Program-made: the position numbers and the translations under genes | Shown: positions 1 through 9,716 of the stretch, piece by piece | Numbering within the stretch: the first letter of the stretch is position 1 | How the letters are laid out: each line of letters opens with the position of its first letter | The notes under the pieces: model-generated | The model's database searches: none | What the model was told of the DNA's origin: nothing | What the model saw: only the letters and a program-made list of their open reading frames with translations | From: a virus | Taxonomy: Duplodnaviria > Heunggongvirae > Uroviricota > Caudoviricetes | DNA length: 9,716 nucleotides | Strand: one strand, 5' to 3' | IMG/VR virus record: IMGVR_UViG_3300029504_000019

Positions 1-2474
1 ATCTGCAAGGTCCGGCAACTTCCGACTCCGGTATAGAAGTTAACCAGAATATAGCTGTCGCCAGAGCGGGTGACATTGTAAGCGCCTGATTCGGCATTCC
101 ATGGAACGCCCCCATCCGCATCGGCATACGCATCCGTTGCTCTTCTGGCAAAAGCAGCCACATGCGCGGCGGTTAAAGTGATATCAGTAGAACCATCAAA
201 TGGAACACCGGATATTTTTCTTGCAGTCTGAAGTTTTGTAGCAGTTGCAGCATTACCAGTGGTGTTCTGATTACCCGTAGTGTTTACACCTGGAAGGTTA
301 ATATTTGCAGAACCGTCGAAAACAACTCCACCGATAGATCTTGCCGTCTGCAATTTCGTGGCTGTACTTGCATTACCATCCAATGAACCAGTTAATCCAC
401 CTGTAACAGACAACGGACCTGAAACTGTTCCTCCGGTTGTTGGCAGTGCTCCAATATCTAACGGCGTCGGTTTCTGATGTGTGCTATACATCGTATAAAC
501 AACACCATCGGTAACGCTGGAAGGCTTACTCGCTGAATATGTTGGCGATGTATAAATAGAAACTGTCGCATTTGCAGTACAATCCCAATGGATATTTACA
601 CGAGTCGCATAATTGCCAATCTCAACGTAAATATCATATGTATCGCCGGATGTGTTGATCCAGGCGAAATTCGTTAATCCGACGGCTGTACGCTTCCACA
701 AAGCCCCGGTAATTCCTTTGGGGTTTCCATTGCCTGCTCGTAGAACCAGTTCTGAAATGCCTGCCTGATGTGGGGAACCGACGTTGTAACCAGCGCCACC
801 AATCAATGCGATGTAAACGATGGAACTCGCTTGTGGCATGGTAACCGTAGCCAGTTTGAACCACCCAGCCCCGCCAGAGAAAGACATCGTTACTGAATTT
901 AAAGTACCAATATCTTTCGGCGTTAATGTTATATCCGCAGTCAGTGCTTTTCCGTTAACTTTTCGGTTAGATGGCACCCTGCTATTCGCATTGTCATTGG
1001 CTGCTTTAACTGCTTTTGGCGTTGCGGCCAGCGATTCACTGGTGCTATCAACAGCACTGCTAAGTTTCACAACACCTTTAGTTGTAAGGCTTGCGTCTTC
1101 CATCGCAACTGCACCGGCAATCTCTTCAGCACGATCAGCAGCAGCTTCCGCACGGGTCGCAGCGGATTCAGCAGCAGTTTTGCTCTGAGATGCTGCCGTC
1201 GCACTGCCTGCCGCCTCTGTTGCTTTCGTGGATGCCGTCGTGGCGCTGCCCTTCGCTGCTGACGTCTGTCTGGTCGCCTCATCTTTTGAAGCAGACGCAG
1301 ATGATGCCGATGACGCTGCCGAACTGGCGGACGATGCGGCTGCCGTTTTTGAGGATTCTGCACGGGTTTCCGACGCTTTCGCATTCGTTTCGGATGTCTT
1401 CGCTGCGGAAGCAGACCTCGCTGCTGCGCTGGCCTGTACAGCGGCTTCGCCAGCCTTCGTTGTGGCTGTTGAAGCGGACGATGCAGCACTTTCTGCCGAT
1501 TTTCCGGCGGCGGTGGCACTGGCTGAGGCCTGCCCGGCACTTGTTGACGCGGCACTGGCAGACGACGCAGCCGCTGTTTTTGAGCCTGCCGCAGCTGAGG
1601 CACTCTGTCCCGCTGCCGTTTCAGAAGCCTTGGCGTTCGTCTCGGACGTTTTTGCCGCCTTCGCAGAATTTGCTGTCGCCGTTGCCGAGGAAGCTGCGCT
1701 GCTGGCGCTCGAGGCTGCGCTCGTTTCTGATGATTTTGCCGCCTCTTTTGAAGCCGACGCATCCCGGGCTGAGGTGGCAGCTTCTGACGCTTTCGTGGTC
1801 GCGGTGGATGCTGAAGTGGCTGCTGATTGTTGTGACGCTGCCGCATTCGTTTCTGACGTTTTTGCCGCAGCGGCACTGGTGGCCGCCGCGCTTTTTGAGG
1901 ACTCTGCAGCGGCAGCACTTTTTGATGCTTCAGTGGCCTTTGCTGATGCCGTTCCTGCGCTGGAAGACGCTGACTGAGCCGACGAAGCGGCCTGTCCGGC
2001 TGACGTGCTGGCTGCGCGTGCTGAGCCTGCAGCATCAGTCGCATGGGTTGCCGCCTCACGGGCAGATGTGCCGGCATCGCCGGCTGACTTCTTCGCGGCT
2101 GCCGTGTTCTGTGCCACTGCGGACGCGTTACGCGCCACCTCTTCCACCATCAGTTCAAAACGGCGCAGTGCCTCTGGCCGGACATCATCCTCCGTCATTG
2201 CACCGAGGAAATCATTCAGTGTGCCCGGCTTTGAGTCCTCATATACGGTGATAATCCCGGCGTGTGACGGCGGGAATCCCTCCACCAACAGACTGACGCT
2301 GTACTGACCATACTCGACGTCCATTGTGTAACGCCCGGCTTCATCCGGGTTTTCTGAGGCCACTGTGTTCACCACCACCGTGGTGCTGTTGCGCCTGGCC
2401 TTTAGCTGAATGGTGCAGTTTTGTATCGGCTTACCTGCGCCATCTTTCAGTACACCTGAAATCCGTACTGCCAT
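1..2474 (-). CDS. stf: Side tail fiber protein Stf, 5' portion (ATG at 2474..2472; at least 824 codons, no stop before window start)
   Basis: Hand translation of the minus strand from the ATG at 2474 is open to position 3; an in-frame stop lies just upstream at 2516..2514. The N-terminus (MAVRISGVLKDGAGKPIQNCTIQLKARRNSTTVVVNTV...YGQYSV...GFPPSHAG...TVYED) matches my recollection of the lambda/Rac Stf N-terminus; it is followed by a long Ala/Ser/Thr-rich region and the conserved tail-fiber motif TTKGVVKLSSAVDSTSESLAATPKAVK. GGGGGG sits 3 nt upstream of the ATG as a Shine-Dalgarno. Not in the supplied ORF track because it lacks a stop in the window. Confidence 0.85.
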   Translation of the reverse strand, partial: MAVRISGVLKDGAGKPIQNCTIQLKARRNSTTVVVNTVASENPDEAGRYTMDVEYGQYSVSLLVEGFPPSHAGIITVYEDSKPGTLNDFLGAMTEDDVRPEALRRFELMVEEVARNASAVAQNTAAAKKSAGDAGTSAREAATHATDAAGSARAASTSAGQAASSAQSASSSAGTASAKATEASKSAAAAESSKSAAATSAAAAKTSETNAAASQQSAATSASTATTKASEAATSARDASASKEAAKSSETSAASSASSAASSATATANSAKAAKTSETNAKASETAAGQSASAAAGSKTAAASSASAASTSAGQASASATAAGKSAESAASSASTATTKAGEAAVQASAAARSASAAKTSETNAKASETRAESSKTAAASSASSAASSASSASASKDEATRQTSAAKGSATTASTKATEAAGSATAASQSKTAAESAATRAEAAADRAEEIAGAVAMEDASLTTKGVVKLSSAVDSTSESLAATPKAVKAANDNANSRVPSNRKVNGKALTADITLTPKDIGTLNSVTMSFSGGAGWFKLATVTMPQASSIVYIALIGGAGYNVGSPHQAGISELVLRAGNGNPKGITGALWKRTAVGLTNFAWINTSGDTYDIYVEIGNYATRVNIHWDCTANATVSIYTSPTYSASKPSSVTDGVVYTMYSTHQKPTPLDIGALPTTGGTVSGPLSVTGGLTGSLDGNASTATKLQTARSIGGVVFDGSANINLPGVNTTGNQNTTGNAATATKLQTARKISGVPFDGSTDITLTAAHVAAFARRATDAYADADGGVPWNAESGAYNVTRSGDSYILVNFYTGVGSCRTLQ
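190..370 (-). repeat. Tandem ~40-codon tail-fiber repeat inside stf (two copies of the motif G-N-A-[AS]-T-A-T-K-L-Q-T-A-R-x-I-[SG]-G-V-x-F-D-G-S-x-[DN]-I)
   Basis: Stf residues about 700-720 (NASTATKLQTARSIGGVVFDGSANINL) and 740-765 (NAATATKLQTARKISGVPFDGSTDITL) repeat at a 40-residue spacing; the underlying DNA segments around 210-250 and 330-370 are visibly similar. Confidence 0.5.
1125..2117 (-). repeat. Ala/Ser/Thr-rich low-complexity coding region of stf with dispersed ~30-bp near-identical direct repeats
   Basis: Stf residues about 120-450 are almost entirely A/S/T/K/E. The motif AAKTSETNA recurs at residues about 202, 272 and 357, matching near-identical DNA blocks at 1381-1409, 1633-1665 and 1846-1876. 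The region is GC-rich and open in several frames on both strands, which explains the spurious 249-, 336- and 386-aa track ORFs. Confidence 0.6.
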
Positions 2475-2485
2475 ATTCCCCCCAC

Positions 2486-2511
2486 AAAAAAGCCCGCCTG
2501 AACCGGCGGGC
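2486..2511 (-). terminator. Rho-independent terminator downstream of the lom fragment (minus strand)
   Basis: Read on the minus strand, a perfect 7-bp GC-rich stem (2511..2505 pairing with 2498..2492, 6-nt loop) is followed immediately by a run of six T (2491..2486). It lies 28 nt after the lom stop and just upstream of the stf Shine-Dalgarno and ATG. Confidence 0.6.
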
Positions 2512-2538
2512 TGTCATAACACTGTGTTACCTGGCTAA

Positions 2539-2814
2539 TCAGAATTTATAACCGACACCAACGATGAAACTGTTGGTACGCCAGTCACCGCTGCCGGAGC
2601 CTTCATAAGCGACGTCAACGGCCACGGATTCGGTCGGGTTAAACTGCACGCCAGCTCCCCACGCCAGAGACGTGTTGCTGTGGCGACCGTCATCACTTCC
2701 GGTCAGCACATCGTGCGTTTTCCCCTTGTTGTCAGTTACGCGGATATAATCCCCGGAGAAAGTCGACACACGGCTGTAAGCCATAACCAGTTGCAGCAAC
2801 CTTTGACGCTCGTT
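2539..2814 (-). pseudogene. lom: lom (Lom/Ail/OmpX-family outer membrane protein), 3' fragment only; signal peptide and N-terminal barrel strands absent
   Basis: The translation ends ...SLAWGAGVQFNPTESVAVDVAYEGSGSGDWRTNSFIVGVGYKF, matching the lambda Lom C-terminus (...AYEGSGSGDWRTDGFIVGVGYKF) and the terminal Phe typical of beta-barrel outer membrane proteins. The frame is closed by a stop at 2817..2815 and the track ORF begins at a TTG, so only about 85-90 of roughly 200 codons are present. Confidence 0.8.
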
Positions 2815-2987
2815 TCACACCTGCCGAACTGTGAATATTGAATCCCTCCAGACGCCCCAACACGCCCTCACGCAGTAGCTGTTCAGTGCCGGATTCATTC
2901 ACTTTAAACAATACAGACTGTTTTCCGCGCAAATTAGCAATGGCAGTGGAGCCAAGCACCATCTGCAGATCGGTTGTCGGTGCGCCG

Positions 2988-3284
2988 TTAACCAGCCTCA
3001 TAAATTGCCAGCTCGTTCAGCTCTCCGGAGAGACTGGTAAACATGCTGTTAATAGCAGTGCGGTTAACCTTTCTGACGCTCGCCAGAAGTGACTCCAGGC
3101 GCTTAACGGTAAAATTACCTGGATCGAGGCTGTCCAGTGCTATCAGCAGGCGAGCAGTAAGTTCCGCATCGCTGTCATTCAGTATTTTCACCATTCTGGC
3201 AGCCACGCCAGTGCTATAGCGGGATATCCAGACTGCATGAGCAATTGATTCATCACGCAGCCGTTCATTCACGGTTTGCATCAT
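2988..3284 (-). pseudogene. Stub (98 codons) of the gene that follows portal, possibly the N-terminus of a head-morphogenesis/minor capsid protein, ending prematurely
   Basis: Its ATG (3284 or 3281) overlaps the portal stop (3267..3265) by about 20 nt, typical translational coupling in a morphogenesis operon, but the frame closes after 98 codons and no capsid or tail genes follow. The functional assignment is a guess from position. Confidence 0.35.
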
Positions 3285-4671
3285 TGATTTCCATCAGCAT
3301 TACACTCTGATTTTTTAATTCATCGATCACTTCCTCTGGACGGGAATCCTGATCGATAAATTTCAACGCCTGCAACACCCGAACCGCATCAATCTGACGT
3401 ATATCACCGCCCTGACGCAATGACTGAACAGCCAGCGCGGAGGATGAGTCAAACACCTGGGCAGATACATCCAGTTCAGTGCGCACATCCACATTGCCAC
3501 CGCAACTCTCTCCGATCCATTCCGCCATTATCTGGAGAATATTATCGAGGGCATCTTCGAGGGAGTTCGCCATTGTATAAAGCGGCGAGTTTTCCTGCAT
3601 TCGCTCTTCATTAGTCTGATCAACAGATTTGGTGGATGTATTTTCAGCACGCAGAAGTTTAGCGCCGGCATGACGCATCTGATTTTCCAGCTTCTCAAGT
3701 GATGTTTCGCCAGATTCTATCGCTGCGCCACTATGTTCAACATATTCGAGGCCATTTTTTGTTCTGTCCTCAAAAATCGTAGCGGTGGATGCACCAACCG
3801 TCAGTTCTTCATTCCTGTCCAGCCCGTAGGCCACCAGCAATGGAACGCGGGTAACATGAAGAATATTGTCCTGCTCGCTCTGGCTTTGCCAGTGCTTGAT
3901 ATTCAGCAAGCCAAGATTAAGCAATGGCGGTGTACCACGCATAAATCCTGTTTTCTTCGTGTACAGTGTTACCAGAGGAATATCATCACGGCTGGTATTC
4001 CATGACTCATGAAGCGTCCAGACAGATTCGCCATTAGTGCCTTCGCTACGTCGATAAATTTCAACTCGACGGGGCATAATATGGCGGATCTGCTCCACCT
4101 TCTTCTGCCCGAAATCATCACCATCAATAATGATGACCTCTTTTATACGCAAATCAGTGAGAACAACTTTCCCTTTTTCAACTTTCGATTTCCATCCAAT
4201 AACCTGGCGTGGATTCAGCATCGTAACGTACGGACGACCACCGGTCGCGTTTTCATCGGCTTTTGTACGAATCTCTTTCATATCCGTTCGTGGATAGTCC
4301 ACCAGCGCATGTGCCACACCATACTGAAATGCGAGGCTGAAAAATTGCTGCGCCCACACATCCAGTCGGCTCCCCTCCATGTCGATATTTTCTGCATATT
4401 CCCTGATTTTTGCCGGCGTTTCCTCACTCAATACTGTCGGCTCTGCAAATATGCGCCCAATATTTTGCTTGATGCTTTCTTCATACACAGGAAGTAGCGT
4501 AGCCACAGACAGGCGTTTTTTATAAGCGTCTTCATCTTCGTTAGGCCATTTTGGGAGATAATTTTCCCCCTGCCTGCGCATTTCAAGCGTACCGCCCATC
4601 AGTGCGTCGTTAATATCCCACGCCTCCAGCATATCGTTATAGTCGAGGTTGGGTGTTGATATATCAGCCAT
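3265..4671 (-). CDS. Probable phage portal protein (468 aa)
   Basis: Its ATG (4671..4669) lies 2 nt after the large-terminase stop (TAA 4676..4674); the size of about 470 aa, acidic C-terminal region and position directly after TerL are typical for portals. No motif-level confirmation is possible without a search. Confidence 0.6.
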   Translation of the reverse strand: MADISTPNLDYNDMLEAWDINDALMGGTLEMRRQGENYLPKWPNEDEDAYKKRLSVATLLPVYEESIKQNIGRIFAEPTVLSEETPAKIREYAENIDMEGSRLDVWAQQFFSLAFQYGVAHALVDYPRTDMKEIRTKADENATGGRPYVTMLNPRQVIGWKSKVEKGKVVLTDLRIKEVIIIDGDDFGQKKVEQIRHIMPRRVEIYRRSEGTNGESVWTLHESWNTSRDDIPLVTLYTKKTGFMRGTPPLLNLGLLNIKHWQSQSEQDNILHVTRVPLLVAYGLDRNEELTVGASTATIFEDRTKNGLEYVEHSGAAIESGETSLEKLENQMRHAGAKLLRAENTSTKSVDQTNEERMQENSPLYTMANSLEDALDNILQIMAEWIGESCGGNVDVRTELDVSAQVFDSSSALAVQSLRQGGDIRQIDAVRVLQALKFIDQDSRPEEVIDELKNQSVMLMEINDANRE

Positions 4672-4673
4672 AA

Positions 4674-5981
4674 TTAAATCCGAAGTGATGTGACTCTTCC
4701 GGTCGGTTTGACAATAGGGAATTGCTTAACGATGAAATAACCTCCGGCATCATTCGGGTGATCATTGCCAGATTTTTTATCAGGCTCCCCCTTCTCATCC
4801 CAGACCTGTTGCTCCAGAGATTCGGCATATAACGGGCAACGCTTCACATTAACTTTATAGCGACGCTCACCATTGGCATTGCAGAACATTGCATTCATTG
4901 AGTTAACGCGATCTTTTACTGGCGGGTTCGAGCTGTTCACCACAACGTTAAAACCAGCCTGCTTAAGCTGGGCTATATCCGTCGTACTTGCGTTACTTGA
5001 TTTTCTGGAATCCCCGGAAGCATCTGGATAAATATAAATTTCCCTCACTTTCCGGTAATCATTCCCATCATACAGCCAGAAGCGTTCTTTAATGATGCGG
5101 ATCATATCCGGCGTATCGTAGGCATTGATGATTTCAGTTACCGCACATGGAAGCCCCAAACGCAGCACATGGACGATTCCCGCCATCTTTCCAACGTTAA
5201 AATCCATCCCAATATAAATCGGCTCCCCTGGCTGCTCCACTTCTTCGCAATTATTCAGTTTCCGGTCAAACTGATGGTAAACAGTACCACTTGTCAGGTT
5301 AGTAAACTGTCCTCGAAGATAGGCTTTAATCAGCTCTGGAGGGTATGATTCAAGAAGCGAAGGAATGTAATCTGCTGGCAGGTTCTTTTCATTATCGAAA
5401 GTAGATGCCTGCACCAGACCATACAGTGAGGCCAGCTCTGTTTTTTCACGCACGGCTTTAACAAACTGCTCGTAGACAAATTTGAATCCCTCCGGCGTGG
5501 TTGTAACGTCAATACCGTTGCGAAGTCCATCAATCTTATAACGCATACGTGCAATTATCTTGCGCCACGCCGTTCTGGCTTTTTCCTTCGGCAAAATGTC
5601 CAGTTCATCCACCAACGCATTACCAATTTTGAAACCGACGATCGTTTGTGGCTTCTCCATCGATCTGCAGATAGTGGTTCCCCGATACTGGCGTCCGTAA
5701 TAAAAGTGAACCTCTTTATTTCCCTCATTAATTTTTACGTTCAATCCCCAGTCAGCAGCAACTTCTTCCACTGTAAGGTAAAAAATATCGCGAATTTGGG
5801 GATACGTTGGCGCAAAATATCCCTGATTTATACCTGGATGCTCCCAAATCCCCTTGCATATGCCGCCACAACCAACCCATGTTTTGCCCGAGCCAAAACC
5901 AGCAATATAGGCTTTAAATTTATGGGGCATTGAAAGAAATCGCGCCTGAGGCACATTAAGCGTCGGAGAGATCATCTTCAT
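4674..5981 (-). CDS. Terminase large subunit (ATPase plus RNase H-like nuclease)
   Basis: Walker A motif (YIAGFGSGKTW) near the N-terminus, Walker B-like (NALVDELDI), and a C-terminal nuclease domain with acidic motifs (IYIGMDFN, YIYPDASGD, GNDHPNDAGGYF). The track start at 5984 is GTG; ATG codons follow at 5981 and 5975, and AAGGAG sits 8 nt upstream of the 5975 ATG, so the true start may be 5975. Confidence 0.9.
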   Translation of the reverse strand: MKMISPTLNVPQARFLSMPHKFKAYIAGFGSGKTWVGCGGICKGIWEHPGINQGYFAPTYPQIRDIFYLTVEEVAADWGLNVKINEGNKEVHFYYGRQYRGTTICRSMEKPQTIVGFKIGNALVDELDILPKEKARTAWRKIIARMRYKIDGLRNGIDVTTTPEGFKFVYEQFVKAVREKTELASLYGLVQASTFDNEKNLPADYIPSLLESYPPELIKAYLRGQFTNLTSGTVYHQFDRKLNNCEEVEQPGEPIYIGMDFNVGKMAGIVHVLRLGLPCAVTEIINAYDTPDMIRIIKERFWLYDGNDYRKVREIYIYPDASGDSRKSSNASTTDIAQLKQAGFNVVVNSSNPPVKDRVNSMNAMFCNANGERRYKVNVKRCPLYAESLEQQVWDEKGEPDKKSGNDHPNDAGGYFIVKQFPIVKPTGRVTSLRI

Positions 5982-6684
5982 CACTCCTTACTCTGGCATC
6001 AACCACATTAATATTGATCGCCACAGGCTGGGGATGTTCATTATCTTCCACCGTTTCGATCTCTTTGCGCAGCTTCTGGTTTTCCATTCTGCGCCGTTCA
6101 ATTTCCAGTTCCTGTAGCCGTTTATCTGCACATAAAGCCCCGCCAGCAGAAAACAAACGCAACAATTCACGCCGGGCGGCAGCCTTATCCTCCAGCAGGA
6201 TCTCAACGCCGAATTTTCCGAATTTTGCCCCTGCATATAATTGCCGCGCATCCCCATCAAGCAGAGTGGTATCAGCCATATAAAGCTGTCCCGTTCCCTC
6301 ACCGCAGCACTTCGGGCAGTCCGGATTGGGTATGGCGTTATCAACAAAGCCGAGGCCTCCATATTCCGGTTCGGGTTTGCCATCTCTGGAAGCCTGCGCC
6401 GCTGCCTTGTCGAATTCTGCTATATCGCGCCACTGGTAGAGATGATTCTCGCCCCAGCAATAACGGCAGTTAACACGGCGAAATTGTGCAAGCTGATTGG
6501 GGTCGGCCAGGACAATAGCCATCAACTGACTCACTAGTAAATCCAGGTCTGCGGTATAGCGTTTCTGGTACTGATTGCGGAAGTAGCTGATAGCGCGAAA
6601 AACCCTGGCATTTCTAAGCATACGACTGGCGTTGCTGTTAGCTGTCGCACCTTGCCCCTCATAACCGGCTACCGGGCAAAACAT
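5956..6684 (-). CDS. Candidate terminase small subunit / DNA-packaging protein with a Cys4 zinc-ribbon-like motif, coiled-coil segment and acidic tail
   Basis: A 242-aa ORF directly upstream of TerL, overlapping it by about 25 nt. It contains CRYCWGENH (Cys 73/76) and CPKCCGEG (Cys 123/126/127), a charged heptad-like segment (QELEIERRRMENQKLRKEIE) and an acidic C-terminus (SDEDDLSDA). The call rests on position and architecture, not on recognised homology. Confidence 0.5.
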   Translation of the reverse strand: MFCPVAGYEGQGATANSNASRMLRNARVFRAISYFRNQYQKRYTADLDLLVSQLMAIVLADPNQLAQFRRVNCRYCWGENHLYQWRDIAEFDKAAAQASRDGKPEPEYGGLGFVDNAIPNPDCPKCCGEGTGQLYMADTTLLDGDARQLYAGAKFGKFGVEILLEDKAAARRELLRLFSAGGALCADKRLQELEIERRRMENQKLRKEIETVEDNEHPQPVAININVVDARVRSDEDDLSDA

Positions 6685-6723
6685 CCGTCAACAGTTCATC
6701 AATTTCTGTCGGGATGAAGCCTG

Positions 6724-7089
6724 TCAGGGAGACACAAAATCAGCATTGATTAGGTCCGACAGCTCCATCCGCAACAGATCTTCATCCCAGCCAGCATTCA
6801 TCGGCAGGCGATTATCTGCCAGGCGGTACGCCTTTTTCTGCTCATCCGTCAGGCCAGACAGAACAATGACCGGAACAGAATCCATTTTGAGCATTTCAGC
6901 CGCCATAACACGACCGTGACCCGCAATAATTTCGCCCTTTTCGTCAATCAGCACCGGATTAGTCCAGCCGAATTGCTTAATACTTTCTACCAGTTGTGCC
7001 ACCTGCTCAGGGCTGTGCGTCCTGGCGTTGTGCGCATACGGTGACAATTCTTGTAATGGGCGATAGACTATCTTTAATTTCTCGCTCAT
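6724..7089 (-). CDS. ParB-like nuclease domain protein (ParB N-terminal / sulfiredoxin fold), 121 aa
   Basis: The translation has the ParB N-terminal signature around GWTNPVLIDEKGEIIAGHGR (conserved GxGR arginine finger) and a start context of AAGG then ATG. Small ParB-like proteins at this position are common in Rac-like prophages (the K-12 counterpart is ynaK), but I do not assert identity. Confidence 0.75.
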   Translation of the reverse strand: MSEKLKIVYRPLQELSPYAHNARTHSPEQVAQLVESIKQFGWTNPVLIDEKGEIIAGHGRVMAAEMLKMDSVPVIVLSGLTDEQKKAYRLADNRLPMNAGWDEDLLRMELSDLINADFVSP

Positions 7090-7103
7090 ACAGCCTTGCT
7101 TTA

Positions 7104-7140
7104 TGAATAAAACGCACCCCAGCAGCCAGTGCTACTGGGG
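7104..7140 (-). terminator. Possible intrinsic terminator after trkG (minus strand)
   Basis: On the minus strand an imperfect hairpin (CCCCAG 7117-7122 pairing with CTGGGG 7135-7140, plus inner pairs 7124-7126 with 7131-7133) is followed by GTTTTATT. The stem is interrupted and the T tract short, so this is tentative. Confidence 0.4.
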
Positions 7141-7226
7141 ACGGAGGGGTTGCTGGTAAAGTTAGGTATTGGATCAATGAGTGAGTCAACATAATATTAA
7201 ACTCACAATTATAAATCAGCCATATA

Positions 7227-8684
7227 TTAGGAGCGCCAAAAAAAACCTGAAAACAATATAATAACAGGATAAATTTCAAGGCGACCAAGAATCATAGCTA
7301 TGCACATTAAACATTTTGCAATGTCATTAAGCACTCCGAATGACGATGCAGTAGCCCCAAAACCTAATCCCATATTATTAATACATGCAGCCACTGTTGC
7401 AAATGATGTAAGAAAATCATATCCCATACCATTTAACACCAGTATAAAAAACACCGTGAAGAGAGTATAAAGAAAAAAGAAACTCCATACAGACCTCATT
7501 ACACGATCTGTAACTATCTTCCCTCCTACATTTACACTCAACAACGCTCTGGGATGAGAAAGCTGATTTATCTCGTGTTTGCTTTGTTTGAAAAGTATAA
7601 GAAATCGAAGTGACTTAATTCCACCACAAGTTGAACCTATACATCCCCCAAAGAAACTTGACAACAGCAAAAACACTATCGTGTGCGTGGGCCAACTTGC
7701 ATAATCCTGCGTAGCTAAACCATTATCAGTGAGCATGGAGCTGGCAAGAAAAAACGAATGAATAAAACTTCCATGCAAGTCATACATACCTATATGCCAG
7801 ACCTGGAAAGAGGTAACAATGATCACCCCTAAGGCTATTAACAGAAAGAAACGAAGTTCAATATCTCTGATTAAAGGTTTTATCGTTTTCCTGCTAATAA
7901 CAATATACCAAAGAGTGAAGTTGAAAGCCGATAGCAGGGAAAAAGAACCAGCCACCAGCTCAACCAAATAGTTATTAAAATATCCGATACTCTCGCTATG
8001 AGTTGAGAAACCACCAAGCGAAACTGTGGAAATCCCGTGACAAATAGCATCAAACAAAGGCATTCCTGCAAGTCTATAACAGACAATACAAGCAATACCT
8101 AATAAAGAATAAGTTATCCACAGTGTCCGTGACGTATCGGCCAGGCGGGGAGTGAGTTTGTCATCCTTAAATGGCCCCGGCATTTCTGACTGATAAAGCT
8201 TTGCACCACCAATACCCAATAATGGCAATACAGCAACCGCCAGAACAATAACTCCTAAACCACCTATAAAATTTAACTGTGACCGATAGTACAAATATGC
8301 CCGAGGTAATGAACTAACATCATCAATTACAGTTGCTCCTGTTGTTGTTATTCCAGAAACCCCTTCAAACAGAGCATCAATGAACGTTAAATTAAGTTCT
8401 GAGTCAATCCATAAAGGGAATGCACTAATAACAGAAAACAAAATCCAAAACATTACAATTATAATAAACCCATCACGGGTACGTAATTGAATGCCAGATT
8501 TCTTAGTTGTATACCACGCTCCGCCACCAATGCAAAAAAATATAACGAAAGTTATAAAGAAAACGAACAGGCTTTTTTCTTTATAAAACAATGCTACAAC
8601 CATTGGTGGCAACATTGAAAGACTATAGAGCCAAACCAGGAACCCACACATATGAGTAACAACTCTTACATGAGATGTATTCAT
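7227..8684 (-). CDS. trkG: TrkG/TrkH-family potassium uptake transporter (about 485 aa from the ATG at 8684)
   Basis: Polytopic membrane protein with TrkH/KtrB selectivity-filter-like glycine motifs (GVSGITTTGATV, TVSLGGFSTH, CINNMGLGFG); the sequence from MNTSHVRVVTHMCGFLVWLYSL matches my recollection of E. coli TrkG. The track start at 8702 is a TTG six codons upstream; the ATG at 8684 is preferred. The gene is visibly AT-rich relative to its neighbours. Confidence 0.9.
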   Translation of the reverse strand: MNTSHVRVVTHMCGFLVWLYSLSMLPPMVVALFYKEKSLFVFFITFVIFFCIGGGAWYTTKKSGIQLRTRDGFIIIVMFWILFSVISAFPLWIDSELNLTFIDALFEGVSGITTTGATVIDDVSSLPRAYLYYRSQLNFIGGLGVIVLAVAVLPLLGIGGAKLYQSEMPGPFKDDKLTPRLADTSRTLWITYSLLGIACIVCYRLAGMPLFDAICHGISTVSLGGFSTHSESIGYFNNYLVELVAGSFSLLSAFNFTLWYIVISRKTIKPLIRDIELRFFLLIALGVIIVTSFQVWHIGMYDLHGSFIHSFFLASSMLTDNGLATQDYASWPTHTIVFLLLSSFFGGCIGSTCGGIKSLRFLILFKQSKHEINQLSHPRALLSVNVGGKIVTDRVMRSVWSFFFLYTLFTVFFILVLNGMGYDFLTSFATVAACINNMGLGFGATASSFGVLNDIAKCLMCIAMILGRLEIYPVIILFSGFFWRS

Positions 8685-8685
8685 A

Positions 8686-8760
8686 TCTAAATATTCTTTC
8701 AATTATAACCACCTTGCTGCAATATTATGATTATACTGTATAAAATTTAACTCCTCTTAG
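8686..8760 (-). promoter_or_regulatory. AT-rich region upstream of trkG with candidate sigma70 -10 hexamers (possible autonomous promoter)
   Basis: The 119-bp gap between the Rz stop and trkG carries two perfect TATAAT hexamers on the minus strand (8707..8702 and 8735..8730), but neither has a convincing -35 element at 16-18 bp. Speculative. Confidence 0.25.
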
Positions 8761-8821
8761 ATCTTACTTCACTGTTCCTTATGAAACAATCATCAAAATG
8801 AATCATATTGTAGTTAAGATT

Positions 8822-9286
8822 TTACTTTAAACACTGCTCGGTTATGTATTGCTGAGCACCTTCAAGTTGGGCCTGCATCATTACCAGTCGTTCCCGGAGG
8901 GTGAAATAATCCCGTTCAGCGGTGTCTGCCAGTCGGGGGGAGGCTGCATTATCCACGCCGGAGGCGGTGGTGGCTTCACGCACTGACTGACAGACTGCTT
9001 TGATGTGCAACCGACGACGACCAGCGGCAACATCATCACGCAGAACATCATTTTCAGCTTTCGCATCAGCTAACTCCTTCGTGTATTTTGCATCGAGCGC
9101 AGCAACATCACGCTGACGCATCTGCATGTCAGTAATTGCCGCGTTCGCCAGCTTCAGTTCTCTGGCATTTTTGTCGCGCTGTTCTTTGTAGGCGATGGCG
9201 TTATCACGGTAATGATTAACACCCCATGACAGGCAGACGACGATGCAGATAACCAGAGCGGAGATAATCGCGGTTACTCTGTTCAT
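8822..9286 (-). CDS. Rz: Rz i-spanin (inner-membrane spanin subunit)
   Basis: Near-identical over most of its length to lambda Rz as I recall it ([21 protein letters not shown]...[44 protein letters not shown]...[45 protein letters not shown]...). N-terminal transmembrane helix then coiled coil. The ATG at 9286..9284 overlaps the endolysin stop (TGA 9285..9283) as ATGA; the track start at 9298 is a GTG four codons upstream. Confidence 0.9.
8881..9066 (-). CDS. Rz1: Rz1 o-spanin (outer-membrane lipoprotein), fully embedded in Rz in the +1 frame
   Basis: 61-aa ORF (ATG 9066..9064) with a lipobox (LVVVGC), a Pro-rich tract ([19 protein letters not shown]), and the classic embedded-gene arrangement inside Rz. 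Confidence 0.85.
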
Positions 9287-9716
9287 TGCTGACCCCACAA
9301 ACAGATTTCACGCTCAATCTCACGACGAGTCATGAGACCTTTCCATTGCTTACCGCCAGCATATGTCCAGCGACGTAGCTGATCACATGCGCCTTTGATA
9401 TCGCCCTGGTTTATTTTGCGAAGAAGCGTCGATGTTCTGAAATTGCCAGCACCCACGTTGTAAACGAATGAGTAAAGAGCGCCGCGCGTTGTTTCCGGTA
9501 TATCGACTTTGATGTACGGGTTAATTTGTCTGGCGACCGTGGCAAGGTCTTTATTCAAGAGTGTTTTGCATTCTGCTTTGGTATACGTTTTACCGAGCAT
9601 GATGTCTTTTCCTGTATGCCCGTGACATACAGTCCATACACCAACAATATCTTTGTATGGTATGTAGCTGACACCTTCCAGACCATCGTTACCACTTGGG
9701 CCAGTGATTAACACTG
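9283..9716 (-). CDS. R: Endolysin, T4-lysozyme-type (GH24) of the P21 R / SAR-endolysin kind; 5' end (SAR signal-anchor) lies outside the window
   Basis: The translation (...[36 protein letters not shown]...CLWGQQ) matches my recollection of the P21 R21 SAR endolysin, with the Glu/Asp/Thr catalytic positions (GLEG, YKDIVG, WTVCHG) present. The frame is open to the window edge, and the first track codon is an internal GTG (Val), so the gene is truncated by the window and not biologically. Confidence 0.9.

Follow-up and report, generated by a model that had tools for sequence, protein, structure and literature searches.

Introduction

Side tail fibres (Stf) govern the speed at which lambdoid phages adsorb and the strains to which they adsorb. 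Among the described systems closest to the gene considered here are gpStf of Ur-lambda, which corresponds to orf-401 plus orf-314 in lambda PaPa, and StfR (1120 aa) of the Rac prophage of Escherichia coli K-12. Ur-lambda gpStf has a “proximal coiled-coil domain 102-393” and binds OmpC via a gp37-like tip (PMC12617516). That phage tail fibres are assembled by modular recombination is well known: Haggard-Ljungquist 1992 and Sandmeier 1992/1994 (both cited by PMC3945230) described mosaic fibre genes in Mu (S/S′), P1 (S), P2 (H) and T4 (gp37). Recombination of lambda with Rac stfR has been obtained in experiments, and the mosaic nature of tail fibres is established in the literature that PMC3945230 cites. 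Stf modularity has also been used to retarget lambda-based delivery particles, and engineered lambda-P2, lambda-K1F and lambda-K5 Stf chimeras work (PMC11338833).

The window, i.e., the whole stretch of 9,716 nucleotides of viral DNA that was analysed, contains an stf gene that belongs to a defective, Rac-like prophage of E. coli. What the window shows of it is very probably the first three quarters, from the 5′ end, of a Rac-type gene built from independently exchangeable modules. From the N-terminus onwards, these would be a lambda-type collar (aa 1–~100) anchoring the trimer to the tail; an alanine-core rod of ~350 residues in about 50 unbroken heptads, setting the reach of the fibre; a conserved adaptor of ~44 residues ending in ATPKAVK, at the position of the Ur-lambda Stf hinge; a cassette of ~245 residues with a jelly-roll β-sandwich core; one or two short conserved fibre motifs; a Mu-S-like distal domain; and, past the window edge, a tip of T4 gp37 type, which would need a Tfa chaperone and most likely binds the receptor. 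New alleles would arise by homologous recombination within the rod, the ATPKAVK block and the GNAxTATKLQTAR motif. These short conserved stretches are common to otherwise unrelated fibre genes, whether from lambdoid prophages, from SSU5-like phage-plasmids or from phages of the Mu/P1/P2/T4 type.

The Gene and Its Prophage

The stf gene starts at position 2474 on the minus strand, as do all features given below, and its frame is open for 824 codons up to the left edge of the window (1..2474), past which it continues. A coding sequence of 1092 aa from E. coli PK5074 has a first 2474 nt that are 99.9% identical to the window stf over all 2474 nt. Upstream of stf lie a terminator-like hairpin (2491..2512; an 8-bp stem with 7 G-C pairs, then a T-run) and a C-terminal fragment of lom (Ail/Lom; 2539..2799), which covers only positions 119–199 of the 199 in the PF06316 profile. 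J and tfa are outside the window; the remainder of the lambdoid J–lom–stf–tfa order was read from the near-identical PK5074 allele, where the locus runs J-lom-stf-tfaR-pinR and adjoins ydfK/uspF/ompN. The N-domain, the gene order and the predicted proximal coiled coil all agree, at the level of sequence, with membership of the stf family (fibres led by Pfam PF08400).

No capsid, head or tail genes were found in the window's prophage. For this reason stf may be drifting, its frame being intact nonetheless, and it would serve incoming phages as a reservoir allele rather than as part of a working virion.

The N-Terminal Domain and the Proximal Rod

The N-terminal collar/anchor domain, with a short linker, comprises aa 1–100 (2175..2474). 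Residues 1–134 match PF08400 (“prophage tail fibre N-terminal”) over the full profile (1–134) at E 1e-71, and aa 1–94 match the solved collar domain of lambda Stf (PDB 9e7m/9mgh) at E 5e-49, in agreement with the first-pass annotation, which took residues 1–120 to be the lambda/Rac Stf tail-attachment region. The DNA of the N-domain is ~85% identical to K-12 stfR and that just downstream ~95% identical, which places a breakpoint near nt 300 of the gene.

The proximal rod (aa 113–462; 1089..2138) consists of about 50 uninterrupted heptads of the form AxxSAxx, as seen in the heptad layout, in an autocorrelation whose top 20 lags are all multiples of 7, and in Fourier peaks at 3.5 and 7.0. Residues 120–450 had been described as an Ala/Ser/Thr-rich linker; the composition is as described (39% Ala, 23% Ser and 12% Thr in residues 121–460), but the region is a strictly heptad-periodic array rather than a linker. 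The array corresponds to the proximal coiled-coil domain (102-393) of Ur-lambda gpStf. As the window rod is collinear with the lambda rod, which is described as a coiled coil (PMC12617516), residues 113–462 would by analogy form a coiled-coil trimer.

In other alleles the length of the rod differs by −98, −105, −112, −217 and +105 aa, every one a multiple of 7 (14, 15, 16, 31 and 15 heptads), so that the whole-heptad rule is based on five indel classes only. Among genome contigs, which offered a few Escherichia loci and otherwise mostly lambda-like contigs of low coverage within unrelated assemblies, no further rod-length class was found; the homologous-protein listing, with short or partial proteins only, all under 445 aa, was left out of the length survey. 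The rod is an alanine-core heptad array that preserves its register perfectly and whose natural lengths differ by whole heptads only, which may not have been described before. The length variants (14, 15, 16 and 31 heptads) correspond to roughly 15–32 nm, and since the adaptor that follows also occurs as 1–5 tandem copies of 44 aa in other alleles, the reach of the fibre would be tuned in discrete steps.

It had further been proposed that near-identical 30-bp DNA repeats in the rod drive its length variation. Rod length does vary, but in whole heptads, and near-identical repeats are not there: across all 30-nt pairs of the rod region the best matches at 25/30 (83%) and none reaches 26/30, while the repeat families found by repeat search are 64–88% identical and Tandem Repeats Finder returned trivial short arrays only. 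Pairs at 24/30 or better number 13 against 0.67 expected from a codon-shuffle null, and these weak repeats reflect a periodic protein. The deletion in the lambda rod does begin beside a single weak repeat, yet it removes 315 nt, whereas the offset between the repeats is 231 nt.

The Adaptor, the Cassette and the Distal Region

The conserved adaptor block (aa 454–505; 960..1115) carries TTKGVVKLSS..ATPKAVK at 1005–1085 and matches residues 105–156 of the Mu tail fibre S (PDB 5yvq/8ju3). The motif stretch TTKGVVKLSSAVDSTSESLAATPKAVK occupies residues 464–490 (1085..1005), where the first-pass annotation had put it. The adaptor protein is conserved relative to K-12, whereas its DNA is just 58–63% identical and that of the motif itself 58%. 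After ATPKAVK, lambda continues as VVMDETNRKA... and K-12 StfR as SAYDNAEKRLQKD...; the window differs from both, as had been noticed for lambda. The 80 IMG/VR alleles that share the N-domain have at least seven unrelated continuations at this point. Among them one allele (L038) joins a window-type block to a K-12 cassette, and three (L042/L043/L083) show the reverse; each of the four possible pairings of a block type with a cassette type is represented. Since the reciprocal pairings both occur, crossovers truly take place in the ATPKAVK region, and the block is a recurrent recombination junction.

The central cassette (aa 497–739, ~245 aa; 258..986) is unrelated to K-12 StfR and lambda Stf, and its DNA contains nothing alignable with either. 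At 94–96% nucleotide identity it also occurs in phi458, a lambdoid phage, and in the fibres of Cyrano and CMS-2020a, two phages of ~108 kb, and it matches PHROGs 3299/21552/6722. No Pfam family matched the cassette even at E≤5, and a PDB sequence search with aa ~506–740 gave no match. The K-12 StfR cassette has a Gp34_trimer domain (PF21446) at aa 663–762; here, no such domain follows the ATPKAVK block ahead of the distal domain. Within the cassette, aa 526–661 (492..899) are predicted to fold as a jelly-roll β-sandwich core, weakly similar to carbohydrate-binding modules and galectins. A first AF2 model, built from 51 close homologues, had a mean pLDDT of 55 and found nothing significant in a Foldseek search; it was discarded. 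Related domains occur in proteins of T4-like phages whose annotation is that of distal subunits of the long tail fibre, and in fibres of Felix-O1-like phages. The jelly-roll may be a widespread domain that lacks a Pfam family and has its nearest structures in WceF and tailspikes, and perhaps it is undescribed. In some other fibres the cassette is located further inside the protein, and P0121 has two tandem copies of it, which fits a shaft module. As to function, we infer that the cassette probably forms a knob on the shaft, and it may bind a glycan.

The cassette is followed by two copies of the fibre motif GNAxTATKLQTAR..GVxFDGSxxIxL (aa ~697–733 and ~737–772; 159..386), starting at aa 700 and 740, of which K-12 has a single copy. 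Similarity to the Cyrano fibre ends at nt 2300 of the gene and similarity to K-12 begins at nt 2218, and therefore the right-hand crossover lies in the second copy, at about 175–257 in the window. The start of the distal region common to K-12 StfR (aa 773–824; 3..158) is 91–100% identical to K-12 stfR at the nucleotide level, and aa 773–860 match the Mu S/S′ chain 8ju3. In the full PK5074 allele, aa 862–1092, outside the window, form a T4 gp37-type tip (E 3e-82 to 2xgf) with Collar and HxH repeats, PF07484 and PF03335, and tfaR lies downstream; the 3′ end of the window gene itself lies past the left edge. This gp37-type tip is probably the receptor binder.

Mosaicism and Alternative Explanations

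Identity to K-12 stfR changes in steps along the gene: 85% (nt 1–300), 94–95% (301–1260), 58–63% (1321–1440), unalignable (1500–2217) and 89–100% (2218–2474). Lambda shares just nt 1–909 (85%) and misses 315 nt of the rod. The Cyrano fibre, encoded downstream of J in a genome carrying parA, shares nt 531–2300 at 94% and has different N- and C-termini. Across the 80 IMG/VR alleles, a matrix of modules contains N-domains 100% identical to that of the window joined to K-12-type or other cassettes, and window-type cassettes joined to N-domains of 86%. The number of complete E. coli genomes with each segment also differs (3414 for the N-domain, 4180 for the rod and only 392 for the full-length distal 1094 nt). 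The best PHROG changes segment by segment, and the PDB sequence matches are, in turn, lambda StfN, Mu S, Mu S/S′ and the T4 gp37 tip. Different segments thus have different relatives rather than one uniform lineage, and the mosaic nature of Stf, which the first-pass annotation had claimed, is borne out. The same annotation envisaged a domain swap at ATPKAVK. The junction there does recur; however, DNA homology to K-12 decays earlier, at nt ~1260–1320 (aa ~420–440), ~50 codons upstream of the motif, and resumes at nt 2218 (aa 740), so that what was swapped is an internal cassette of ~245 aa and not the whole distal region.

Whether recombination is needed at all can be judged from the same data. 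Tail-fibre tips are known targets of diversifying selection, and protein conservation relative to lambda drops along the gene, as would be expected if the distal part had merely diverged faster under selection driven by the host. Yet a cassette that cannot be aligned with K-12 or lambda is 94–100% identical at the DNA level in fibres with other N-termini, similarity returns to 91–100% after it, all four block and cassette combinations are found, and the K-12 cassette has a different Pfam domain; given that reciprocal recombinants exist and that unrelated fibres carry near-identical cassettes, faster divergence is rejected as exceedingly improbable. A further question is which machinery makes the exchanges. 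A Pin-family invertase that works on crossover sites within the fibre gene, as has been proposed for the fibres of Mu, P1 and p15B, is suggested by pinR, which directly follows tfaR in the complete locus, and by PMC3945230, where Sandmeier 1994 is the source given for an exchange of stf segments driven by an invertase. However, in a search limited to one consensus for the crossover core of invertase-switched fibres (gix/cix/pix; Mu S/S′, P1 S, e14/p15B), AAACCNNGGTTT at ≤1 mismatch, no match lies in the window or in stf-tfaR-pinR of PK5074; the sole match in the PK5074 locus is in J, at chance level. The junctions lie in stretches of 80–200 nt of graded DNA similarity, as homologous exchange predicts, and measurements exist of homologous exchange with Rac stfR that depends on lambda Red (PMC3945230). 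An invertase is thus a very unlikely agent.

Another alternative grants the recombination and holds that the part which binds the receptor was replaced in the swap at ATPKAVK, and that the sequence within the window thereby gives this allele a receptor other than that of lambda Stf or K-12 StfR. The cassette is indeed entirely different from those of K-12 and lambda, its β-sandwich weakly resembles sugar-binding folds, and, as noted above, its relatives sit in annotated distal fibre subunits of T4-like phages and in Felix-O1-like fibres. Against this, homology to K-12 StfR is back at aa 740, the full allele has the type of tip that is the OmpC-binding element in lambda and T4, and the same cassette is joined to at least five different tips (one an S74-chaperone type C-terminus) and takes the positions expected of a shaft module. 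As the tip, the probable binder, lies outside the window and varies among alleles independently of the cassette, the altered receptor specificity that had been proposed is not established, and a change of receptor by this route is unlikely. The reading preferred here is that of exchangeable modules joined by homologous recombination. A tentative extension, which we hold to be possible though somewhat doubtful, is that the rod tunes reach stepwise as a whole-heptad array while the jelly-roll is a lateral glycan-binding knob; if true, the knob would give the fibre a second, shaft-borne specificity.

Significance

The finding is real but ordinary: current understanding is unchanged, and the gene is one further example, with extra detail. 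A residue-level map of the modules of a common natural allele offers joining points for chimeras that would not break the fibre, the useful items being the crossover zones, the heptad rule of the rod and the transferable jelly-roll cassette. Moreover, defective prophages retain intact fibre alleles that are available to incoming phages (PMC3945230).

Comparison with Known Systems

The cassette resembles Pantoea stewartii WceF (PDB 6tgf) and Acinetobacter phage tailspikes in its β-sandwich, at 9–11% sequence identity only; the β-helix depolymerase body of those proteins is absent here, and we infer the identity of the WceF domain that aligns. The fibres of Mu, P1, P2 and T4 follow the same principle of exchange at conserved motifs, and sequence blocks are shared with Mu and T4 gp37. 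However, these are contractile-tail phages with other N-terminal anchors, and Mu and P1 switch tips by an invertase, whereas no crossover site matching the consensus core was detected in the window stf.

The fibres of SSU5-like phage-plasmids (Escherichia phage Cyrano CYRAN_21, CMS-2020a; PHROG 3299) share nt 531–2300 at 94–95% DNA identity, a stretch that includes the greater part of the rod as well as the adaptor, the cassette and the first of the fibre motifs. Unlike the window stf, the Cyrano fibre (1341 aa in total) has another N-terminus (the first ~175 aa) and another, longer C-terminal part, and it sits in a 108-kb plasmid-prophage with parA.

Ur-lambda gpStf has the same PF08400 collar (PDB 9e7m/9mgh), an Ala/Ser coiled-coil rod that ends in the ATPKAVK block, the same position after lom and, to judge by the full PK5074 allele, a gp37-like tip with a Tfa partner. 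The window rod is longer than that of Ur-lambda by 105 aa (15 heptads), and DNA identity is 85% and confined to nt 1–909. The stretch from ATPKAVK to the tip is wholly different: Ur-lambda has a hinge and a distal domain of intertwined chains, whereas the window allele has the jelly-roll cassette and the Mu-S-like domain.

K-12 Rac StfR differs from the window stf in the DNA of its N-domain (~85% identical) and adaptor (58–63%), in its cassette (~330 aa and PF21446 in K-12; ~245 aa, a jelly-roll fold and no Pfam family here), in the number of GNAxTATKLQTAR motifs (one against two here) and, to judge by the full PK5074 allele, in the head loop of the tip. The two have in common the type of prophage and the gene order (trkG ... 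lom, stf, tfaR, pinR), rods of the same length (372 aa, counted from EEVARNA to AATPKAV) with rod DNA 94–95% identical, and, again going by the PK5074 allele, the family of their distal domain and tip.

The stf Allele and Its Mosaic Relatives

The side tail fibre gene, stf, runs on the minus strand from 2474 to the left edge of the window, and its nucleotides and residues are counted here from its start. It is a member of the lambda Stf/Rac StfR family; its coordinates and its N-terminal domain (PF08400, E 1e-71) are as the first-pass annotation gave them. Over its 2474 nt in the window, stf differs at 2 positions (99.9% identity) from the beginning of a 1092-aa CDS of E. coli PK5074, which lies in a complete J-lom-stf-tfaR-pinR context adjoined by ydfK, uspF and ompN. 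At least 80% of the stf query is found in one place in 422 of 5,426 complete E. coli genomes, and the same modules have already been sequenced in this combination in hundreds of genomes as well as phage phi458.

The relatives of stf change along its length. DNA identity to K-12 stfR is ~85% over nt 1-300, 94-95% over nt 301-1260, 58-63% over nt 1321-1440 (which includes part of the conserved ATPKAVK block) and 89-100% over nt 2218-2474; the two cannot be aligned over nt 1500-2217. Only nt 1-909 are in common with lambda (85%), whereas nt 1-2282 are in common with the lambdoid phage phi458 (96%), and nt ~531-2300 with Cyrano and CMS-2020a (94-95%), whose fibres have different N- and C-termini. 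Cyrano is a 108-kb phage-plasmid, in which J is followed by a 1341-aa fibre, with parA nearby. Many lambdoid phages have in common with stf nt 1-1313, or 1-1487, or 1-1487 together with 2218-2474. In E. coli genomes, similarity ends most commonly at nt ~840, ~1310-1330 and ~1358, with several further end points in the distal part, and the best PHROG changes from segment to segment.

A segment-by-allele identity matrix shows that the segments of stf assort freely among alleles. N-domains identical (100%) to that of the window are also joined to K-12-type and other cassettes, and window-type cassettes are also joined to N-domains of 86% identity. One locus (L038) joins a K-12-type cassette to a rod end and block of the window type; three others (L042, L043 and L083) have a K-12-type rod end with a window-type cassette.

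A lambda-like stf (87% to the query) was also met on low-coverage contigs, several of ~48.4-48.5 kb (loci L088-L099, L101-L105, L107, L110, L111, L113 and L117), in assemblies of unrelated bacteria, e.g., Leeuwenhoekiella, Pseudomonas, Shewanella, Desulfosporosinus, Oceanobacillus and Kitasatospora. L088, the only one of these loci translated, has lambda's 401-aa orf-401 form. These contigs look like phage lambda control DNA contaminating the assemblies.

The Rod and Its Length

Residues 120-450 had been described as an Ala/Ser/Thr-rich linker with near-identical 30-bp DNA repeats. The composition was confirmed (74% in total over residues 121-460), but the region reads as a coiled-coil rod rather than a linker: residues 113-462 can be laid out as ~50 unbroken heptads (AxxSAxx), a Fourier analysis of the Ala indicator peaks at 3.5 and 7.0, and residue identity is strongest at lags that are multiples of 7 (all of the top 20, with 77 and 154 first). 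Repeat families are present (64-88% identical, all offsets being multiples of 21 nt), with 13 pairs of 30 nt at ≥24/30 against 0.67 expected under a codon-shuffle null; however, the best pair reaches 25/30 and none 26/30, so the repeats are not near-identical. In lambda, ATPKAVK (residues 379-385) marks the rod end; beyond the rod comes a hinge of ~124 degrees, at residues 394-422 (PMC12617516).

Rod length was measured from EEVARNA to AATPKAV in 80 IMG/VR loci with the same N-domain, plus lambda and phage 500465-3. The distance is 372 residues in most alleles, including those of the window and K-12, and 3,626 complete E. coli genomes have a rod free of indels. The exceptions are shorter by 98 aa (14 heptads; locus L009), 105 aa (15; lambda), 112 aa (16; loci L044, L046, L049 and L058) or 217 aa (31; phage 500465-3), or longer by 105 aa (15; locus L020). 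All five classes are whole heptads (chance ~(1/7)^5 for random in-frame lengths). Thus, length does vary among alleles, as proposed, but in steps set by the register of the coiled coil and with no tie to near-identical DNA repeats.

Long ORFs overlap the rod in other frames or on the other strand, at 1067-2077 (-; 336 aa), 1091-2251 (+; 386 aa) and 1228-1977 (+; 249 aa). Most likely, the periodic GCN/TCN codon composition gives rise to them as by-products; lambda's orf206b and Orf45 of phi458 are annotations of the same artefact.

The ATPKAVK Region and the Mechanism of Exchange

The block TTKGVVKLSSAVDSTSESLAATPKAVK lies where it had been placed (residues 464-490, window 1085-1005), and the sequence that follows ATPKAVK is, as claimed, unlike both lambda and K-12 StfR. 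The block is a 44-residue unit, single in the window, of which other alleles carry 1, 2, 3 or 5 copies in tandem. L009 has five, at positions 385, 429, 473, 517 and 561, and 2, 3 or 5 copies are seen among L009, L013, L014 and L119. The frequent continuation AAYDLANGKYTAQDATTAQKG is the beginning of a second copy.

After ATPKAVK, at least seven unrelated kinds of sequence occur in the 80 IMG/VR loci, and locus L034 is a hybrid (AANDNA|EKRLQKD) in the first residues past the motif. Together with the assorted combinations of block and cassette, this makes the region a true recurrent crossover zone. The exact junction suggested for the swap does not hold for this allele, however, which switches relative to K-12 ~50 codons before the motif is reached. 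The right border falls within the second GNAATATKLQTAR motif, with similarity to K-12 starting at nt 2218 and that to Cyrano lasting to nt 2300.

Short conserved stretches would be the sites of homologous recombination at which the modules are exchanged. Site-specific exchange of the Pin type was weighed as well, as pinR is located after tfaR; however, a search with one core consensus found no crossover-core motif. Three observations indicate homologous recombination: similarity at the borders is graded, reciprocal recombinants exist, and a Red-dependent exchange has been measured between lambda and Rac stfR (PMC3945230).

The Central Cassette

The cassette (residues ~497-739) matches no Pfam family, whereas the K-12 StfR cassette contains PF21446 (Gp34_trimer). 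A confident AF2 model, made with a deeper alignment of cluster representatives (mean pLDDT 87, core >90), predicts a β-sandwich at residues ~526-661. Its size matches the eight-stranded jelly-roll that follows the β-helix of WceF (PMC7949094), and we infer that this jelly-roll is the part of WceF aligned to the cassette. Related domains are found in P1/SSU5-like, ST64B-like, Felix-O1-like and T4-like phages, and their place within fibre proteins varies widely. One such protein (P0121, 791 aa) has two identical tandem jelly-roll copies (residues 145-339 and 462-656), each followed by the short fibre motif; thus, the module is stackable.

The Tip and Probable Receptor Binding

Solved structures were matched segment by segment to the full 1092-aa allele: residues 1-94 to lambda StfN (9e7m/9mgh), 454-505 to Mu S (5yvq), 773-860 to Mu S/S' (8ju3) and 862-1092 to the T4 gp37 tip (2xgf, E 3e-82). 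The Collar and HxH-repeat signatures of Pfam are also present in the tip region, and in lambda and T4 this type of tip binds OmpC (PMC12617516). Receptor binding probably sits in the gp37-type tip, outside the window. Alleles with the window-type cassette have at least five different tips (four that differ in the head loops between the HxH motifs, and one with an S74-chaperone type C-terminus); thus, cassette and tip are exchanged independently, and the altered receptor specificity previously proposed is not established by the sequence in the window.

A second site of hypervariability in stf, independent of the first, is the loop between the HxH repeats of the gp37-like tip. In a comparison of the PK5074 locus (11900-12279) with locus L003 and IMG/VR alleles, this loop, outside the window, was wholly different among the otherwise near-identical PK5074, L025, L035 and L042.

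The Prophage Carrying stf

The window is a Rac-like defective E. coli prophage in reverse orientation. The endolysin and Rz/Rz1 genes (8822-9714) are followed leftward by trkG (7227-8702), a ParB-like gene, the small and large terminases, the portal (3265-4671), gene fragments spanning ~750 nt, a C-terminal fragment of lom (2539-2799; profile positions 119-199 of 199), a terminator-like hairpin (2491-2512) and stf. A 61-aa ORF (8881-9066, -), which starts like a lipoprotein and has a tail rich in proline, lies in another frame within Rz (8822-9298, -), the classic embedded Rz1 spanin arrangement. The G+C content is 30-43% in trkG and its flanks, ~45-55% in neighbouring phage genes and ~60% in the stf rod; the low value fits trkG being foreign cargo of Rac-type prophages.

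Between portal and stf (2539-3284), only the lom fragment and ORFs of 89 and 98 aa remain; neither ORF has a Pfam match, and one overlaps DNA annotated elsewhere as a phage minor head protein. The segment 2380-3400 (portal end, minor-head fragment, lom fragment and stf start) was found as a single piece in none of the 5,426 complete E. coli genomes, which makes this Rac-like prophage a deletion form out of the ordinary. The portal-lom interval has no capsid or tail genes. The stf of the window cannot serve its own prophage and is best seen as a reservoir allele.

Relation to Known Tail-Fibre Mosaicism

The main idea of the first-pass annotation is correct, and its linker, repeats, exact junction and receptor inference are in need of correction. 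The small additions made here are the heptad-quantised rod length, the copy number of the 44-residue adaptor and a cassette domain of the jelly-roll type that no Pfam family covers. The stf of the window is one illustration of already known tail-fibre mosaicism, of a kind on record since 1992 (references cited in PMC3945230).

Follow-up and report, generated by a model that had tools for sequence, protein, structure and literature searches.

Gene content and assignment to the Rac family

The window, a stretch of 9,716 nucleotides from a virus of the Caudoviricetes (IMG/VR record IMGVR_UViG_3300029504_000019), consists mostly of a run of phage genes on the minus strand, as read from its list of open reading frames (ORFs). 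From the right-hand end, these minus-strand features are the lysozyme and Rz/Rz1 genes (rrrD/Rz/Rz1; 8822-9714), the potassium transporter gene trkG (7227-8702), the ParB-like gene ynaK (6724-7089), a small terminase (terS) ORF (5956-6684), an intact large terminase gene (terL; 4674..5984; Pfam Terminase_6N and RNaseH-like C domain, 99.9% identity to the prophage of Escherichia coli HZ13), an intact portal gene of 468 codons (3265..4671; Pfam DUF4055, E 5e-45), the three short ORFs under study (2988-3284, 2732-3001, and 2539-2799), and the 5' part of the side tail-fibre gene stf (1..2474), which has its start codon at 2474 and exits the left end of the window. Positions 1-2785 match 10058-12842 of the HZ13 locus (L003) at 99.9% identity (blastn), and a prophage tail fiber N-terminal domain protein is annotated at L003 9253-12531. 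The interior of stf (1067-2251) contains long ORFs in several frames and on both strands (336, 386, and 249 codons), which points to a strongly periodic, low-complexity coding sequence and no extra genes. The Rz1 lipoprotein ORF (8881-9066) is nested out of frame in Rz (8822-9298), the usual spanin arrangement, and appears intact in the window; the rzpR of the K-12 Rac prophage is a pseudogene.

The position of trkG between the lysis genes and ynaK is the signature of the Rac prophage family, found in the same order in K-12 Rac, and identifies the window as Rac-type. The lysis cassette, trkG, and the ParB-like ynaK are followed by the terminase and portal genes, and the window is 99.8-99.9% identical to HZ13. 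The prophages of HZ13, SLK172, and BL21 are found at the ompN/uspF/ynaE side and ttcA (the att site); the window and two of the contigs considered below (L004 and L006) end within the prophage. The exact portal protein is common in E. coli assemblies, typically beside a full head-tail module, and a look-up of its contexts returned mostly intact prophages or insertion sequence (IS) insertions and no new deletion junctions.

Mapping of the junctions against an intact relative

When positions 2400-3400 were used as a megablast query against 5,426 complete E. coli genomes, no genome covered 80% of the query and separate pieces matched instead. Positions 2989-3400 matched genes annotated as phage minor head protein and the DUF4055 portal, 2400-2788 matched lom and the tail fibre, and 2783-2993 fell inside genes of the P22 phage major capsid protein family in 239 genomes (termed coat protein in induced phages), with the full minor-head/scaffold region present in 719 complete genomes. 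E. coli HZ13, which has a complete structural module from terS to tfaR/pinR, served as the reference, and it holds all three pieces of the scar in the same orientation inside that one module; the ancestral state described below is read from this relative rather than directly observed.

The whole window aligned to L003 (blastn) as four collinear blocks of 99.5-99.9% identity separated by three gaps. Beyond the first block (window 1-2785, given above), these are window 2783-2990 at L003 26538-26745 (99.5%), window 2989-6671 at L003 29024-32706, and window 6657-9716 at L003 34560-37619. The junctions (J1-J3) were placed base by base in three-way alignments of the window with both reference partners. 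At J1 (2783-2785; shared ATA), lom (L003 ..12842; GCCATA/CCCGCC, the slash marking the breakpoint) is joined to the capsid gene (L003 26541..; GAGATA/ACCAGTTG) with the loss of 13,698 bp, and the window reads GCCATAACCAGTTG. At J2 (2989-2990; shared TA), the capsid gene (L003 ..26745; GCCGTTA/TCCTCC) is joined to the minor head gene (L003 29026..; CTGATA/ACCAGCCTC) with the loss of 2,280 bp, and the window reads GCCGTTAACCAGCC. At J3 (6670-6671; shared TA), terS (L003 ..32706; CCGGCTA/GTCGG) is joined to ynaK (L003 34574..; CCTGTA/CCGGGC) with the loss of 1,867 bp, and the window reads GGCTACCGGGC. Longer BLAST matches at J1 were extension artefacts, and a lom allele with ATAACC was discarded as the source of J1 when HZ13, SLK172, and LR9-2 all read GCCATACCCGCC. 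All three junctions have the form of a microhomology deletion, with two or three shared bases, no IS, and flanks at chance identity.

J1 fuses lom codon 119 with capsid codon 233 and removes the stretch bounded by lom codon 118 and capsid codon 234, with every tail, connector, and head-completion gene and the C-terminal end of the capsid. J2 fuses capsid codon 165 with minor-head codon 97 and removes capsid codons 1-164 and minor-head codons 98-370 along with the scaffold gene. Together, they account for 15,978 bp relative to HZ13, including the capsid, connector, tail-tube, tape-measure, tail-tip, and J genes, which bears out the claim of the preliminary description that this Rac-type prophage lost its capsid and tail-shaft genes by deletion. 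That description had put a single junction, between about 2815 and 3000, that joined a portal-adjacent stub straight to lom. The overall loss of head and tail genes on which it drew is real, but positions 2783-2990 are an internal capsid segment, and in intact relatives this segment is separated from lom by 13.7 kb and from the breakpoint in the minor head gene by 2.3 kb. Lom homology stops at 2785, which places J1 ~30 nt outside of that bracket, and the three-block alignment refutes a single join, now a highly improbable reading; two junctions (2783-2785 and 2989-2990) flank a 208-bp capsid fragment that had been missed.

Gene remnants and by-product reading frames

The three pieces of the scar, all on the minus strand, correspond to three truncated genes. 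The lom remnant (2539..2785) consists of codons 119-199 and the stop, identical (blastp, 100%) to residues 119-199 of HZ13 Lom, and the lom ORF matches Pfam Ail_Lom at profile positions 119-199 of 199 (E 2e-43). A full-length Ail/Lom beta-barrel has ~199 residues with a signal peptide; the N-terminal 118 codons, signal peptide included, have been deleted here, and the Lom of the window is a fragment of the family and not a functional member. The remnant of the P22-type major capsid gene (2786..2988; coat residues 165-233 by blastp) retains codons 165-233 of 379, short of a complete P22-type coat (~379 residues), and amounts to 208 bp in its original orientation when the shared junction bases are counted (2783-2990). 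Alone it has no Pfam match, and the full HZ13 protein matches PF11651. The minor head stub of the Mu-F type (2988..3284) comprises codons 1-97 of 370, with 100% identity (blastp) to HZ13 residues 1-97; it has no Pfam match, and the Phage_Mu_F domain is located at residues 153-274 of the full protein.

The ORFs called across these pieces follow from the joins. The J2 join generates the TAA stop of the 98-codon ORF, and the 89-codon ORF (2732..3001, minus strand; no Pfam match) is a chimera that, based on its translation and blastp, is composed of four out-of-frame minor-head codons, capsid codons 165-233 in frame, and a 16-codon out-of-frame lom tail. All of the sequence features first described here are present at their given coordinates: the 98-codon ORF overlaps the portal stop, the 89-codon ORF overlaps both of its neighbours, the lom-homologous ORF ends at 2539 with an in-frame stop at 2815-2817 upstream of the lom homology, and both Pfam and blastp against the full Lom confirm the missing N-terminus. 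The 89-codon ORF is mostly capsid fragment in the capsid frame. The 98-, 89-, and 86-codon ORFs are truncated or chimeric by-products and not genes. The prophage is unable to make heads or tails.

Loss of the small terminase N-terminus and the ParB region

J3 fuses terS codon 127 with ynaK codon 140. The small terminase remnant (5956..6671, minus strand) retains codons 127-364 of 364 (TerS residues 127-364 by blastp), and the 242-codon 'terS' ORF is a chimera that starts in ynaK-derived DNA (junction region 6657-6684). An earlier reading of the terminase and portal genes as intact therefore stands for TerL and the portal alone and fails for TerS, for which codons 1-126 were lost at 6670-6671. 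The missing 1,867 bp contain the ParB C-terminus, a TAGT glycosyltransferase gene, a 69-codon gene, and the terS N-terminus. Directly upstream of terS, intact relatives have a 263-residue ParB_N protein, a 310-residue TAGT protein, and the 69-codon gene (L003 33276-34992; L004 2193-4096); TAGT is the TET-associated glycosyltransferase of Pfam, and some records call the TAGT protein GREB1-related. This arrangement suggests a DNA-modification module, and no TET/JBP partner for TAGT was seen. The ParB remnant of the window (in 6724-7089) has a 1-nt deletion at ~6734 (an A at nucleotide 356, codon 119) relative to HZ13 and L004, a frameshift that ends the ORF at 121 codons, before J3 is reached.

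Occurrence of the scar and order of events

On 12 metagenome/SRA contigs there is a gene for the exact 98-residue stub protein; four of these contigs (L004, L006, L007, and L008; three samples and two assembly sources, ENA and Logan) extend leftward past J2. ERR1190754 and ERZ27272436 are examples of the carrier samples. All four carry both J1 and J2 at 100% identity, and the remaining stub contigs stop within 2 nt of J2. Such breaks would be expected if the scarred prophage was mixed with intact prophages in the assembly graph. It is scarcely credible that the arrangement is an assembly chimera or that the ORFs of 98 and 89 codons are real, conserved small genes: contigs that end exactly at J2 are what a misjoin could produce, but an identical sequence over both junctions was recovered by independent assemblers from different samples, which argues against an artefact, and the ORFs lack Pfam matches and correspond exactly to parts of 370- and 379-residue proteins.

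The combined scar was absent from the 5,426 complete E. coli genomes and was not recovered in a pattern scan of IMG/VR or a scan of JGI metagenomes; the J1 plus J2 arrangement is rare. That the retained blocks are nearly identical to intact relatives (99.5-99.9%) indicates that the scar arose recently. The contig L004 possesses J1 and J2 and has an intact ParB-TAGT-69aa-terS region, from which it follows that J3 was a later, separate event in the same lineage.

Microhomology-mediated illegitimate recombination and deletions with templated insertions are described by copy-choice and MMBIR/FoSTeS models, and the scar resembles their products in sharing 2-3 nt, lacking homology of a size used by RecA, and containing a short collinear patch from the deleted interval. 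It is conceivable, with somewhat less than an even chance, that J1 and J2 were made together by one complex replicative event of template switching (MMBIR/FoSTeS), a 16-kb deletion with a templated patch in which the growing strand came off its template, took a copy of 208 bp inside the skipped interval, and switched again. The patch comes from the deleted interval and keeps its direct orientation and collinear order, four of four contigs crossing J2 also carry J1, no intermediate with J1 or J2 alone was found in the complete genomes or the JGI metagenomes, and similarly small fragments, which are common at this locus, were kept in BL21 (141 bp), W409 (87 bp), AHB21 (306 bp), and AMSCJX04 (368 bp). 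Set against this, the separate gain of J3 in the same lineage (L004) demonstrates that serial deletions of the TA type occur, repeated deletions are themselves expected to leave small leftovers, and the 9-mer shared by the two right-hand partners (see below) has no obvious role in a template switch, with only 2-3 nt shared at the crossovers. Roughly weighed, one step is somewhat less favoured than two.

A class of junctions sharing TA in related prophages

J1, J2, and J3 all cross at TA. Other deletion variants of the prophage family, found by sampling truncated BLAST matches, were mapped against HZ13. Several were IS-mediated, including IS1 variants (ST12468, USMARC-51688, WEM25, I3, and PEC414) and variants in TB354 (IS3 and IS1), AHB21 (IS3), ECCHD184 (ISKpn26), and K-12 (IS5). 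The IS-free junctions sharing TA occurred in the window (three), A14 (two, with another that begins in TA), EC20-4B-2, AHB21 (CTA), B771 (TATTC), and an IMG/VR contig, L033 (one), and the IS-free junctions of other types shared T, TT, CA, AAC, G, CA, GGATGG, GT, TTG, and CCA. In this unbiased sample of related prophages, TA was common to 9 of the 19 IS-free junctions; simulated random deletions in the same DNA gave TA in 5.7% of junctions with at least two shared bases, and the binomial tail for TA in 8 of 11 junctions is 1.6e-8. The TA-only class rests on ~15 events.

Over the 12 nt on each side of TA, partners had 6.1 identities of 24 positions compared to 6.14 for random TA pairs, meaning that TA alone is shared. 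With 21 sites oriented from the kept to the lost side, a C occurred at the second lost position in 14 and a G at the fourth in 13 (each p ~3e-4 versus background TA sites, borderline after correction for ~100 tests), and a mirror-image G two positions before TA occurred in 12 of the 21. No inverted segments were found in 22 loci, which favours copy-choice or ordered rejoining over the free ligation of TA ends. Some relatives are much more broken up than the window: in A14 (locus L020), three TA-type junctions leave pieces of 457 bp and 1,024 bp, and in L033 there are five junctions, two of them TA-type; the pieces are collinear in both.

Reuse of breakpoint sites

The right-hand partners of J1 and J2 read as the same 9-mer, GATAACCAG, which has only four occurrences on that strand in 48 kb. 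The probability that two random positions share a 9-mer in register is ~6e-6, and simple random slippage does not predict it. When IMG/VR was scanned by pattern for further use of the two GATAACCAG sites, the result was nothing or unrelated chance matches. GATAACCA served as the right-hand TA partner three times (J1, J2, and L033). Sites of GATAACCA(G) are found at L003 26537, 28631, and 29022, with the kept halves at window 2786 and 2991, and in the late region TAACCAG is present 10 times on this strand versus twice on the other (~1.7 expected per strand).

The terS TA of J3 (HZ13 locus 32705-6; window 6670-6671) was used in four independent events with either side kept (the window, A14, where it is the right-hand breakpoint, and two IMG/VR contigs with different partners). 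It lies at codon 127, in an imperfect 14-bp palindrome, ACCGGCTAGTCGGT (L003 32692-32712), of which the left half lies in window 6657-6671. Headful-packaging phages of this type often carry pac at about this place in terS; the terS TA may be a candidate pac cleavage site, and a terminase cut would be reasonable for that site.

The TA of lom used at J1 partly coincides with the Met119 ATG (window 2782-2785). A look-up of the 81-residue Lom fragment found this same base joined to at least six different upstream partners (loci L048-L054, at about position 2500), namely the capsid gene, TAGT, two positions in J, a DNA methylase, and a tail U/tape-measure gene from a different lambdoid phage, with only TA or TAT shared where the join was readable. 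The assemblies concerned include other lambdoid prophage types, and gene callers report the 81-residue Lom C-terminal fragment as a result of the join. W409 breaks 2 nt from the lom TA, in a different lom allele. Some of the site-reuse searches could detect events only at the sites in question, and the collections searched are very large.

Candidate activities for joining at TA

The prevalence of TA and the recurrence of its sites raise the idea of a break-and-join activity that prefers TA, in place of random microhomology slippage, supplied by a terminase, a recombinase- or transposase-like enzyme, or a topoisomerase; generic microhomology models predict neither feature. We regard such an activity as possible and, on present evidence, rather unlikely. 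It would account for the excess of TA among the IS-free junctions (9 of 19 versus 5.7%), the lack of any additional identity in the flanks, the repeated use of the terS TA (four events), the lom TA (at least six partners), and GATAACCA (three times), and the weak context around TA (C in 14 and G in 13 of 21). Against it, a palindromic TA core should also yield inversions, of which there were none in 22 loci, the sample is small, the p-values for the context are borderline after multiple testing, some of the reuse searches were limited to the sites themselves, and none of the tested candidates fits.

Among the candidates, the Hin/Gin/Pin invertases cross over at the central dinucleotide of sites with AAACC/GGTTT half-site cores. 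The flanks of the 21 TA sites are unlike these half-sites and no inversions were seen; pseudo-sites for PinR or a related invertase were likewise set aside, as the invertible region of WEM25 is truncated by IS1 and has no usable sites. Extended imperfect homology around TA was not above chance, and hairpin or palindrome potential at TA sites was not enriched (p 0.22). Match scores for gyrase were not significantly higher than those of background TA sites (permutation p 0.13). The 133-bp gyrase consensus contains GGTAT-NNNN-ATACC (supplement of PMC6379681) and is reminiscent of the lom sequence ATACCCGCC. The Gabija nuclease GajA, with the site AATAACCNGG (PMC8136825), has a site resembling the ATAACC at four of the sites, though neither the position of its nick nor the other sites agree with this. 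The Rpn nucleases were rejected for their reported lack of sequence specificity (PMC5350276), and the IS5 (YTAR) and IS630 (CTAG) targets match the terS site only. Literature searches on TA-specific deletion junctions returned nothing relevant.

Discussion

Positions 2539-3284 are very probably a composite scar of deletions in a lambdoid prophage of the Rac family, whose head module is of the P22 type and whose tail module is of the lambda type. The junctions would have formed by RecA-independent, homology-independent illegitimate joining, for which the mode could be copy-choice (template switching) or break-and-rejoin. HZ13, SLK172, LR9-2, and the induced phages (vB_EcoS-...) have the same gene order and 99.5-99.9% nucleotide identity over the kept blocks, and the intact Rac-family prophages hold the 17.8 kb missing from the window, from the ParB C-terminus, TAGT, and terS N-terminus to the stretch from the minor head through the lom N-terminus, with the minor head, scaffold, capsid, connectors, tail tube, tape measure, tail tip, and J.

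The Rac prophage of K-12 MG1655 resembles the window in its Rz/Rz1 remnants, trkG, ynaK, further lom, stf, tfaR, and pinR, and in the internal loss of most head and tail genes, but it lacks terS, terL, and the portal. Its scars join ynaK to ydaY (shared TT) and the tape-measure gene to lomR, and IS5 interrupts lomR, whereas the window has kept terL and the portal, has no IS, and carries three TA-type junctions elsewhere; the preliminary description was right to set this decay state apart from that of K-12. Internal collinear deletions, often several in each prophage and with small kept fragments, also occur in LH10-b-1, BL21(DE3), B771, A14, W409, EC20-4B-2, and AHB21. These decay variants have several TA-only junctions, as does the window, with the terS TA common to A14 and the lom breakpoint within 2 nt of that in W409, but the partner sites differ in each, and many further variants are IS1-, IS3-, or IS5-mediated. 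The scar is the outcome of ordinary prophage decay, in a state that is new and distinct from those in K-12, BL21, LH10-b-1, and the other mapped variants.

It is a tentative and, in our estimate, improbable extension of these results that about half of the IS-independent deletions in the Rac-family and other lambdoid prophages of E. coli are due to an unrecognised TA-specific, homology-independent break-and-join activity that reuses preferred sites (the lom Met119 TA, the terS TA, and GATAACCA), with the scar of the window holding three of its products. The main use of the result is for annotation, in which the region should be entered as three pseudogene fragments and two chimeric ORFs and not as genes, and the scar alone adds another decay state to a well-known family of cryptic prophages. 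The TA-only class with its recurrent sites is the one feature that a specialist might not expect, and it needs to be surveyed systematically before anything is claimed. The usual account of prophage domestication is one of random deletion and IS activity; if the TA pattern holds, a sequence-specific TA-joining process with hot spots would make the erosion of prophages partly enzyme-driven and predictable, and would open an illegitimate-recombination pathway of E. coli to tractable genetic assay.

What the first reader, a model, noticed from the sequence alone, without database searches (positions are those of the whole stretch)
5956..6684. Candidate small terminase with an unusual Cys4 zinc-ribbon-like motif
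The 242-aa protein preceding and overlapping TerL has two Cys pairs (CRYCWGENH at residues 73-76, encoded around 6457..6468; CPKCCGEG at 123-127, encoded around 6304..6318), a coiled-coil-like charged segment and a strongly acidic tail. Classical TerS proteins such as lambda Nu1 are not known to me as zinc-binding, so this is either an atypical TerS DNA-recognition domain or a different packaging accessory protein. The pac or cos site may lie within or next to this gene.
Basis: inference. Interest (0 to 1): 0.45.

Follow-up and report, generated by a model that had tools for sequence, protein, structure and literature searches.

The report
Truncated small terminase with conserved Cys4 module
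The ORF is the broken-off back two-thirds of a phage small-terminase gene in a decayed Rac-like E. coli prophage, and its four cysteines belong to a strictly conserved, probably zinc-binding insertion that seems not to have been described for phage small terminases.

Summary
The ORF, both Cys pairs, the coiled coil, the acidic tail and the 20-nt overlap with terL are all at the stated coordinates. The ORF is not an intact gene. It holds codons 128-364 of a 364-aa small terminase (TerS) of the Terminase_2 / SF6 G1P family. A 1,867-bp deletion removed the first 127 codons, including two of the three helices of the DNA-binding HTH. The deletion fused the remainder to a frameshifted ParB-like gene, which supplies the ATG by chance. 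The surrounding window is a decayed Rac-like E. coli prophage.

The Cys4 motif is real. C-R-x-C-x-G and C-P-x-C-x-G-x-G are invariant in 230 of 230 diverse homologues that cover the region. These include TerS of Bcep22-like, Yersinia, Klebsiella, Pseudomonas and Erwinia phages. The motif sits in a ~80-residue module inserted at the tip of the oligomerisation hairpin, where SF6 G1P has about 11 residues.

The module is net acidic. It is also shared unchanged by TerS alleles that pair with unrelated TerLs. I therefore read it as a metal-stabilised structural cap of the TerS ring, not as the DNA reader or the TerL adaptor. Zinc binding was not tested. No phage TerS zinc module turned up in the searched literature. 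TerS identity: known. Window copy: pseudogene. Module: apparently a new variant.

The parts
5956..6669 (-). terS remnant: codons 128-364 plus stop of a 364-aa Terminase_2-family small terminase
   Evidence: Differs at 1 of 237 residues from intact TerS of phage vB_EcoS-613R10 and from P0005. Pfam PF03592 28.1 bits against a cut-off of 26.1, and PHROG 51.
6670..6671 (-). deletion junction; the dinucleotide TA is shared by both parental sequences (microhomology)
   Evidence: Alignments to intact ParB-like and terS sequences. The deletion is 1,867 bp relative to L003. The identical junction occurs in independent assemblies L009, L010, L011 and L014.
6672..6684 (-). ParB-gene-derived sequence read out of frame; it supplies the chance ATG (6682-6684) and codons 2-4 of the ORF
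   Evidence: GACGG abuts the ATG directly, so no Shine-Dalgarno sequence is properly spaced.
6508..6648 (-). surviving third helix of the Terminase_2 HTH (full-length 135-146) and first oligomerisation-core helix (148-181)
   Evidence: AF2 secondary structure. The family profile aligns this stretch to SF6 G1P chain residues 20-105.
6265..6498 (-). Cys4 module (full-length residues 185-262): strand, CRxCxG knuckle, helix, GGxG[FY] loop, CPxCxGxG knuckle, strand
   Evidence: pLDDT is mostly above 90 across this stretch. Invariant columns are listed. It is an insertion relative to SF6 G1P and to the Pfam profile.
6457..6468 (-). first Cys pair, C73-x2-C76 (full-length C195/C198)
   Evidence: 230/230 invariant.
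6307..6318 (-). second Cys pair, C123-x2-C126 (full-length C245/C248); the adjacent C127 is not conserved
6145..6264 (-). beta-hairpin (272-286) and second core helix (289-302); homologous to SF6 G1P chain residues 117-153
5959..6123 (-). coiled-coil-like helix (310-336) and acidic C-terminal tail; inferred TerL-specific binding segment
   Evidence: Alleles P0005 and P0047 are almost identical to about residue 297 and then diverge, and their downstream TerLs are unrelated.
4674..5975 (-). terL (433 aa, Terminase_6N + Terminase_6C), apparently intact; overlaps the terS remnant by 20 nt
6724..7089 (-). ParB-like (ynaK-type) gene remnant; a 1-nt deletion between 6734 and 6735 shifts the frame, and the 3' part is lost in the 1,867-bp deletion
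   Evidence: The frameshift is shared only with metagenome contig L011.

Best explanation
The ORF is a pseudogene remnant of terS in a decayed Rac-like prophage of E. coli. The gene order is rrrD-Rz-trkG-ParB'-terS'-terL-portal, followed by head-gene fragments, a lom fragment and stfR. A 1,867-bp deletion with TA microhomology removed four things: the 3' end of a ParB-like gene, a TAGT glycosyltransferase gene, a 69-codon ORF, and the first 127 codons of terS. The intact protein is 364 aa (41 kDa) and has these parts in order: an extra N-terminal HTH; a K/Q/A-rich linker; the SF6-G1P-type HTH; core helix 1; a ~80-residue Cys4 module; a beta-hairpin; core helix 2; a coiled coil and a C-terminal tail. 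Inferred mechanism in intact relatives: the two CxxCxG knuckles clamp one metal ion, most probably Zn2+. This rigidifies a module at the tip of the oligomerisation hairpin, the place where SF6 and P22 TerS carry only a short beta-hairpin 'cap'. The module would then form an enlarged crown at one end of the TerS ring. The HTH domains would read pac DNA, and the C-terminal coiled coil and tail would dock the cognate TerL. The window copy keeps the ring core, the Cys4 module and the TerL-binding tail. It has lost DNA recognition and any proper start signal, so it cannot act as a pac-recognising TerS. Shown: the truncation, family membership, invariance of the motif, its position as an insertion, its acidity, and the tail/TerL co-variation. 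Inferred: metal binding, the cap role and ring assembly.
Confidence: 0.72

Rival explanations
1. One reading: an intact, atypical TerS whose Cys4 zinc ribbon is the DNA-recognition domain, with pac or cos in or next to the gene.
For: The four Cys are invariant. An invariant Arg sits inside the first knuckle. Zinc fingers do bind DNA in herpesvirus TerS. Pac sites often lie inside terS in headful phages.
Against: The window ORF is truncated and its start codon is foreign. The family already has a canonical HTH, and in E. coli relatives a second N-terminal one. The module is net acidic in most homologues. It is inserted in the oligomerisation core. No repeats above chance lie in 5800-7300.
Confidence: 0.12
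2. The remnant is not dead. A DNA-binding-deficient TerS fragment that still oligomerises and binds TerL is expressed, and it acts as a dominant-negative decoy that interferes with packaging by superinfecting Rac-like phages.
For: The remnant keeps the ring core, the Cys4 module and the TerL-specific tail, with only 1 aa changed. terL and the portal gene downstream are intact. The same allele is seen in several independent samples.
Against: No spaced Shine-Dalgarno sequence precedes the ATG, and no promoter-like site on the coding strand was found nearby. Near-identity to intact alleles is equally what a recent neutral deletion would give. The region shows many different deletions, IS insertions and fusions in other strains, which is typical decay. 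The allele is rare: it is absent from 5,426 complete genomes.
Confidence: 0.06
3. The four cysteines bind iron, either rubredoxin-like Fe or a 2Fe-2S cluster, rather than zinc. This would make TerS assembly redox- or iron-sensitive.
For: CxxC...CxxC is also the rubredoxin ligand pattern. Sequence alone does not identify the metal.
Against: The CxxCxGxG glycine pattern is that of DnaJ-type zinc centres (established knowledge; the motif is visible in E. coli DnaJ). No aromatic rubredoxin core signature or Fe-S family hit was found.
Confidence: 0.07
4. The module is a degenerate HNH/beta-beta-alpha-Me nuclease, or another catalytic zinc-finger domain, fused into TerS.
For: HNH domains are flanked by two CxxC pairs about 40-50 residues apart and often accompany terminases (established knowledge; see PMC12967558, listed). 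A mostly conserved His follows the first knuckle (H203).
Against: H203 is replaced by F or Y in 35 of 230 sequences. No HNH or other Pfam match appears even at E<=10. No structural match was found.
Confidence: 0.03
5. It is a different packaging accessory protein, not a TerS.
For: It is larger than the classical 15-21 kDa TerS.
Against: There is strong profile and fold homology to SF6 G1P on both sides of the insertion. It occupies the position directly upstream of terL and overlaps it. No other TerS candidate lies in the intact loci.
Confidence: 0.02

Closest known systems
Bacillus phage SF6 / SPP1 G1P small terminase (Pfam Terminase_2, PDB 3ZQP, 2CMP)
   Different: SF6 G1P is about 145 aa with roughly 11 residues between the two homologous stretches. 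Here about 80-90 residues carrying an invariant Cys4 site are inserted there. E. coli relatives also add an N-terminal HTH, a low-complexity linker and a C-terminal coiled coil, giving 364 aa (41 kDa). The window copy lacks residues 1-127.
Burkholderia phage Bcep22 gp36 TerS and TerS of Bcep22-like and related phages (BcepIL02, DC1, CSP3, Skulduggery, PEp14, Parlo, SopranoGao)
   Same: They have the same Terminase_2 core with the same Cys4 module, and all four Cys and the Gly pattern are conserved. They are true family members at 34-41% identity.
   Different: They are about 250-265 aa, without the extra N-terminal HTH and linker. In Bcep22 terS is not followed directly by terL.
DnaJ cysteine-rich domain (CxxCxGxG zinc centres)
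   Same: The second knuckle, C-P-x-C-x-G-x-G, matches the DnaJ repeat exactly, with both Gly invariant. The first knuckle is C-R-x-C-x-G. Two such repeats form one Zn(Cys)4 centre in DnaJ (established knowledge; motif comparison).
   Different: There is no detectable homology: hhalign probability is 6% and there is no Pfam DnaJ_CXXCXGXG hit at E<=10. The two knuckles are 44-76 residues apart, with a helix and a GGxG[FY] loop between them. The resemblance is at motif level only.
Herpesvirus TerS (HSV-1 pUL28, HCMV pUL56) zinc fingers
   Same: These are the only small-terminase proteins reported to contain zinc fingers in the 2022 TerS review (PMC9611059).
   Different: They are unrelated in fold and sequence: about 85 kDa helical solenoids that do not form rings of small subunits. 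There is no homology to the phage protein.
Bacillus phages Sam46/Sam112 TerS (FtsK-gamma + Terminase_2)
   Same: This is another Terminase_2 TerS enlarged by an extra N-terminal winged-helix or HTH domain (PMC8190038). It is comparable to the extra N-terminal HTH of the E. coli relatives.
   Different: The extra domain is a different one, and no Cys4 module is reported.

Membership tests
Terminase_2 (PF03592) / SF6 G1P-type small terminase | Match to the family HMM above the curated threshold | tested here: met
   Window ORF 28.1 bits against a cut-off of 26.1. Full-length P0005 35.9 bits. The family profile hits SF6 G1P 3zqp at E=2.9e-22.
Terminase_2 (PF03592) / SF6 G1P-type small terminase | N-terminal helix-turn-helix DNA-binding domain | tested here: not met
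Terminase_2 (PF03592) / SF6 G1P-type small terminase | Oligomerisation core (two helices with an intervening strand or hairpin) homologous to G1P | tested here: met
   Two aligned stretches: profile 12-96 with G1P chain residues 20-105, and profile 189-225 with G1P chain residues 117-153. The AF2 elements agree.
Terminase_2 (PF03592) / SF6 G1P-type small terminase | Gene immediately upstream of terL | tested here: met
   20-nt overlap with a Terminase_6N/6C terL.
Terminase_2 (PF03592) / SF6 G1P-type small terminase | Ring oligomer (8-12 subunits) and pac/cos DNA binding | not testable with these tools
   No multimer prediction or biochemistry was available.
Terminase_2 (PF03592) / SF6 G1P-type small terminase | Typical protomer size of 15-21 kDa (PMC9611059) | tested here: not met
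   Full length is 41.0 kDa and the remnant 27.2 kDa. Bcep22-type members are about 255 aa. It is an enlarged variant.
Zn(Cys)4 knuckle pair of DnaJ CxxCxGxG type / zinc ribbon | Two CxxC pairs conserved across the family | tested here: met
   230/230 invariant at all four positions, and 126/126 in A2.
Zn(Cys)4 knuckle pair of DnaJ CxxCxGxG type / zinc ribbon | Gly pattern CxxCxGxG | tested here: met
   Second knuckle: G250 and G252 are invariant. First knuckle: G200 is invariant, and position 202 is G in only 82 of 230.
Zn(Cys)4 knuckle pair of DnaJ CxxCxGxG type / zinc ribbon | Detectable homology to DnaJ CR or another curated zinc-ribbon family | tested here: not met
   hhalign probability 6.3%. 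No Pfam hit at E<=10.
Zn(Cys)4 knuckle pair of DnaJ CxxCxGxG type / zinc ribbon | Fold similarity to solved zinc-ribbon structures | tested here: inconclusive
Zn(Cys)4 knuckle pair of DnaJ CxxCxGxG type / zinc ribbon | Stoichiometric metal binding with tetrahedral Cys geometry | not testable with these tools
HNH endonuclease | Invariant catalytic His, Asn/His metal ligands, and a family HMM match | tested here: not met
   H203 is present in 179 of 230 and is F or Y in 35. No Pfam match.
Lambda Nu1-type or P27-type TerS | Match to the corresponding Pfam or PHROG models | tested here: not met
   Only Terminase_2 and PHROGs 51 and 2606 (TerS) matched.

The most novel reading that the evidence does not exclude
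A large, widely distributed subfamily of bacteriophage small terminases depends on a metal. Relatives of the full-length protein number 1,253 clusters (50% identity) at E<=1e-10, and all 230 checked sequences carry the module. They come from Entero-, Burkholderia-, Pseudomonas-, Erwinia- and Alphaproteobacteria-associated phages and prophages. In this reading, a Zn(Cys)4 centre of DnaJ-like CxxCxGxG knuckles builds a previously undescribed cap domain on the TerS ring. The cap's invariant polar surface (R196, Q206, E212, D260, T261) would take part in packaging initiation, for example by gating the channel or handing DNA to TerL. This would be the first zinc-dependent phage TerS.
Probability: 0.4. 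Interest if true: 0.55.

Novelty: new variant of a known kind. Interest (0 to 1): 0.38.

Why it matters
For this window the result is mostly corrective. A gene caller or reader would take the ORF for a complete TerS, but it is a deletion remnant in a cryptic prophage.

At the family level, how TerS rings recognise DNA and hand it to TerL is still unresolved (PMC9611059). All solved phage TerS are small, metal-free proteins. A strictly conserved Cys4 module at the hairpin tip of a Terminase_2 core offers several things:
- a new structural variant to solve;
- a simple handle for switching ring assembly or function on and off, through Cys mutants or metal chelation;
- a sequence signature (CRxCxG ... 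GGxG[FY] ... CPxCxGxG) for sub-classifying TerS in phage annotation.

The mosaic breakpoint at about residue 298 also marks the TerL-specificity segment of these proteins.

Tried and rejected
1. From memory I guessed that E. coli K-12 ydaY was the C-terminal piece of this TerS. Translating K-12 ydaY shows no similarity, so I rejected it.

2. Homology of the module to the DnaJ cysteine-rich domain: hhalign probability is 6%. Only the motif is similar.

3. HNH-nuclease reading: the candidate catalytic His is not invariant and no HMM hit was found.

4. Fold search with the isolated module returned nothing, so no fold class can be assigned.

5. Sequence search of PDB with the single protein gave only a marginal hit to the Pam5 small terminase HTH. 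The profile search was needed to reach SF6 G1P.

6. Repeats and inverted repeats in 5800-7300: only short pairs of chance grade.

7. Promoter and terminator scan: counts were no more than in the shuffles, and no promoter-like site lies on the coding strand.

8. Rfam scan of the whole window: no family matched.

9. The exact junction was sought in 5,426 complete E. coli genomes and not found. It was found only by exact-protein look-up in short-read and metagenome assemblies.

10. NCBIfam gave only a sub-threshold IS66-TnpA-like HTH hit for the extra N-terminal domain.

11. Literature searches for zinc, CxxC or cysteines in phage small terminases found nothing relevant. Only open-access papers and bioRxiv were searched, so prior description elsewhere is not excluded.
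Full report
**Observation**

The ORF at 5956..6684 on the minus strand encodes 242 aa. Its sequence contains VNCRYCWGENH, with C73 and C76 encoded at 6457-6468. It also contains PDCPKCCGEG, with C123, C126 and C127 encoded at 6304-6318. It has a long charged helix and ends in RSDEDDLSDA. It overlaps the downstream terL by 20 nt; terL is 4674..5975, carries Terminase_6N and Terminase_6C, and its start is taken as annotated in relatives.

**Context**

The window is a decayed Rac-like prophage of E. coli. Reading along the minus strand, it contains:
- a lysozyme gene and an Rz-type lysis gene (8822-9714);
- trkG (7227-8702);
- a ParB-like ynaK-type gene (6724-7089);
- the ORF under study;
- terL;
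- a DUF4055 portal gene (3265-4671);
- a 98-codon stump of the minor head protein gene;
- a Lom C-terminal fragment (2539-2799);
- the 5' part of an stfR-like side tail fibre gene, which runs off the window start.

Megablast finds the pieces at up to 99.9% identity in hundreds of E. coli chromosomes, in many different states of deletion and IS insertion.

**The ORF is a truncated gene**

All homologues align only from ORF residue 5 or 6 onwards. Intact relatives carry a terS of 1,095 nt (364 aa). Examples are the induced phage vB_EcoS-613R10 (ON470590, locus L003) and a 90%-identity protein cluster of 1,423 sequences, represented by P0005.

Between the ParB-like gene and terS, intact relatives also have a 310-aa TET-associated glycosyltransferase (PF20691, E=1.1e-34) and a 69-codon ORF.

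Alignment of the window with both parental sequences places a deletion junction at 6670/6671...GTTTTGCCCGG[TA]GCCGGTTATGAGG..., read on the minus strand. ParB-derived sequence lies at 6672 and above, and terS-derived sequence at 6669 and below. The TA dinucleotide is shared by both. Relative to L003 the deletion is 1,867 bp.

The ORF's ATG (6682-6684) and codons 2-4 (F-C-P) are ParB-gene sequence read out of frame. GACGG abuts the ATG directly, so there is no properly spaced Shine-Dalgarno sequence. No promoter-like site lies nearby on the coding strand.

ORF residues 6-242 equal TerS residues 128-364, with one substitution (F178 for Leu). The decay is therefore recent.

The ParB-like gene also carries a 1-nt deletion between 6734 and 6735, which creates its stop at 6724.

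The junction is absent from 5,426 complete E. coli genomes. It is, however, identical in at least four independent public assemblies, including a human-gut metagenome contig. That contig also shares the ParB frameshift and the same downstream fragments. The allele is therefore real and inherited, not an assembly artefact.

**What the intact protein is**

Pfam Terminase_2 matches above its gathering score: 28.1 bits for the remnant and 35.9 bits for the full-length protein. PHROG 51, 'terminase small subunit', also matches.

A profile built from 126 family members hits the SF6 G1P small terminase (PDB 3zqp) at E=2.9e-22. The match falls in two stretches:
- Profile positions 12-96 align with G1P chain residues 20-105, covering the HTH and the first core helix.
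- Profile positions 189-225 align with G1P chain residues 117-153, covering a strand and the second core helix.

An AlphaFold2 model of the full-length protein, built with that alignment, has a mean pLDDT of 82, with most 10-residue blocks between residues 100 and 300 above 90. Its elements are:

| Residues | Element |
|---|---|
| 6-39 | extra N-terminal three-helix HTH |
| about 45-100 | low-confidence K/Q/A-rich linker |
| 106-146 | G1P-type HTH |
| 148-181 | core helix 1 |
| 185-262 | the Cys4 module |
| 272-286 | beta-hairpin |
| 289-302 | core helix 2 |
| 310-336 | long helix |
| after 336 | disordered tail |

TerS identity is therefore secure. The deletion in the window removes the extra HTH, the linker, and helices 1-2 of the canonical HTH.

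**The Cys4 motif**

I aligned 230 homologues that cover the region. They came from three searches: a search with the E. coli protein, a search with Bcep22 gp36, and an exhaustive search of 1.84 billion 50%-identity cluster representatives.

In this alignment C195, C198, C245 and C248 are invariant in 230 of 230 sequences. So are R196, G200, G231, G232, G250 and G252. Q206, E212, G234, P246, D260 and T261 are nearly invariant.

Every homologue that lacks the full pattern turned out to be a frameshifted, truncated or chimeric prediction.

The signature is C-R-x-C-x-G, then 44-76 residues containing a helix and a GGxG[FY] loop, then C-P-x-C-x-G-x-G.

The module accounts for about 87-89 extra residues relative to the Pfam profile. 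It replaces roughly 11 residues of SF6 G1P.

It occurs in TerS of Bcep22-like podophages and of Yersinia, Klebsiella, Pseudomonas, Erwinia and Serratia phages. It also occurs in prophages of Alphaproteobacteria, Betaproteobacteria and a Gemmata planctomycete.

**What the module probably does**

Three observations constrain function:

1. Position. The module sits between core helix 1 and the strand and helix 2. [quoted passage not shown]

2. Charge. The module is net acidic across the family (median -3, interquartile range -5 to -1), whereas the HTH is basic (median +2). This argues against it being the main DNA-binding surface.

3. Mosaicism. E. coli and Salmonella alleles P0005 and P0047 are almost identical through residue about 297, module included. 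After that they have unrelated C-terminal helices and tails. Their downstream TerL proteins are unrelated at BLASTP level, and their portals belong to different Pfam families. The C-terminal segment is therefore the TerL-specific adaptor, consistent with established work on other TerS. The Cys4 module works with either TerL.

My best reading is a metal-stabilised structural cap of the TerS ring. Zinc is the most likely metal. A rubredoxin-like iron site or an Fe-S site cannot be excluded from sequence. The invariant polar residues around the knuckles hint at an additional conserved interaction that I cannot identify.

**Pac or cos site**

Nothing above chance repeats within 5800-7300.

In intact relatives, the linker-coding 5' third of terS contains four TGCGCAGA octamers within 60 nt. 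The expectation for the whole 10.7-kb locus is 0.39, and none of 200 shuffles reached four. The same cluster is present in E. coli L73. It is a candidate pac element, but it lies in the segment deleted from the window, which has no copy. I did not test it further.

**Comparison with known systems and novelty**

The protein family is routinely annotated 'terminase small subunit', so TerS identity is not new.

The 2022 review of TerS structures describes phage TerS as 15-21 kDa HTH-hairpin-stalk proteins and mentions zinc fingers only for herpesvirus pUL28 and pUL56. Eight full-text searches for zinc, CxxC or cysteines in phage small terminases found no description of this module. No Pfam model covers it.

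I therefore rate the module as a new variant of a known kind. The caveat is that only open-access literature was searched. The window copy itself is an ordinary prophage pseudogene.

**Verdict**

It is TerS-derived and the Cys4 site is genuine and conserved. It is not an intact gene, the module is not the DNA-recognition domain, and no packaging site is evident here.
- Interest is moderate. The value lies in the family-level feature, not in this locus.

Noticed in passing
L003 4766-4824 (terS of phage vB_EcoS-613R10); also L001 6363-6421; absent from the window: Four TGCGCAGA octamers lie within 60 nt in the linker-coding 5' third of intact terS. The expectation for the whole locus is 0.39, and 0 of 200 shuffles reached four. 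This is a possible pac-like element, and it lies in the segment deleted from the window.
   Followed up: partly
L003 2758-4619; L015 1513-3497 (related loci); junction at window 6670/6671: Intact relatives carry, between the lysis/trkG genes and terS, a ParB-like gene followed by a TET-associated glycosyltransferase (PF20691, E=1.1e-34) and a 69-codon ORF. This may be a DNA-modification cassette. All but the 5' part of the ParB-like gene is lost in the window.
   Followed up: partly
window 6724-7089 (-), frameshift between 6734 and 6735: The ParB-like (ynaK-type) gene has a 1-nt deletion that creates its stop codon. The frameshift is shared with one human-gut metagenome contig (L011) but not with three other assemblies that carry the same large deletion. 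It is therefore a later event in a sub-lineage.
   Followed up: yes
P0005 vs P0047; L015 4582-5910 vs window 4674-5975: There is a mosaic breakpoint inside terS at about residue 298. Alleles almost identical over residues 1-297 carry different C-terminal helices and tails, and they are followed by unrelated TerL and portal genes (DUF4055 versus Phage_portal_3).
   Followed up: yes
window 1-2470 (-): This is the N-terminal ~820 aa of an StfR-like side tail fibre, running off the window start. Its Ala/Ser/Thr-rich repeats generate long spurious ORFs in other frames and on the other strand (1067-2077 -, 1091-2251 +, 1228-1977 +).
   Followed up: partly
window 2539-3284 (-): A further large deletion is evident. 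Only a 98-codon 5' stump of the minor head protein gene (2988-3284) follows the portal gene. Next come an 89-codon ORF with no family hit (2732-3001) and the last 81 residues of a Lom/Ail barrel (2539-2799). All capsid and tail-shaft genes are missing.
   Followed up: partly
L001 (E. coli L73) 1562-6564; proteins P0006 and P0029: The terS-terL region decays in many independent ways in E. coli. In L73, IS3 copies interrupt both terS and terL. P0006 is a terS-tail fibre fusion and P0029 is a TAGT-terS fusion, both made by other deletions. In strain BKQWHE terS is truncated directly next to trkG.
   Followed up: partly
P0005 residues 1-45 (deleted from the window): E. coli, Yersinia and Klebsiella relatives have an extra N-terminal three-helix domain, present in 27 of 230 homologues. 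It gives a sub-threshold hit to the IS66 TnpA accessory protein HTH (E=2.7e-4). This would be a second DNA-binding domain in one TerS, reminiscent of the FtsK-gamma + Terminase_2 fusion in Bacillus phages Sam46/Sam112.
   Followed up: partly
window 7227-8702 (-): trkG (a potassium transporter) sits between the lysis genes and the packaging genes, as in K-12 Rac. It is also present in the induced phage vB_EcoS-613R10. It is a known cargo gene of Rac-type prophages.
   Followed up: no

Follow-up and report, generated by a model that had tools for sequence, protein, structure and literature searches.

Phage 'morons' were reportedly described by Juhala, Hendrix and colleagues in 2000, with lambda bor, downstream of Rz, as an example. 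The LT-II heat-labile enterotoxin operons of type II ETEC are also carried in prophages (Jobling 2016, as cited in PMC5917428), and published LT-IIc loci are flanked by a phage lysozyme gene on one side and a parB-like gene on the other (PMC3252337). [quoted passage not shown] 1991, 1995, cited in PMC9898762 and PMC5811629). In K-12 this gene, located in rac, has a GC content of 38%, compared to 53% for trkH, and K+ uptake by its product depends on TrkA and on Na+ (PMC9898762). A lux reporter of the fragment upstream of trkG had promoter activity in K-12, and trkG mRNA was elevated in hns and hns stpA mutants, with ChIP-chip in agreement (PMC9898762). Genomic SELEX with the RpoD holoenzyme, an in vitro method, gave a peak at the Rac trkG gene that was classed as a 'constitutive promoter', from which its authors concluded that trkG came into Rac together with its own promoter (PMC5811629). 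The residence of trkG in Rac, its low GC content, its silencing by H-NS and its own promoter are thus all already in the literature. The present analysis adds little new biology; its practical gains are the boundaries of the passenger segment, the backbone status of a hairpin downstream of the gene and a possible revision of the start codon.

The window, the whole 9,716-nucleotide stretch of viral DNA analyzed, is 99.7% identical to the K-12 Rac prophage over positions 6836–9266, in line with the residence of trkG in Rac prophages that an earlier note on this sequence gave as established. K-12 has the same gene with the same flanks, in the same order (Rz remnant, trkG, ynaK), and the gap upstream of trkG is 100% identical. 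Because of this near-identity, the published K-12 work applies to the locus in the window. The window prophage differs from K-12 Rac in its better preserved lysis side, which has complete Rz/Rz1 genes and a lysozyme. It also keeps terL and the portal gene, and has its own set of deletions. The exact architecture of the window was found in no complete E. coli genome of the collection. We consider it likely that trkG is a moron of a decayed Rac-like lambdoid prophage, with its own sigma-70 promoter, and that the hairpin downstream of it is part of the phage backbone.

The trkG coding sequence (7227..8702, minus strand) encodes a TrkH-family K+ transporter subunit of 491 amino acids when read from a TTG at 8702, or 485 from the RefSeq-style ATG at 8684. 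The product matches the Pfam TrkH profile (PF02386; E=5e-145) at full length and above the curated cut-off in a profile search (484 bits, cut-off 27; residues 46–489 on profile positions 3–500 of 502), and it shows 100% identity with P0001, the TrkG cluster of E. coli. Going by this identity, it would be expected to share the published K+-uptake function of K-12 TrkG. The gene was described in the earlier note as AT-rich relative to the flanking phage genes, and this was borne out: trkG has a GC content of 38.1% and a GC3 of 32.3%, compared to 52.2% and 52.2% for Rz, 50.0% and 54.9% for ynaK, 51.6% and 51.4% for the terS fragment, 45.5% and 46.0% for terL, and 47.4% and 47.1% for the portal gene (overall, GC of 45–52% and GC3 of 44–55% in the surrounding phage genes). 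The rare codons AGA, AGG, ATA, CTA, CGA and GGA make up 7.8% of trkG and 2.5–5.8% of the adjoining phage genes. The trkG-specific segment (7156–8821) has a GC content of 36.6%, between flanks of 48.3% and 49.4%, and so has the deviant base composition of a moron. These results support the reading of trkG as a compositionally foreign passenger in a Rac-like prophage.

In the Enterobacterales, TrkG belongs to a clade whose chromosomal members in E. fergusonii, Citrobacter, Pectobacterium, Enterobacter, Serratia and Xenorhabdus are 61–79% identical to it. The full-length TrkH domain is common within the TrkH/TrkG clade (PF02386), while the location in a phage and the lowest GC content are specific to the E. 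coli copy, which is the only phage-borne one among the TrkG-clade genes compared and the lowest in GC of those examined (38% vs. 42–57%). It is very improbable that the low GC content results from membrane-protein constraint and that trkG is an old resident of the phage lineage rather than acquired cargo. An old resident would fit with the failure to find an exact empty site, and with the fact that all 80 trkG copies in viral contigs belong to one lineage of 99–100% identity. However, the paralogue trkH, in the same host, has 53% GC (PMC9898762), and a TrkG-clade gene of Enterobacter has 56.7% GC with a GC3 of 72%, meaning that the protein itself does not force low GC. Amino acid content also fails to account for a GC3 of 32% together with a leader of 25% GC, and the closest relatives of trkG are chromosomal, not in phages.

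The placement of trkG between Rz/Rz1 and the packaging genes, as claimed in the earlier note, is evident from the gene order of this Rac-like prophage. The Rz i-spanin gene (8822..9298, minus strand; Pfam Phage_lysis E=4e-53) has a likely ATG start at 9286 and a TAA stop at 8824..8822, and the gene for the Rz1 o-spanin lipoprotein (8881..9066, minus strand; Pfam Rz1 E=2e-19) is embedded in it. On the other side, ynaK (6724..7089, minus strand; Pfam ParB_N E=3e-7) is the N-terminal part of a ParB/Srx-like gene, the first of the packaging module; a deletion has truncated it in the window, and the intact gene in phage vB_EcoS-683R6 encodes 263 amino acids. In that intact phage Q, S, R, Rz, trkG, ParB and terS are all on one strand. 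The direction of trkG is the same as that of the phage late operon, in contrast to lambda bor, which is opposite.

Both ends of the segment were delimited by comparison with phages that lack trkG. The C-terminus of Rz is homologous to these phages up to the stop codon, directly after which all similarity ends. At the left end, homology to trkG-less relatives begins again at ~7155; a boundary at 7131, taken from F2_407, was replaced by this one after alignment of MB07081 and HBUT-L. The passenger segment is now delimited to about 7156–8821. An empty site was sought among 5,426 E. coli genomes. No genome matched an artificial Rz-terminator-ynaK junction, used as a query for Rz joined to ynaK without trkG, with at least 80% coverage at one place, and in none did this Rz lie joined to this ynaK within about 750 bp. 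The earlier description of trkG as 'inserted' fits the breaks in similarity at the Rz stop and at ~7155, and an insertion would be read from these mosaic boundaries only. The absence of a relative in which the flanking genes Rz and ynaK are directly adjacent is a difference from the morons.

The same slot, from a lysis gene to a parB-like gene, holds the LT-II operons in lambdoid or Rac-like prophages of type II ETEC (PMC3252337), so the position that carries trkG here is occupied by LT-II-type toxin genes elsewhere. In MB07081 the slot from lysis genes to ParB is occupied by enterotoxin genes, and at one trkG-less locus (L013) the enterotoxin A and B genes are followed by a homologous hairpin and ynaK. 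Apart from the cargo, the LT-II prophages differ in their lysis cassette, which has GH108 or M15 enzymes and other holins in place of the lysozyme and Rz/Rz1 found here. At the icd locus, a diverged allele of trkG (L012) was considered as a case of the leader travelling independently of Rz; this was rejected, as the 3' end of Rz is still present there, indicating that L012 has a Rac-like phage as its ancestor and so is no independent case.

Directly downstream of the gene is a trkG-specific 3' untranslated stretch (7156..7226, minus strand), partly alignable with the 3' flank of the E. fergusonii homologue. Fold prediction places an AT-rich imperfect hairpin in it at 7206..7181, which is not kept in the L012 allele, and an Rfam scan of the whole window gave no match. 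Beyond this stretch, the hairpin and T-tract reported in the earlier note were found at 7143..7106 on the minus strand, 17 nt upstream of the start codon of ynaK. The hairpin (7143..7113) has a stem of 13 pairs with one bulge, followed by G and the U-tract UUUUAUU (7112..7106), which is the sequence pattern of an intrinsic terminator. Its predicted energy is −22.5 kcal/mol (z=−3.3), and only 1 of 200 shuffled sequences folds as well. Polymorphisms in the population either strengthen pairs of the stem or lie in its bulge: 7141 T>C and another, 7134 T>C, each change a G.U pair to G-C, and position 7116 is the bulge.

That this structure is a private terminator which arrived together with trkG, as had been proposed, is quite unlikely. 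It is the first strong terminator-like structure past the trkG stop, and in the trkG-less F2_407 (L003) the 5' arm is missing, with the break in similarity falling inside the hairpin, as would be the case if it had arrived with the gene. However, equally strong hairpins with U-tracts are folded by two trkG-less loci, L013 with its enterotoxin cargo (−22.4 kcal/mol) and L014 with no annotated cargo (−25.6 kcal/mol, z=−4.2). Both are homologous to the window from ~7155 onward, with the hairpin equally far from the start of ParB, and in the alignment a double change from C-G to A-U between the window and L013 keeps a stem pair. The chromosomal trkG homologues lack this hairpin, and L012 departs from the window ca. 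50–60 nt past the stop codon, before the hairpin is reached. An own terminator that travels with the gene is thus not found here; unlike that of a moron, the terminator is common to relatives with other cargo and hence is the slot's rather than the gene's. The hairpin and U-tract are best read as a phage-backbone element at the edge of the cargo slot and as a predicted terminator.

A more speculative proposal, to which we give limited credence, is a conserved 'slot terminator' before the ParB-led module, of which the 3' arm and U-tract would be fixed and the 5' arm and stem register rebuilt at each exchange of cargo (trkG, LT-II-type toxin genes, small ORFs), serving in the lysogen as an insulator of the structural genes and also as a preferred recombination joint. 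Yersinia phage vB_YpM_39 and other distant ParB-first phages have terminator-like hairpins 130–260 nt upstream of ParB, in a different spot, and these are weak support for it. If true, such an element would help to predict the sites at which passenger genes are acquired and insulated in lambdoid prophages. The Term-seq supplementary data searched had no entries for trkG or ynaK.

The K-12 data bear on the promoter. The primers of the published lux reporter match the window exactly at 8685–8709 and 9171–9195, giving a fragment of 511 bp (8685–9195); since this includes 374 bp of Rz, the promoter is not localized to the gap. Autonomous expression of trkG, put forward in the earlier note, is backed by this reporter and by the RpoD SELEX, both of which concern an identical upstream sequence. 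The moron property of an own promoter is thus found here by way of identity to K-12 and the published reporter and SELEX data. The locus also has the properties of an H-NS silencing target, with AT-richness measured here and repression published for the identical K-12 locus (PMC9898762).

There is hardly any chance that trkG lacks its own promoter and is expressed only from late-operon transcripts that start at pR' and read through beyond Rz. Such read-through would suit a gene that shares the direction of the late genes and, in intact relatives, is flanked by Rz and the packaging genes, and no canonical −35/−10 pair stands out. The late promoter normally lies within the Q-holin-lysozyme stretch. 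K-12 Rac is without Q, holin and lysozyme upstream of trkG, which makes late read-through unlikely as the sole source of expression, yet trkG is expressed there at a level similar to trkH. In addition, the 511-bp upstream fragment drives luciferase (PMC9898762), and the RpoD holoenzyme binds at trkG in vitro (PMC5811629). Contradicted by the K-12 reporter data, transcription by read-through only is largely refuted.

The AT-rich non-coding leader or promoter region of trkG lies at 8703..8821 (minus strand; GC 25.5%) and reaches 8685 if the ATG is the start. The 119-bp gap of the earlier note is indeed AT-rich, but this length holds only when counted from the TTG, and is 137 bp from the annotated ATG. 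The gap is 100% identical in K-12, U1, ABW_S38 and phage vB_EcoS-683R6, and its sequence was found in 1,545 of the 5,426 E. coli genomes, with trkG annotated beneath the match in all 30 sampled hits. The two perfect TATAAT hexamers noted previously are present on the coding strand, at 8735..8730 (distal) and 8707..8702 (proximal). Their enrichment is mild, as 2.6–4.5% of shuffles of the gap have at least two, and extra copies occur on the same strand at 8463..8458 and 7213..7208. Compared with sigma-70 promoters, the locus has a −10 near TATAAT but neither a −35 at 16–18 bp nor a TGn: the best −35 at this spacing matches 2 of 6 positions at the distal TATAAT and 3 of 6 at the proximal one, and the TGn of an extended −10 is absent at both. 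A consensus promoter scan gave 5 sites, with 7.4 ± 2.6 expected by chance and thus no excess, and picked up neither TATAAT.

The last T of the proximal hexamer (8702..8707, minus strand) is the first T of the TTG start codon, 6 nt upstream of which is a Shine-Dalgarno-like AAGGTGG (8709..8715, minus strand). The chromosomal homologue of E. fergusonii retains the motif TATAATTGA. From this arrangement, the proximal TATAAT is probably a spacer between the AAGGTGG ribosome-binding site and the conserved TTG start rather than a −10, which would leave the distal hexamer as the only sensible −10 of the two. The distal TATAAT (8730..8735, minus strand), with a predicted start at ~8723 and a 21-nt leader to the TTG, is the most likely −10, given its placement relative to the ribosome-binding site. 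It is unchanged in L012, a 7%-diverged allele, and in 80 IMG/VR loci, although hexamer conservation carries no weight, as the trkG-carrying loci (80 viral contigs, 1,545 genomes) are too little diverged. The TTG at 8702 is probably the translation start of trkG, and E. coli TrkG as annotated, from the ATG, may lack its first six codons.

It is less probable, though a reading to be taken seriously, that trkG has its own promoter with the −10 elsewhere: at the proximal TATAAT (feeding the ATG at 8684), at the pair TTTAAA-18-TATGAT (8831..8802) or in the 3' end of Rz. The reporter fragment 8685–9195 covers all of these sites and cannot tell them apart; the TTTAAA/TATGAT pair is the only site in the gap that passes the consensus scan, and the proximal hexamer is perfect and conserved in E. 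fergusonii. Against the latter, a start 7 nt downstream of it would fall inside the TTG-initiated frame and leave ca. 11 nt, with no ribosome-binding site, ahead of the ATG. The TTTAAA/TATGAT pair is lost in L012, through an 18-bp deletion and a change of TATGAT to TAAGAT, and no coding-strand site within Rz passed the consensus scan.

With the distal hexamer as the preferred −10, the following course of events is proposed. In the lysogen, host sigma-70 RNA polymerase would transcribe trkG from the AT-rich DNA directly upstream, using the TATAAT at 8735..8730 and starting near 8723, with expression partly damped by H-NS/StpA. Translation would begin at TTG 8702 behind AAGGTGG, and transcripts would end at the hairpin and U-tract (7143..7106), a putative slot-edge terminator that would keep transcription from any cargo promoter out of the packaging and head genes. 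On induction of intact relatives, Q-modified late transcription is predicted to pass through both trkG and the terminator. The locus would then be like the morons in having an extra gene of deviant composition in a post-lysis slot, with a host-type prophage promoter and a terminator after it.

All genes in the window from 9714 down to about 2990 are encoded on the minus strand. A phage lysozyme gene, cut by the window end, comes first and is followed by Rz (8822-9298) with Rz1 embedded in it (8881-9066), trkG (7227-8702), ynaK, which is an ORF with a ParB_N domain (6724-7089), a small-terminase fragment, a large terminase gene, and a gene for a DUF4055 portal protein. The trkG product gives a full-length match to Pfam TrkH (E=5e-145) and shows 100% identity with the E. 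coli TrkG cluster. Three internal deletions set the window apart from intact Rac-like prophages (OW1E2, for example): 1,853 bp are gone between the ParB gene and terS (6657-6671, with a 15-bp overlap at the joint), 2,279 bp are gone between the capsid and minor-head-protein genes (2989-2990), and at 2783 a capsid gene fragment is joined to the lom/tail-fibre region. None of 5,426 complete E. coli genomes covers at least 80% of the window in one place. GC is 58–63% in the region 1050-2250, where the AT skew is strong (reaching -0.46) and long ORFs overlap on both strands; a Pfam search of three ORFs there gave no hit, and the region matches the Lom and tail-fibre regions of lambdoid phages at ca. 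90%.

Positions 6836-9266 are 99.7% identical to the Rac prophage of E. coli K-12 MG1655, and the gap upstream of trkG is base-for-base the same in K-12, two further strains and the induced phage vB_EcoS-683R6. The trkG leader was found in 1,545 of the 5,426 genomes (about 28%), with trkG annotated under the match in 30 of 30 sampled; all 80 matches in viral contigs were of one lineage, 99–100% identical. E. coli 2020CK-00188 has a trkG allele whose leader is ca. 7% diverged (L012, 2588-4300). This allele is near icd/iraM, adjoining an IS5 fragment outside the usual Rac context, and retains the 3' end of Rz, where an 18-bp deletion takes out the Rz stop codon.

The composition of trkG is foreign to its surroundings, as the earlier note had proposed – the gene has 38.1% GC (32.3% GC3), compared to 45–52% GC (44–55% GC3) in the genes beside it, and the segment 7156-8821 has 36.6% GC between flanks of 48.3% and 49.4%. 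A published comparison likewise gave 38% GC for trkG and 53% for trkH, and placed trkG in rac (PMC9898762). TrkG-clade genes of 61–79% identity belong to ordinary chromosomal regions of E. fergusonii, Citrobacter, Pectobacterium, Enterobacter and Xenorhabdus, and to an island in Serratia. Their GC content spans 42–57% (native-like in Enterobacter and Xenorhabdus), all above the 38% of the Rac copy, which is the only phage-borne one seen. Several of the chromosomal genes are below the GC of their flanks (Pectobacterium, 43% vs 50–52%; a Serratia island, 45%). The TrkG-clade gene seems to be frequently mobile, without phage involvement.

The trkG-specific DNA extends over about 7156-8821 (1,666 bp). 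On the side of the lysis genes, two prophages that lack trkG but have a related Rz are homologous through the final Rz codons and stop, and unrelated directly beyond. On the packaging side, three trkG-less prophages have a related ParB gene (F2_407, MB07081 and HBUT-L), and similarity to the latter two begins at ca. 7155, upstream of a hairpin. In none of the 5,426 genomes are this Rz and this ynaK joined in the absence of trkG, so the apparent insertion is read from mosaic joints and not from an empty site. The earlier reading of trkG as cargo between Rz/Rz1 and the packaging genes holds. In E. coli MB07081 (5483-6620 of its locus; identical in E21845/O/A), the same slot (lysis genes on one side, hairpin and ynaK on the other) is taken up by genes with the annotations enterotoxin A family and enterotoxin B. 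This arrangement fits the flanks of published LT-II loci; LT-IIc loci have a phage lysozyme gene on one side and a parB-like gene on the other (PMC3252337), and the slot is therefore a recurrent cargo site, bounded downstream by a predicted terminator. Annotated cargo is absent from the slot in HBUT-L.

The hairpin downstream of trkG (7143..7113, followed by UUUUAUU) is real and strong (-22.5 kcal/mol, z=-3.3), but it is not private to trkG, contrary to the earlier suggestion. Strong hairpins followed by U-tracts are conserved at the slot edge, equally far from the ParB start, in the trkG-less MB07081 (-22.4 kcal/mol) and HBUT-L (-25.6 kcal/mol, z=-4.2), and chromosomal trkG homologues lack this hairpin. 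The 3' arm and U-tract can be aligned between the window and these two relatives, and in the alignment one stem pair is doubly changed with pairing kept (C-G in the window, A-U in MB07081). Among 78 viral-contig copies there are three hairpin polymorphisms: 7141 and 7134 change G.U to G-C, and 7116 is in a bulge. The 5' arm is lost in F2_407. The putative terminator is a phage element, not one of trkG. In a lysogen, transcription would end at 7106-7112; after induction of intact relatives, which have Q, S, R, Rz, trkG, ParB and terS on one strand, Q-modified polymerase would read through.

Right past the trkG stop codon there are also a third coding-strand TATAAT (7208-7213) and an AT-rich imperfect hairpin (7181-7206, GTGAGT...ACTCAC), which aligns in part with the E. 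fergusonii 3' flank and is lost in the L012 allele. In the distant Yersinia phage vB_YpM_39 (2445-2583 of its locus), terminator-like hairpins with U-tracts lie 130–260 nt upstream of an analogously placed ParB gene.

Autonomous expression of trkG is already supported by experiment, since the literature covers the identical K-12 sequence. A cloned 'trkG promoter' gives luciferase expression, and trkG mRNA goes up in hns and hns stpA mutants (PMC9898762). The window has exact matches to the primers of this reporter at 8685-8709 and 9171-9195, and therefore the active fragment is 8685-9195; promoter activity lies within it, with partial repression by H-NS/StpA. SELEX with RpoD holoenzyme gave a peak at trkG in Rac, and its authors concluded that the promoter entered the prophage along with trkG (PMC5811629). 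Read-through from the late operon is a very unlikely source of this expression, because Q, holin and lysozyme are all absent upstream of trkG in K-12 Rac. That trkG is Rac cargo with its own promoter is known biology.

The upstream gap has 25.5% GC, as AT-rich as noted earlier, and its length is the reported 119 bp only if counted from TTG 8702 (137 bp from the annotated ATG 8684). On the coding strand it has two perfect TATAAT hexamers (8735..8730 and 8707..8702), both intact in the L012 allele; 2.6–4.5% of shuffles of the gap had at least two. More copies occur on this strand within and just past trkG, so that by themselves the hexamers count for little as evidence. Both lack a TGn extension and any -35 above 3/6, and a consensus scan gave no more promoter-like sites than expected by chance. 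The one site that passed (TTTAAA-18-TATGAT, 8831..8802) is destroyed in the L012 allele.

The proximal hexamer coincides with translation signals. The start of the closest TrkG-clade proteins (491 aa; Pectobacterium, Pantoea, Enterobacter, Rahnella, Cronobacter) lies six codons before the E. coli ATG, at whose position they have a non-Met residue, and DNA alignment places an in-frame TTG at the equivalent start in E. fergusonii, Citrobacter and Pectobacterium. In the window (8684-8715), AAGGTGG is followed by 6 nt and TTG 8702; ATG 8684 has no comparable ribosome-binding site. E. coli TrkG (485 aa) may have been annotated from the wrong start codon, with translation probably beginning at TTG 8702. 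The proximal TATAAT is exactly the AAGGTGG-TTG spacer plus the first T of TTG, and translation signals account better for its retention in E. fergusonii. Both proposed hexamers are present, but this one is probably no promoter element. The distal TATAAT (8735..8730) is the likelier -10, which would place the transcription start near 8723 and give a 21-nt leader containing the ribosome-binding site. Perfect TATAAT copies also occur within trkG at 7257 and 8460 (plus strand) and at 8458-8463 (minus strand), promoter-like sequence of the kind expected for AT-rich, H-NS-bound DNA.

Follow-up and report, generated by a model that had tools for sequence, protein, structure and literature searches.

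How does a lysis cassette come to be intact in a prophage which can no longer build a virion? We have studied this question in a stretch of viral DNA of 9,716 nt (IMG/VR record IMGVR_UViG_3300029504_000019), which we call the window. Positions 8822–9716, at its end, hold most of an endolysin gene and two spanin genes: R, Rz and Rz1. The original prediction saw in their preservation either recent decay of the prophage or selection for a use which benefits the host, such as controlled autolysis. Our answer is that this region is the distal part of a lysis operon of the phage 21/DLP12 type in a Rac-type prophage, and that it is intact since the deletions in this prophage are very young. We give this reading a probability of about 0.8.

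The lysis genes

The following features are found in the cassette; all of them are on the minus strand.

9283–9716, minus: 3' 87% of the endolysin gene R (codons 23–165 and stop), a GH24 'true lysozyme'; PF00959 match
9283–9286, minus: ATGA overlap of the R stop codon TGA (9285..9283) and the Rz start codon ATG (9286..9284); read from the sequence
8822–9286, minus: Rz, i-spanin, 154 aa, complete, with a transmembrane segment at the N-terminus and a helical domain in the periplasm; PF03245, PHROG 13
9074–9079, minus: Shine-Dalgarno AAGGAG, 7 nt upstream of the Rz1 ATG; read from the sequence, with the RBS of phage 21 annotated at the equivalent position
8881–9066, minus: Rz1, o-spanin lipoprotein, 61 aa, in the +1 frame and wholly inside Rz; PF06085 (E = 2e-19), PHROG 3198
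8822–8896, minus: C-termini of Rz (~24 aa) and Rz1 (5 aa, SGNDW) in their Rac-type allele; recognised by the break in the phage matches

The endolysin frame (9714..9283, minus) is open and runs off the end of the window. Codons 23–165 of 165 lie inside it; the start codon and the 22 N-terminal residues (5' 66 nt) are found beyond position 9716. The visible part matches PF00959 at model positions 3–125 of 125 (E = 1.1e-45, Pfam). Its translation contains the complete triad E-X8-D-X5-T, with E35, D44 and T50 in full-length numbering; an E-X8-D/C-X5-T catalytic motif has been described for the SAR endolysin class (PMC9239132). The catalytic positions had been predicted to be preserved and all three can indeed be read in the window translation, which has no inactivating substitution at the catalytic Glu, Asp or Thr. 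The lysis genes are also free of frameshifts, as had been proposed, and of internal stops.

The SAR segment itself is represented in the window by just its last five residues, VLITG; the Gly/Ala-rich remainder lies outside. Relatives in which the DNA agrees with the window without a single difference as far as its edge have an R with a Gly/Ala-rich N-terminal SAR segment. By extrapolation from these relatives, R of the window would be a SAR endolysin and intact. The original prediction named the genes correctly but overlooked that the start codon of R and most of this segment are outside the window. Their full-length protein has 165 aa, of which three differ from RrrD of DLP12 (PDB 4ZPU; E = 9e-111). 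It also matches PDB 3HDE/3HDF, which we take to be phage 21 R, with E = 3.4e-110. The DNA of the cassette region is 100% identical in many E. coli genomes.

Rz matches PF03245 at model positions 1–125 of 126 (E = 3.7e-53, Pfam) and PHROG 13 over 1–154 of 154; its ATG start was placed by homology to the annotated i-spanin of phage 21. The protein has a hydrophobic N-terminal segment, residues 5–21, and two cysteines, Cys99 and Cys152. Rz1 occupies 0.47–0.87 of the length of Rz. It has the lipobox VVGC with Cys20, which fits the consensus [LVI][ASTVI][GAS]C, and then Cys29 and a Pro-rich core. Spanins of the lambda type are characterised, among other features, by cysteines which form an intermolecular disulfide (lambda Rz C99/C152 and Rz1 C29; PMC6139136): all of them are matched in the window by Cys99 and Cys152 of Rz and Cys29 of Rz1. 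The earlier description of a preserved Rz transmembrane region, Rz1 lipobox and ATGA start/stop overlap (9286..9283) agrees with what we read.

The ends of the two spanins are peculiar to the Rac type. There is a mosaic breakpoint inside Rz, at window position 8896/8897: phage 21 and most phage matches stop at 8897 (query position 76). The allele found beyond this point is apparent in the last ten residues of Rz and in the end of Rz1, SGNDW, whereas in phage 21 and DLP12 Rz ends in QKYINEQCR and Rz1 in SERG. The same Rac-type allele is present in rzpR/rzoR of the K-12 Rac prophage and in the phage record vB_EcoS-683R6.

A single base, at position 9045, is shared with E. coli OW1E2 and alters both frames: it gives A81V in Rz and L8F in Rz1, in the core of the signal peptide. 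At the equivalent position phage 21, DLP12, K-12 Rac, 683R6, E62, Cn5, EC11 and PEC1013 all have A/L. This clade-specific change is probably neutral.

The prophage and its deletions

All genes of the window are found on the minus strand. After R, Rz and Rz1 come trkG, a ParB-like ynaK fragment, a remnant of the small terminase, the large terminase and the portal; they are followed by fragments of a minor head protein, a P22-type capsid protein and Lom, and by the start of a tail-fibre gene. The order Rz/Rz1, trkG, ynaK … lom, tail fibre is syntenic with the Rac prophage of E. coli K-12. Judged by its trkG, ynaK, lom and tail-fibre genes, the element is a Rac-type lambdoid prophage of E. coli. 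The features outside the cassette which we will need are:

7227–8684, minus: trkG, an AT-rich cargo gene (moron) directly downstream of the lysis cassette, a Rac-type marker; PF02386, E = 5e-145
6657–6671, no strand: deletion junction 3, 1.85 kb lost, the blocks aligned on either side overlapping by 15 bp; blastn against OW1E2
2989–2990, no strand: deletion junction 2, 2.3 kb lost, with the scaffold, the 5' part of the capsid gene and the greater part of the minor head gene; blastn against OW1E2
2783–2785, no strand: deletion junction 1, 14.9 kb missing; a C-terminal fragment of Lom is joined to the 3' end of the capsid gene; blastn against OW1E2

The composition of the window is uneven. Positions 7227–8821, which include trkG and a spacer of 119 bp to Rz, have a GC content of 0.33–0.41, compared with about 0.5 in the flanks; such a low value is typical for a cargo gene acquired between the lysis and packaging modules. 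Another peculiar region, positions 1200–2400, belongs to the 5' part of the tail-fibre gene, which is on the minus strand and is cut by the left end of the window; this region has a GC content of ~0.61 and a strongly skewed A/T ratio. It has long open frames in several phases, which suggests a repetitive coding sequence of low complexity. A scan of the window with Rfam gave no matches.

The closest relative is the prophage of E. coli OW1E2 (locus L001). By blastn the window is collinear with it, with 99.5–100% identity in each aligned part and ~99.9% overall, with the exception of three deletions. This prophage adjoins intR/xisR/ttcA; the integration site is known from OW1E2 alone, a relative of ~99.9% identity. 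The largest deletion, of 14.9 kb, takes out all the tail genes, the head–tail connectors and most of the capsid gene. The deletion of 1.85 kb has removed the 5' end of terS and two ORFs and has left a chimeric ORF of 242 aa (5956–6684), in which the C-terminal part of terS is fused to upstream sequence. The chimeric protein has matches on short Logan/ENA contigs only; all of them have at most 6.2 kb and none reaches beyond the 3' end of Rz.

Two contigs of a single metagenome run, from human gut, show 100% identity to the window at every junction they reach: L004, which spans all three, and L005. The configuration with three deletions is natural. Junction 3 is also found on Logan contigs of other samples, with an identity of 99.6–99.7%, which makes it older and more widely distributed than the other two deletions.

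The element is unable to make virions. The deletion of morphogenesis genes, on which the original prediction was based, is true only in part. Tails, connectors and scaffold are gone; most of the capsid gene and of the minor head gene has been lost too, and terS has no 5' end. The loss does not extend to TerL (436 aa) and the portal (468 aa), which are still intact in the window.

Upstream genes in relatives

In E. coli OW1E2, E62 and Cn5 the DNA identical to the window runs on upstream into a complete R with its SAR segment and into a holin of the S21 type, with 71 aa and a dual start (M1/M4). In all the sampled relatives which have no IS insertion, both essD and R are intact. A gene for a Q-like antiterminator is also found in OW1E2 (PHROG 753, E = 2e-79); the stretch from Q to S contains hairpins which resemble terminators. 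When this stretch was scanned for consensus promoters, 11 candidates came up versus 6.4 expected, all of them weak, and none could be taken with confidence as the late promoter.

Between the Q-like gene and the holin of OW1E2 (L001, positions 27614–28420) there are two lipoprotein-like cargo genes with a TolA C-terminal domain; phage 21 and 683R6 have tRNA genes there. The OW1E2 prophage is also defective: its early region is truncated by IS421 and its tape-measure gene is split by an IS5-like element.

Comparison with known lysis modules

Phage 21 (OL657228, with the S21 pinholin/antipinholin, R21, Rz21 and Rz1-21) has 98.3% DNA identity over window positions 8897–9714. Its record annotates a SAR endolysin, an i-spanin, an o-spanin, a dual-start pinholin/antipinholin and a Q-dependent late promoter. 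The gene order, the ATGA overlap, the frame of Rz1, the lipobox and Cys29 are all equal to those of the window. Over residues 23–165 there are two differences between R and R21 (A73T, and T98, which is M in R21), with E35, D44 and T50 kept. The spanins are one residue shorter in phage 21, where Rz has 153 aa and Rz1 60 aa, as compared with 154 and 61 in the window; at their C-termini, over the final ~24 residues in Rz and the final 5 in Rz1, they differ from the Rac-type allele. The gene downstream is also different: bor in phage 21, trkG in the window. Relatives of the OW1E2 type depart from phage 21 in having another type of Q (PHROG 753/DUF1133) and TolA-C-domain cargo instead of tRNAs between Q and S.

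The DLP12 module of E. coli K-12 (essD-rrrD-rzpD-rzoD) has the same operon architecture and is likewise found in a defective prophage. R has two differences from RrrD over the visible 143 residues. However DLP12 is another prophage at another chromosomal site: its R differs by 13 synonymous and 2 non-synonymous changes, and its Rz has different N- and C-terminal alleles and an annotated GTG start.

The Rac prophage of K-12, with rzpR (a pseudogene) and rzoR, is of the same type as the window. These genes lie directly upstream of trkG, with 99.8% identity over window positions 8000–9266. In K-12, however, a deletion has removed the holin, the endolysin and the start of Rz and has brought the ydaW region next to about codon 8 of Rz, while the window keeps a complete Rz and at least codons 23–165 of R.

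A Rac-type layout has also been deposited as a phage, vB_EcoS-683R6 (ON470595, a partial genome), with Q, tRNAs, S, R, Rz, trkG, ParB, terS and terL. It is the sole phage record among the matches listed which covers the full 895 nt, with 98.5% identity. Its Rz is 2 nt from that of the window and the coding sequence of trkG is identical; R differs in 10 codons (6 synonymous, 4 non-synonymous). It has a complete ParB, as well as the terS and the two small ORFs lost from the window.

The cassette is thus an ordinary, already characterised member of the phage 21/DLP12 family of lysis modules. We infer its phage-21-like working by analogy, from its near-identity to characterised proteins. If transcribed, R would be exported by Sec, and its N-terminal SAR segment would tether it, still inactive, in the inner membrane. 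The pinholin would depolarise the membrane; R would then be released and refold into an active muramidase, with the triad E35/D44/T50, and degrade the peptidoglycan. A slow spontaneous release of SAR endolysins is possible without a holin (PMC9239132). In the last step the Rz/Rz1 complex, covalently linked through C99/C152 of Rz and C29 of Rz1, would disrupt the outer membrane, as reported for the disulfide-linked complex (PMC6139136).

Losses of the cassette in sister strains

In other strains the same cassette has been lost in several ways. The deletion in the K-12 Rac prophage took S, R and the first ~7 codons of Rz. In different E. coli genomes the trkG-linked R is broken by an element of the IS3 family, at a site which corresponds to window position 9513, 9628 or 9692. 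Two of these cases, at 9513 (L012, 3015–4344) and 9692 (L013, 3194–4524), are clean IS insertions of ~1.33 kb with target duplications of 5–6 bp; essD and Rz still flank R. In the third one, at 9628 (L014, from 3130), the IS is also in R, and no homology to R or to a holin was detected beyond it within the flank that was fetched. Probes for the IS junctions found 16, 9 and 7 genomes, with overlapping counts: these cases are rare in comparison with the ~726 carriers of the cassette. A much higher proportion, half of the trkG-linked cassettes with an IS in R, which came from evenly spaced rows, is ruled out by these junction-specific counts. That R is hit repeatedly by IS elements could be due to chance, or to a cost which a SAR endolysin imposes on its carrier.

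Some trkG-linked prophages pair the same Rz with an unrelated endolysin, a glycoside hydrolase of 158 aa, and a holin of the lambda family (L015, 2784–3605). The mosaic break of these copies is found exactly at the R/Rz junction (window 9283–9286). The cassette is not generally protected in the Rac-type prophage family.

Recent decay or selection

Comparison with OW1E2 gives 7 mismatches in ~8,058 aligned bases (~0.09%) and none in the 895 nt of the cassette. At this divergence the neutral expectation is ~0.8 substitutions in 895 nt, with a probability of ~0.46 of finding none; the intact cassette therefore says nothing on selection. Among 5,426 complete E. coli genomes there is none which matches the window from end to end, or even reaches a coverage of 80%. 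A 501-nt probe across junctions 1 and 2 gave the same result, with no complete genome of the 5,426 covering at least 80% of it, and the exact 45-nt pattern of junction 1 is absent from species-representative genomes. Recent decay is the best reading, because the cassette is identical to that of OW1E2 and has been lost by the K-12 deletion and by IS insertions in sister strains. The original prediction had left the choice open between recent decay and a benefit to the host: the first part is favoured by the absence of differences in the cassette and of junctions 1 and 2 from complete genomes, the second one finds no support.

The ratio dN/dS against intact phage homologs, which had been suggested as a check, turned out to be of limited use. 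For R it is low (0.04–0.29) against phage 21, DLP12 and 683R6, but there is no difference at all from the closest relative and hence no power; the low values reflect constraint among the compared prophage and phage copies in general, not in the defective state. Among the trkG-linked alleles sampled, R has 11 synonymous and 6 non-synonymous codon differences. This synonymous excess is weakly suggestive of constraint and is confounded by mosaic recombination. The differences in Rz are few, mostly non-synonymous and clustered in phage-21-like patches; such clustering points to recombination patches rather than to point mutation.

A trkG-linked cassette of the R21 type has been retained in about 726 of the 5,426 complete genomes. 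Such a broad retention is compatible with weak constraint, or with recombinational repair or exchange. It can be counted, together with the mostly synonymous differences of R, in favour of a domesticated cassette, whose low-level or conditional expression would help the host in peptidoglycan turnover, vesicle control, autolysis or the supply of biofilm eDNA. This idea has already been published for the near-identical DLP12 module (PMC7918800): its S-R-Rz/Rz1 operon is reportedly under stress regulation and modulates the production of vesicles. Deletion of either Rac or DLP12 also roughly halves cell lysis in biofilms of K-12 (PMC4632033). However the Rac of K-12 lacks S and R, so that its effect on biofilm lysis is not due to this cassette. 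Zero substitutions in comparison with the less decayed OW1E2 leave no signal of constraint after the loss of the virion. Independent IS insertions and one deletion destroy the cassette in sister strains, and the differences in Rz look like recombination patches. For the window we consider domestication very unlikely. We are equally doubtful of a wider reading, in which the trkG-linked cassette of Rac would be kept in this E. coli lineage by selection after virion loss as a host-controlled module of autolysis or envelope remodelling, parallel to DLP12; the window would then be an early snapshot and the IS knock-outs a sign of its cost.

Exchange with other lambdoid prophages, of the same genome or of others, whose lysis modules are near-identical could also keep the cassette intact by recombination or gene conversion, with no need of either recency or selection at the level of the host. 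The cassette sequence is present in several copies in many genomes (median 2, maximum 13). Mosaic breakpoints coincide exactly with the edges of modules, at the R/Rz junction and at 8896/8897 inside Rz, and the differences between trkG-linked alleles form clustered phage-21-like patches (V16I, G22A, A32T, E35A). Nevertheless such a process is superfluous here, as the whole window, and not just the cassette, is ~99.9% identical to OW1E2. Moreover Rz/Rz1 still have their Rac-type C-terminal allele; copies of the phage 21 or DLP12 type have therefore not converted this part recently. We find this explanation highly improbable. An unlikely one, to which we nevertheless give some weight, is that a lesion a little beyond the window edge, in the 5' end of R, the holin, Q or the late promoter, has already inactivated the cassette, so that its intact appearance is an artefact of where the window ends. 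The missing 66 nt of R and everything upstream leave room for it. One of the sister IS insertions corresponds to position 9692, just 24 nt before the end of the window, and beyond another one no homology to R or a holin was detected in the fetched flank; in OW1E2 the truncation of the early region by IS421 may have led to the loss of Q expression. On the other hand, identity to relatives with intact R and holin extends to the last base of the window, the three known IS sites are uninterrupted in it, and the sampled relatives free of IS all keep both essD and R. Very young deletions in a prophage with a still intact lysis operon are thus the reading which we prefer.

Significance for the Rac family

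The genes, the mechanism and the presence of usable lysis modules in defective prophages are all established, and in this respect the cassette matters little beyond its correct annotation. What is added here is an explanation for the pattern of an intact module in a dead prophage, which is accounted for by the youth of the deletions. The window represents one natural stage in the decay of the Rac family, beside prophages of the OW1E2 type, vB_EcoS-683R6, the K-12 deletion and the copies disrupted by IS elements. Such a series could be material for measuring the relative rates at which the different modules of a prophage are lost.
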